64,000 bases of DNA from Octopus sinensis. Taxonomy: Eukaryota. The stretch is taken from positions 34,360,464-34,424,463 of the forward strand of contig NC_043011.1 of NCBI RefSeq assembly GCF_006345805.1. The letters run 5' to 3'. Shown here one piece after another: positions 1 to 64,000 of the stretch (positions within the stretch are counted from its first letter, which is position 1; every line of letters begins with the position of its first letter). A program made the translations under genes and the position numbers. The notes under the pieces were generated by a model. That model was not told where the DNA came from. It searched no databases and saw only the letters and a list, made by a program, of their open reading frames with translations.

Positions 1-30
1 TATGATAATAAGTTTTATTAAAGGGTAAAG

Positions 31-356
31 ACCCCCTTCGGTCATGAATGACCATGGGATTGCACCTAGAAAGTTACCCTCCTAGACACAAGTCCGGGCA
101 CGGTTGTTTATGTAAAAACCAGCAGTCGCCCATGCATACCAGCCTCCCCTCTCCACGCCACCAGTGTTATCCAAGGGAAAGACAAAGGTCGATACAGCTT
201 GGCACCAGTGACGTCGCAACTCATTTCTACAGCTGAGTGAACTGGAGCAACGTGAAATAAAGTGCCTTGCTCAAGAACACAACACGCAGCCCGGTCCGGG
301 ATTCGAGCTCACAACCTCACGATCGTAAGCTCGACGCTCTAACCACTGAGCCATAC
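31..356 (-). mobile_element. tRNA-derived SINE, head type D with an alternative 3' tail
   Basis: The reverse complement reads GTATGGCTCAGTGGTTAGAGCGTCG...GAGCTCGAATCCCGG (A/B-box-like tRNA head), then GTGTTCTTGAGCAAGGCACTTTATTTCACGTTGCTCCAG. That core is shared with the copies at 4918-5498, 30294, 61590 and 62943. Confidence 0.8.
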
Positions 357-397
357 ATGGAAAAGTAATGTTTCAAATCATTTCAAAAATTTTTCTA

Positions 398-819
398 TAC
401 TCTTTTTCTCTTTTACTTGTTTCAGTCATTTGACGGCGGCCATGCTGGAGCACCACCTTTAGTCGAGAAAATCGACCCCGGGACTTATTCTTTGTAAGCC
501 CAGTACTTATTCTATCGGTCTCTTTTTGCCGAACCGCTAAGTGACGGGGACGTAAACACACCAGCATCGCTTGTCAAGCAATGCTAGGGGGACAAACACA
601 GGCACACAAACATATACACACACACTTATATATATATATATATATACATATATACGATAGGCTTCTTTCAGTTTCCGTCTACCAAATCCACTCACAAGGC
701 ATTGGTCGGCCCGGGGCTATAGCAGAAGACACTTGCCCAAGATGCCACGCAGTGGGACTGAACCCGGAACCATGTGGTTGGTTAGCTAGCTACTTACCAC
801 ACAGCCACTCCTGCGCCTA
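398..819 (-). mobile_element. SINE family B (tRNA head, internal CA/TA microsatellite)
   Basis: The reverse complement starts TAGGCGCAGGAGTGGCTGTGTGG...GGTTCAGTCCCACTGCGTGG and ends GACTGAAACAAGTAAAAGAG. More than 10 homologous copies occur in the window. Confidence 0.9.
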
Positions 820-1250
820 TACTCGTTCGCTTTGGCGATGAAGTTTTCCAAGAGGATATCCAAAGTGTTTTCATTGCACGAGTCTTTATGTTCATACATT
901 ACAACGCAGTGTGGTACGAAGTCAAGTCTTCAAACGGCGAAGTGTATTGAACATTCTCTCGCTTTGATGCAACAGACACAGTCTTGCAACACAACGGCGG
1001 CTCTTCATGGTGGAATTTAATAGGTCATCAGTTGTTCTAGTATTGAAGAGTGACTTCTAATGCTGATCTTGTTGTTGCTATTGTTTAGTTGTAGTAAGGG
1101 CGGTAGAATATGATGACAGTGATGATGATGGGTCACTTGTGGTATTCTGAGGAAACGAGGAGGAGGATAGCTGAACTGTGAAGGGCTCTTTATTGTGGAG
1201 TTTAATAGTTCATCAATTGGTTGTTGCAGTTGTTGTTATATATTACATAC

Positions 1251-1637
1251 GTGGAGGCGCAATGGCCCAGTGGTTAGGGCAGCGGACTCGCGGTCATAGG
1301 ATCGCGGTTTCGATTCCCAGACCGGGCGTTGTGAGTGTTTATTGAGCGAAAACACCTAAAAGCTCCACGAGGCTCCGGCAGGGGATGGTGGTGATCCCTG
1401 CTGTACTCTTTCACCACAACTTTCTCTCACTCTTACTTCCTGTTTCTGTTGTACCTGTATTTCAAGGGGCCTGCCTTGTCACTCTCTGTGTCACGCTGAA
1501 TATCCCCGAGAACTATGTTAAGGGTGCACGTGTCTGTGGAGTGCTCAGCCACTTACACGTTAATTTCACGAGCAGGCTGTTCCGTTGATTCGGATCAACC
1601 GGAACCCTCATCATCGTAACCGACGGAGTGCTTCCAC
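1251..1637 (+). mobile_element. Full-length SINE, head A with tail 1, 12-bp TSD
   Basis: Head GTGGAGGCGCAATGGCCCAGTGGTTAG...GGTTTCGATTCCC. The direct repeat ATATATTACATA flanks it at 1238-1249 and 1638-1649. Confidence 0.9.
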
Positions 1638-1645
1638 ATATATTA

Positions 1646-2855
1646 CATAGATACGACAGATCTAAATAGACATTATGCATTCAAATTATTTATTAATTAT
1701 TATAATATGAAAATCTAATATTTTGTAGACACGCCCTTTGTACTTTTACGATGCAAGGATCCCGTGAGGCATGCTCCTGATCAGATAACGAATATTCTCT
1801 TGAGGAATTTCTTGCCAAGTTTCATGCAGTAATCTCAAAAGATCTGGCTTTGGGGATGCTTTCTTGTTCTTTTGCGAAGTGTCTTGTCCATTATGCCCCA
1901 GAGATGTTTAAATAGAATTTATATCTGGCTACTGTCTTGGCCGTGGAAACTTTTTAACGTCATTCTCTTCCAACCAATCTAAAGTCTTTTTAACCGGGTG
2001 ACAAAGAGCTCCATCTTTCATAAATAGAGTCCTCTTTAATCATTTCACCACTGGAAAAGATTAGAAGGAGTGAGTCCTTTCTGCAATATGGACACATTTA
2101 TCTGAGTTTATGTTTCCCTCACACTCCACTAGCTCTGATCGACCATTGCTCCAAATTGCTCCCCAGACCATCACGGAATAGCCTCCGTGTTTCATTGTTG
2201 GCTGCAATCTATTTAGGTCAAATTCTTGATCACAGAGTCTCCAGACTGACACTCGACCACTGTCAGAAAATACAGCAAAATTGGGCTCATCAGAGAATAT
2301 GACAATGTTCATAAATGGTGGTGGCCTCCCCACCATCTCACTGGTCCAATCGTTTCTCCGCTTGATATTGGCTGGTCGAAAAAGTGGATTTCTTCTTGCT
2401 GCTCTGCCATAGTAGCTACGTTTGTGGAGATAACTGACAGTTGTTCTGGGACTGACATCAACTTGTTCTGCTATGTCAGAGTCCTTGCAACGAGGATTAT
2501 CCACCATACTTCTCTTAACGAAGGGAGGGGTCCTGTCAGAGGGCTCTGGGCGAGGTGATATGGACTCCTTCCCCATCACTGGTGAATTGCACAATCACTC
2601 TATTAGCTGTAGAAAGCGGGATCCCAAGGTTTTCTGCGACTTTACACTAAGTTCGCCTTCAGATTGACCCACAATATGGCCTCTTTGAAATTCAGACAGT
2701 ACCAAGGCTTCTTTTGAACATGACATAATTAAACAGTCACATATAAAACCTGAAACATAAAAATGTCAATTAATAAAAAATAGAAACCATTTCAAGTTAG
2801 AATAATCATAAAACGATGTTTTGTGGGGTGTCTATTTACTTCTGTCATGTCTGTG
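1646..2855 (-). mobile_element. Decayed full-length Tc1-like transposon (about 1.2 kb)
   Basis: ORF 2061-2594 has Tc1 motifs ([25 protein letters not shown]). A broken 'SPDLNPIEHLW'-like segment lies near 1900-1930. The 27-bp TIRs match 22/27 (CATAGATACGACAGATCTAAATAGACA vs CACAGACATGACAGAAGTAAATAGACA), with TA at 1644-45 and 2856-57. Confidence 0.9.
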
Positions 2856-4917
2856 TACACACAGCAACTTTTTTTTACTGAGCAATTTTTAAACACTATT
2901 TTCTATGCCTGAGAAAGGAAAGTAAGGGTCCAATATAGAATCTTGTGTCCTCACTAAATCTTAGGGGGTGCACTTGCACCCCCTCGTTTCCAAGCCCTTG
3001 TGTGTTTGTGTGTACGTATGTATGTTCACATGAGTCATAACGTGTATTGTTTCTGTATGAAGAGGTCCGGTGCTCCATGTTACTGCGTGACATATTGGAT
3101 AAGTGTTGTTTATCATAACCTCAAAACAACCCAATAATTGAAATTGAGTTAAAGGAAACTGTGCAGAAGCCCGTCGAATAGGAAATTCATTAAGATCATT
3201 TCTTGCCGCATAGTATCATGCTGATCCACTCGTAGATTACGTTAAGGGCTGATGTGTTTGTTGCAGATGATTTCTACCGATATGAAAATTAAATTATTAA
3301 ATCAACTTCGAAATGAAAATTGGTTCGTCACATGCTTGTGAAATAGTTTAATATGAACGTAGCAACTGTTTCTTAAAGAAACAAAATGGGTGAAAAAATC
3401 ATAGCCTGTAAAATTGCTGGATCATCAATAAATTCAAGACATGTCGTGAATACGTAGTATAGTAACATTGTAAAATGGCTTTACAGAAAAAACAAAACTT
3501 CCATGTGGTAATTGTTACCATAGACAATTACGTTACGACCTTGTAACGCTAGATCGCCAGAAGAATGTTGTAATTTAATACATTTGTTTGTTATCAACGT
3601 TAGTCGATAAACAAACTTAAACTGAAAGTTACGTGTACACTAAGTAGATTATTCTATATAAGTCGTTGAGGACAAGTATTTTATTATCTATATTTCATCA
3701 GTGAAATAAATAATTTGAGAAAGACAGATTGATTATATATGAGGTCTGAGGAAGAAAAAGTGAGGTTGTCTGAGGAAGAGAAATTCGACTAGGTATATAT
3801 CTTATATACACCCCTCATCTCTCTCTCTCTCTCTCTCCACACACACTTATGCTTGTTCGGAAGAAAGCAGGCCATGAAATTGCGCAGAGAATTAGACGCA
3901 ATTCAGCAAAGTAATTAATACATAACAGCTGTTTCTCTTTGCTTTTAATTAGTAAAGGGTATTGATCACGTCATGTCTAAGGATCGACAAATAAAACATA
4001 AAGCAGTCGGTCAAGAGACTCCACTCTTTTTTCTTCCGGATATCAAAAACATAGTAGGAATGTGTTTGTACTTAGCTTTTCGCCATAGCTAATGGAATGC
4101 TACGGTTTTAAAATTTTTATTTCAGTACTTGTAATATATTTCTGAAAAAAAAAAAAAGAAAATGTGTCATTACAATGGAGAATGCTTGTTTAAGGTACCA
4201 CACACAGGAATGAGAATTAGCTAGGGAGCCTCTAACCCTAACTCTTTACTGTTACTTTGCTGAATATCTTTCAAATCACATTCGAACATCTTTAAAAAGG
4301 AACACCGTTGATTGTGAGTGAAATAAAATAAAGACAAAACCAGCAAGCTAGAATGCTGTTAATCATAGATCTGTATTGCGTTAGTGCTGTTGTCTTGAAT
4401 TTTAAGGCTCATAGGGACGGCAACATGGTTACCATGTATAAGTGATCGAAATCACAACATTCCCCTAAATGAAAGACACTCCAATCGCCCCGATCCGGCA
4501 AGCGAAACTATGACATTACGATCGCAAGCGCAGCATCCTAACCAGTAGGCCACGCGCCTTCACACAAGTGTCGTTGAATTCCACGTGAATCTGTCACTTT
4601 GGAGAAATGATTTCTACAAGGCTCTTTTGAATGTTATGGAAGCTTCTTTTCCTGTTTTTTTAAATTTTTTACTCACAGTATTATGTTGCTGTGGTTTTGA
4701 GCAGGTGATCAGAAGAAAATTTAGATAATCTGCCACATAGTTGAGTTTTTTTCTTTTTTGTACTCCTAACATTATGTTGCTGCATTGCTGTGGTTTTGAG
4801 CAGATGGTCAGAAGAAAATTGAGATGCCACGTGCCCGAGGTGCTTCAAATTGATGCTCAAAGAGAAGTTATTGTAGTTTAATTTATCTAATCAAAGATCT
4901 TGAGGCTAAAAATACAA

Positions 4918-5498
4918 GCACTCCATCGGTTACGATGACGAGCGTTCCAGTTGATCCGATCTATGGAACAGCTTGCTCGTGAAATTAACGTGCAAGTAAC
5001 TGAGCGCCCCACAGACACGCGTACCCTTATCATAGTTCTCAGGGAGACCCAGCGTGACACAAATTGTGGACAAGGCTGGCCTTTCGAACTGCACGGACAT
5101 CTCATTTTTGCCGGCAGAGTGGAGTGGAGCAACGTGAATTAAGCGTCTTGCTCTAGGCAGGGCCGGGTCTAGGAAGTGCAGGGCTCAATTAGAGAATTGT
5201 TCGTGGGGCCTTTTACTCTACAAAAGCTGAAGGTTGCTGTTTTATGCTTCATGTAGTACGCCGGTCCAAGCCAAAAAGCATTGAGGGCTTGTGGTTTCAC
5301 CATTAGCTACAATGATATACTAAAAACTGAAAGCTCACATGTAAGTTTTTAATGTCTTATTACAAATCGAGCGTGTGCGCGGGGTTCAGTTTGAACAAAT
5401 CTATCTAAACTGGCTTAAAACCGGCCCTGGCTCAAGAACACAACGCGCCGCCAGGAATCGAATACGATCGTGAACCGAATACCCTAACCACTAAGCCA
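4918..5498 (-). mobile_element. SINE head D with tail 1, interrupted by a MITE
   Basis: The SINE sequence stops at 5157 and resumes at 5430 (GCTCAAGAACACAAC...CTAACCACTAAGCC). Confidence 0.8.
5158..5429. mobile_element. hAT-like MITE (272 bp) nested in a SINE
   Basis: Termini CAGGGCCGG...CCGGCCCTG. The flanking 8-mers GCTCTAGG and GCTCAAGA match 6/8 and duplicate the SINE consensus at that position. Confidence 0.75.
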
Positions 5499-5935
5499 AC
5501 AAGATCAGCAACATTAATAACGACAACGGGTTGACAGAGATTGCTAGATTGGTTTATTTGCGTATCTTGAAATGTTTGTTGTAGCCGATGATTCTACTGT
5601 TCATACTACTTAAGGAAGAATTAATATAATAGAACGGTGACTTCCGTAGTCTATTTGAATACATCATCTGAACAGTAATTTCGAGATACTTGAACCTTTT
5701 GTTGAATTATTAGCGTTATTTATTTTGTAACAGGGTCAACATAAGTATTTAATTTGCTCCACTGACGTGAAGTTTTCTCACACCCGCGCTTCGATACAAA
5801 GCCATATGTCGTTAATACATACTCAAGAATATGTATAAAGTATAAATTTACACATACATGCATGAATACACGAATATATATGCACACACAAGTCGCACAT
5901 ACACACTTACGTACATTTATGTATGAATGTGTGTG

Positions 5936-6054
<119 letters not shown>

Positions 6055-6673
6055 CACTTGGCCCTACCGAGGTTTCGAAACTGAATCGGTACATTTCCCC
6101 CTGACTATAAAGCCTTATTTTTCTGTCGAGGAACAACGTCGTTTCATTCATCCTATGGCCTTGCTAACATATGATTGGCGAGTTTTCCTCTTGAACCATA
6201 ATCCTACTAGGCTATAAAGAGTTTAAATAAAATAAGTTTAACCCACAGGTGACTTGTCACTGTTACAACGGTATACCTCTTTTTCTAGCTGGTCTGCATA
6301 CTTATAAATACAAGCGGAGAGGTAAACACAGAGGGGGAGAGAATGCGTTCCTGCGTGCAGTCGGCGGCTATGATATTTCGCCATACAACTTGTTCAATAG
6401 CGTCGTTCTAACAAACATCACATTATCTTTTTCTTGCTGCTGGAACGATAAGAACATGTACACTCTGATACAAGGAAAAATTAACTCTCGATTATTTTAT
6501 ACACACCTAGGAAACAATTATATGTAATGGAGAAATTATATGTAATAGAAAAATAAATATGTTATCGACAACTTCGATCACTATCCTTGTTCTTTGAAGT
6601 TCAACACAACGATATTCACGCCATTTTTCTCTTCTTCAGCATCACACCCGTTACATTTTGGTAACCACTCCGT

Positions 6674-6716
<43 letters not shown>

Positions 6717-6984
6717 CCATATAATCAATCATACCCCTGATACATTCACAAAAGCCATTCACGATAAATTGAGAAACGCTGTAATATTATCTGTCGTCTG
6801 GTTTGCTAATCGTCTGCATCGGGCTAAGGAGTGTCTTAAACCTGACTTTTTTTTACGTCGTCATTAATGTAGTTATTGTTGCTGGTTTTCGTTCAGGATA
6901 ACCTTCATTGAATAGATATATATAATCAAGCGCCGTGACCACTCCGTGTGTTTTGTGCATGTGCATGCATGCGTGCGTGAGTGG

Positions 6985-7182
6985 CGAGAGGCAGAATCGT
7001 TAGCATGCTTCGCAAAATGCTTAGCACCATTTCGTCCATCGTTATGATCTGAGTTCAAGTCCCGCCGATGTCGACTTTGCCTTTCATGATCCTTTCGGAA
7101 TCGATGAAATAAGTACCAGTTGAGCACTGGGGGTCAATGTAATCGACTTACCCTTTTCCCCAAAATTTCAGGACTATAGTAG
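6985..7182 (+). mobile_element. SINE family C (Nin/Deu-like core), diverged copy
   Basis: GGCAGAATCGTTAGC...GTCGACTTTGCCTTTCAT...GATGAAATAAGTACCAGTTGAGCACTGGGG. Confidence 0.75.
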
Positions 7183-7478
7183 AAATGGATATATATGAAA
7201 ACTTACCATTTAGTGAGCAGAACACCTCCGTCCCTAAAGTATTTTCCTTTGTTTTATTGACATTCATAATCAGTGTTATACATTCTTTCTCTTTAAAAAC
7301 ATTGTATCCAATCTCATTATCTAGAAAGTTCGCAGACAGCTATTTCATTAATAATATGGTGGTAAATTAAAGGCGGCAAGCTGTAAGCAATGTAGATAGG
7401 CTTGTTGGTTATCTACGAAAGGGATTTATCGCTTGTTGCTATTAAATTACCTAATATGGTAATAATATTAACTAACTA

Positions 7479-7645
7479 TAGGCGTAGGAGTGCCTGTGTG
7501 GTAAGTAACTTGCTTACGATCCACACGGTTCCGGGTTCAGTCCCACTGCGTGGCACCTTGGGCAAGTGTCTTCTACTATAGCCTCGGGCCGACCAAAGCC
7601 TTGTGAGGGGATTTGGTAGACGGAAACTGAAAGAAATCCGTCGTA

Positions 7646-7715
<70 letters not shown>

Positions 7716-7969
7716 ATATATATTTATATATATGTGTGTGTGTGTGTATGTATATGTTTGTGTGTCTGTGTTTGTTCCCCCAACATCGTTTGACAACCGA
7801 TGCTGGTATGTTTACGTCTCCGTAAATTAGCGGTTCGGCAAAAGAGACCGATAAAATAAGTACTATGCTTACAAAGAATATGTCCTGGGTTCGATTTGCT
7901 CGACTAAAGGCGGTGCTCCAGCATGGCCACAGTTAAATGACTGAAACAAGTAAAAGAGTAAAAGAGTAA
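7479..7969 (+). mobile_element. SINE family B, full length
   Basis: TAGGCGTAGGAGTGCCTGTGTGGTAAG head, internal (TA)/(TG) tract, and GACTGAAACAAGTAAAAGAGTAAAAGAG tail. Confidence 0.9.
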
Positions 7970-8020
7970 CTTGCTAATCCAAATCCATGTTCAAATTAAA
8001 GCGGATCGATTTTCTATACT

Positions 8021-8157
8021 TTAATAAGATCAGTTATTTGAAACTTTTCGGAAAATAAACGATAAGGAAGCGCGTACAACTTGTCTTTAAAGCCAGCAGA
8101 AAAGAACAATGTACGTTTCGGTCAAATGAAACTTCTTCAACGAACTATACCCTGCCC
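8021..8157 (-). repeat. Interspersed repeat (Penelope-like fragment) with a degenerate hammerhead core; inverted near-identical copy at 11913-12049
   Basis: The reverse complement matches 11913-12049 with about 5 mismatches and contains TTGAAGAAG..TCATTTGACCGAAACGTA. Confidence 0.65.
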
Positions 8158-8879
8158 AGTTGGCAAGGCTACATTCCTCTCAATCATACTGGCAACCTCG
8201 CCAACCAGTTTGTAGGAGGGAGGAGAGGCCCGCAAAGGTCATAACTACGGCACTGTCGTGTCGTATGACTAACGTACAGTATGAGAAAGGTTATTGTTGT
8301 GTTCATATATTGTTATAGTGATCACATCAAAGAGATACTTCCATGCAGACAATGTTTTTTTTTCTCCCCGAGGGCTATTGGCTGCGACCTTCAGTTCATA
8401 AGCTATCCTGAACTGATTAATCGAAATTATTACAAGTGTGTCTGTCTGCGTGCGCACGCACATTCACATACAAACATACACACACAAACACAAAGGCGCA
8501 CACACACGCACGCACGCACACACATACTCACGAACACGCATCCACTATGCGTGCTGACTTACATATACAAAAAATGCCATCCACACTTCTTCATACGCAA
8601 ATGCACACACACACACACACACGAATGCATACAGGCGCATGGGCACAAGCACATATTTTCATACAGTACCATCCATCCATACACACACACACAAACACAC
8701 AAATACATCCCAAACCATCCCACCACACTAACATCTCTCTGCATTAATCACTGTCTGAATTTGCCCTTTCTGCTTGTTTAGTTGCTGTTATAATAATCCT
8801 CATTAATAATATTTCCATTATTTCATATATTCCTCATTAATATCGATTCTATTACTTCTCTCACTTGTCGTGCGCACAC

Positions 8880-8995
8880 CTACACACACACACACACTAC
8901 ACACACACAGGTATCGAACTGTGCGTGTATCTACGTATATGTACTATAATATATATACACGCATACAAACACGCATATATATGTATACACATATA

Positions 8996-9041
<46 letters not shown>

Positions 9042-9078
9042 GCGCATACAAACACGCATATATATGTATACACATATA

Positions 9079-9156
<78 letters not shown>

Positions 9157-9194
9157 CGCGCATACAAACACGCATATATATGTATACACATATA

Positions 9195-9263
<69 letters not shown>

Positions 9264-9380
9264 TGAATATATATATATATGAATATATATATGAACGTAT
9301 ATATGTATACATATATGTGTGTGTGGATATGTATATATGTGTGTGTGTATATATACATACATACATACAGACATACATAC
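8880..9380. repeat. Compound (CA)/(TA) microsatellite with 3 copies of a ~45-bp unit
   Basis: The unit CGCATACAAACACGCATATATATGTATACACATATACAC followed by (TA)n occurs three times. Confidence 0.9.
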
Positions 9381-9924
9381 ACATTCATATCATAAGTATT
9401 GTTCTATGTCGTCTATATTGCAAAATGTATAATTTTGATTCATCAACTAATAAAAATAGTCGTATTAGTAATATATGTGTGCGTGCGTGTTATAAGGTCC
9501 ATGTGTTTATAATACATGTGTTTATGTGTGTGTGTAGGTTTATACGAGTATATGTGTATGTATGTGTACATGTCTACGTGCGTCTATGTGTGCACGCTGA
9601 ATCAGGTTTATCATTATGAAACAATACCTCACTGCTGTTGTATCGTCTGCTCTCCCTCAATCCTCTCTCTCTCTCTCTCTATGAAGCTGTCTTCTACATG
9701 TTTATAAGTTAACAAAAAATTTCCACCGAAAAAATTTTAAAAAATTAAGAAAACAAAAAACCCAGCAGTATTGAGATGTCTTACACAATAGTAATAATCA
9801 TCTTCACCACCACTATCATTATTATCACCGTCATCATCACTACCACCATCACCACCACACATCATCATCACCACCACTACTCTAACTGCCACCATCATCA
9901 CTCAATAATAAACTACTATAGGTA

Positions 9925-10330
9925 GAAGGCCTGAAATTTTGGGGAAGAGGTGGTCAAGTGCTCAGCTGGGACTTATTTTATCGATTTTGAAAGGTTGAAA
10001 GGCAAAGTGGATCTCGGTAGATATGTACTCAGAACGCAACGGTATATGAAATATCGCCAAGCATTTTTTTCCAAAATGCTTACGATTCTGCCGGCTTGCA
10101 ATATGCTTACGATTCTGCCTTATAATCCTTTTCTATCATAGGGCTAAAAATTTTTAGGGAAGGGGACTAGTCAATTACATGGAGCCCAATATTCAACTGA
10201 TACTTATTTTATCGACTTCGAAAGATGAAAAGTAAAGCTGACCTCAGCGAAATTTGAACTGAGAACACAAAGACTGGCGAAATGCGGCTAATCACGTTGT
10301 CGGGCGTGCTAACGATTCTGCCAGCTCACC
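9925..10330 (-). mobile_element. Two diverged family C SINE copies
   Basis: GAAAGGTTGAAAGGCAAAGTGG and AATTTGAACTGAGAAC...GCTAACGATTCTGCCAGCTC segments. Confidence 0.7.
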
Positions 10331-10375
10331 TTATCGTTATCGTTATCAATAAGGATAACAACAACAGCAGCAAGA

Positions 10376-10545
10376 GTGGAGGCGCAATGGCCGAGTGGTT
10401 AGGGCAGCGGACTCACGGTTCTCAAGAACGCGGTTTCGTTTCCCAGACCGGGCATGGTGAGTGTTTATTGAGCAAAAACACCTAAGCGCCACGAGGCTCC
10501 GGCGGGGTGTAGAGTGAACCCCGCTGTACTCTTTCACCAACAAAG
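10376..10545 (+). mobile_element. 3'-truncated head-A SINE
   Basis: GTGGAGGCGCAATGGCCGAGTGGTTAGGGCAGCGGACTC head. Confidence 0.8.
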
Positions 10546-10827
10546 CAGAGGAACCATGGTGTAACCCACTATGGTGTGGTAAACTTTCAGACCCTAGTCT
10601 AGATTGCAAACCCTCTGTACCCCAGGATGGTTCAGCTCTTCAGCCGTTAAAAGCCACCGTTTACGGAATGAGGATAACAGGATAACAACGTAGATTTCGC
10701 GCCTGTGTAACCGCCTGTCTATTGCGTGTGGTGGGTGGATCTTCAAGTTGCCACATGCATTCTTAGTAGCTTAGAGTAGGCTCGAATTAGAGATTATTCT
10801 TTGTGGCTAATGGCGTGAGACCTGATT

Positions 10828-11400
10828 GGAAGAAGAAGAAGAAGAAGAAAAAGAAAAAGAAGAAGAAGAAAAAGAAAAAGAAGAAGAAGAAGAACACGAC
10901 GACGACAGCCGCAAGAACGATAGATGTAGTAACAGCGACAAAATTGTGAATGCTACTTACATTGATAACCAGAACAACAGGAATGGCAACAAGAACAATT
11001 GCAGAAATAATCATAAAAATAACACCAACGATAACAATAGGAATAGCAATAGCAAGAAGTACAGGATAAGCAACAACAATAACAGCAGAAACAACAACGA
11101 TATTAAAAGCAGCAATAGCACACGAGAACGACTTGAACAACAATAACAATAGCAGTTGCATAATTAACACTGACAATAAAGGCAGAGCAGCGTTATAATT
11201 AAAAGCGACATCAGTGACAACAACAATAAAAACAAAAACAATGACAACAAAAACAACAACAAACACAACGATATCAATAAAATAATACTATAAAATGATA
11301 ACAGCAACAACAAGAAACAATATTAATGATAGCAAAGTATGACTAGCAATAATTTTGATTGCAACGACAACAACAAATATTGTTGCCATGAATGCAATAA
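10828..11400. repeat. (GAA)n tract followed by AAC/AAT-rich low-complexity sequence
   Basis: Direct reading of the sequence. Confidence 0.85.
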
Positions 11401-11599
11401 TGGGCTTTTAAGGATGTAATTTATTTCAAGCTTTATTGCATCCAACATGGTTTTGAATGGTTGGACGGACGGGTAAGCGGGATCGGGGTCAAGGAGTCGT
11501 TTTACGGACGTCACTGTTTAAATTGTGCTTTTCAATATTCATGAATCTAATACGTTTGTGTACTACTTACTGCCGCTACTACTACTACCACTACTACTG

Positions 11600-11635
<36 letters not shown>

Positions 11636-11754
11636 TCACCACCACCATCACCACCACCGCCACGACTACACCCCCCCACCATATTCATGAATGTAGCAAC
11701 ACAGTTTCAACGATAAGTATTCTATCTGGCTGAATGGAATTAAATACCATAAAT

Positions 11755-11757
11755 ATC

Positions 11758-11790
<33 letters not shown>

Positions 11791-11791
11791 A

Positions 11792-11862
<71 letters not shown>

Positions 11863-11912
11863 ATGTATGTATGTATGTATGTATGTATGTATGTATGTAT
11901 GTATGTATGTAT
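11755..11912. repeat. Compound (TATC)n(TGTC)n(TATG)n tetranucleotide array
   Basis: Direct reading of the sequence. Confidence 0.95.
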
Positions 11913-12048
11913 GGACAGGGTATAGTTCGTTGAAGAAGTCTCATTTGACCGAAACGTGCACTGTTCTTTTCTGCTGGCTTCAAAGACAAGTTGTACGCGC
12001 TTCCTTATCGTTTATTTTCCGAAAAGTTTCAAATAACTGATCTTATTA

Positions 12049-13315
12049 AAGGGTGCATAAAATATCTGAGGACAGGTTTATATTTATAAACAACAGATAA
12101 TAATTTATTTATCCAAAAATGCTACTACGAGGATAAAAATTAACCTTCTTGTCTATAATGTTATTCAATAAAGCCACTCTCAGCTTCATCATCTGCTTCT
12201 ATATGAGAACTAAATGATGTACATGCTCGAATCAAATGGTCCTGGTTCATTTTGGACATGACTCTGACTATGGCAGCTTTCATAGAATCTTTGGTGTTAT
12301 GGGCGTGTTCATTGACCTCTCTCTTAACAACGCTCCACATGTAATAGTCCAATGGATTGAGATCTGGGGAATTAGAAGGCCGAATGTCAGGGGTTATGTT
12401 ATCATAAAAAATTTCAGTCATCCATTCCTGTGTTTCTAGAGCCATATGTGATGGTGCAGAGTCTTACTGAAACACATATGGCCTTCCATTGCATACACTG
12501 TCTCTCCAGGGCTTAACAATTATTTCCAGGACCTCAATATAGGCGGCAGAGTCAACTCTAAGGCCTTGTGGAAAGAAGTAAGGAGGCATCACACGTCCTT
12601 CATTGCTGACAACCACTAAAACCATGACAGCTGCAGGAAATTTTGTATGCAGGAACTTCAGAAGGGTCTGCACATAACCATGTGTCATTTCTTCTGTTAA
12701 CTTTTTGATCGTGGTTTAAGTTTTTCGCGTTTGAGAAAAACCAAATCAAATCTTCTTCTGCTGGAGTTTTCAGTTTGTTTAAGAGCCTTTTAAATCTGAT
12801 GTAGTGATTTTCTTTTGCTTTTTCTGACAAATTGACCTTTCCTCATCACATAAGACTTATATCTGATATCTTCGTGGACGACATTTCTGACTGTTCCTTC
12901 TGACTCATGGAGATCTTCTGCAGTTGACCTCATGGATTTTCTGGGATTGTAACCAGTGGTCTGTTAAACTTGCTGAATAGATTCAAGTCTTCTGATGATT
13001 TCAGGGCATTTAGAAGGCTTTTTATGCTTTGATACTGGTGATACAATTCCATCTTCAGTCTCTAACTCCTTAATCCTCGTATATTCTATCTTCCTTACAA
13101 ACTTCGTAGACGAAAGATCTGGCAACTTTTAAAAATCGAGATATTTCTAAATCGCTATGCTCAGCCTTTATAACTACAATAACAGCATGCCTCTTCATTT
13201 GTCGAGTAAGATGAGGGTCTGCCATTATTTTCTTAAGAAGCGATTATACCGAGTTAGCAAAAAAAAGCAGCAATGACCCAAAGAAGGTATCGGCTCAAAT
13301 ACCTTACGCACCCTA
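12049..13315 (-). mobile_element. Decayed Tc1/mariner-superfamily transposon, DD37D (maT)-like
   Basis: Frameshifted transposase pieces: LIWFFSNAKNLNHDQKVNRRND, KFPAAVMVLVVVSNEGRVMPPYFF and PSNSPDLNPLDYYMWSVV. Imperfect TIRs AGGGTGCATAAAATATCTGAG vs AGGGTGCGTAAGGTATTTGAG, with TA at 12047-48 and 13316-17. Confidence 0.85.
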
Positions 13316-13321
13316 TATATA

Positions 13322-13380
<59 letters not shown>

Positions 13381-13391
13381 GTAACTTAATA

Positions 13392-13532
13392 TAAGGTTGT
13401 CCGAAAAGTTCGTAGAAAGTCTTGGAAAATAATGGTCGTTATTTTGAGGAATAATTTTTGTTGTTTTTGTTAGTACTTTGCGAGTAAAAATTCAATTTTC
13501 GCAAGTGTTTACGAACTTTTGGGACAACCTAA
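13392..13532. mobile_element. 141-bp mariner-derived MITE
   Basis: TIRs including the flanking TA are TATAAGGTTGTCCGAAAAGTTCGTA vs TATTAGGTTGTCCCAAAAGTTCGTA (23/25). Confidence 0.85.
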
Positions 13533-14507
13533 TATTTAGGCTGGCCCACATTGCGTGACGAGAACGAGGCCTGATTACTTTCTTTTCGATACGAGAGGTG
13601 TATATTCTAGAACTCTTATCTATGAAGAATACACTAAAGATAATTCCACTAAAGAGTTCTGCTAATGATAGTTAAATTTCCTCTGTTGTATATTCTGTTA
13701 ATGCACTATCATGATATAATCTAGTCGTAATTAGTTTTCGAATCTAATGATACACACTTAAAAACAAAGATTGACATTGAAGTCATAATATGTCTAGAAA
13801 TAACGTGATTGTATGTTTATATTTATATATGGTCTTGCGCGATAGCACACGCCATTTTAAATACAAACACCATATGCTCCTGTTTGGATTACATGTGCAG
13901 ATTATCCGACTAACTTAAACTGCAAGATTTCTATCTTTCATTTTATATTATGAAAGATTATATGTTGTATCATATTATTTTATATTATACTATACAACAT
14001 AACATTTCATTGTATTATATTTTATGATATGTGAAATTTCAGCGTAAGGAAGTCGGTGAGCTGATGGAATAGTTAACGCCTTCGAGACGTCTATCGTGAT
14101 TTGGCTGCTATTTCTTGTAGGCCAAGAGACCATATATAGATTTCTACGTTGGCTCTGGCTCGCCTTTGTTTAGTCGTTACAAAAATAGCGATATTGAAAG
14201 AATCTTAAACTCTCCTTTCTGTCAGCAAGTGTCTCTGCGTATGTGTTTGTAGGCTGATATTGGAGAGTAAGCTCGTTTATGTCTGCATGTGTGTGTTTCT
14301 TTCTCTGTCTTTCTCTTTGCTTTTGTCTCCACTCTCCTCTGTTAAATTTCAGTTGAAAACAGTCGCCTTGACTTATCTTTAATTTTAATTATAATACTTT
14401 GTAGGTGAAGTGAACGCCTATTTGATAAGATTTCACCTCCCGTTTAATCTTCTGTATTATTTATATAAATATTCCTATAGGGACGTACGTAGGCCACACA
14501 ATACACA

Positions 14508-14549
<42 letters not shown>

Positions 14550-15054
14550 AGTGTCCGTGTCTTTCAAAATTCGTCTATCACTCTGTTTTACGTATTTGGA
14601 ATTTAGAACGTAAATAACCAGAAGAAACGCCACTAAAGCATCCTGTCCGACGTAGTAATCATTTGGCCGGCTTGTCGCCTTAAAAAAAAGTAACAGAAGT
14701 AACAGCAAGCTATAGAGAGACGTACTTCATTAGAAAAGATAGTTTTGAGTAGAGAAGGAGATAGTCATCATGATATGATACTGGTGATCTGAAAATAGCT
14801 CCTCTGTAGGAGATGCACATCTTTGTCTTGAATGCAGTTTAGCTGCACCGATGTCAGCGTGGTCTACTTCCTTATTCTCGAGCAGCAGCGTAATTTGTAT
14901 GGAAGATCGTTGTCGATACTATGCTACTGAGCTATGTAAGTGTTTTGCTCATGTAGCTCATTAGCACATGCATAATCATTGAATGAGACCAATTACTGGA
15001 ACTTTGTCGAGGGCAAGAGATTTTCTTCTTCATTTTTATGTATGTGTTTAGATA

Positions 15055-15371
15055 GTGGAGGCGCAACGGCCCAGTGGTTAGGGCAGCGGACTCGCGGTCG
15101 GAGGATCGCGGTTTCGATTCCCAGACCGGGCGTTGTGTGTGTTTATTGAGCGAAAACACCTAAAGCTCCACGAGTCTCTGATAGGGGGTGATGGCGACCC
15201 CTGTTGTACTCTTTTCGCCCCAAGTTTCTCTCACTCTTTCTTCTGTTTCTTGAGTAACGCTGTGATGGACTGGCGTCCCGTCCAACTGGCGGGAATACAT
15301 ACACCATAGAAACCGAGAAACCGGGCCCATGAGCCTGGCTAGGCTTGAAAAGGGTGCATAAATAAAAAAAA
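15055..15371 (+). mobile_element. SINE head A with tail 2 (GATGGACTGGCGTCCCGTCC, V-domain-like)
   Basis: Same head as 1251 with a different 3' half, which is shared with 47621 and 33345. Ends in an A-rich tail. Confidence 0.85.
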
Positions 15372-15589
15372 TTATATATGTAAGTCTTATTCTGTTAATC
15401 GTTGTGTGTGTGTGCGCGAGTGTGAATATAACATTTACATTTACTAGTTCGGTCGTTTGACTGCGGGCACTGAAGCTTTAGCCGAATAAATCGCCCCTGC
15501 TACTAGATTTTTAAAATTCTCTTGTACTGAACCGCTATGTTACAGGGACACAAACAAACCAAACGTTGTGGAGAGACACGTACGCGCGC

Positions 15590-15930
15590 GCACACTCAAG
15601 ATATATTCCCGAAGCTCTGAGACTTTTTCAAGAGTGACATTTATTAATTTCAAAGAAGTACAAAACTCGAATCTTCTTCAAATTAGGATTCCTTGACTTC
15701 AATCCGCTGGTTGTAGTGCTCCACCCCATTTGTGAAAGGCCCCATGAAAGTCCTCTAAAATGAAAATGTCCAGGATCCTTGTCACAGTCTCTATCTTTTT
15801 CTTCAGCTTGGGAAACAAGCAAAAGTCGCAAGGAGCAAGGTTTGAACTGTAGTGAGGACGAGCTACAGTTTTGATATCCATCTCTGTCAAGTGGTTGGTT
15901 ACCAGGATGGAATTGTGGACTGTGTATTAT
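15590..15930 (-). mobile_element. Mariner transposase C-terminal remnant
   Basis: ORF 15699-15890 reads ARPHYSSNLAPCDFCLFPKLK...LEDFHGAFHKW, resembling the mariner PYSPDLAPxDF motif. Confidence 0.75.
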
Positions 15931-16034
15931 CCTGGTGCAGGCGCAGATACTTTGGCCTTTTGCGACAAAATCCCTCCTCCCTCAAAATGGAAAGACTTCC
16001 GCCCCCCCCCCCACATTTTCTGCTAAATTTGTTA

Positions 16035-16476
16035 ATTTAAATTTTTTTTTCTTTGCCAAGAACCCCCGTTTTCGGATACAGAGGTTCCGGAAATTTGCCA
16101 AAAATCGGCATTGTTAAATTTTTCCGCCACTCCCCACCACCCAATTCTTCAATTTTGACTTTTTTCCTCAATACTAACCCTAACCCTAAAGGTAACTACA
16201 GAAAAGTTCTGAAATTTTTGTCCGGTCCTTATTTTTCCGCATATTTAGAAAAAAAAAATTCTTTAAAAAAATTTTACAAAAATTTTTGGAAATTTTTTTC
16301 AGAATCTCAGTATTTTTCTGCATATTTTGAAAAAAGAATTTCTGAAAAAGGTAGAAAATGAAGGAAATGGGTAGAGGTGGGGATAATTTTAAAATGCCGA
16401 TTTTTGCCAATTTTTTTGCAGATTCGTATTCCCCATAGCCGAAAAGTGGGGTTTGTGTCGAAAAAAAAATTTTTTA
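16035..16476. mobile_element. Fold-back element with ~90-bp imperfect TIRs and internal CTAACCCTAACCCTAA
   Basis: The left arm AACCCCCGTTTTCGG...TTGCCAAAAATCGGCATTGTTAAA matches the reverse complement of TTTTAAAATGCCGATTTTTGCCAA...CCGAAAAGTGGGGTT. Confidence 0.7.
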
Positions 16477-18330
16477 AGGCTGCTCTTTTGGTGGGGACGG
16501 ACGGAAGTCTTGCCCTCAAAACTTCCACGAAGTACTCTTTGTTGACCTTTGGCCAAAAGGAACTCAGTGGATGTACCTGATGTCCTCGCTGTCGGAAAAA
16601 GGGCTCGTCACGAGCTTCGCAGTGGACTTGCTTTGCATAGCCTCTTGTGCCAACGGAAAACACGTACTCGGCTCATAAACAAGCTACTTACCACACAACC
16701 ACTCCTACGCCATAAAAATGTGCCCCAGATACATACATCTTTTATCTTTTACTTGTGTAAGTCATTAGACTGCAGCCATGTTGGGGGTACCGCCTTGAAT
16801 AATTTTTAGCTGAATTTATCGACCCCCAATATTTATTTTTTAAAATCCTGGTACTTATTCTATCGGTTCCACTTTTGCCGAACCGCTCCGTTACGGGGAC
16901 GTAAACACACGAGTATCGGTTGTGAAGCGGTGGTGGAGAGACATAAATTGATATATATATATATATATATATGAAAACACGCTTTGCAACCGTGTGGTTT
17001 CATGTTCAGTCCCACTGCACGGCATCCAAGCAACTGTCTTCTATAACAGACCAAGACGGAAATTGTGTTGAAATCTTTGGTGTGTGTGTGTGTATATATA
17101 CGTCTTGTGTTTGCTCCTCTTCCAGTGTTGGTTTGTTTACGTCCTCGTAACTTGGCGGTTTGGCCAAAGAGACCGACAGAATAAGTACCAGATTTAAGAA
17201 ATACGTACTCGGGTTGATTTGTTCGACTAAAACCCTTCATGGCAGTGTCCCACTATGGCCACAGTACAAAGACTGGAACAAGAAAAGAAAAAAGAAAGAA
17301 AAGAGTCCGATCCTTCGATATTGGTCTAGAAAATGTCGGTGTTAGAAGGCAATGCCATTCACCCTCTTTTTCAGTCTACTCCTTCTATATCAGGAGGGAT
17401 GTTTGTGAGGGTCAATGGCATCATGTACCAATACTGAAACATTGCAAAATAAATAAATAGACAAATAAATAATTAAAAAAAAACATGTCAACGTTGACAA
17501 AGAGATGAAATATAATCGTCCATATGTATTATTCATAGCTAAAAACAAAAGCGAAAACATGCAATTTCATGAAGATTTCCATTCCTTCCGGTCAAAACAT
17601 TTCCGGGAAGGAAGGAAAAGCGGAAGTTCAGAAATCTATTAAAGGATAGTTTGTGTATATGGTAGTGGTGGTGGTGGTGGTGGTAGGCATGATTTGGGTT
17701 TATGAGATTAAAAGCATTATCGGTAATAAAAATAGCTGGTGCATTGATTATCAGAAATGAACCCCACAAAGGGTATAACAAGCAAAACAAAACTCTCTGC
17801 TAAGCATAATAAGTTAACCGCTCGCACTGAAATTTCTCTCGAATCATACCATGCAGTTTTTTTTTTTTTTAATGTCACACAATATAGTTACCTCCCGATC
17901 AATAATGGTTTCAAATTTTAGCACAAGGCCAGCAATTTCGGGACAGGAGATAAGCTGATTACATCAATCCCAGTGCTCAACTGGTACTCATTTTTATTGA
18001 CTCTGAAAGGATGAATGGCAAAGTCGACCTCTGAAGAATTTCAGCACAGAACGTAAGATCGGACGAAATGTCACTAAGCATTTTTTCTCGGCGTGCTAAC
18101 GATTCTACCCGATCAATAATGGTTTCAAATTTTGGCACAAGGCCAGCAATTTTGAGGCAGGGGATAAGTCGATTAGGCATAACTACAAATGTGTACCCCT
18201 CCTCCGACTTTATTGCCTCATAACTTCCAGAAAAATGGATACTTTTTAAGGAAATTTTCAACAAATATCGTTTAGATCCTGTAGATTGAGTCTATGTAGA
18301 GACTCGTTACAAAAAGTTTTCTCGAGGAGT

Positions 18331-18731
18331 TACTCTTTTACTCTTTTATCCATTTACTTGTTTCAGTCATTTGACTGCGGCCATGCTGGAGCACCGTCTT
18401 TAGTCGAGCAAATCGACCCCAGGCTTATTCTTTATAAGCCTAGTACTTATTCTGTCGGTTTTCTTTTGCCGAACCGCTAAGTCACGGGGCCGTAAACAGA
18501 CCAGCATCGGTTGTCAAGCGATGTTGGAGGGACAAACACAGACAAACATGCACACATACACACACACACATATACGACGGGCTTCTTTCAGTTTCCGTCT
18601 ACCATATCCACTCACAAGGCTTTAGTCGGCCCGAGGCTATAGTAGAAGACACTTGCCTAAGGTGCCACGCAGCGAGAATGAACCCGGAACCATGCGGCCG
18701 GTAAGCAAGCTACTTACCACACAGCCACTCC
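18331..18731 (-). mobile_element. SINE family B
   Basis: Co-linear with 398-819. Confidence 0.9.
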
Positions 18732-18873
18732 AGGGAGAGGAGTTTCATAACTTTCAGGAAAATGGGTATCTGTTAATGAAATTTTATACAAATACCTTTC
18801 AAACGGTATAGATTACGATTGCAAAGAAATTTGTTGGCAAAAGTTTTTGCAAGACGGCGGGGGTGGGGGAAGT

Positions 18874-19287
18874 GGATCCTTTCGGTTTGAACGGCAGTTT
18901 TTACTAGCGGTGTCATATGAAATTGTCACCCATAGTTATGACCCTAGTATCGATCTATTGCATTTCAATCTCTTTTAGGGTTAGGGGTGGGGGTAGGGTA
19001 TCTTTTTTTCTTCACAAAATGTAAATAAACCCAATCTGTTTCTTAAACGAGGGACATATTCATACGGCACAGAATGTTTTTTTTACCTCAATAGACGTCA
19101 GTGATTGGTTGAAATTGCAGAAATTGAAGAAAAAACAACAACAAATGCCTTACAAACTATAGAATGTTCTCAATAAAGCCAAGAAAAAAAGATGTTTTAC
19201 AAACACATTCTACCAGTATACGAAGTTTCAACTTTTTTAGTTACCTAGAAATTATGTTAAAAACTGCCGTTCAAACCGAAAAGATCC
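18874..19287. mobile_element. GG-terminal MITE, 28-bp TIR, 8-bp TSD (copy 1; Merlin-like)
   Basis: TIR GGATC(C/T)TTTCGGTTTGAACGGCAGTTTT. Flanks are GGGGAAGT and GGGGATGT. Confidence 0.9.
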
Positions 19288-19947
19288 GGGGATGTTTCTA
19301 AAGAATGGAGTTTCGGATCAGACGGCCCGGAATTTCTCCGTTTTGACGGGGATTTATTCCAATGTTTTTTTGTTTTATTTGTTTTTCACCACAGCCTTCG
19401 AGATGATGGGAGACATCTTTTTATAACAAAAAACAAAAAAGAAAAAATTGAAAATTTATGATTTTTTTCACTCCCCAATCCGGACAGATTTTTGGCCAAT
19501 TATTGTTATTAAAATTTTTATTGTACTACACACTGAAAATACTTGGGAGAAACGTTTTCGGTAAAACAAAAATCTTTTCAGAGGAATAAGTGTGATTTAA
19601 GGGAGATTTTGGCTGTTGTTTCTAGCACATTCCAAGACCCCCCTCCTTGTTTCTGTCTCAGATTTGTATTGATGATTTTCAATATTTCACCCCATAAACA
19701 TATTTATGCTATATAAAAAAGAAAAATTTGATTTTTTTTTTTAGATCCGCTTCCTGCATCCGATTGCTTCTATTTATCATTCTAAAATATTGGAGAGCCT
19801 GAGAATGTTATTGCTGGGATTTATCCAGATGGATTTTAATAAGAGGTATGTAAAAGATGATTTATTTTCATAGCAAAATTTTCTTTCAGAAAAATGTTCT
19901 CTCTCTCTCTCTTACAGACACACACACACACACACATACACAAACAT

Positions 19948-20003
<56 letters not shown>

Positions 20004-20578
20004 CCTCATTACCATATTTTTTTGTTTGTTTTGTTTTTTCCGCGTGTGTTACTTTCAGCATTATTATTCCATAAAATGTGTTTATGGGGAGAGAATATTG
20101 AAAAGCATCAATAGTTGTGAGACTGAGAAAGAAATAACGAGTGACTTCTGGTGGTGTGCTAGAAATAACAGCCAGATTTATTATATGTGTTATAATAAGG
20201 GCTTAGAAAAAATTTCTCGCCTATATGCTAAGAAATAGACGCTAAATCGTCCCACCACTCAAAGAAGTCACACGCACGTGTTTAAGTCCTGGTGTAGATT
20301 TCTTCGACTAAGGGTGGTGCTCCAGCATGGCCGCAGTCTTTTTACTGAAACTAGTAAAAGCTAAAAGGCAAAAAGATTGTATTCAATTATGAAAATATCA
20401 GAATTTGGCGAAAGTAAAGAATACGTACACCCGGTGTTTAGGGTTAGGGTTTTTGTTACGCCGAAAACGGGTGGTGTACGTATTCTTTACCTCCACCAAG
20501 AATTTTTTAAGCATCGAATGCCTATGAGGATCCATGTGAGTAAAATAGGAACCAAAGAGGTTCATAGGTAGAAAATGG

Positions 20579-20997
20579 GGATCTTTTCGGTTTGACCGGC
20601 AGGTTTTAAAAATAATTTCCACGTAACTAAACACTTTTAAACTTCGTTTACTGGTAGAATGTGTTTATAAAACATCTTTTTCTCTTGGCTTTATTGAGAA
20701 AATTCTATAGTTTGTAAGATATTTGTTGTTGTTTTTTCTTCAATTTCTGCAATTTCAACCAATCACTGACGTCTATTGAAATGAAAACATTCTGTGCCGT
20801 ATGAATATGTCCCTCGTTTAAGAAACAGATTGGGTTTATTTACATTTCTGAAGAAAAAAAGATACCCTTCCCCCCCACCCCTAACCCTAACTCTAAAACA
20901 GATTGAAATGCAATAGATCGACACTAGGGTCATAATTATGGGTGACTATTTCATATGACACCGCTAGAAAAAACTGCCGGTCAAACCGAAAAGATCC
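20579..20997. mobile_element. GG-terminal MITE (copy 2, opposite orientation to copy 1)
   Basis: Same TIRs. Perfect 8-bp TSD GAAAATGG at 20571-78 and 20998-21005. Confidence 0.92.
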
Positions 20998-22089
20998 GAA
21001 AATGGTTGTAACCACTGATCTACGTAGAATCGATTTTGTAAGAAGACAAAAAAAAAACTGTAAACAAAAGAACACGCTGTAAATTCCATTCTTTAAATTC
21101 ACCAAAACTATTGTGCTTATCTTGGAGGAAAGGAAGCGTTTTGTGTCCTTAATTGGGATTATATGAAGAGGAGCGGACAGGAATTTCAGTGGCGACAACA
21201 ATAATTTGGAGGTTTACTAATTCGTATAATTGCCGACAAAGGGGAAATAAAAAAAAATACATATTTGTGCACAGACACGCACTTCCACACACACATACGT
21301 ATGTGTGTGTAGGTGTGTGTGTGTGTGGTGTGTGTGTGTGTGTGTGTGTGTGCGTGTGCGTGCGTGCGTGCGCGAATGTTTACAGTGGATTGATAGGAAT
21401 CTGCCGACAAACAGCAATTATTGCAATAATGACACTCCCTAACTTCTGAATATAATAACATAATATACAGTAAAAATGTTATAAGAAACACAAAGCAGAA
21501 TAGTTCTTCTCCTCCTCCTCCACACACACACACACAACCATCGCCACCACTAAAGCAACCACCTCCATTACAACCTGTCGCCTACATGGACATTAAACAA
21601 CACAGCTTCTGTGAGTAAAACCGACTTAACACACAACCCGTCGATACTATGTAGTATCACCGCTGTCACCACCACCACCACTTAGCAGTGGCACCTTTAG
21701 GTAGTAGTTCGACCTGCTTGTTAGAAACAGAAGTTAAAATTTCCTGAAATCACACTTAAAATGAATCACATTATAAAATGTGGTCCTTTTTCTGCATGCA
21801 TGTGAAGTACGTTTCTGTCAGTCCGTTTTGCCAACTCACATCGTGCGTAACATAGTTTCATTTGGTTATATTTTTATTACCGTTCAATTTTCGCTACTTT
21901 TTACTTTGCATTGATCTTTATCGATCGCACCTCTTCCAGCAAGTCAGAAGACGGCTAATGCAGTAACTCTTGTGAAACCAGCTGAAGCTTTGATCATTCA
22001 TTGTTTTCACATTAGGCTACTGAGAGAGCACTAGGTGCTACTTTAGCGCGCAGTTTATTAGTCTACGCTGTGAAATGACCTGATCTGCG

Positions 22090-22199
22090 TTGGGTTTAGG
22101 GTTAAGGTTAGAGTTTAAGTTTAGGGTTAAGGTTTAAGTTTAGATTTAAGGTTAGAATTTAGAGCTTAAGGTTAGTTTAGGTTAGGGTCAGGGTTAGAC
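22090..22199 (+). repeat. Degenerate interstitial TTAGGG-like array
   Basis: About 17 hexamer variants, such as TTAGGG, TTAAGG, TTAGAG and TCAGGG. Confidence 0.75.
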
Positions 22200-23109
22200 T
22201 GCACACTAAAATACAAGTGGCCAGGTAAACCGCACGTTGAAGTGACAGCGAACGGTAACCTTCAACAGGTAGTGTCTAAATTGGAACTGGAAGCTGTCCG
22301 GCCTTATATTTCGGCTGATTGCAGCCAAAACATCTGAGTACTCACTACTCACTTTTCTCTTTGCACAGAATTCAGGCAGAGCAGAATCGGCCGTTGTCAA
22401 CTCCCATCTGAGCTAATCTTGACTAAACGAGACATTAATTTGCCGTATCTCATACGTTCATTTTTCTTTCATCAATCGTAACATTATTTACCAATCTCGG
22501 ATAGTCTGCGAAGATAGATCATGGACACTTTCCTCATCCTCCTGATTAAATTATGGAGGGGAAAAAAAATGAACTACTTAATGAGACAAACAAACATCGT
22601 TATCTATTTGGCATATCACTGATGATGTCCCAATGTCCGGTCAATTAAGCTGATTAATCTGTCTAAATGAGAAAGGGTGTGTCATTTCTTGGCACATTTA
22701 TTTATTTAACTAATTGATCCTATATATGATAAAGGCTGAGTTAAAATGAGTAATTGTTATCATTATGAAAGTATTAAGCTGTTTTCATCGTGACTTCAAG
22801 ACCCCTTCCTCACAACCACCGCCACCATGGACAGTGCCCACATCCTTTTTATTTCCTTTTTTTGTTTCTTTTTCTTTATTCCATTTCACCCCACCCTTCT
22901 TCTTTCTCCCAACCCTATTCCAAATCATTGTCGTATTTTTTTTTACTCCCTCCTCTTTTTTGGTGTCGTCTCTTCCTAAGCAATAATTATAAAGATAATG
23001 AGCTGTAGCGTTTTGTAATAACGTTAATGGACGGCGATGATGATGATAATGACGACAATAATGATAGTGATGACAACAACGGAAAATGTAATGACTCTAG
23101 TGGTGTCGG

Positions 23110-23810
23110 TCATGGTTGCGGTGTTGGTGACGGTGGTGGTGGTGGTGGTTGTGATGGTGGTGGTGGTGGTGGTTTGGTGATTGTGATGGTGGTGGTGGTT
23201 GTGATGGTGGTGGTGGTGGTTGTGATGGTGGTTTGGTGATTGTGATGATGGTGGTGGTTGTGATGGTGGTTTGGTGATTGTGATGATGGTGGTGGTTGTG
23301 ATGGTGGTGGTGGTTTGGTGATTGTGATGATGGTGGTGGTTGTGATGGTGGTGGTGGTTGTGATGGTGGTGGTGGTGGTGGTGGTAGTGGTTTGGTGATT
23401 GTGATGGTGGTGGTGGTTGTGATGGTGGTGGTGGTTGTGATGGTGGTTTGGTGATTGTGATGATGGTGGTGGTTGTGATGGTGGTTTGGTGATTGTGATG
23501 ATGGTGGTGGTTTGGTGATTGTGATGGTGGTGGTGGTTGTGATGGTGGTTTGGTGATTGTGATGATGGTGGTGGTGGTTGTGATGGTGGTTTGGTGATTG
23601 TGATGATGGTGGTGGTTTGGTGATTGTGATGGTGGTAGTGGTTGTGATGGTGGTTTGGTGATTGTGATGATGGTGGTGGTTGTGATGGTGGTTTGGTGGT
23701 TGTGATGGTGGTAGTGGTTGTGATGGTGGTGGTAGTGGTTGTGATGGTGGTGGTGGTTGTGATGGTGGTGGTGGTTGTGTGGTGGTGGTAGTTGTGATGG
23801 TGGTGTAACA
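23110..23810. repeat. GGT/GAT-based minisatellite
   Basis: Repeated units such as GTGATGGTGGTGGTGGTT and GGTTTGGTGATTGTGATGATGGT. Confidence 0.95.
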
Positions 23811-24109
23811 TCGATTGTTGTTGTTAATTGTTATTTTATTGATATTGTCCCATGGTCAGCAACTGTGGTCAAAGAGATTCAAGCCGTGACCATCCAACCT
23901 TATTATTTTATTTATTTATTTTTTTGTGCTAAACAAGGACTACACAGCCCTTCCTTTCCTTAGTCTGATGAAGATTTGGTTGCTAATTCTAACAAATGAT
24001 TAGGTGGTGCTTGTGGTGGTGATGGCAGCGGTTATAATTATGTGAAGGCTAATTACTAACAATGCTACTATCTCAAACTGTTACGAGTTCAAATATCACT
24101 GGAATCTAA

Positions 24110-24638
24110 TATCACCACTCCCACCAGCACCAGCACCACCGCCATCGTCGTCGCTGCTGCTGCTACTACTACTACTACTACCATCACAACTACCACCATC
24201 ACTACTACTGCTACTACAACCACTTCTACCATGCCACCATCACCACTACTAATGCTGCAACTACAACCACTTCTACCATGCCACCACCACCACTACTGCT
24301 ACAACCACTTCTACCATGCCACCACCACCACCACCACCACTACTGCTATTACAACCACTTCTACCATGCTACCACCACCACTACTACTACTACAACCATG
24401 TCTACCATGCAACCACCAACACTACCACAACCACTTCTACCATGCCACCACCACCACTACTACTACTATAACCACTTCTGTGCCACCACCACTACTACTA
24501 CTACAACCATGTCTACCATGCAACCACCAACACTACCACAACCACTTCTACCATGCCACCACCACCACTACTACTACTATAACCACTTCTGTACCACCAC
24601 CACTACTACTACTACAACCACTTCTATGACACCACCAT

Positions 24639-24678
<40 letters not shown>

Positions 24679-24710
24679 GCTACTACTGCTGCTGCTACTG
24701 CTGCTGCTTT
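24110..24710. repeat. CAC/CTA-based minisatellite with a ~90-bp higher-order unit
   Basis: The unit ACCACTTCTACCATGCCACCACC...CATGTCTACCATGCAACCACCAACAC repeats. Confidence 0.9.
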
Positions 24711-25136
24711 CTGGTGTTCAAGTATTCCTGTGGATCTAGATAGGATTTCAGTCATTTGGGATTCATAAGCTGCTCTCAGTATTATTGATTGTAGATTTTA
24801 AATGACTTCTGTTCAGTCTTGTAATAAACACTGCGACAATGGATGATGGTACGATGATGATGATAATGGTAGTGGTGATGGTTTTAGTGATTGTGGTGGT
24901 ATTGGTGATTATGATGAGGATTTTTGATGAAGAGGATAGTAATGATAATGATGATGATTTTGGTGAAGAGGATGGTGATAATGATGATGATGATGGTGGT
25001 GGTGATAATAGTGATGGGAGAGGACTTGTTGTTTAGTCTCATGTCAATCCCGACTGAGCTGACCCATGATCAAAGCCATGGTTATTTGTCTTTGCGAGTG
25101 TACACAGGATCTCAAACCTCTTTCAACTAGTCTCTT

Positions 25137-25690
25137 AGCGAGCTGGCAGAAACGTTAGCACGCCGGGCGAAATGCTTAGCGGCATTTCGTCTGCCGCTAC
25201 GTTCTGAGTTCCAGTTCCGCCGAAGTCGACTTAAGCCGTTTGTCTGTCTTTGTTTGTCCCCTCTGTGTTTAGCCCCTTGTGGGTAGTAAAGAAATAGGTC
25301 TTTCATGTCTTTACATTCTGAGTTCAAACTCCGCCGTGGTCGACTTTGCCTTTCATCCTTTCGGGGTCGATAAATTAAGTACCAGTTACGTACTGAGGTC
25401 GATCTAATCGACTGGCCTCTTCCCCAAAGGTTACGGGCCTTGTGCCTAGAGTAGAAAAGAATCGTTAGCATGCTGGACAAAGTGCTTAGCGGCATTTCAC
25501 CCGTCTTTACGTTATGAGTTCCAATTCCGCCGAGGTCGACTTTGCCTTTCATCCTTTCGGGGTCGATAAAATAAGTACCAGTCAAATACCGGGGTCGATA
25601 AAATAAGTACCAGTCAAATACTGGGGTCGATGTGATCTACTCTACTCTTCTTCACAAATTTCAGGACTTATGCCTATAACATAAAAGATT
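25137..25690 (+). mobile_element. Family C SINE dimer followed by a further copy with a ~30-bp internal duplication
   Basis: One head, then the junction AAAGAAATAGGTCTTTC at ~25288. GGGGTCGATAAAATAAGTACCAGTCAAATAC is duplicated near 25557-25620. Confidence 0.8.
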
Positions 25691-25932
25691 ATAGGTCTTG
25701 TGCCTATAATAGAAACGATCATTATTATTATGAAAGTGATGATCTGTTAGCATGCTGGATAAAATGCTTAGCGGCGTTTTTCTATCCCTTTACAGTCTGG
25801 GTTCAAATTCCACCGAGGTCGATTTTTGTCTTTCATCCTTTCGGGTGTTGATAAAATAAATACCAGTTGAACACTGGGGTCGACTAGTCCCCACCTCCAA
25901 AATTTCAGGCCTTATGCCTTTTGTAGAAAAGA

Positions 25933-26301
25933 TTATTACCTCCACCATAGCGAAGGCGGAGGTGTTGTTTTCAGTCGTGTTTGTTTGTTCGTCTGTGAAC
26001 AAGATATCTCAAGAACCGCTGGATGGATTCGAATGAAACTTTTAGGGATGCTTGGCCTCGTGATTGGCACGAACTGGTTAGATTTTGGGATCGATCTGGT
26101 ACCGGACAAGGATTCTGGATTATTTTTCCTGTTTTTGTACTTAATTTTTGAGAGCGTTCAGGTTCATTTTTAGTATTCTCGTTTTTGAGAGAAATCCAGT
26201 TTATTTCAGATCTCCTCATTTCAAAAATCATCTCTGGCTAATCGTTGAGAGGACGTTGGTGTTGCCTTGGCGGAGGTTTGTGCTCTCTGAGTGCTCTTGT
26301 T
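25933..26301 (+). mobile_element. Non-autonomous Helentron (HINE/DINE-1-like)
   Basis: 5' TTATTACCTCCACC..GGCGGAGGT palindrome, GTTTGTTTGTTCGTCTGT tract, 3' subterminal inverted repeat CTTGGCGGAGGT, terminal GTGCTCTCTGAGTGC stem, and T-rich flanks. Confidence 0.75.
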
Positions 26302-27027
26302 ATTAATATTAAGGTAGCTGTTTAGAATCGGACAAAATGCGAAACGGTATTTCTTCCCGTTCTGAGGTCGGGTCTGTCTTTCATCCTTTCGGAGTTGATG
26401 AATCGACTAGCAGTGAAATACTTGGGCTCGATGAAAGCACTGGGGTCCATCTAAAAGTTAATTACCAGCGTAATGTTCTTGAATATGAATGCGGCCCATC
26501 GTGCCGCGCATGCAGAAACCTCCAGAGACAATCGATCGCATAATCTCGGGATGCAGCCGACTTGCAACAACAGTGTATTCACAAAGACTATGACAGGACA
26601 GCACAGTACATGCATTGGTCAATATATACCACACATACAACCTCCCTCAATTCGCACGCCGGGCGAAATTCCGCCGAGGTTGACTGTACATTTCATCTTT
26701 TCGGAGTCGATAAATGAAGTACCGGTGAAACTCTGGGGTGGTCCTCCCCTAGAATTTCAGGCCTTGTGCCTTTAGTAGAAAGGATCATTATTGCTATAAT
26801 TATTATCATCATAGGCAGCGAGCTGGCAGAATTGTTAGCACGCCGGGCAAAATGCTTAACCGGATTTTGTGTTTCTTTGCTATGTTCTTAGTTCAAATTT
26901 CTCCGAGGTCGACTTTGCCTTTCATCTTTCCGGGGTTGATAAAATAAGTACCAGTTGAGTACTGGGTCGATTTAATCGACTTAATCTCTCACCAGAAGCT
27001 GCTTGCCTTGTACCAAAATTTGAAAAC

Positions 27028-27100
<73 letters not shown>

Positions 27101-27101
<1 letters not shown>

Positions 27102-27659
27102 GAGTGAGAGAGCAGTTCATGCCATCAAAGTGACACTGGGGTAAAATATACGAAGCCCAATATACCCATCATGACTACCCGTCTGATAAGGGTACACTAG
27201 GCACATGCATCACAACCATGTATGCGCGACATGGTGATCGCATATCAAGATAAACAGCGCACGACCTAGCAAGAGGGGCCCAGTTAGAATTTTCTTCTGG
27301 TCGAGTAACCCATCCCGCTCAAAAGGTCCCTGAATAAGGGTTGTTTAAGGATGTTGAACGATACATCCATGTTTCCAGACGTGAATTATTCAAACCCCAA
27401 AGAATCCCTCTGAACACATGGCTATGATGCTCCCCCCACTACTTTTGCTCGTGATCAGAGATGCACATATCGTCAGCCACTAAGGGACATGCTCAACTGG
27501 TTAAGGTCAAACAACTGACAAGCAAATCTGTGGTATTGAGCAGAATATTTGCTGTAGCACATCTTTTATACCAAGACAAAACAATGTACATGATAACACT
27601 TCCAATCACTTAAGATCAGAAGCCATGAGAGCCACTGCCTGGTACTGCATCAGAGCATT
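27101..27659 (-). mobile_element. ~560-bp interspersed repeat embedded in (TAT)n, probably a retroposon with an (AAT)n tail
   Basis: A non-simple, GC-richer block flanked on both sides by ATT triplet arrays. The family assignment is by recollection only. Confidence 0.5.
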
Positions 27660-28782
27660 TTATTATTATTAATATTATTATTATTGTTATTATTATTATT
27701 ATTATTATTATCATTATTATTAATGTAATGCTAATCGTGATGACAGTAGTAACGATGATAAATTGGATGTAGATAATGATGTAGATGATAATGATGATGC
27801 TTATGGTAGTGATGACTATAGTGACGATGAGTAATTCCATGATATTGGCGATAGGGATTATGTAGAAGATAGTAGTAGTGGTGGCGGCGACGGTGGTGGT
27901 GGTGGTGGTGTGGTGGTGGTGGTGGTGGTGGTAGCAGTGATCGAGATTATATTTCTTTCCTGTCCAGTAGCATGCTTACGCACGCGCACTCACACACACA
28001 TACACACACACACGCACATACACACACACGCACATACACACTTCTGCTAACAGAAACATTTTTGAGAGATTATTGAACAGTAATACAAAACCGCACTACT
28101 TTCTACCCTCACCAATACCCTCATTGCACCTCATCAATATCTCCAGAATCCAAAAATAGAGAGAAAAAAAAAAAAAAAAAAAAAAAAAAAAACAGCTACA
28201 ATTTATACACACACACACACACACACAAACACAGAGAGAGAAAAGGAGGCGATGATACTGTAATGAAATCTTAACTACAATATATCAACTGCAACATCAC
28301 TGCTACGACCACCACCAAGAACAACGACAACAATATCAACATCAGCAACATTACGTTTGGAACGAAGTATTTTATTCCGATATTGCGAAACATTTAGAAG
28401 ATACTGATATGGACGCGTGCACGCACGTACGCACACACACAGACATAAAATATTCATACAAAAGTACAAGCTCTGGACATATACAAAAAAACATATACCC
28501 CACAACCACACACACTCACACACACACACACATATACGCACATCTAGAGAGGCACCTTCACACATAGGCATATTGGCACATTTATACTTACGCGTACACA
28601 TTTGTATGTATATATATAAATATGCACAGGCAGATATGCAGACTCACTTGCATTACACGCACAGACGCATGCATCAATATATAAACACTCGCACTGAAAC
28701 AACTCAGTTTTAAATATCACTTATCTTTGTCATGTAATTTTATAGATAGATATACAATTGTTGAAACGATGGCACACTGTTG

Positions 28783-28821
<39 letters not shown>

Positions 28822-28934
28822 GAGAGGGAGAGAGAGAGAGACAGACAGACAGACAAAGTTAGTGAGAATGTGGAAAAGAGGGCCAAAAGAGCAAAATAAT
28901 GTATGTATGGGAGGAAGAAAGGAGATATATACAC

Positions 28935-29392
28935 AGAAACACATCCATCCATCCATCCATCCATACATACATACATACATACATACAAGCATACGTACAT
29001 ACATACATACATACATACATACATACAAGCATGCATACATACATGCATACATACAAGCATGCATACATACATACATACAAGCATACATACATACATACAT
29101 ACATACAAGCATGCATACATACATACAAGCATACATACATACATACATAAATACATACATACATACATACATGCGTACATACATACATACATACATACAA
29201 GCATGCATACATACATACAAGCATGCATACATACATACAAGCATGCATACATATATACAGTACATACATACATACATACATACATACAAGCCTGCATGCA
29301 TGCATACATACATACATACAAGTATGCATGCATACATACATACATACATACATACATACATACATACATACATACATACATACATACATACA
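28935..29392. repeat. (TACA)n microsatellite with AGC/ATGC variants
   Basis: Direct reading of the sequence. It produces the spurious YVCM/HTYI ORFs. Confidence 0.97.
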
Positions 29393-29557
29393 TGTTTACA
29401 ATGCCACCGCTATTTTGCTAATTACTGGACGTGTTTAATTGTTACTTTCCATTAATTGCTGGTTATAATAACAAAATGTCTCTATTCAGACAGAGCTTGA
29501 CATCGTGTGTCACATCATTTATAATATTTGTTATTGTTATATTGTTGTTGTTGTTGT

Positions 29558-29591
<34 letters not shown>

Positions 29592-29871
29592 AACGATGGC
29601 GACGAGGACGATGGTAAAGACCAGGAGTGTAAGACAAGCACATGAGACAGATATTTTTCAAAAGGGAAGAGCTCTGTAGCCATTGACTCCTAAACGAAGT
29701 ACGTACTTACCTTCCTCAGCTCAGCTTGTAAAACTTTCATTGAAAGAGAATGAAAGAAAGAGAGAGGGAGGGGAGAGAAAGAGCGAATTTGAAGACCGCC
29801 TCTGCTCTCGTAAATAAAGTCCTTTCTCTCCTCAGCTCATCTCGTTTACCTTCTGATTGATTGAGAGAGAG

Positions 29872-29911
<40 letters not shown>

Positions 29912-30293
29912 CGTTGAGTTTTGGATGGAGCCTAGATTGAAAATGAAGTTGTGATGTCAAGAGTGTTTACCAGGCACTTGAGATTTACAACAGTTTTATT
30001 GTTAGAAAGGCTGACGGAGGAAATGAGTCTGAAGATGAATAAGTATGAACAATATGCGCCTAATAAGGCATTAGGACAAGATGTCTCTCCCCAGACACAA
30101 CATAATATGTGCATACTTCTTTGTGTATTTTGCCTTTTATATACTTCTATTTAATTTATTTTAGCTCTATTCTAGAATATTGAGTAATTTGTTTTAATCT
30201 ATTACGCTGAGACATGTGGTAAAGATGTATTAAGATACACGTGCATTTAACCCCTAGTTTTTAAGCCGATTGAGTATCTTCTATGTATGACAT

Positions 30294-30537
30294 GTGAGGG
30301 CGCGTGGCTTAGTGGTTAGGGCATTCGGCTCATGATCGTAAGGTTGTGAGTTCGATTCCCGGCGACGCGTTGTGTCCTTGAGCAAGACACTTTATTTCAC
30401 GTTGCTCCAGTCCACTCAGCTGGCAAAAATGAGTTGTACTTGTATTTCAATGGGTCAGCCTTGTCACTCTCTGTGTCACGCTGATTATCCCCGAGAACTA
30501 CGTTAAGGGTACACGTGTCTGTGGAATGCTCAGCCAA
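30294..30537 (+). mobile_element. SINE head D with tail 1, 3'-truncated
   Basis: GGCGCGTGGCTTAGTGGTTAG...GAGTTCGATTCCC head, GTGTCCTTGAGCAAGACACTT core, and a tail shared with 1251. Confidence 0.85.
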
Positions 30538-30629
30538 AATGCTTTTTTGGTGGTGGTGGGGTTTCAAATGAATCAAGGGGTACAGTTTGCCAATAACAAA
30601 GAATAACCAAAAACCATATTTGATATGCA

Positions 30630-30837
30630 TATGAACTGAAAAGTTCCTGGCTTTGGTTAAAAGAAAATACAGGAGGATCAGTTAATTATGATTTTATTTA
30701 AATATATTCCCCTCTCAGATTTTTCCCTCCTTCAGTTTTTGTAAGAAGCTCTGTAAAAAAAAACCCCAGGACGGTTGGGCCTCCAAACAGGCCTTTCGCG
30801 ATACCCTTAAAACCAGGAACTATTCAGCACACCCTCG

Positions 30838-30839
<2 letters not shown>
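30630..30839 (-). mobile_element. Mariner-derived MITE with a degraded left TIR
   Basis: The right end reads TACGAGGGTGTGCTGAATAGTTCCTGGTTTT in reverse complement. A partial match, CTGAAAAGTTCCTGGCTTT, lies near 30637. Confidence 0.6.
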
Positions 30840-30908
<69 letters not shown>

Positions 30909-30909
<1 letters not shown>

Positions 30910-31474
30910 TGGGTTGTTCGGAAAGTTCGTGCCGATTTATAGTAGCTTACCTTTCGACTTATTTTGGAACATGGTTGAGTCCATAAAATAGGATTTGACC
31001 ACACCTCCATTTAGAGCATAGTTTAAGCTATCTTTTCGTGGAAGAAGGTTTATGCTCCTATAGCTTGTGTTAATTCTGTAACCCTTTAAAATGGAAGATA
31101 AGTAGGTTCATTTTCGGCACTTTATGATTTGGGAACCAGACAAAAATTGCTGCAGCTTGGCTGGGATGTGTTACTCCACCCTCCATATTCACCAGATATT
31201 GCTCCTTCGGATTTCCACTTATTCGGGTATCTGCAGAATAGTGTTAATGGTAAAAATTTCAATTCCTTGGATGACGTAAAAAGATACCTTGATGAATTCT
31301 TTGCCATGAAACCACCTCAATTCTGGGAAGAGGGTATTTTCAAGTTAGAGGAAAGATGGAGACGCATTGTGCAACAAAATGGTTCCTATTTGGTTAATTA
31401 AAAATGTGATGGCAAGTATTTATTGACTTTTTTCTCGCCTTTAAAAATCGGTACGAACTTTCCGGACAACCCAA
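30909..31474 (+). mobile_element. Internally deleted mariner (566 bp)
   Basis: 30-bp TIRs match 28/30 (TTGGGTTGT(T/C)CGGAAAGTTCGT(G/A)CCGATTT), with TA flanks. The N-terminal MEDK*VHFRHFMI at 31091 is fused to the C-terminal LLHPPYSPDIAPSDFHLF...NGSYLVN. Confidence 0.93.
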
Positions 31475-31648
31475 TATATATATAATTAGTTACAGGATTC
31501 ATTAGACTCTAGGCATATCAACAAGTAGGTCGCCAGCACTCGCTGGATACCATAGCACTGAGTTTATGGTAATATATAGCAACCATTGGGTGTTGTTTGT
31601 TGGTAGTATACTGCAAGTATGTGTTTATGAGAGACATACCGCACCCAA

Positions 31649-31686
<38 letters not shown>

Positions 31687-31704
31687 ACACACACACACAC
31701 ACAC

Positions 31705-31757
<53 letters not shown>

Positions 31758-33004
31758 TGTATATAAACTTCATATATTTTCTCCTTATTCGAGTTTCACG
31801 CAACTAGGATCATCAAGTGAAACTATTTTTTCTTATGTGTATACTTCACAACTCAAAGAGTTCGTATTTTTTGCCGTATGCTTATCATTCTCACTGGTTG
31901 CTTTCTAAATAACATTGCAAGACCAAATCAGCCAACGAGAACGATGATTGTTGATAGAAAAATAACGAGCCAAAATATTCAGCTTAAAGAGATAACATAC
32001 ACGGATGACTATTCTTTTCTTCTTTCGTTAAAACTCGATATCGCTTATTTGCATAGCGTCGTTTGTTGAATTAACTATTATTTACATTTCGTGTAGAATC
32101 TCTTACTTTTTACCTTTTATTTGTTTCAATCATTTGACTACAGACATGAAGGGACACCACCTTGAAGGGTTTAGTGGAACAACTACTATTGTACTTATTT
32201 TTACAGGTCTTGCACTTATTTTATTGATTCTCTTGTACCGAACCGCTAGATTACGATGATGTAGACAAACGTATGAGGGTTTACTTCACAGGTGACCTAA
32301 ACGATTAGGTACACTAGGTATGTGCTGTAACGGATTACTAGGGTGTCAAGGATATCCCATACTCGGAGATATCCCAGAAACAGCTGTAAGAATTTGAGTT
32401 TTTTACAATAGTAATATTGTATACGTCTTGAGATATCTGCCTTGCCTTAAAGTTTGTTGTCCTCTTTAACAAGTGGTGGAGGGGTACGAATTCACACACA
32501 CACACACACACACACGACAGGTTAACAAATTCACTCTCAAAGCATTGGTCAGCCCGGGCTATAGTAGAAAATACTTGCCCGAGGTGCCACGCAGCGGGAC
32601 TGAACCCGAAACCACGTGGTTTCAAAGTGACCTTCATAACCCTACTGTCACACCTGATTTTATGTGGATAGCGATAGATGACCAAGTTTTCATATAGTCT
32701 CAGTAATAAAGTATTTTGTCAGTGTTGTTCTCCTAGGAATTATATAAGTGAAGAAGAAGAAAAGGACATTTTAAATCTTCCTCTACATCCCGTGTACACA
32801 TGGTATCCTTTCGTTCTGCTTTATCAAACATTGATATCTATATGATAAAATCGTTTAACTAATCTCATATCACGTTTCCAGTTCCCTTTGATATACTCAA
32901 ATTACCGAAACTTATCCGGATTCATATGTCCTGAGAATGAATTTTGCATATTTGGAATTACTCGCTGTTAAAAAGACAAGTCATGCGAATTAAGATCACT
33001 TTAA

Positions 33005-33217
33005 CACTTTTGTTACCATATTTCTGTCGAAATACTTTGCATTTGTTTTAGTATATTTTGAAAATAATGAAGAATTCAGAAAAACAGTGTTACCGTTATT
33101 AAGCTGGACCCTAATTTTAACGTGAAATTGACGAAAGGTTTGACTTAGATCACTTTGAAAAAATTTAAGTTTATATCGGGAGCAAGAGCAATCTCGAGCA
33201 GATCGTTATCGAAATGG
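33005..33217. mobile_element. Degenerate piggyBac-type (TTAA) MITE
   Basis: TTAA flanks at 33001-04 and 33218-21. Weak TIRs CACTTTTGTTACC vs CCATTTCGATAAC. Confidence 0.45.
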
Positions 33218-33344
33218 TTAATTGGATCGACAATGGGCGAATGGAAATAACAAAATAGCATTCACTGACAGGCTGATTCAGACGTTTTTTTTTTTATTAT
33301 TTCCAAATTTTATTCGTGAAAAGCATTTTCACCGAATGATTTTG

Positions 33345-33570
33345 TTGTTTGTTCCTTCTCGAGCCACACCTGGCTCATAAGGGCCGGTTTCCTGGTTTCC
33401 TTGGCGAATTAGGTTCTCCCACCTGGACGGGACGCCGGTCCGTCGCAGGTGAGCTGCAAGATGCAGGAGGAAAGAGTGAGAGAAAGTTGTGGCGAAAGAG
33501 TCAGCAGAAGTTCGCCATTACCTTCTGCCGGAACCGCGTGGAGCTTAAGTGTTTCACTCATAAACACACA
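33345..33570 (-). mobile_element. 5'-truncated SINE with a tail-2-like body
   Basis: The reverse complement contains GCGACGGACCGGCGTCCCGTCCAGG...GGAAACCGGCCCTTATGAGCCAGG. Confidence 0.7.
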
Positions 33571-33778
33571 CATGTATGTATGTATGTATGTATGTATGTA
33601 TGTATGTATGTATGTATGTATGTATGTATGTATGTACGTATGTAATGCATCCATGCATCAACGTACATACATCTCTGATGATGAAAAACAACGGCAATCA
33701 AATTTTCTTGTTCGAATCTGCCAGAATATATAAAGTACGAATACGATATACATACATACAAAATTATTATACAAACAT

Positions 33779-33823
<45 letters not shown>

Positions 33824-34339
33824 CTAACCATCGAAATTACGCGTATGTTTGTCGGTACGTGTGTGTGTTTTGTTCGGCTGTAAAGCTTCGTGAATGTCTC
33901 AATGGTTGAAATTTTGGTAAATGCAATTTTCAAATGTATGATATGGGCAATGTATGAATCATTCGGGTCTTAAGTCACTTATGCAACTTTTCAAGGTAAT
34001 AAATGTATACGTCTACACGTGTGTGTATGTCTTTGTGTATGTGTGTGTGTGTGTGTGGTGGTGGTGGTGGTGGTGGTGGTGGTGGTGGTGGTGTGTGTGT
34101 GTGTGTGTATGTGTGCATATATACAAACATTATACATACAACACAGACTTGTGATATGGAGAAAATAACGAGGAAATGCGAAAAGAATCTTGGTTGATTT
34201 CTAGATAAACATGTCTGAAATTTGGTCTTTAAATTAAGTCCGAGAACCTGGTGTGTGTTGAAAAGTCTAGCGTTTCAGAATCTACTGTGAGGTTTGTGTG
34301 TGTGTGTGTGTGTGCGCTACCACACACATACATTAATAT

Positions 34340-34401
<62 letters not shown>

Positions 34402-35049
34402 AATATGCACATTCTTGTAGAGCTTACGTGTGAATTTAGAAATATATATGTGTTTACGTTGGAAAGTATTTGAGCATTGATTTTGATACGCACCAATGTA
34501 CGTATTTGTACATGTTTACAAAAGTAGAATGTATTTGTAAATAGTCGTAAATATTACTGCTATTTTTCTTCCTACAACAGCAGCCAAAATGTCTTAACTA
34601 CTTAAAATGTTATATAACACGACGGTGTTAACAAAAATAAATATAAATTAAAAATAGCACCTTCACTTCACGATAAACGCCATTTTCTTTTTAGTAGATA
34701 CATATACCATTCGACCATTTTATTTTGCTAAGTTATAGAAAGAAGGGCTGATGTATTACAGTCTATGAAATTTAGCTCAATATCTTATTGGTATCAGTTT
34801 TGTGTGTATGTACTTGTATTGAGAGGCGATAGTTGATATTGATACACATAAAAAAAAAAAAAATGTCCCTACGTTCGAAGGGGGTTATTTATTAGAAAAC
34901 AGATGATTAGTAATTGTAAATGGATGAGAGATAAGCTCGTTGTGAGACACGAAGGATCACAAGTATATTACCAAAAACCCGGCACGTATTTCTTGACAGC
35001 TGAATGAACTTTGGCGCACCTAAAACCGACCGAACGAAAAGTATGCATA

Positions 35050-35057
35050 TACGCACG

Positions 35058-35100
<43 letters not shown>

Positions 35101-35363
35101 TTATGTACATATATGTATGTATATATATATGTACGTATGTATATGTATGTATATATATATATGTATGTATGTATGTGTGTATATATATATATAAATATGT
35201 ATATATATATATGTATGTATATATATATAAATATGTATATATATATATATGTATATAATATAAATATGTATGTATATATATATAAATATGTATATTATAT
35301 ATATATTGTATGTATATATATATATGTATGTATATATATATATGTATTATATATATATGTATG

Positions 35364-35430
<67 letters not shown>

Positions 35431-35535
35431 ATATATGTATTATATATATATATGTATGTATATATAATATGTATGTATATATATATATATGATATATAGA
35501 TATGTATATTATATATATATAATATGTATATATAG

Positions 35536-35592
<57 letters not shown>

Positions 35593-35637
35593 ATGTATGT
35601 ATGTATGTATATATATATGTATATATATATATATATG
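35050..35637. repeat. (CA)n then long degenerate (TA)n/(TATG) array
   Basis: Direct reading of the sequence. Confidence 0.95.
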
Positions 35638-35641
35638 AAAG

Positions 35642-36228
35642 CACAAATGTCGTATAAAATTTACGGCAGCTGTTTCGATAGAATTACATTTATTTAATAA
35701 ATCATATTAAATGTAGTATCAAGAACCGTCAGGTAAAATTTTAAACAGGTAAGATTTTAAACACTGACTTGGCCACAGCTAACATTAGCTGGACTAATGA
35801 CTCATTTAAGTTTTATATTGCAATATACAAAATAATTAGGTGTGGCTTAAAACAGGCAAATAAGAAACAGAGAGATCGTATAGATATATAAGTTGAATTC
35901 ACTTATCTAGATTATTGTGTTGTTTAGCAATGACGCCGAATAATTTAAGAATCAACTGAGATAGCGTGGCCTTGACTTCTAATTAAAAAGTCATTAAAAG
36001 TGAAATTAGAATGAATATTTGCATGATCTCTTTGTTTCTTATTTGCCTGTTTTAAGTCACACCCAATTCTATATATTCGAATGTAAAATTTAATCATAAG
36101 TCTGAGTCGATGTTTAAAATCTTACTTTATGTTGGTAAATTATATATTATGAAGTAATATTTTATTACTGCATTAAAAAAATAAAATTCTACCGAAACAG
36201 CTGTCGGAAATTTTAAACGTCATTTGTG
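35642..36228. mobile_element. Long-TIR fold-back element (arms about 240-260 bp)
   Basis: The outer arm CACAAATGTCGTATAAAATTTTACGGCAGCTGTTTCGATAGAATT and the inner arm GGTGTGGCTTAAAACAGGCAAATAAGAAAC both recur in reverse complement. Confidence 0.85.
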
Positions 36229-37649
36229 TTTACTTTTTATACCCATGTCACACCAAGGATCCACCCCTGAATTGTATTTATGGTATTTGGATTTGGTACT
36301 TGCATTACCTACAGTATCCTACAAACACTTAATGTCTTCAATGTAGTTTATTTCATTGTGATCTCTATTTTACCGTACCTAGCCATTTCTGGCGTCCTAC
36401 GAGTTGATGTGCCTTGATTCTTATGAATCCATACGAAAAAAAATTGTGTGTGTGTACACGTGTGTTTTTGTGTTTGTGATTTTCCCACTTCGGTTGACAA
36501 CCAGTGTTGGTTTGTTTACATTGCCGTAACTTAGCTGTTCGGCAAAAAAAGAACCGATAGAATAAGTATGTTTTTTTTTCTTTTACTTGCTTCAGTCAGC
36601 AAACTGCGGCCATGCTAGGGGTACTGCCTTGAAGAATTTTAGTTGATGCATTCGACTCCAGCACTTTAAAAAAAATTTAAAGCTTCGTACTTATGCTATC
36701 GGCCTGTCTTGCCAAACAGCTAAGTTACTGGAGCGTAAACACACCAACACCGGTTGTCAAGCAGTAGTGAGGATCAAATACACACACGGCAGTTATAAGA
36801 AATGGAGTCAATTTGTTCGTCTAAAACCCTACAAGGAGGTGCCCCAGCATGGCCAGAGTGCAATGGCTGAAATAAATAAAAGCTATAACCACACAACACC
36901 ACAACTGGTGTCATTCTTTAGTAAATTCTCTGTCTGTCTGTCTGTCTGTCTGTCTCATACTTCATTTCAACTTGCGATTTATCCGTCAGGAGAAAATAGA
37001 GGGAAAAAAATACATTGCGCAATAAACGTTCTTCATTGAAAGCTCTGCATTCTTTCTCGAACGGTAAACCACCCACTGTTACAATCAAACAGTAAAATAA
37101 GTACATTCTCCCAAAACCTGTTTACCCGTAACTAATGTACTTAAAGTAATACAAACGCAATTAAAAATTCTTAACCAGCTTGCTGGATTCTTGTGAAAAG
37201 CCTAATGCTCATATCCATCAACTCGTAGATCACAAAGTATTGACGCATTAATGCTTTCCATTTCTGATCTAACTCATCCATGCATGCATGCATCCATCCA
37301 TCCATCCATCCATCCATCCATCCATCCAGCCAGCCAGCCAGCCAGCCAGCCATCCATCCATCCATTACTTGTTTCAGTTATTGGATTGCAGTCATACTGG
37401 GGCAGAGCTTTGAAAGGTTTTAGTCGAACAAATCGACTGCAGTAATTACCCTGACGGTTCTCTTTTGCCCAACGACCAAGTTACTAGGACGTAAATAAAC
37501 CAACTTTGGTTTCCAAGTGGTCGAGAGGCACAAACGAATACAGAAAGCTTTGGTCAGCCCGGCACTATTGTAAAAGACACTTACCCAAAGTGCCACGCAG
37601 TTGAACTGAACTCGAACCATGTGGTTGGGAAGCAAGCTTTATGCATTTG

Positions 37650-38987
37650 GAACATCCAATACTGAATTCCACCTTCAATCCAATATGTAATTCATCTGAT
37701 TCCGTCGATGATTTGAGAGCTGAAATCTTTTCGAATCTTCTTCTTAATTACAATAATACAGATTGGATCCGTGAGCGAGCTATCCTGTTGCTGTAAATAA
37801 ACTGAATAAACCTTCGGGAGAAGTATTCACTTATAACACAATTGACAGTCTTATTGATGATCAGTATAATGTTAACTGTGGAGGCGCAATGGCCCAGTGG
37901 TTAGGGCAGCGGACTCGCGGTCGTAGGATCGCGGTTTCGATTCCCAGACCGGGCGTTGTGAGTGTTTATTGAGCGAAAACACCTAAGAGCTCCACGAGGC
38001 TCCGGTAGGGGATGGTGATCCCTGCTGTACTCTTTCACCACAACTTTCTCTCACTCTTTCTTCTGTTGGCCTGCTCGCTTAGCCAGCGGGGTGGCGTCAT
38101 TCGAAGGCTAAAACAATGCGAATGCATTGTGACCAGCGATGTGTAACACCATCTGATGGTCTGGTCGGTCACGTGATCACGTGATAATGTTAACTACACC
38201 ATAATTTACTAGAACCACCAGGTACAGCTCCTCATTGTCTTCAGCTGAAAAAATGGACTCCTATTATGTTATTGCGTAATTTGTCTCAACCAAAATTATG
38301 CAATGGTACAAGACAAATTGTGCATAAATTTATGGGGAACTGCATTGAGGCAAATATTCTCACTGGTTGTGGTAAAGGTGAGACTGTCTTCATTCCTCGC
38401 ATACCAGTTATACCATCGAATGTCCCATTCCAATTTAAGCGGTTACAGTTTCCTATACAAATTACTTTTGCTATGATCATTAATAAAATTCAGGGCCAAA
38501 CACTAACAGTTGCTGGATTGCAGCTTGAAAAACTACGCTTTTCACATGGCTAACTTTAAGTAGGAGCACCACGTGTGGGAGTAAAAGCAAATCTCTTTGC
38601 TTATGCACCCCAAAATAAAACAAAAAAACATTGCTTACAAAGAAATATTGACTCTTAATGCAACACGAATTGTTCAATAACTTAATTTGCCATTACTATG
38701 ATTACATTCAAGAATGAGTAAATTACATATTTAAATGAAGTGAATTATATAATTGCCATTAGTGTATTGATAAATAAAATATCACATACAACTCACTTAT
38801 TATTGTCATGTAATAAACAAACAGAAGTTCGTGTATGTACCCGATCTTTTTTCTACTTCAATTATTATGTTTTTCTCTTCTAAAATATACAGATACAGGA
38901 GGAATAAATTATATATACAATACTTTGAATGTAGCTCCAAGAAAGAGTAAAAGTAATTACCCGATCAACGACGGGTATTACTGCTAT
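37650..38987 (+). mobile_element. Helitron relic: PIF1-like helicase C-terminus and 3' end
   Basis: Segments [51 protein letters not shown] and [29 protein letters not shown] terminal hairpin ACCCGATCAACGACGGGT followed by ACTGCTA lies at ~38959-38986. Confidence 0.88.
37878..38183 (+). mobile_element. SINE head A with tail 3, inserted in the Helitron helicase, 12-bp TSD
   Basis: ATAATGTTAACT at 37866-77 and 38184-95. The tail ends GTCACGTGATCACGTG. Confidence 0.9.
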
Positions 38988-39170
38988 GGCTGTGTAGTAA
39001 GTAGTTTGCTTACAAACCACATGGTTCCGGGTTCAGTCCCACTGCGTGGCACCTTGGGCAAGTGTCTTCTACTATAGCCTCGAGCCGACCAAAGCCTTGT
39101 GAGTGGATTTGGTAGACGGAAACTGAAAGAAGCCCGTCGTATGTATGTATATATACATATATATATATAT

Positions 39171-39375
39171 TATTATTGAATGGAAGAAATGGAGTTGAAC
39201 GAAGATTGTACAGAATTCCTTTTATTACATTCTACACATGTTTCAAAGGCCACAAATTTCCAAATTCAGATTAAATCTGAATTTGGAAATTTGTGGCCTT
39301 TGAAACATGTGTAGAATGTAATAAAAGGAATTCTGTACAATCTTCGTTCAACTCCATTTCTTCCATTCAATAATA
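39171..39375. repeat. Perfect palindrome with 102-bp arms and a 1-nt loop
   Basis: 39171-39272 is the exact reverse complement of 39274-39375. Confidence 0.97.
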
Positions 39376-39599
39376 TATTAAACTTCAATTATCCGCACCA
39401 ACGCACGGTTGCAACACCAAATGGTCTTATCTCCAACCGTGTATTTTCTGCTGTGATTTTTGCTACCCAGGTATCGGTTAAACTTTTGAATAATCTGTAA
39501 CAAGAAAATTCATCTTTCTATTTCAACAAACACACATATATATATATATATTATATATATATATATTTGTGTGTGTATATACATACATACATACATACA

Positions 39600-39632
<33 letters not shown>

Positions 39633-41719
39633 CTTTTACTTGTTTCAGTCATTAGATTGTGACCATACTGGGGCACCACGTTCAAGAAGTTTTTTAGTCG
39701 AATGACTTGATCCTAGTACTTATTTTCTTGCTAAGCTTGCTACTTCGGTCCCTTTTTGCCGAGCCGCTAGCTTACAGGACGTAAACACACCAACACCTGT
39801 TGTCAAGAAGTAGGGAACAAACACAGACACAAATACACTCACACATGTATACATACGACAAGCTTTTTTTTCAGTTTCCCTCTACCAAATCCACTTACAA
39901 AGCCTTGGTCGATCCGATGCTGTAGTAGAAAGACACTTAACGAAGGTGCCACGCAGTCTGACTGAACCGGGAAACGTGTGGTTAGGAAACAAGCTTCTTA
40001 GTACACAACCAAATGCTTATGCATATGCTTAAATGTGTTGTTTTTCCAAATAAATTGCTCTTCATGTTAGAGCCTCTGATGGCGCTGTGAGATGTTGCTC
40101 AGGCACTTAACTATGAGTCCACCGCATCTTTTAGCGGAAACAGCTGTAAGCTCTGGATGTGTGTGTATGTAATGTACATAGATACGGCTACAACTTCACA
40201 CCTAGTTATTCGAATTACACGCTCCCGATCATTTGACTGGATACGAAATGTTCCACTGCAACAACTGTGTGTGTATATGTGCTCGTTTATACACATATGC
40301 ATATATATATATATACATACCCCTCTTCATATATGTACATGTATGTGTGTGTTTATGTGTAGCCATGGCCTTCGGGAGCCCTCTAATTAATAGTGGGACA
40401 CATATAGCTAATATTTCACTTGAATAGTTGCAAGGTGACGGCTATAGAAAACTTCCATATGGTTACCCAACATGCTAGAAATTTCAAACTGTCTAGTTAA
40501 AAAAAAAATTGATTAAAAAATCTGTGAGCCAAACTGAACAGATCCTATGCATTAATACACGCTAAACTATTTTCCTCGCTATGCTCTGTTGAAATTTGGA
40601 GCATATAGTACGATCGTGCTTTTATGCAATCAGATATAGTAATATAAATTTAGTTTAAAAAATTCAAATGTGGCCAATCATTTAGCGTACTAGTCACATA
40701 ACAAGGATAGTACTACAACACACATTAAATATTGTGAAGCACATACAAAAGAAAACTTTTCAGTTAATTGACAAAAGAATAACTCACAATACGCAACAAC
40801 CTTTAGTACACATATGCTTTTCTCTCTCTCTCTCTCTCTCACTCTCTCTCACACACTCTCTCTCACTCCCTCTCGTCGCCTCTACTACAAACTACATCCT
40901 GCCAAGCCCAGCCGAAACACCTGTTTTCTTATCACTTGACATACATTTCTACAGTGTTCAACCCCCACTCATTGCAACTTCTGCACTAAATATACTAAGT
41001 ATACAAATCAAGGAGGGATCGTCGACATGGTCACTTAGCCTGCTAGAAATAACAACTAAATTTTCTTCAAGTCACATGTTACCGTCATGAACACGGAAAG
41101 GACATATTACATTACGTGGTCCTTAAAAGAAATACGCTTCACTGAGGTGGCCTAATAAAACCGAAACTTGATCGTTGTTCCTATTAGTTGGCTTTAAAAA
41201 CACGATCCGCTCCAACCGATTTTGTCTATATCTTTTGCTTGTTTTAGTCATTGGACTGCAGCCATGCCGGAACACCGAAGATATCGACCCTATTACTGTT
41301 TCTGTTTTTCAAGTCTAGTACTTATTCTATCGGTCTTATTTGTCGAACTGTTCATTTACGGAAAGGTAAACAAACCAACACTGGTTGTCAAGCTCATACA
41401 CGATGGGCTGCCACACAGTTTACGTCAACTAAATTCACTTACAAGGCATTGGTCAACCCAAGGCTATAGTAAATGATACTTGCCCAAAGTGCTCTACAGT
41501 GGGACTGAACCCGAGACCACGTAGTTGCAAAACGAACTTCTTAACCACACAACTATGCCTGTACCTACATTCATTTTTACTTGTTTCAGCCATCAGACTG
41601 CGGCCTTTAGTTAGGAAAGAAGATAATTGCCATAATAACCATGCACAGGGCCCCGAAGACCTTCAGGAAAGAAGGAAAAAAGCATAGAATCAAACTGGAG
41701 ACCTGGCCGAAGTGCTTGG

Positions 41720-42109
41720 GGATCTTTTCGGTTTGAACGGCAGTTTTTTAACATAATTTCTAGGTAACTAAAAAATTTTAAACTTCGTATACTGGTAGAA
41801 TGTGTTTATAAAACATCTTTTTCTCTTGGCTTTATTGAGAAAATTCTATAGTTTGTAAGATATTTGTTGTTTTTTTTTCTTCCATTTCTGCAATTTCAAC
41901 CAATCACTGACGTCCATTGAGGTAAAAACATTCTGTGCCGTATGAATATGTCCCTCGTTTAAGAAACAGATTGGGTTTATTCACATTTGTGAAGAAAAAA
42001 AGATCCCCTAACCCTAACCCTAAAACAGATTGAAATGCAATAGATCGATATGGGTGACAATTTCATATGACACCGCTAGAAAAAACTGCCGTTCAAACCG
42101 GAAAGATCC
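41720..42109. mobile_element. GG-terminal MITE (copy 3)
   Basis: Same TIRs and interior as copies 1 and 2. Flanks are GTGCTTGG and GTGCTTTG. Confidence 0.9.
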
Positions 42110-43166
42110 GTGCTTTGAATAAAGTGGACTCTGCAAAAAGCACCTAGGGTGCCTCAAAAACTAGCGTTAAGCCGGGCGATATATCGTCTTCCCACCACTG
42201 TGAGCCACAGTAGGATTTGAACTCAGAACGCAAGGAACAGCAATAAATGTCGGTAGGCATCCGCATCCGGTCCGAACTTCTTATAGTTTCACAAATTCGC
42301 CACCCTGGTTCGGTGCTTTTATTCTTTATCGATCCCCAAAAAATAAAATACAGTGTTGACTTCAATGGGATTTGAACTTAGACATCGGTTGCAAAAAATA
42401 CTAACGAAATTATAACTGAAATACAAGATAGGATGGCCATGGGTGGAAAACATTCGAATGTAGATGGTTTAGGGTTGCCTGTGGCTGAAAAAATTAACGT
42501 CACAGGGTGTCATGGTAACATATAGTTGACAGTGTGTTGTGTGTATGCGTGTGCGAGTGATGTGTCAGGACAGTTTCTTTAGTCACCTACTTTATAACAT
42601 TATTAAAAAGAATAGATATATAGACAGATATGTAAATAGAGACAAACACACACACGCACACACAGAGATATTCGCACTTATCACTACGCTGCGCATGCAC
42701 GTATACGCAAAAATATTCTGTAAAACAGCGAAGCATTATGTCACACACGCACACCTTGCATTCTCCATTCAGAAACGTTAAAATTGCGCATACACCGGAA
42801 AAGCATATTCGCATACATGGATATACGCTTCACTGTAAAGAAAGAAAGCGAGAGAAAGAGACAGAGAGGTGTATGCTTTCACACACACACACACACACAC
42901 ATCCACCTTCCTTGCATAAAGGAATACACCTCGACCGGTGGTTAAGGCTGGAGTGACCTACTTCTTATAAAGAACATAGAAGTCAGGGCAGTCAGACAAC
43001 AGACAGAAATAATATTAATAAAAATTGGACGAAGTTATTATAAAAGAAATATCAGCAAAGTGAAATGGAGATTCAACTGGTATGACAAATAATGAGTGAG
43101 TGAGGGACGGAGGGAGGGAAGTAGGTAAACAGTTGGATAGATAGATAGCTAGATAAACAAATAGAT

Positions 43167-43256
<90 letters not shown>

Positions 43257-43514
43257 CAGATAGATAGATAGATAGATAGACAGACAGAATGGTAGATAGA
43301 TGGATGGATAGATAGATAGATAAATGAATAAAGAAATAGGCAGGTAGATGCCTAGATATGTATGTAGATGGATGAAAAGAAAATAATTGAACCTCAAGTA
43401 ATAAAAGTGAGAAGCAGGAAAAAACTGGAAAAAAGAGAGTAAGCAACGATGGCATAAATGGAGAAGAAAATATAGAGAGAAATTTGATGGCAAAGGAATT
43501 TAGTATAAAATATT

Positions 43515-44012
43515 CTTTTCTACTCTAGGCACAAGGCCCGAAATTTTGTCGATTAGATCGACCTCAGTACGCAACTGGTACTTAATTTATCGCCGGAATT
43601 TGGACCCAGAACATTAAGACAGACGAAATACCTATTTCTTTACTGCCTACAAGGGGCTAAACACAGAGAGGACAAACGGATTAAATCGATTATATCGACC
43701 CCAGTGCGTAACTGATACTTATTTAATCGACCCCGAAAGGATGAAAGGCAAAGTCAACCTCGGCGGAATTTGAACTCAGAACGTAGCGGCAGACGAAATA
43801 CCTATTTCTTTACTACCCACAAGGGGCTACACACAGAGAGGACAAACAATGACAGACAAACGGATTAAGTCTATTATATCGACCTCAGTGCGTAACTGGT
43901 ACTTATTTAATCAAAGTCGACCTCGGCGGAATTTGAACTCAGAACGTAACGGCAGACGAAATACGGCTACGCATTTCGCCCGGCGTGCTAACGATTCTGC
44001 CAGCTCGCCGCC
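43515..44012 (-). mobile_element. Family C SINE trimer (one head, three bodies)
   Basis: The junction CAGACGAAATACCTATTTCTTTAC occurs twice. The single head CGCCCGGCGTGCTAACGATTCTGCCAGCTCGCCGCC sits at the right end. A candidate TSD, AGTATAAAATATT, lies at 43502-14 and 45041-53. Confidence 0.85.
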
Positions 44013-44015
44013 ATA

Positions 44016-44520
44016 TCTATATATATAAAACTCTAGTTGTGTGAGTGTCTGTCCCCTTCGATTTAGATTCCTAACTCCTCCCACATTTTGCGGTGCAGTT
44101 TAACCAAATTCGGGTATCTTATAGTCGTGATTCATATCGAGCCCGTCTGACTATTAGCGCGCGTCAACGATGAGTCTACGATTTTAAAAATAATTTAACA
44201 TCATTTTTTATTCCATTTTAATGCATAAAATGCATCGTATGTCGATGGCGGCGGAGTTGGCGTCCACGCTCACAGCTGCACCTGTTTGCTTCTCCCCTAC
44301 CCTCCCTCGTGAAGCTGTGGGCAAGGGAGTGTAAAGAAATCAACGTCGTAATGCGTTGTGAAGGAAACCAGCGTTCTTTTAGAACAACGACTTCATGGCT
44401 TGAAGACACCAAAACAAAAATGGCTAAGAAAGCCCGAATTTATAAGGGAAGTAACTCTCTAAAAATGCTTATATAGTTATTTCCCTTACAAACCCGAGCA
44501 ACGCCGGGCGATACTGCTAG
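44016..44520 (+). mobile_element. Non-autonomous Helitron, copy 1
   Basis: Starts with TC after an A. Ends with the hairpin CCCGAGCAACGCCGGG and CTAG. Confidence 0.9.
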
Positions 44521-45037
44521 TCTATATATATAAAACTGTAGTTGTGTGAGTGTCTGTCTCCTACGATTTAGATTCCTAACTCCTCCCACATTTTGCGGTG
44601 CAGTTTAACCAAATTCGGGTATCTTATAGTCGTGATTAATATCGAGCCCGTCTGGCTATTAGCGCGCGTCTACGATGAGTCTACGATTTTAAAAATAATT
44701 TAACATCATTTTTTATTCCATTTTAATGCATAATTTTTCGTGTGTCGATGGCGGCGGAGTTGGCGTCCACGCTCAAACACCTGCACCTGTGTTTGCTTCT
44801 CCCCCTTCTTCCCTCCCTCGTGAAGCTGTGGGGAAGGGAGTTTAAGGAAATCAACGTCGTAATGCGTTGTCAAGGAGACCAGCGTTCTTTTAGAACAACG
44901 ACTTTATGGCTTGAAGACACCAAAACAGAAATGGCTAAGAAAGCCCGAATTGGCATCTATAAAGGAAGTAACTCTCTAAAAATGCTTATATAGTTATTTC
45001 CCTTACAAACCCGAGCAACGCCGGGCGATACTGCTAG
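44521..45037 (+). mobile_element. Non-autonomous Helitron, copy 2, directly abutting copy 1
   Basis: TC start at 44521. Same hairpin and CTAG end, followed by T. Confidence 0.9.
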
Positions 45038-45304
45038 TTAAGTATAAAATATTATAGGTGTAAAGGTTTTTAACCCTTTCCCTATTTAATTAACGGTTTC
45101 TAATTCAGGCGCACGGCCAACAATTTTGTGGGGAAGGGAATAAGTCGATACCATCGATCCCCAGTATTTGGTGGGTTACTTTATTTTATTGATCCCGAAA
45201 GGATGAAAGGCGAAGATGATTTGAGCAGGGTTTACTACCAGAACGTAAAGAGCCGGAGGAAAATTTTTATCGCATGACATTTTATTCGACCTATAAGTTC
45301 ATAT

Positions 45305-45540
45305 GTGGTTTTCAACCGGGGTTCCATATATGATTTTGCTGTTAAAATTTACCTACAATAAATTGATTGTTACACCTTTACAATACATAGAATATTTTAA
45401 CAACTTTTTTAATGCAATTCCTAATGATAATTAATCATATAAATATATGATTTTTAGAAAAACATCGAACAGCTGGGAGGATCCATCCACGTAAAATAGG
45501 AATGAAAGGGGTTCATAGGTTAGAAAATTTTTTTTAAAAA
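45305..45540. mobile_element. Degraded hAT-like MITE
   Basis: Left end GTGGTTTTCAACCGGGGTTCC. The 3' part, GAGGATCC..GTAAAATAGGAA..GGTTCATAGG, matches 20525-20578, whose continuation ends GGTTGTAACCACTG. Confidence 0.45.
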
Positions 45541-47503
45541 ACAATCGAGAAACACCGGTATAAACGATTCTGCTAGCTCGAGGAATTCCTCTTTTATTTA
45601 ATAACGGTTTCTGATTTAAGCACAAGGTCAGCTGTTTTGAGTTAAGTAAGTCAGTCCGAGTATTAAATTAATACTTTATTCTATCGACCCCCTATGGGAT
45701 GAACTACAAAGTTGAACTCACTGGGATTTTGTCTCAGAATGTAAATATCGCAAAGGATTTTGTCCGGTGCTCTAACAATTTCTGCTAGCTCCAGCTTTCT
45801 ACTCTTCTTCCTTCGCTATGGGCTTGGACGTATTTAAAAGTTTGCAGCCATCTCAATTTTATTTCATATGGCAGTTTGTCCGCTCTCATTTTAATCCTCA
45901 CAGACCCAATCTCCTCCCTTAAGAAGCCTCATGAGAATTACTGCACTGGTCCCCTGACGCCTTGTGAATAAAGATATGTCAGAAAAGAAAGTCGTACGGG
46001 CGTAGCGGGTCAGTTGTGACACGATAGTCGAGACAAGTAGAGGCAAAGTGTTAAAACAGAGACACAAGGGAGCGAATGAAAATCAAGAGAAGAGAATAAA
46101 AGATACGGTAGAAGTGACGAAAGAGGGAGTATGAAGAAAGATAGAAATGGAGGAAAGAAGAGAGAAAGAATATAGAAAAAAGTAGAAGAGTGAAAGGGAG
46201 AGATTGAGCGAGAGACAGAAAGAAAACGAAGAGAATAAATGAGGGTGAGAGAGAAGACAGTTAAAACGATAAGGGAGAGTTATAGAAGACCTAAAGAGGA
46301 GAAAAAAGACGCAGATAATAGACCTAAGAAAAAGCGGAAAGGAGAAAAAGAGCGTGCGAAACTTAAATGAGAGAGAAAAAGGAATAAAAAGTATGAGATA
46401 TGAGAGAGAGAGAGAGATGGGTAGTGATAGAATTTATGAAGAAGAAAGAAGAGGCAATGGTGTTGGGGGTTTACATTTTCATATTGAGGTTATATATGTT
46501 TTTATTCGAAGATTGACATATTTTTATAAAATATCTTTTTGCTTTTCCTTATCGCTCTAAAGCTTTGTGTGAGGTGTCACCGGTGTCAAAATTGGGTGTG
46601 ACACTGAACAAATAACCGCCGTCCAAATGGTTTTAAGAAATACAATAAAATAAAATGCTTCTTAAATATTAAGCAGTATTCATATTTCTCTTCACCACAC
46701 CTGGTTGTATTGTGAAGAAACCAAGCCGTCCTACCTCTATATCAAGAGCTATTAGTAAAATAATTTGTTTTGCATCAGTGTTTATGTATGTGAGGAAATG
46801 TTTTTTAGAGGAGGTAGGAGGAAAACGTTATTGTTCAAAATTACCGCGCGCGGCTCTCAACTCTTATATGTATCCCGTCGCGCAACTGGTAGCTTCCCCC
46901 TACCTACCGGTTGCTGGTCGTCTGGGTCAAATGGGCCTTAAATCTTTTCTGCATCATTGTTTCGTTGTCTGACTTTTGTACTCGAAATAAAGGTGTAAAT
47001 AACCCAGTCTTTTGTGTGCGTGTGAATGTATTTGTGAGTGACGTTGAGGAAGACATATAATGTCTGTTAATATTCTTTTGGTTTATCGTTTATCATCTAT
47101 TTTTTCTTTTACTTGTTTTAATCATTAGTCTGTACCCATGTTGGAGTGCCTCCTTAAAGGGTTTTAGCCTTCTTAAGTCTGGTACTTTTTTTAATGATTC
47201 ACTGTTGCCGAACCGCTATTTAACAAGAACATAAATAAGCCAACGCATATATATATGCTTAAGGGCATGTAAAAATTCGAAGGATTGCTTTGGTCATATG
47301 ATAAAACGCGTCATGTTTACAAGAGTCGTGGATTCGAGTTCCACCAATAGTCTTTCAAAACCCACCCCCACCTTATCCAAAAGGGTTTCTCAAGCCAACA
47401 TTTTTTTTCATGCGATTATTTATGTGTGTAGTTCTTTGCTTCGATATATTTAAAAAAATAGTTCACGTTCTCTCAAAAGTTTATAAATTATTACGCCGTC
47501 AGC

Positions 47504-47568
<65 letters not shown>

Positions 47569-47620
47569 GGGCTGTGGATTGATAGAATTAGAGTGATAAA
47601 CAAGTAATATAGTGTGTATA

Positions 47621-47912
47621 GTGGAGGCGCAATGGCCCAGTGGTTAGGACAGCGGACTCGCGGTCGGAAGATCGTGGTTTCGATTCGCAGACCGGGCGTT
47701 GTGTGTGTTTATTGAGCGAAAACACCTGAGGCTCCGGCAGAGGGTGGTGGCGACCTCCTGTTGTACTCTTTCGACCCAACTTTCTCTCACACTTTCAACG
47801 CTGCAATGGACTGAGTCCCGTCCAGCTGGGATGGGGGAACACATACGCCATAGAAACCGGGAAACCGGGCCCACGAGCCTGGCTAGGTTTGAAAAGGGCG
47901 CATAAAAAATAA
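47621..47912 (+). mobile_element. SINE head A with tail 2, 15-bp TSD
   Basis: AATATAGTGTGTATA at 47606-20 and 47913-27. Confidence 0.92.
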
Positions 47913-48403
47913 AATATAGTGTGTATAGCTAAGGCAGCAAGCCGGAATAATCGTTAGCAAACCGAAGAAAATTCCTAGCCGCATTTCATCCGTCTTTATG
48001 TTCTGAGTTCAAATTCCTCCGAAGTCGACGTTGAGCACTAGGGTCAATATAATTAACTTACCCCTCTCCTGGAATGTATAGTTGCTAATTGGCAGAGTCG
48101 TTAGAATGTGTAGTGGATGTTCATTGAGGTATCCCGCCTGACTCTACGTGCTCTGAGTTCAAACCTGCAGAATTTCAAATTTGGTGTAGTGATGTAATTT
48201 TCAACGCTGAATCACGGGAGATATTTCACTTCAGAATTTTGTTTTTTTTAAATGGTTATAGAGGTTTAAAGTTTGGTAATTTTCATCCAGTCAGAAAACA
48301 AGATTTGAAAGCTGTCATTCTGTGTGTGACTGCACGAGTTTAAATATGAAACACTAAACAAATGAAATACTAGCAGAATTGTGCTTTTCGCACGACATAT
48401 AAT

Positions 48404-48640
48404 CTCTTTTACTTGTTTCAGTCATTTGACTGTGGCCATGCTGGAGCACCGCCTTTAGTCGAGCAAATCGACCCCAGGACTTATTCTTTGTAAGCCTAGT
48501 ACTTATTCTATCAGTGTCTATTTGCCGAACCGCTAAGTTACGGGGACGTAAACACACCAGCATCGGTTGTCAAGCGATGTTGGGGGGATAAACACAGACA
48601 CACACACTCACACACACATATATATATATATGTATGTATA

Positions 48641-48691
<51 letters not shown>

Positions 48692-48855
48692 GACGGGCTT
48701 CTTTCAGTTTCCGTCTACCAAATTCACTAACAAGGCTTTGGTCGGCCTGAGGCTATAGTAATAGACACTTGCCCAAGGTGCCACGCAGTGGGACTGAACC
48801 CGGAACCATGTGGTTCGTAAGCAAGCTACTTACCACACAGCCTCTCCTACGCCTA
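48404..48855 (-). mobile_element. SINE family B, full length
   Basis: Co-linear with 398-819. Confidence 0.9.
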
Positions 48856-49942
48856 CAAAAAGGTAAAGTCGACCTCGGCGAAATTTGAACTCAGAACGTA
48901 GCAACGGGTGAAACACTGCTAAGCATTTCATCCTGAGTGCTAACGATTTTGCCAGTTCACTGCCCTTTTTTTTTATTTTGGGGAATTTTCAGAAAATTTT
49001 TGCGAATTTATATTCTACACACACAGAAATTCATACAATTATACAAAAATTGAAAAAGAAAAGTGGTTCGTGATTTAAGGCCTATTTAGCTGTTATTTTT
49101 AGCACATCTCACGACCACTTCATAACTCGTGTTTTAAGTATTTAATAAGCGGAAAATGACCACGTGGCTTGACAGGACAGCAACAAGGGAATAAGCAGCT
49201 TGGCTTGTTTCTATGAAAACAGAAACTTCTGTCTGTGGCTTTCGATTGGCTATAATTACCTAAAATTTGCAAACTTTGAAAGCTATTAGCTCTTTATTTT
49301 ATTGATTTATGGCGAAAATGAATTTCATGTCAATGATAACCATACAAAACTACACCAAATATGAAATCAATTCGAACAAAAATTGAAGAAATTGAAAAGT
49401 GGCAGCCAATCAGAAATGATCCCAAACCTTGCTCAGGTTAATAACATTTTCTTCTATTTTGTGGGGACTGGGTAAATGAAGTGCCAATCCCGCACTTGAG
49501 TCGGTACATATTTTCTTTCTTTTCTCATTCTGCAAACAAATTGGCTGCAATGAGGTGCGCACAGGGATGGGACACGTTTTGTCTATATCACGACGCCGCT
49601 CCTGTATTAGACTCATTAGCTGAGCGCCTACGACAGTCTGGCGAGCGGGCAGGTGGTTATTCTTTTACTTGTTTCAGTCATTTTGATTGTGATCATGCTG
49701 GAGCACCGCCTTTTAGTCGAAGAAACCGACCCCTGTACTAATTCTTTGTAAGCCTGCTTCTTAATCTCTCAGTGTCTTTTATCGAACTGCTAAAAGTTAC
49801 GGGAACGTAAACACACCAAGATCGATTATCAAGCGATGTTAGAGGGACAGACACACAAATATATGCACATACATACGTGTGTGTGTATGTGTATGTATGT
49901 ATATATATATATATATATATACTCTGTCTTTCCTTCTCCTAT

Positions 49943-49977
49943 GTTTCCGACGAAGAGCTCCGCTCGAAACGTTAAAC
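49943..49977 (+). ncRNA. Minimal type I hammerhead ribozyme-like motif (U4-to-C variant) in a Penelope-like fragment
   Basis: GTTT-CCGACGA-A-GAGC-TCC-GCTC-GAAAC-GTT-AAAC gives stem I GTTT/AAAC, stem II GAGC/GCTC and a palindromic stem III ACGT. Confidence 0.55.
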
Positions 49978-50593
49978 CCTCCTTCTTTCCTGAGCGTCCA
50001 ATAATACTATATTTGTTCCACGTCCTCGCGTTGTTGTGTTTTTTTGTGCTTTCTTGTTTGGATTAACTATATATATATATATATCATGCTTCTTTCAGTT
50101 TAACTCACAAGGCTTTTGGTCGCCCCGGCCCAAGGTGCCACGCGGTGGAACTGAACCCGGAACCATGTGGTTGGGAAGCAAACTTCTTACCACACAGCCT
50201 CTCCTGCGCCTAGGAAGTAATTTATTCATAGACTTAGTGGAACTTTCGCATAGACAGATACTAGTCAACAAACCTGCAAAGACTAGATTCAGCTATAAAA
50301 AGAATATATGACTAAGTCGATGGTAAGAGTGAGTGAACTATAAATAAGTGAATGAGACAACGATGTGTTAGAACATTTAATGCCACGTTGAAATGAATCG
50401 GAAACGTAATAGCCTACACAGGTTTGGCTTCAATTAGAGACATTATTTCTTTGCTTTAATGCAACAAACAAACAAAAGCTGGCTCGTTTGTAATGCCTTA
50501 TTGAAATGGTAACGTCATCCAAAATAATGATAGATGGCATTGTAACTTTCTCTGAGAATACCAACAAATTACAAGAGAGAAATACGCAAGTTT

Positions 50594-50643
<50 letters not shown>

Positions 50644-50694
50644 CACACACATGCACCTTATATATATACATGTGTGTGTATTTATATATATTTA

Positions 50695-50751
<57 letters not shown>

Positions 50752-50774
50752 GTGTGTGTATTTATATATATTTA

Positions 50775-50815
<41 letters not shown>

Positions 50816-50822
50816 GTGTGTG

Positions 50823-50889
<67 letters not shown>

Positions 50890-51240
50890 GTGTGTGTGTG
50901 CATGTGTACCTATATACATGTATATATGTATGTGTCTATGTGTGTGTGAGTGTGTGTGTGTGTATTTTGCAAGACCACTCTTCCAAGAGTACTTGGTCAA
51001 CTACGAACTTTCCCATGCATACTAAACTACGAAAATGTCTCATTCTCTTTGGTAAAGATGAGACAAAGGAGGGAAGTTTAAGAGGCTTTTCTCAAATTTA
51101 TTTATTTTTTGTTTTAAATATAAAATTAATCATTTCCTGCATCGGCACCTGGCTTCCGTTTCAGATTTGTATTATTGTGCTGCGAGTGAAATAAGATTGT
51201 GAATCTTTCATGGTTACGGTGACGGTTAGTGTGTTAAGCG

Positions 51241-52265
51241 AAGGCGGCGAGCTGGCAGAAACGTTAGCACGCCGGGCGAAATGCGTAGCCGTATTTCGTC
51301 TGCCCTTACGTTCTGAGTTCAAATTCCGCCGAGGTAGACTTTGCCTTTCATCCTTTCGGGGTCGATTAAATAAGTACCAGTTACGCACTGGGGTCGATGT
51401 AATCGACTTAATCCGTTCGTCTGTCCTTGTTTGTCTTCTCTGTGTTTAGCCCCTTGTGGATAGTAAAGAAATAAGTATTTCGTCTGCCGCTACGTTCTGA
51501 GTTCAAATTCTGCCGAGGTTGACTTTGCCTTTCATCCTTTCGGGGTCGATTAAATAAGTACCAGTTACGCACTGGGGTCGATGTAATCGACTTAATCCGT
51601 TTGTCTGTCCTTGTTTGTCTTCTCTGTGTTTAGCTCCTTGTGGATAGTAAAGAAATAGGTATTTCGTCTGCCGCTACGTTCTGAGTTCAAATTCCGCCGA
51701 GGTGGACTTTGTCTTCATCCTTTCGGGGTCGATTAAATAAGTACCAGTTACGCACTGGGGTCGATGTAATCGACTTAATCCGTTTGTCTGTCCTTGTTTG
51801 TCTTCTCTGTGTTTAGCTCCTTGTGGATAGTAAAGAAATAGGTATTTCGTCTGCCGCTACGTTCTGAGTTCAAATTCCGCCGAGGTGGACTTTGTCTTTC
51901 ATCCTTTCGGGGTCGATTAAATAAGTACCAGTTACGCACTGGGGTCGATATAATCGACTTAATCCGTTTGTCTTCTTTGTGTTTAGCCCCTTGTGGATAG
52001 TAAAGAAATAAGCATTTCGTCTGCCGCTACGTTCTGAGTTCAAATTCCGCCGAGGTTGACTTTGCCTTTCATCCTTTCGGGGTCGATTAAATAAGTACTA
52101 GTAACGCACTGGGGTCGATATAATCGACTTAATCCGTTTGTCTTTCCTTGTTTGTCCCCTCTCTGTGTAGCCCCTTGTGGGCAGTAAAGAAATAGGTATT
52201 TCGTCTACCGTTACGTTCTGAGTTCAAATTCCGCCGAGGTTGACTTTATCTTTCGACCTTTCGGG
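51241..52265 (+). repeat. Family C SINE tandem array: one head, five ~184-bp bodies and a partial sixth
   Basis: Units start at about 51292, 51476, 51660, 51843, 52013 and 52197, joined by AAAGAAATA(G/A)G(T/C)ATTTCGTCT. Confidence 0.95.
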
Positions 52266-52925
52266 GACAAGATAAAAAAATTGTGGGGAGAGGATTAATC
52301 ATTTATATCGGCTCCCTTACTCTGCGAGCATAAAATGTAAATATGACCACAGAGCATGGGTGAAGCTGTTGAAGACATGGACGTACTGCACTATTGCCAG
52401 AAATCATGTGTTTAAGGGCCAAAGCCTTAATTTATGTATGTTGTAATTTACTTACAATAAATTAATCTAAGGTCCTGAGTGCATTGCTTTACCCAGGGAC
52501 CCATAAGACTGTTAACGCAACCCTGTACGTGGTATACTTTACTTTGTCAAAAAACATGGCTATATGCGCATGCGTGAACTTACTTCCTGTTTGCATAAAG
52601 AATTCTATTTCCAAAAATATAAAATATGAAGTAAATAGAAATAATCGTTGGTAAGACACAAAAATGTATCTTTTATTTCAGTCGTTAGACTGCGGACACG
52701 CCGGGGCACTGCTTAGGAAAGGCTAGTCGAATAAATCGATTCCAGTACTTATTCTATCGGTGTCTTTGCCGAAATGCTAAGTTACAGGGATGTAAACAAA
52801 CATCGGTTGTGGGTGAACAAATACTCCCCTAACACACACACACACACACACACAGTGCACACACCACTCGTTTTTTTCTTCTCTCTCCGTTTTCTTTCTC
52901 TCCATCTGTTTATCCTCCTCATTCC

Positions 52926-52959
52926 TTTCTGAAGAAGAGCGTAGGCTCGAAACGTCAAA
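52926..52959 (+). ncRNA. Minimal type I hammerhead ribozyme motif in a Penelope-like fragment
   Basis: TTT-CTGAAGA-A-GAGC-GTAG-GCTC-GAAAC-GTC-AAA has an intact core and a GUC cleavage triplet. Confidence 0.65.
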
Positions 52960-53527
52960 TACTTCTTGCATTTTTCGCGAACGTTAAACTAATGTGTACA
53001 CCTTTGTTTACTGTCCCCTCACCTGTCTTTTTTTTTTTTACAATTTTGAACTAGACACACACACACACTCACACACAAACAAACACGATGGGCTTCCACG
53101 CAACCTCCGTTTACCAAACTAACTCGCGAGGCACTGGCGGCTATAATAGGTGACACTTATCCAAGGTGCCGCGCAGGGGGACTGAACCCAAAACTACGCG
53201 GTTACAAACTAAGCTTATTAACTATACAACCAACCACTCCTGCACCTGTAAAAAAATTTTTTTAACATTTATTCACCCAATTAATTTTATTGTTGGTTTT
53301 GTTGGTTTTGTCATCGTTGTTCTTTTTTTTTTTTCACATTTTTGTTTCTCTTTTAGATTTGAACTTTGACTCTAAAACAAAACAAATGCAAAACAACAGA
53401 AATGTTTGAGTTGTCACTTCATTGTCTGACAATGATTACAAATGTATCACTGCGTATGTATGTACGCTCAGTGAAAAAGTGAGTGAAAGAGAGAGGGGGA
53501 GGGGGGAGAAAGAGAGAAGGGGGGAAA

Positions 53528-53558
<31 letters not shown>

Positions 53559-53954
53559 TGACGAGGACGATGATGATATGTTTTCTTTAATAATAATTAT
53601 TATGAAAAAGAAAGGCATTTCAAATACGTTAGCAGACTTGAATACAGAACAAAGGTCACAGTGCAAACAATAATTACAATGTGCTTTTGTGTTGTGAGTG
53701 TGCGCGCGCATACACAACTTAAAGCGGTTGGGTGACGAGCATCAGAGCGTTGCGAGATTTAAAGCAGCTTTCTTCTTTTTTTTTTTTTTTTTACTTTTTT
53801 TGAGAATCTGAGTTCTAATCCTCCCAAAGTCATCTTTAATTTTGATTCTTTCGATGGTGAAAATAAAAAAGGTGCACGGCCAGTACTGCTGCGGCCCTCC
53901 CTCCTATCTGCTTTTCTCTCTCTCTCTCTCTCTCGCTACACACACACACACACA

Positions 53955-54258
53955 AAATGGGACAAGAAACGCAAAACATCCAGACAGTTTGGTGATACAA
54001 AAAAGGGGAAAACAAAACATCCAGATAGACGATACGAAGAAAATAAGGACGGGTCATTCGGAGTTTTCTTTCTTCGGTCGAGTTCCAGATTATCATTGCA
54101 ATTTCGGCTGGTCATACTCGAGATTGCTCCAATCTGGCCAGCCCCAAGGAAAAACTAAGCTAAGAGCATTAGATTCCTTGGAAGAAATCAGCGAATGTAT
54201 ACGAAAGCAAGAACTGAAAAAGACGGAGAATGTTATACAGATACAAATAACAGGACAT

Positions 54259-54265
<7 letters not shown>
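53955..54265. repeat. Interspersed repeat between (CA)n and (TA)n, with a second copy at ~59900-60150
   Basis: Both copies share GGACGGGTCATTCG...GCCCCAAGGAAAAACTAAGCT..GAGCATTAGATT..TTGGAA...GAATGTATACGAAA. Confidence 0.7.
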
Positions 54266-54299
<34 letters not shown>

Positions 54300-54837
54300 T
54301 TTCTATGTGTCTGTCTGTTTGTCTCTCTTCAGTTGTCACATTCTGGATGTTTCACACCTTGGGAGGGTACATATATCTGTGTCTGTTTGTGACTATATTA
54401 GCACCGAAGACCATTACCAAGTTACCAAGTTAAACGTCTGCGCGCACGCACACATACACACACATTTATATATGAAGCAGTAATGTATAGGTTTTACTCA
54501 AACATGAATTTTAGTTATTATCGATCAAATACATTTCAAAGTTCTGAATCACAAAGTATTCTGAAGTAGCGCAGCTGCGTTTAAAGATTCAAAAGTTTCT
54601 GAGGAACTTTTCAAATTAGTTAGAGCAGACATTGATAAAACATTAAAATCTATAATATACAACCCTGTGTGTGTGTTTGTGTGTGTAATTTTGTACATGA
54701 TGATGACATGCAGTGGAAACGATCGGTGTGCGCAAACGAAAGAATTTGGAAATCTACCTACGTTCGTATTTTACGAATTTGAATAATCGAAGACAGTTGT
54801 CTTCAGATATACAAATACGATGTATGTATGTATATAT

Positions 54838-54900
<63 letters not shown>

Positions 54901-55254
54901 GTCATGTTCTTGCTACCACTTCCATCCTCCGCAAAAAATCCCAAATTTGATTTAATTTGCTTTGCGGGAAGGACTGGTTCAACGAAGTCGCGTCTTGTCC
55001 TTACTTTCTTAACGCAGAGTAGATGAAACAGGGACAACTGAAGAAGGGGAATATTCTTTGTTGTATGTCTCGTTTCTCTGTTTTTTTCGTTGTTCGAAAA
55101 AAAAGTTTGTTTCTATGTTTGTGTTTTTATGTTTTCGTTTCTCATTGTGTTCAACGTTTTTTGATGTCCTGTACCCATATATGCATGTATATATACATAT
55201 ATATATGTAGGTATGTAAATATATGTATGTATATACGCATATATTTATATATTG

Positions 55255-55337
<83 letters not shown>

Positions 55338-56521
55338 GCAAGAAAGTAAATTTCGAACGCAGTATAGCTGTGTTAGCAGCAGAGAAAGATTGGGTATTTA
55401 CCCTTAGAAGACGAAAAAAAAGTTGCCAGCAGGCCCTAGCTGTTATATAAAATATGTGTGAATGTGTGTGTAACATAAGTATTCGCACACACATTATATA
55501 TATATACAAATACATAAAAATAGATATGTATAACATTAATATACAAACATGCGTACACACACACACAGAGGATATATATATATATATATATACAAACACA
55601 ATGTTTTTTTAATGATGTGTACATACTTATCTTCACAGATAAATTGTATGTGCACACATACGAGAGAGAGAGGGGGGATGGGAAGTGAAACTAACAGGAT
55701 GTAATACTTCTTGCGTAATGTGAGAATAAGTGACAATAGAGTGTGGTGTGTGTGTGTATGTGGGCTAAGTGGGTGCGTGATGAGTAATGACATTTGCACC
55801 GGATTTGGGGAGTAGTGGTTTAACTTCATTGCAGACTGTCAACAAAGTTACTATGCTGTTTAGTTAATCAAGAATATCAAGGCGGCGAAATGACAGAAAC
55901 GTTAGTACGCCGGCGGCGAAATTTTTTTTCCCCACGAGAGTTCCGGACCCCAGTTATGAACTCATTTGCATACAGCCAATATAGAGCTCTACTATCAAAC
56001 TAATTTATGAGCGCATAACGAGCGATAGGCGATAAGATAAGGTCACTTGGGTTAAGGAATGACCATGCTTCTTGATCTTGTTCTTGTTTCACCCATGTTT
56101 GCTTCTGCGTAGTTATTTGTGTTGTTGTTTACTTTGTAAAACAGTAAGGGGAGAGGGTTGCTAGCGCATTACCCTCTACCCACATTTTCCCCATCCACAT
56201 CTTTACCACATGGAGCCCTAGCAAAATCCGATAATAGGTATAGATGCAAATCAATCTAATTACTTGTCTCCTTCTAAAATCAGGCACAACTTGGCGATCG
56301 GTCGACTTACAAACACACTATGTCACATAGATTCAGCATGGAAATTACGATAAGAGTATATGAATCTGTGAAATATTCAGCCTGTTACAGGTTCGTTGAA
56401 ATGAATAGATAGTTCAGTTGATCGAACAGCCGATCACTAATCGCCGAAACCGACGGAGACTCTTTTCTGTACATATGTATAAATGCACTTGAGTCTGTAT
56501 GTTTAAAAATGTATGCATGTT

Positions 56522-56860
56522 ATTTATAAACTATTTACAAGTTCAAATATGCTTGAGGCATATTCGGACCCGCAAGAAAGCCATTCACTGTATTTTTACC
56601 ACGCAGAAAATTTCTCGCTGTAGACAAATAGGTGTAAACTCACCAAGTATCTGATACTGAGGAGGAGTTAACAACTCCGAAACGCATGCATCCATCAGTT
56701 TGGATAGAGGTGGGCGCTTCGAAATGACTCGGTGTGTATACACCTATTTGTCTACAGCGAGAAATTTTCTCCATGATAAACACACCATGAATGGCTGTTT
56801 TATGCGTTCGAATATGCCTCTTGCACATTTTAACTAGTAATAAGTTTATGTCTGTACACA
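56522..56860. mobile_element. Fold-back with ~120-bp arms and a hammerhead motif in the spacer (Penelope-like)
   Basis: The arm AGAAAATTTCTCGCTGTAGACAAATAGGTGTA recurs in reverse complement. The spacer contains a hammerhead core. Confidence 0.75.
56651..56698 (+). ncRNA. Type I hammerhead ribozyme motif with two stem mismatches
   Basis: CTGATA-CTGAGGA-GGAG-TTAACAA-CTCC-GAAAC-GCATGC-ATC-CATCAG. Confidence 0.7.
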
Positions 56861-57329
56861 TAACTGTGTTGCGTTTCTAATCTGTATTTCTTATTTGATT
56901 CGGCTCTCGGGTCGTCAAACGAATCTATCCCGTTAAGCTTTTAAAAACCGATTACTAAAAGCCTGACAAATTAGGTTCATTTGAAGAGTCTACCAAACTT
57001 TAAGTTGCATGTAACTCCTACAAAATGTGTTGAGTGCCACTTTCTTTCATTTGTCCTCTCGCTTATCTAGGTATATATGTATATATGTTTATGCATGTGT
57101 GTCAATTACAGACGCAGGACATGTAACCAATGAAACTAGATATCCGAGGGAAAAAATTCATGTTTGTACACGGATAATTCCACGTTGCAGGTTTGTAGGC
57201 TATAATGGTCATAGAGTACAAATAAATAGTACAAGATAGGGGAATACTGTATGACATAATTTACTTATAGCATCTTAAGACGTTGTAAGTAAATCATTTC
57301 ATGTGTTTATATATCGTGGACTGTTCCTG

Positions 57330-57930
57330 TTCAGTAACCATCTCCGTCAGGTTCGAATGTGGGCTACAAGGCCAGCTCTTGATCTGCAGCAAAGATAACA
57401 TCTACTGTAGGTGAAGCTACTTGAAGCAACGTAAAGGGGATGCTTCTCATATGCTCTTTCGTATTCGCTCGGTTGTTTCTCCTCAATAAGTGGAATTACG
57501 GGCGTCAGCGGTCAGTGTCATTCATCACGTCTCAGGGTCTTTTCCTCCCAAGTGTCTGGGGAGATGACGGAGTTCTTCATACAGCATATCTTTGTATCGG
57601 AACCTTTGGCCACCACAGGTCCGCCTACCCTGACACTATTCACTGTAGAAAACTACCTTTGAGGGCCTGTGTCTCTCCATTACGCAAATATATTCCACCC
57701 AGCGCAGCTGCGATGAGTTTATGAGGACCTCCACACTAACTGCGCCAACGTGGAGCAAGACCTCCGCATCAGGAGTGATATCTTGCCATCTGATATGCAA
57801 GATGGAGCGCAGATGACGAAGTTGGACTTGCATCAGGTTCTTGAGATGCTTACGGTAGAGGGCCATGCATTCCGTGGCGTAGAGAAAGTCAGGGAACACT
57901 GCGGCACTGTACACGTTTTTCTTCGTGTCA
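57330..57930 (-). mobile_element. RTE-clade LINE ORF C-terminal relic
   Basis: LYATECMALYRKHLK..QLRHLRSILHIRWQD..EVL...SQLRW...FYSE, then RYKD and a terminal CRSRAGLVAHIR. Confidence 0.85.
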
Positions 57931-58431
57931 TGACAGCTCCACAGACGCTTCTCTCGAGAGCCAAAAACCTTTAATCTCTTTTACACACACACACACACAC
58001 AAATATATGCATATATACACACACATACACTGATGCACACAATATGTCGCTCCCTTGTGGCTAATGCCATTAGAAATACTGTGAACCAGTGATTTCCAAC
58101 TCCGCCGTCTTTCACAAAATGCATGATATTCATTATTAACGAGACCAGTTTTCCCAAGTAAAGGATATCGATAATCGGCTCGATAGTAATGTATTAGAAG
58201 CATATATTTTATTGATTCTGGAGGGAATTAAAAGATAAAAATATACGAAGTTTAAATCTATCAAGATTTAGTAGTCATGTTGCATGTACTGAACTCTGAT
58301 AACTGTTGATTCGCTTGTTCATTAATTAGACTGATGCCCAGCTACTGAATTTAGTAATCATTGAGTGCTCTGGGTGTAACTTCGGTATAGGTACCAGAAA
58401 TACCGGATACATTTCAAGAAAGTGTTTCTTG

Positions 58432-59513
58432 AACTTAATAGCACCACTTGGAAAATACATTTAATGATGTTTATATTACAGTACAGACAGTCTTCGAGCA
58501 CTATGACCCATTCGAGTAAAGAGATATTACTCACAAAGATATATCCGGATGTAGGTGGTTTATCTGAAATTTGTTGGAGATATTCGTCCATAAATCGTTT
58601 GGACCTATTTCTCCTCTTATGAGTCTTAGCATGATGTTAAAGAAAGCAGGGCCAGCTGAGGTGAAATAGTTCCGTCTTAGTGTTGTGATGTGATGCAAGC
58701 ATGATTTTTGTAAAGAACTGATGTCACGGGGACCAACCGTTGGGTGAATTTTGAAGTTGATACCAACATTATTTGAGCAATGTTGATGGATTATTTTATG
58801 ACGATGAAACACCAAATAGAAAACAAAAAACGAACCAATTTATCAGAGCACCGGCGATCCTTCGGTATAGGTACCGTAAGTGGCTTTGCTTACATTTCTG
58901 AAGATAACAGAAACCCTTTTCTCCCTAACCCTAACACAAACCCTAACCCCCCATATATATAAAAAAAACAAGTGTTGTTTTTTTTATATATATGGGGGTT
59001 AGGGTTTGTGTTAGGGTTAGGGAGAAAAGGGTTTCTGTTATCTTCAGAAATGTAAGCAAAGCCACTTACGGTACCTATACCGAAGGATCGCCGGTGCTCT
59101 GATAAATTGGTTCGTTTTTTGTTTTCTATTTGGTGTTTCATCGTCATAAAATAATCCATCAACATTGCTCAAATAATGTTGGTATCAACTTCAAAATTCA
59201 CCCAACGGTTGGTCCCCGTGACATCAGTTCTTTACAAAAATCATGCTTGCATCACATCACAACACTAAGACGGAACTATTTCACCTCAGCTGGCCCTGCT
59301 TTCTTTAACATCATGCTAAGACTCATAAGAGGAGAAATAGGTCCAAACGATTTATGGACGAATATCTCCAACAAATTTCAGATAAACCACCTACATCCGG
59401 ATATATCTTTGTGAGTAATATCTCTTTACTCGAATGGGTCATAGTGCTCGAAGACTGTCTGTACTGTAATATAAACATCATTAAATGTATTTTCCAAGTG
59501 GTGCTATTAAGTT
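58432..59513. repeat. 1082-bp near-perfect palindrome (540/539-bp arms, GTG loop)
   Basis: The arms are exact reverse complements except for C6 vs G5 near the apex. Identical 94-aa ORFs occur at 58531-58815(-) and 59130-59414(+). Confidence 0.97.
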
Positions 59514-59560
59514 AGTCATAGCCTGGACCAGTTCTGGCTGAAACTTATCTTAGTATCTAA
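59110..59560 (+). mobile_element. 3' fragment of a CR1/Jockey-group non-LTR retrotransposon (mirrored at 58432-58835)
   Basis: ITTLRRNYFTSAGPAFFNI and (M)DEYLQQISDKPPTSGY..SLLEW resemble the ORF2 C-terminal 'GPRLFN..LDxxLxxxPDxP..GY..NSL' pattern. The sequence continues past the arm to a TATCTTAGTATCTAA end. Confidence 0.65.
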
Positions 59561-59846
59561 ATATTTGAAAAGAGGTAAAATGTGTTCAAATTTCAAAAAC
59601 GATACAAACAAAATCCCAACATATATACGACGGGAACATCAACAAACTTGTTAAACAGCGGGGGAACTCAAAGACGCACCCACACACTCGTGTGTTCCTT
59701 CTTTCCTGAGCGTCCAATAATACCATATTGGCGATGTCTAGAACCGTAAGTTTGCCATTACGGTGCCATTACTAGAACGTAAGTTTGCCACTATATTTGT
59801 TCCACGTCTTCGCGTTGTGTGCTTTCATGTTTGGATTAACTATATA

Positions 59847-59891
<45 letters not shown>

Positions 59892-61336
59892 TATATATAA
59901 AAAATACAAAATGGGACAAGAATACAAAAAAACACAAAAAGACGACACAAAGAACGGACGGGTCATTCGAAGCCTCTAATCTTCAGTCAGGAACCGGATC
60001 GTCATAGCAAATTTCGGCTAATTAATCCTGATATCGCTCAGATCCGGCTAGCCCCAAGGAAAAACTAAGCTGCGAGCATTAGATTTCTTGGAAAAAGGAT
60101 CGAATGTATACGAAACAAGGACAGAAAAACGGACGATGCCACACGAATATAAATAAAAAAAAAAAAAAATTAAATTAAAAACAAGAATGGTAATAACGGG
60201 ACAAAAACAGCGTATGTCTTACGACTTTAGACAATTGAACTTATCTTAGCGGGCGTATTTTGAAATAATTGCCTTATCGGCAGACGAAGAGAGAGGCCGT
60301 GTTGTCACAGCAGCGGAAAGGCCAGTTAACCAGCAGGTCACGTGAAAGTGGAGAAGAAGAGACAGAAAAAACAAATATATATATATACATACACACACAC
60401 ACACACATACGACTATCTCCACGCGGTTTCCGTCATATAAATTCACTCTCCAGATATTATTTGGTCCGAGGCTGTTATAGTAGTAGGACTGGATTCGAAA
60501 CCACGTCGTTGCAAAACAAATTTCTTAACCACACAAAAATGCCAGCGCCTAGGAATTGAATTGAGCAGTAGTTCTAGGAAATAACAGTTTTACACGGCTA
60601 ATACCGTTTGAATTGATGAAATATCGTTCTTGCCGTATCTATTTGGAATTACTGCTTCGATGATCACAATCTTACCAGTAAGATATGGAATTAGATTCCA
60701 TTGACTATCTTCCATTCCATTTCCGAAACCAAATATAAAAGAGGCCTTGTATCGAGGCAAAAAGCTATTGATACAAAATTAATGTGCACTGATAACAATT
60801 TGACAAGCAATAAACATTTTATTGTATGTGTGTTGAGGAAGGGGATCAGTGTTGCGGTGGAAGGAAATGGAAGTATATAATAGTAAAGCGAATAAAATTT
60901 ACTTACGAGGTTGGATGGTAAAATGTCTTTTGACAGGCTGCTGATAACGGCGAGAGTGATGGTACAGAGCTATGTTAACGGAAGATAGCTTTGTAGTTCT
61001 TTCTCTTAGGTTTTTAGACGATGTTCTTATTGTTGTGAAGCCCCAGGTCAACTCTTATCGAGCAGACCTTATAAAACATAGGGAGCAGTCGGTCGGTCAA
61101 ACGACTCAGTACAATCCATATGCCCGCTGCTTTTCATATATATATATATATATATCGTACATCTACTTAAATGTGTTAATACACTGTGCAGTATAGAAAT
61201 CAGGCATAATTCGGTGCATTGAATAAAAAGAAAATACCAGATGGTATTTATTCTGCTGAGTCGTAACTGACACTACTGGCTTGTTGGAAATCTGTAGTGC
61301 GGTTTGCCCCTGTAACGCATATAGGTTTTAAATGAA

Positions 61337-61568
61337 AAGGTGGCGAGCTGGCAGAAACGTTAGCACGCCGGGCGAAATGCGTAGCCGTATTTCGTCTGCC
61401 GTTACGTTCTGAGTTCAAATTCCGCCGAGGTCGACTTTGTCTTTCATCCTTTCGGGGTCGATAAATTAAGTACCAGTTACGCACTGGGGTCGATATAATC
61501 GACTTAATCCGTTTGTTTGTCCTTGTTTGTCCCCTCTGTGTTTAGCCCCTTGTGGGTAGTAAAGAAAT
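61337..61568 (+). mobile_element. Family C SINE monomer with a perfect 18-bp TSD
   Basis: ATATAGGTTTTAAATGAA at 61319-36 and 61569-86. The element ends GTAAAGAAAT. Confidence 0.95.
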
Positions 61569-61589
61569 ATATAGGTTTTAAATGAAGTC

Positions 61590-61910
61590 TCAATGAAAGC
61601 GACTTGCTTACTGGTTAGTATATTCGGCTTGCGATCGGAAAGTGATGAGTTCGATTCCCGGCGGCGCGTTGTGTTCTTGAGCAAGGCGTTCTATTTTACG
61701 TTGCTCCAGTTCACTCAGCTGACAGAAATGGTTAGTACCTGCATTTCAAAGGGGGCCAACCATGTCACATTCTGTGTCATGCTGAATCTTCCTGAGAACT
61801 ACGTGTCTGTGGAGTGCTCAACCACTTGCATGTCAGTTTCACGAGCAGCCTGTTCTTTTGATCGGATCAAAAGAAACACTCGTCGTCGTAACCGACGGAG
61901 TGCCAGTTTA
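61590..61910 (+). mobile_element. Diverged SINE, head D with tail 1
   Basis: GTGTTCTTGAGCAAGGCG core and CGTCGTAACCGACGGAGTGCC tail. Confidence 0.75.
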
Positions 61911-62288
61911 GTGGAAGTTTTAACTCCGTAAAGTTGAAAAGTAAAGCTGACTTCAGAACTCATAACACAAGGAGCTAATTGATTCTAACCAAAAGACAAC
62001 TCCAAATAATGATTTCAAATTTTGGTACAAGGCTAGCAATTTCGGGGGAGTGGGGGTCAGTCGATTACATCGATCCCAGTGTCCAACTGTGGCTTATTTT
62101 ATCGACCCCGAAAGTATGAAAGGTAAAGTCGACCTCGGCGGAATTTGAACCGAGAAAGTAAGGACAGACGAAATGCCGCGAAGCATTTCGCCCGGCGTGC
62201 CAGTTCGCCGCCTTAGACAACTCCAGATAATAACGCAGGAATAAGTAGACGGTCATAAATTTACATGTAAGAGCGGGTGGTTGATTAA

Positions 62289-62477
62289 CCCTTTCGCATT
62301 TCGATTATTCTGTCAAATGTTGCGCTAATTTATTATGCATTATCTTGTAGCTTTGCGATTTTGATGATGTGATTGTTATTTCTGTTTAAAGTGGCATTGT
62401 AGCGTAAGTGTGAGAGGTTTGAATATAAAAGCAGTAGAATATTCGAGTCAGATAGAACCGGTTTAAATGATAAAGGG
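62289..62477. mobile_element. piggyBac-type MITE
   Basis: TTAA at 62285-88 and 62478-81. TIRs CCCTTTCGCATTT vs CCCTTTATCATTT (11/13). Confidence 0.75.
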
Positions 62478-62942
62478 TTAAATCAACGCCAGAAAGATAA
62501 AAGGTAAAGTTAACCTCGACAGGGTTCGAACTCAGAACTTAAAGATCCATAACAAACAAATACTGAAAAGTATTTCTGTCTGACACTTAAACGATTCTGC
62601 CAATCTATCGTCAACAAAGAAGGAAAAAAAATCCATAAGTAATGGGAATAGGTGTCAACTTACGTGGTGCCTGGTTTAAGATAACCCATCTAACTTCTGG
62701 AGGATTTGGGTTGATAGGATGGCGTCTGAAAATAGATATAGTAAATGTGTGGTTCTTTGAGTGAGAATGAGCGGGTGGCAGTCCCCTACCCCAGACATAT
62801 ATCCATCATTGTAATTGCTTTTGCAATCGTTGTTGCTGTTGTTTAGCCCTAGGTCAGCAGCTCTACTGAGCATGCCTATAAACGCAGTATTCCTGTTGAG
62901 ATAATCTTTTTTTGAGTTCAGACATAGTGTATCTAGAACTGT

Positions 62943-63235
62943 GAAGAAGCGTAGCTTAGTGGTTAGAGGTATTCGGTTCACAATTGTAAGGTCGTGAGTT
63001 CGATTCTAGGCGGCGTGTTGTGTCCTTGGGCAAGACACTTTATTTCTCGTTGCTCCACTCCACTCAGCTCGCAAAAATGAGTTGCATCCATAAGTTGAAA
63101 GGCCAGCTTTGGCACATTCTTTGGTACGTGTATCTTTGGGGTGCCCATCTACTTGCGCGTTAATTTCACGAGCAGGCTGTTCGGTTGATCAGCTCAACAG
63201 AAACACTCGTCGTCGTAACTGACGGAGAGCCAGGC
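62943..63235 (+). mobile_element. SINE head D with tail 1
   Basis: GCGTAGCTTAGTGGTTAG head, GTGTCCTTGGGCAAGACACTT core and GTCGTAACTGACGGAG tail. Confidence 0.8.
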
Positions 63236-64000
63236 CATCTAGGACTACATATCTAATGTGTCTTTTTTCCTTCCTTCTTTCTTTCTTTTTATTTATTTTT
63301 TTAGACAATAGGGTATACGGGAGTGATTTTGCTGCTATTTCAGACAAGCATGTTTACTTTACATTGAGATATACGAGATTCATTCGTTTCCATTTATTAT
63401 ATTTCATCTTGTCATTGCTCATAACCCCCATCTAATTTCTAATCAGTTGTTGAGTACTCTCTGTGAATAAATGCCCCGATTGCACGAACTAAGACGTACC
63501 GAACCGCTGGGTTACGGGGACGTAAACAAACCAGCATCCATTGTCAAGAAGTGGTAGGGGACAAATACAAGAAAATACACACCCACACGACGGGGTTCCA
63601 TACAGTTTCCCTCATCAAAATTCACTGACAAAGCATTGGTCAATCCGGGACGATAGTAGGTGCTGTGCAGTGGATCTGAACCTGAAACAACCTGGTTCCA
63701 AAACGAGCTTCTTAACCAACACAACGATACATTATTCTCCATAAAGTTACCCTGTCTTTTTCTCTCCACCGCTTTACTCGTCTTCCTCACTTATTCCCTC
63801 TTTTTTTTCTTATCCGCCACTGTTTTCGGCCTTTAAAAATTTTCTTTATTCATTATTCATTATCCCCCCTCTCTCTCTCTCAATATTCACACAAACAAGG
63901 AATTTTAAGTGTCTTCCTTCTAGCAATTCTAGTAGAATACGACTGTATTACACTAGCAGTGTGTATCCCTCTCTGCCTCGAAGTCTGTAGATAACAGACA

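What the first reader, a model, noticed from the sequence alone, without database searches (positions are those of the whole stretch)
58380..59560. 1.08-kb near-perfect palindrome containing a LINE fragment, with telomere-like repeats at the apex and a second AA-GTG-TT hairpin at its outer junction
Seen: arms 58432-58971 and 58975-59513 differ only by one base in a C/G homopolymer, and the loop is GTG. CCCTAACCCTAACACAAACCCTAACCC lies about 25 bp from the apex. The left outer junction is itself a 9-bp hairpin with the same loop (TTCAAGAAA-GTG-TTTCTTGAA, 58413-58433). A 16-bp direct repeat, CTTCGGTATAGGTACC, lies at 58380 and 58860. The LINE sequence continues beyond the right arm but is cut off at the left arm. 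Inference: this is a recent fold-back duplication made after the LINE inserted, not a TIR transposon. The shared AAGTGTT motif at both turning points suggests sequence-specific hairpin formation or opening. A long-read fold-back chimera is a real alternative, because the only difference between the arms is homopolymer length.
Basis: partly seen in the sequence, partly recalled or inferred. Interest (0 to 1): 0.72.

Follow-up and report, generated by a model that had tools for sequence, protein, structure and literature searches.

The report
Snap-back inverted duplication forming a palindrome
A 550-bp stretch was copied backwards next to itself, apparently when a broken or nicked DNA end folded onto itself and primed synthesis; this is a known kind of repair scar, unusually long, with a smaller twin in the same window, and raw reads are still needed to show it is not an artefact.

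Summary
The palindrome is in the sequence as described: arms 58432-58971 and 58975-59513, a GTG loop, and one C6/G5 difference. The 9-bp GTG-looped hairpin at the left junction, the telomere-like module and the 16-mer are also there. The "LINE" label is not supported. The arms are non-coding, and the only LINE-like coding remnant lies outside them (57350-57914, minus strand).

Both GTG turn-arounds derive from one ancestral AAGTGTT. If 58427-58976 is deleted and each 3' end is allowed to snap back (AA-GTG-TT, 3-nt loop; 7 nt made on the left, 537 nt on the right) and rejoin on AA/TT, the assembly is reproduced exactly except for one homopolymer C.

A second perfect palindrome (39171-39375) has the same architecture: a 6-bp flanking repeat (ATTAAA), a 100-nt snap-back tract and one filler base.

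Best reading: a real, very young templated inverted insertion made by intramolecular snap-back synthesis during break or nick repair (SD-MMEJ-like). The AAGTGTT motif is a duplicated break site and not a recognition signal. The telomere-like repeat is a dispersed module that happened to be copied.

A classic read-level foldback chimera fits poorly, but other library or assembly artefacts cannot be excluded without reads. Interest is moderate.

The parts
58420..58426 (+). AAGTGTT, left copy of the 7-bp direct repeat that flanks the insertion. This is the inferred ancestral break site, and it contains the AA-GTG-TT mini-hairpin used as snap-back primer.
   Evidence: period-550 direct repeat 58420-58426 = 58970-58976. 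The null probability of a run of 7 or more is about 0.027.
58413..58433 (+). Junction hairpin TTCAAGAAA-GTG-TTTCTTGAA. Its right half (58427-58433, TCTTGAA) is the 7-nt snap-back tract made on the left 3' end.
   Evidence: one of 3 such hairpins in 64 kb; reproduced by simulation; folds as a separate hairpin abutting the large one.
58432..58971 (+). Left arm: the inserted inverted copy, templated on the right arm. AA at 58432-58433 is the 2-nt microhomology where the two extended ends rejoined.
58972..58974 (.). Apex loop GTG, the minimal 3-nt hairpin loop. Together with the flanking AA/TT it forms the right copy of AAGTGTT (58970-58976).
58975..59513 (+). Right arm: the original sequence, continuous with the unique right flank. 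It served as template for the 537-nt snap-back tract.
   Evidence: The opposite polarity has only a 4-nt repeat (AAGT), needs a filler base and leaves the junction hairpin unexplained.
58947..58952 (+). C6 homopolymer. Its mirror, G5, is at 58994-58998. This is the only difference between the arms.
58923..58949 (+). Telomere-like module CCCTAACCCTAACACAAACCCTAACCC, mirrored at 58994-59022. It was copied as a passenger and belongs to a dispersed repeat module.
   Evidence: 10 matches in the window against 0.04 expected; about 90 bp at 72% similarity to copies at 18974(-), 20879(+) and 42006(+).
58380..58395 (+). 16-mer CTTCGGTATAGGTACC in the left flank, identical to 58860-58875 and reverse-complementary to 59070-59085. 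In the reconstructed ancestor it forms a 16-bp inverted repeat with a 124-nt spacer around the break site. Its origin is unexplained.
39171..39375 (.). Second perfect palindrome, P2: arms 39171-39272 and 39274-39375 with centre A at 39273. The right arm is the inserted copy. The 6-bp direct repeat ATTAAA lies at 39270-39275 and 39377-39382, and there is a filler T at 39376.
   Evidence: the simulation is identical to the assembly with one filler T.
57350..57914 (-). LINE ORF2 C-terminal remnant, 5'-truncated and frameshifted. It is a neighbour of the palindrome and not part of it.
   Evidence: translation; four distant homologues at about 50% identity. There is no Pfam domain. The LINE assignment rests on my recognition of the conserved post-RT motif.

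Best explanation
The palindrome is a real, very young, templated inverted insertion.

Inferred ancestor: ...CATTTCAAGAAAGTGTT|GTTTTTTTTATATATATGGGGG..., that is, window 58426 joined directly to 58977.

Inferred steps:
1. A break, staggered or processed so that both 3' ends carried the 7 nt AAGTGTT/AACACTT, or an equivalent nick, exposed 3' ends.
2. Each end folded on itself through the 2-nt primer repeat AA...TT across a minimal 3-nt loop.
3. The left end was extended by 7 nt (TCTTGAA). The right end was extended by 537 nt, copying its own strand.
4. The two new ends annealed on AA/TT and were filled in and ligated.

The result is a 550-bp insertion (58427-58976) flanked by a 7-bp direct repeat, a 540-bp palindrome with a GTG loop, and a 9-bp hairpin with the same loop at the outer junction.

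Shown: the sequence derivation is exact.
Inferred: that it happened in vivo, that it started from a two-ended break rather than three serial switches of one nascent strand, and which polymerase did it.

It works like snap-back SD-MMEJ (Pol theta-type alternative end joining), but with a far longer synthesis tract.
For: -: both the serial-switch and the two-ended snap-back simulations reproduce 4 kb of assembly exactly, except one C in a homopolymer.
- a 7-bp direct repeat flanks the insertion, and the alternative polarity is worse.
- the junction hairpin is one of only 3 in 64 kb and shares the loop. AAGTGTT is not enriched, so the shared motif reflects duplication and not specificity.
- All turn-arounds have exactly a 3-nt loop closed by a 1-2-nt primer pair, as expected for intramolecular priming.
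- an independent second palindrome in the window has the same architecture.
- (PMC5728401): SD-MMEJ snap-back uses inverted primer repeats, mostly 1-4 nt and less than 10 nt apart. The two ends act independently and are joined at newly made microhomology.
- (PMC5453318): simple fork template switches never show the return point upstream of the departure point. Both events here do, which favours two 3' ends sharing an overlap.
- (PMC12870357): read-level foldback artefacts have a different geometry.
Against: - No reads, second assembly or orthologue could be examined. Every route to independent sequence failed. One search found no exact match to the 35-nt SINE core either, so the metagenome negative carries little weight.
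- Snap-back tracts of 537 and 100 nt are far longer than the under-15-bp insertions typical of SD-MMEJ.
- The window has no excess of small perfect hairpins, so these are not the tail of many small events.
- Only perfect palindromes are seen, with nothing at 94-99% identity. That also fits an artefact.
- Perfect long palindromes with 1-3-nt spacers are expected to be unstable in vivo.
- The flanking repeats alone are only modestly significant (P about 0.03 and 0.07).
Confidence: 0.5

Rival explanations
1. Technical artefact. The inverted insertion is absent from the animal's genome. It arose in vitro (polymerase snap-back or template switching during damage repair, amplification or library preparation) or during assembly or gap filling from a single aberrant read, and was then polished to near-identity by reads from the true arm.
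For: - The only difference between the arms is a homopolymer length.
- Two perfect palindromes occur in 64 kb, with none at intermediate identity.
- There is no excess of small hairpins.
- Foldback artefacts exist in about 0.6% of ONT gDNA reads, and palindromic chimeras are frequent after whole-genome amplification (PMC12870357, PMC6218980).
- Long perfect palindromes are expected to be unstable in vivo.
Against: - Known foldback reads are symmetric about the read midpoint. Here the copy ends after 540 or 102 nt and rejoins unique flank 6-7 nt from the departure point, and the contig then continues for 58 kb.
- Two precise junctions plus a duplicated overlap need a two-ended or switch-and-return event, which is unlikely for free molecules in vitro.
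- A consensus assembly should out-vote a single aberrant read.
- The left arm is of consensus quality (539 of 540 bases).
Confidence: 0.28
2. Real, but made at a replication fork. One nascent strand underwent three serial template switches (FoSTeS/MMBIR-like, or an extended four-point template-switch mutation) on AA/TT microhomologies, without a two-ended break.
For: -: the three-switch simulation gives the same product.
- template switching is documented to create perfect inverted repeats de novo.
- In the ancestor, a 16-bp inverted repeat with a 124-nt spacer brackets the site and could stall a fork.
Against: - In both palindromes the return point lies 6-7 nt upstream of the departure point. 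That class was never observed among human template-switch events, because it requires reopening the new duplex.
- P1 needs two rounds of switching.
- All loops are exactly 3 nt, which is a constraint of intramolecular folding and is not required for inter-strand switching.
Confidence: 0.15
3. Retroelement machinery. A LINE endonuclease made TPRT-type staggered nicks, giving 3' overhangs and a variable-length target-site duplication. The reverse transcriptase then extended the snapped-back DNA end, or copied an antisense transcript of the locus, instead of a LINE RNA.
For: - The geometry of two 3' ends sharing 6-7 nt equals that of TPRT target-site duplications (inference).
- The duplication length is variable, 7 and 6 bp.
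- There is one filler base at the P2 junction.
- The inserted copy ends in an A-rich tract next to the duplication.
- LINE and SINE copies are abundant nearby.
Against: - No retroelement sequence is inserted.
- The four inferred nick sites share no consensus.
- An RNA template would need its 3' end exactly at the nick, which snap-back explains for free.
- No direct evidence was obtained.
Confidence: 0.04
4. A foldback or TIR transposon, or a sequence-specific hairpin-forming or hairpin-opening nuclease acting at AAGTGTT.
For: - The same 7-mer is found at both turning points.
- P2 could formally be read as a TA-flanked MITE.
Against: - The window holds no other copy of either arm.
- No target-site duplication flanks the whole of P1.
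- The insert is a copy of the adjacent unique DNA.
- AAGTGTT is not enriched, and P2 uses a different sequence, ATTAAA.
- Transesterification hairpins give even palindromes without a loop, whereas both palindromes have odd centres.
Confidence: 0.03

Closest known systems
Snap-back synthesis-dependent MMEJ / polymerase-theta-mediated end joining templated insertions (PMC2943611, PMC5728401, PMC4912351)
   Same: A 3' end folds on a 1-2-nt inverted primer repeat a few nt upstream and copies its own strand. The two ends act independently and are rejoined at newly synthesised microhomology (AA/TT). The insert becomes part of a longer inverted repeat.
   Different: Reported insertions are mostly under 15 bp and synthesis is non-processive. 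Here one tract is 537 nt (100 nt in P2). Both ends carry a 6-7-nt overlap that ends up as a direct repeat. Polymerase dependence is unknown.
Four-point template-switch mutations (Loytynoja and Goldman 2017, PMC5453318; hairpin and miRNA birth, PMC8794818, PMC10710096)
   Same: A switch-and-return event copies a nearby fragment in reverse complement and creates a perfect inverted repeat de novo.
   Different: Those events are tens of bp long, mostly inter-strand, and never have point 4 upstream of point 1. Here the tracts are 100-537 nt with 3-nt loops, point 4 lies 6-7 nt upstream of point 1, and P1 needs two rounds.
Fold-back inverted duplications and palindromic amplification (PMC3907307) and ODIRA (PMC10766183)
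   Same: An inverted duplication is seeded by intrastrand pairing at short inverted repeats, with a short spacer at the apex.
   Different: Those events are chromosome-scale or replicon-scale, often with terminal deletion or hairpin-capped intermediates. This one is a local 550-bp insertion with both flanks intact.
Long-read foldback or whole-genome-amplification palindromic chimeras (PMC12870357, PMC6218980)
   Same: Sequence is followed by its own reverse complement with little or nothing in between.
   Different: The artefacts fold near the read midpoint and run to the read end. Here the copy is short, has a second precise junction, and is embedded in a long contig.
Foldback transposons and MITEs
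   Same: Long, near-perfect inverted arms with a tiny spacer.
   Different: No other copies were found, no target-site duplication surrounds P1, and the arms are a copy of the adjacent unique DNA.

Membership tests
Snap-back SD-MMEJ / TMEJ templated insertion | The inserted DNA is the reverse complement of sequence immediately flanking the break | tested here: met
   P1; P2.
Snap-back SD-MMEJ / TMEJ templated insertion | Short inverted primer repeats (1-4 nt, less than 10 nt apart) at the 3' end can form the priming hairpin | tested here: met
   P1 uses AA-GTG-TT and AA-CAC-TT. P2 uses T-TAA-A. The simulation asserts Watson-Crick pairing of each primer.
Snap-back SD-MMEJ / TMEJ templated insertion | Rejoining occurs at microhomology created by the new synthesis | tested here: inconclusive
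   P1 has a 2-nt AA/TT overlap. P2 has no microhomology and one filler T.
Snap-back SD-MMEJ / TMEJ templated insertion | Limited, non-processive synthesis (insertions mostly under 15 bp) | tested here: not met
   The 7-nt tract fits, but the 537-nt (P1) and 100-nt (P2) tracts do not.
Snap-back SD-MMEJ / TMEJ templated insertion | Dependence on polymerase theta or other alt-EJ factors | not testable with these tools
   This needs genetics or biochemistry.
Four-point template-switch mutation | A single switch-and-return with the 2->3 fragment copied in reverse complement from nearby | tested here: inconclusive
   P2 fits one round. P1 needs a 7-nt round plus a 537-nt round.
Four-point template-switch mutation | The return point (4) is not upstream of the departure point (1), as in all observed classes | tested here: not met
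   The flanking direct repeats of 7 and 6 bp mean point 4 precedes point 1.
Long-read foldback artefact | The fold lies near the read midpoint, with arms running to the molecule ends | tested here: not met
   The arms are 540 and 102 nt and then join unique flank. This was tested on the assembly only, not on reads.
Long-read foldback artefact | No independent molecules support the junctions | not testable with these tools
   No reads were available. All look-ups for independent assemblies were empty.
Foldback / TIR transposon | Multiple dispersed copies | tested here: not met
   The 64-kb window holds no other copy of either arm. The rest of the genome was not searched.
Foldback / TIR transposon | A target-site duplication flanks the whole element | tested here: not met
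   P1 flanks are ...GTTTCTTG and AGTCATAG..., with no repeat. P2 is ambiguous, because TA lies within the palindrome.
   All frames contain stop codons. There are no Pfam hits and no homologues. No repeat library was available to test for a LINE 3' UTR.
Telomere fusion or interstitial telomere | G-rich strands point 5'->3' towards the fusion point, with tandem TTAGGG arrays | tested here: not met
   CCCTAA lies left of the apex and TTAGGG right of it, so the G-strands point away from the apex. There are only 3 interrupted units, and the module is dispersed.

The most novel reading that the evidence does not exclude
This genome has an active process, dependent on staggered nicks, that seeds long perfect palindromes (100-550 bp) by DNA-templated snap-back synthesis and leaves TSD-like 6-7-bp duplications. 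A LINE endonuclease/reverse transcriptase acting without an RNA template is one candidate. If frequent, it would be a steady source of long perfect hairpin RNAs, which could serve as ADAR substrates or as hpRNA/miRNA precursors, in a lineage noted for heavy RNA editing and miRNA expansion.
Probability: 0.08. Interest if true: 0.75.

Novelty: new member of a known kind. Interest (0 to 1): 0.4.

Why it matters
If real, the locus is an unusually clean natural record of snap-back repair. Every base of a 550-bp insertion, both turn-arounds and the rejoining point can be derived from one ancestral 7-mer.

The synthesis tract is 10-50 times longer than those seen in experimental SD-MMEJ. A second event with the same architecture 19 kb away hints that the process may be common in this genome.

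Long perfect palindromes are fragile sites, and when transcribed they form perfect double-stranded RNA. A frequent source of them would therefore bear on genome instability and on the birth of hairpin RNAs.

If it is an artefact, the architecture (short inverted copy, duplicated 6-7-mer, 3-nt loop) is a useful signature for flagging a class of assembly error that foldback filters based on read symmetry would miss.

Tried and rejected
1. Exact-product look-ups of three ORFs, including one spanning the apex, found nothing on record.
2. A protein search with all open segments of the arm, apex and junctions concatenated gave no hit.
3. A metagenome DNA scan for a 41-mer of the arm found nothing. 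A control scan for a 35-nt core of the abundant SINE also found no exact match, so that negative carries little weight.
4. Rfam found no family in the window.
5. Pfam on arm ORFs and on ORFs right of the palindrome found no RT/EN domain.
6. The idea that the left flank is a patchwork of several templated pieces was rejected. Apart from the 16-mer, short matches are at background level.
7. The idea that an older degenerate quasi-palindrome extends beyond the 16-mer was not significant.
8. A link between the palindrome boundaries and SINE/LINE target-site duplications was not convincing.
9. A general excess of small perfect hairpins is absent.
10. The opposite polarity (right arm of P1 as the copy) is a worse fit.
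11. The LINE-tail search returned only four unnamed distant hits, so the host organism was not identified.

Full report
**Observation**

The palindrome is real in the assembly.
- Arms 58432-58971 and 58975-59513 are reverse complements around a GTG loop. A global alignment shows a single difference, C6 (58947-58952) against G5 (58994-58998).
- As single-stranded DNA the region folds into two directly abutting hairpins, the small junction hairpin and the 540-bp one, with a minimum free energy of -680 kcal/mol.
- The telomere-like string lies at 58923-58949.
- The 9-bp hairpin TTCAAGAAA-GTG-TTTCTTGAA lies at 58413-58433.
- The 16-mer lies at 58380 and 58860, with an inverted copy at 59070.
- The junction hairpin is not a chance feature. 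Only three non-low-complexity perfect 9-bp/3-nt-loop hairpins exist in 64 kb (unfiltered shuffles give 0.4 of any kind), and this one sits on the junction and shares the loop.

**What the arms are**

The 'LINE fragment' label is not supported.
- All six frames of the arms are interrupted by stop codons.
- The arm ORFs and ten ORFs to the right of the palindrome have no significant Pfam match; the only one listed, DUF4798 at E=0.012 and 16 bits, is below its 27-bit cut-off.
- A 709-aa concatenation of every open segment found no homologue among 5.8 billion proteins.
- Rfam finds nothing in the window.
- The only LINE-like coding remnant, the conserved region downstream of the RT domain (recognised from my own knowledge), lies at about 57350-57914 on the minus strand. 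That is outside the palindrome. It has four distant unnamed homologues.
- The arm has no other copy in the window.
- About 90 bp carrying TTACATTTCTGAAGA...CCCTAACCCTAAC resembles, at 72%, a repeat family with copies at 18974(-), 20879(+) and 42006(+).
- CCCTAACCCTAA-type modules occur 10 times in the window against 0.04 expected. The telomere-like string is therefore a dispersed module that was copied as a passenger.
- Its G-rich strand points away from the apex, the opposite of a telomere-telomere fusion.

**Reconstruction**

- AAGTGTT occurs at 58420-58426 and again at 58970-58976. It is a 7-bp direct repeat with period 550, and it is not enriched in the window, 8 observed against 6.7 expected.
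- Deleting 58427-58976 gives a putative ancestor: ...CATTTCAAGAAAGTGTT|GTTTTTTTTATATATATGGGGG...
- From that ancestor two formally equivalent simulations regenerate the assembly:
  1. One nascent strand makes three switches.
  2. A break leaves two 3' ends that both carry the 7-mer.
- In the second model the left end ...AAGTGTT-3' folds (TT on AA, loop GTG) and is extended by 7 nt (TCTTGAA). The right end ...AACACTT-3' folds in the same way and is extended by 537 nt. The two new ends then pair on AA/TT.
- The product equals the 4-kb observed sequence except for one C in the homopolymer.
- Both GTG loops, the 9-bp junction hairpin and the arm boundary are therefore explained by a single site and 2-nt pairings.
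- The opposite polarity (right arm as the copy) has only a 4-nt flanking repeat, needs a filler base and leaves the junction hairpin unexplained.

**A second case**

- A scan of the whole window found another perfect palindrome, 39171-39272 / A / 39274-39375. It has no other copy in the window.
- It has the same architecture. The 6-bp direct repeat ATTAAA (39270-39275 and 39377-39382, period 107) overlaps the apex.
- A simulation reproduces the assembly exactly: snap-back from ...ATTAAA-3' (A on T, loop TAA), 100 nt of synthesis, then one filler T.
- Its copied tract ends where a SINE's (TA)n tail begins. I could not establish any link between target-site duplications and either palindrome.

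**Mechanism**

- Every turn-around has exactly a 3-nt loop closed by a 1-2-nt primer pair. That is the steric minimum for an intramolecular hairpin, and it is not required by inter-strand switching.
- Hairpins made by transesterification (hAT or RAG type) would give even palindromes with no loop, so 'hairpin opening' is unlikely.
- The features match the snap-back branch of synthesis-dependent MMEJ. That process uses inverted primer repeats, mostly 1-4 nt and less than 10 nt apart; the ends act independently and are joined at newly made microhomology (PMC5728401).
- In the four-point template-switch framework both events have the return point 6-7 nt upstream of the departure point. That class was never seen among human events, because it requires reopening the new duplex (PMC5453318). 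This favours two 3' ends that share an overlap, the geometry of a staggered break.
- Departures from the known process:
  - Tracts of 537 and 100 nt, against mostly under 15 bp experimentally.
  - No excess of small perfect hairpins in the window.

**Artefact rival**

- I could not reach reads or any independent assembly. The 35-nt core of the abundant SINE also has no exact match in the metagenome collection, so that negative carries little weight.
- Points in favour of an artefact:
  - The sole difference between the arms is a homopolymer length.
  - There are two perfect palindromes and none at 94-99% identity.
  - Such palindromes are expected to be unstable in vivo.
- Points against:
  - Documented foldback reads make up about 0.6% of ONT gDNA reads and are virtually absent from HiFi. 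They fold near the read midpoint (PMC12870357).
  - Here the copy is short, has a second precise junction, returns within 7 nt of its departure point, and is embedded in a contig that continues for 58 kb.
- Two locus-specific imperfect inverted repeats might be older events of the same kind: 56526-56648/56727-56849 (81% identity, 78-nt spacer) and 35834-35877/36025-36068 (93%, 147-nt spacer). This is weak evidence.
- My estimate is about 0.65-0.7 that the structure is real and about 0.28 that it is an artefact.

**Unexplained**

- The 16-mer at 58380 is significant. None of 400 control segments has a match of 16 nt or more.
- It is isolated. Other short matches of the left flank to the arm are at background level, and extended similarity is not significant.
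- In the reconstructed ancestor it forms a 16-bp inverted repeat with a 124-nt spacer around the break site. It may be the trace of an earlier short switch or a conserved repeat motif.

**Verdict**

This is a correctly observed structure with a partly wrong annotation: it is not LINE, and the AAGTGTT motif is not sequence-specific. It is best explained as a young snap-back templated inverted insertion. That is a known kind of repair scar, here unusually long, exactly reconstructible, and with a twin in the same window. Confirmation with reads is the decisive missing step.

Noticed in passing
window 39171-39375: A second perfect palindrome: 102-nt arms, a single central A, flanked by the 6-bp direct repeat ATTAAA (39270-39275 and 39377-39382) with one filler T at 39376. 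It has the same snap-back architecture as the finding. Its outer end abuts the (TA)n tail of a SINE.
   Followed up: yes
window 18874-19264 and 20603-20997; also 41745-42100: A repeat of about 390 bp carrying an internal CCCTAACCCTAAC module occurs as an inverted pair (91-92% identity) around about 1.3 kb, plus a solo copy (94%). It is possibly a TIR element. It shares a module of about 90 bp with the palindrome arm. CCCTAACCCTAA-type modules occur 10 times in the window against 0.04 expected.
   Followed up: partly
window 56526-56648 / 56727-56849, and 35834-35877 / 36025-36068: Locus-specific imperfect inverted repeats (81% identity with a 78-nt spacer; 93% with a 147-nt spacer) with no other copies in the window. 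They may be older, decayed local inverted duplications.
   Followed up: partly
window 38985-39140 and 10 other sites (e.g. 48690-48842, 7491-7644, 654-807, 18574-18727): A tRNA-derived SINE with a TA/TATG microsatellite tail has 11 copies in the window at 78-94% identity.
   Followed up: partly
window 51241-52266: A tandem array with a period of about 184 bp, made of a unit that also occurs at 61337-61569 and 43672-44009 (88-95% identity). It looks like a satellite derived from a dispersed repeat.
   Followed up: no
window 8019-8158 / 11912-12051: A 140-nt inverted repeat at 96% identity separated by 3.75 kb, with no other copies in the window. It could be the terminal inverted repeats of a DNA transposon.
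   Followed up: no
window 58994-59022 (mirror 58923-58952): GGGGGTTAGGGTTTGTGTTAGGGTTAGGG has four G-runs and could form a G-quadruplex about 20 nt from the inferred break site. Its position relative to the break does not obviously fit a fork blocked at the G4.
   Followed up: no
window 2061-2594 (-): A 177-aa ORF resembling a Tc1/mariner transposase fragment, judged by eye and not tested. The window is otherwise dominated by microsatellites and low-complexity ORFs.
   Followed up: no
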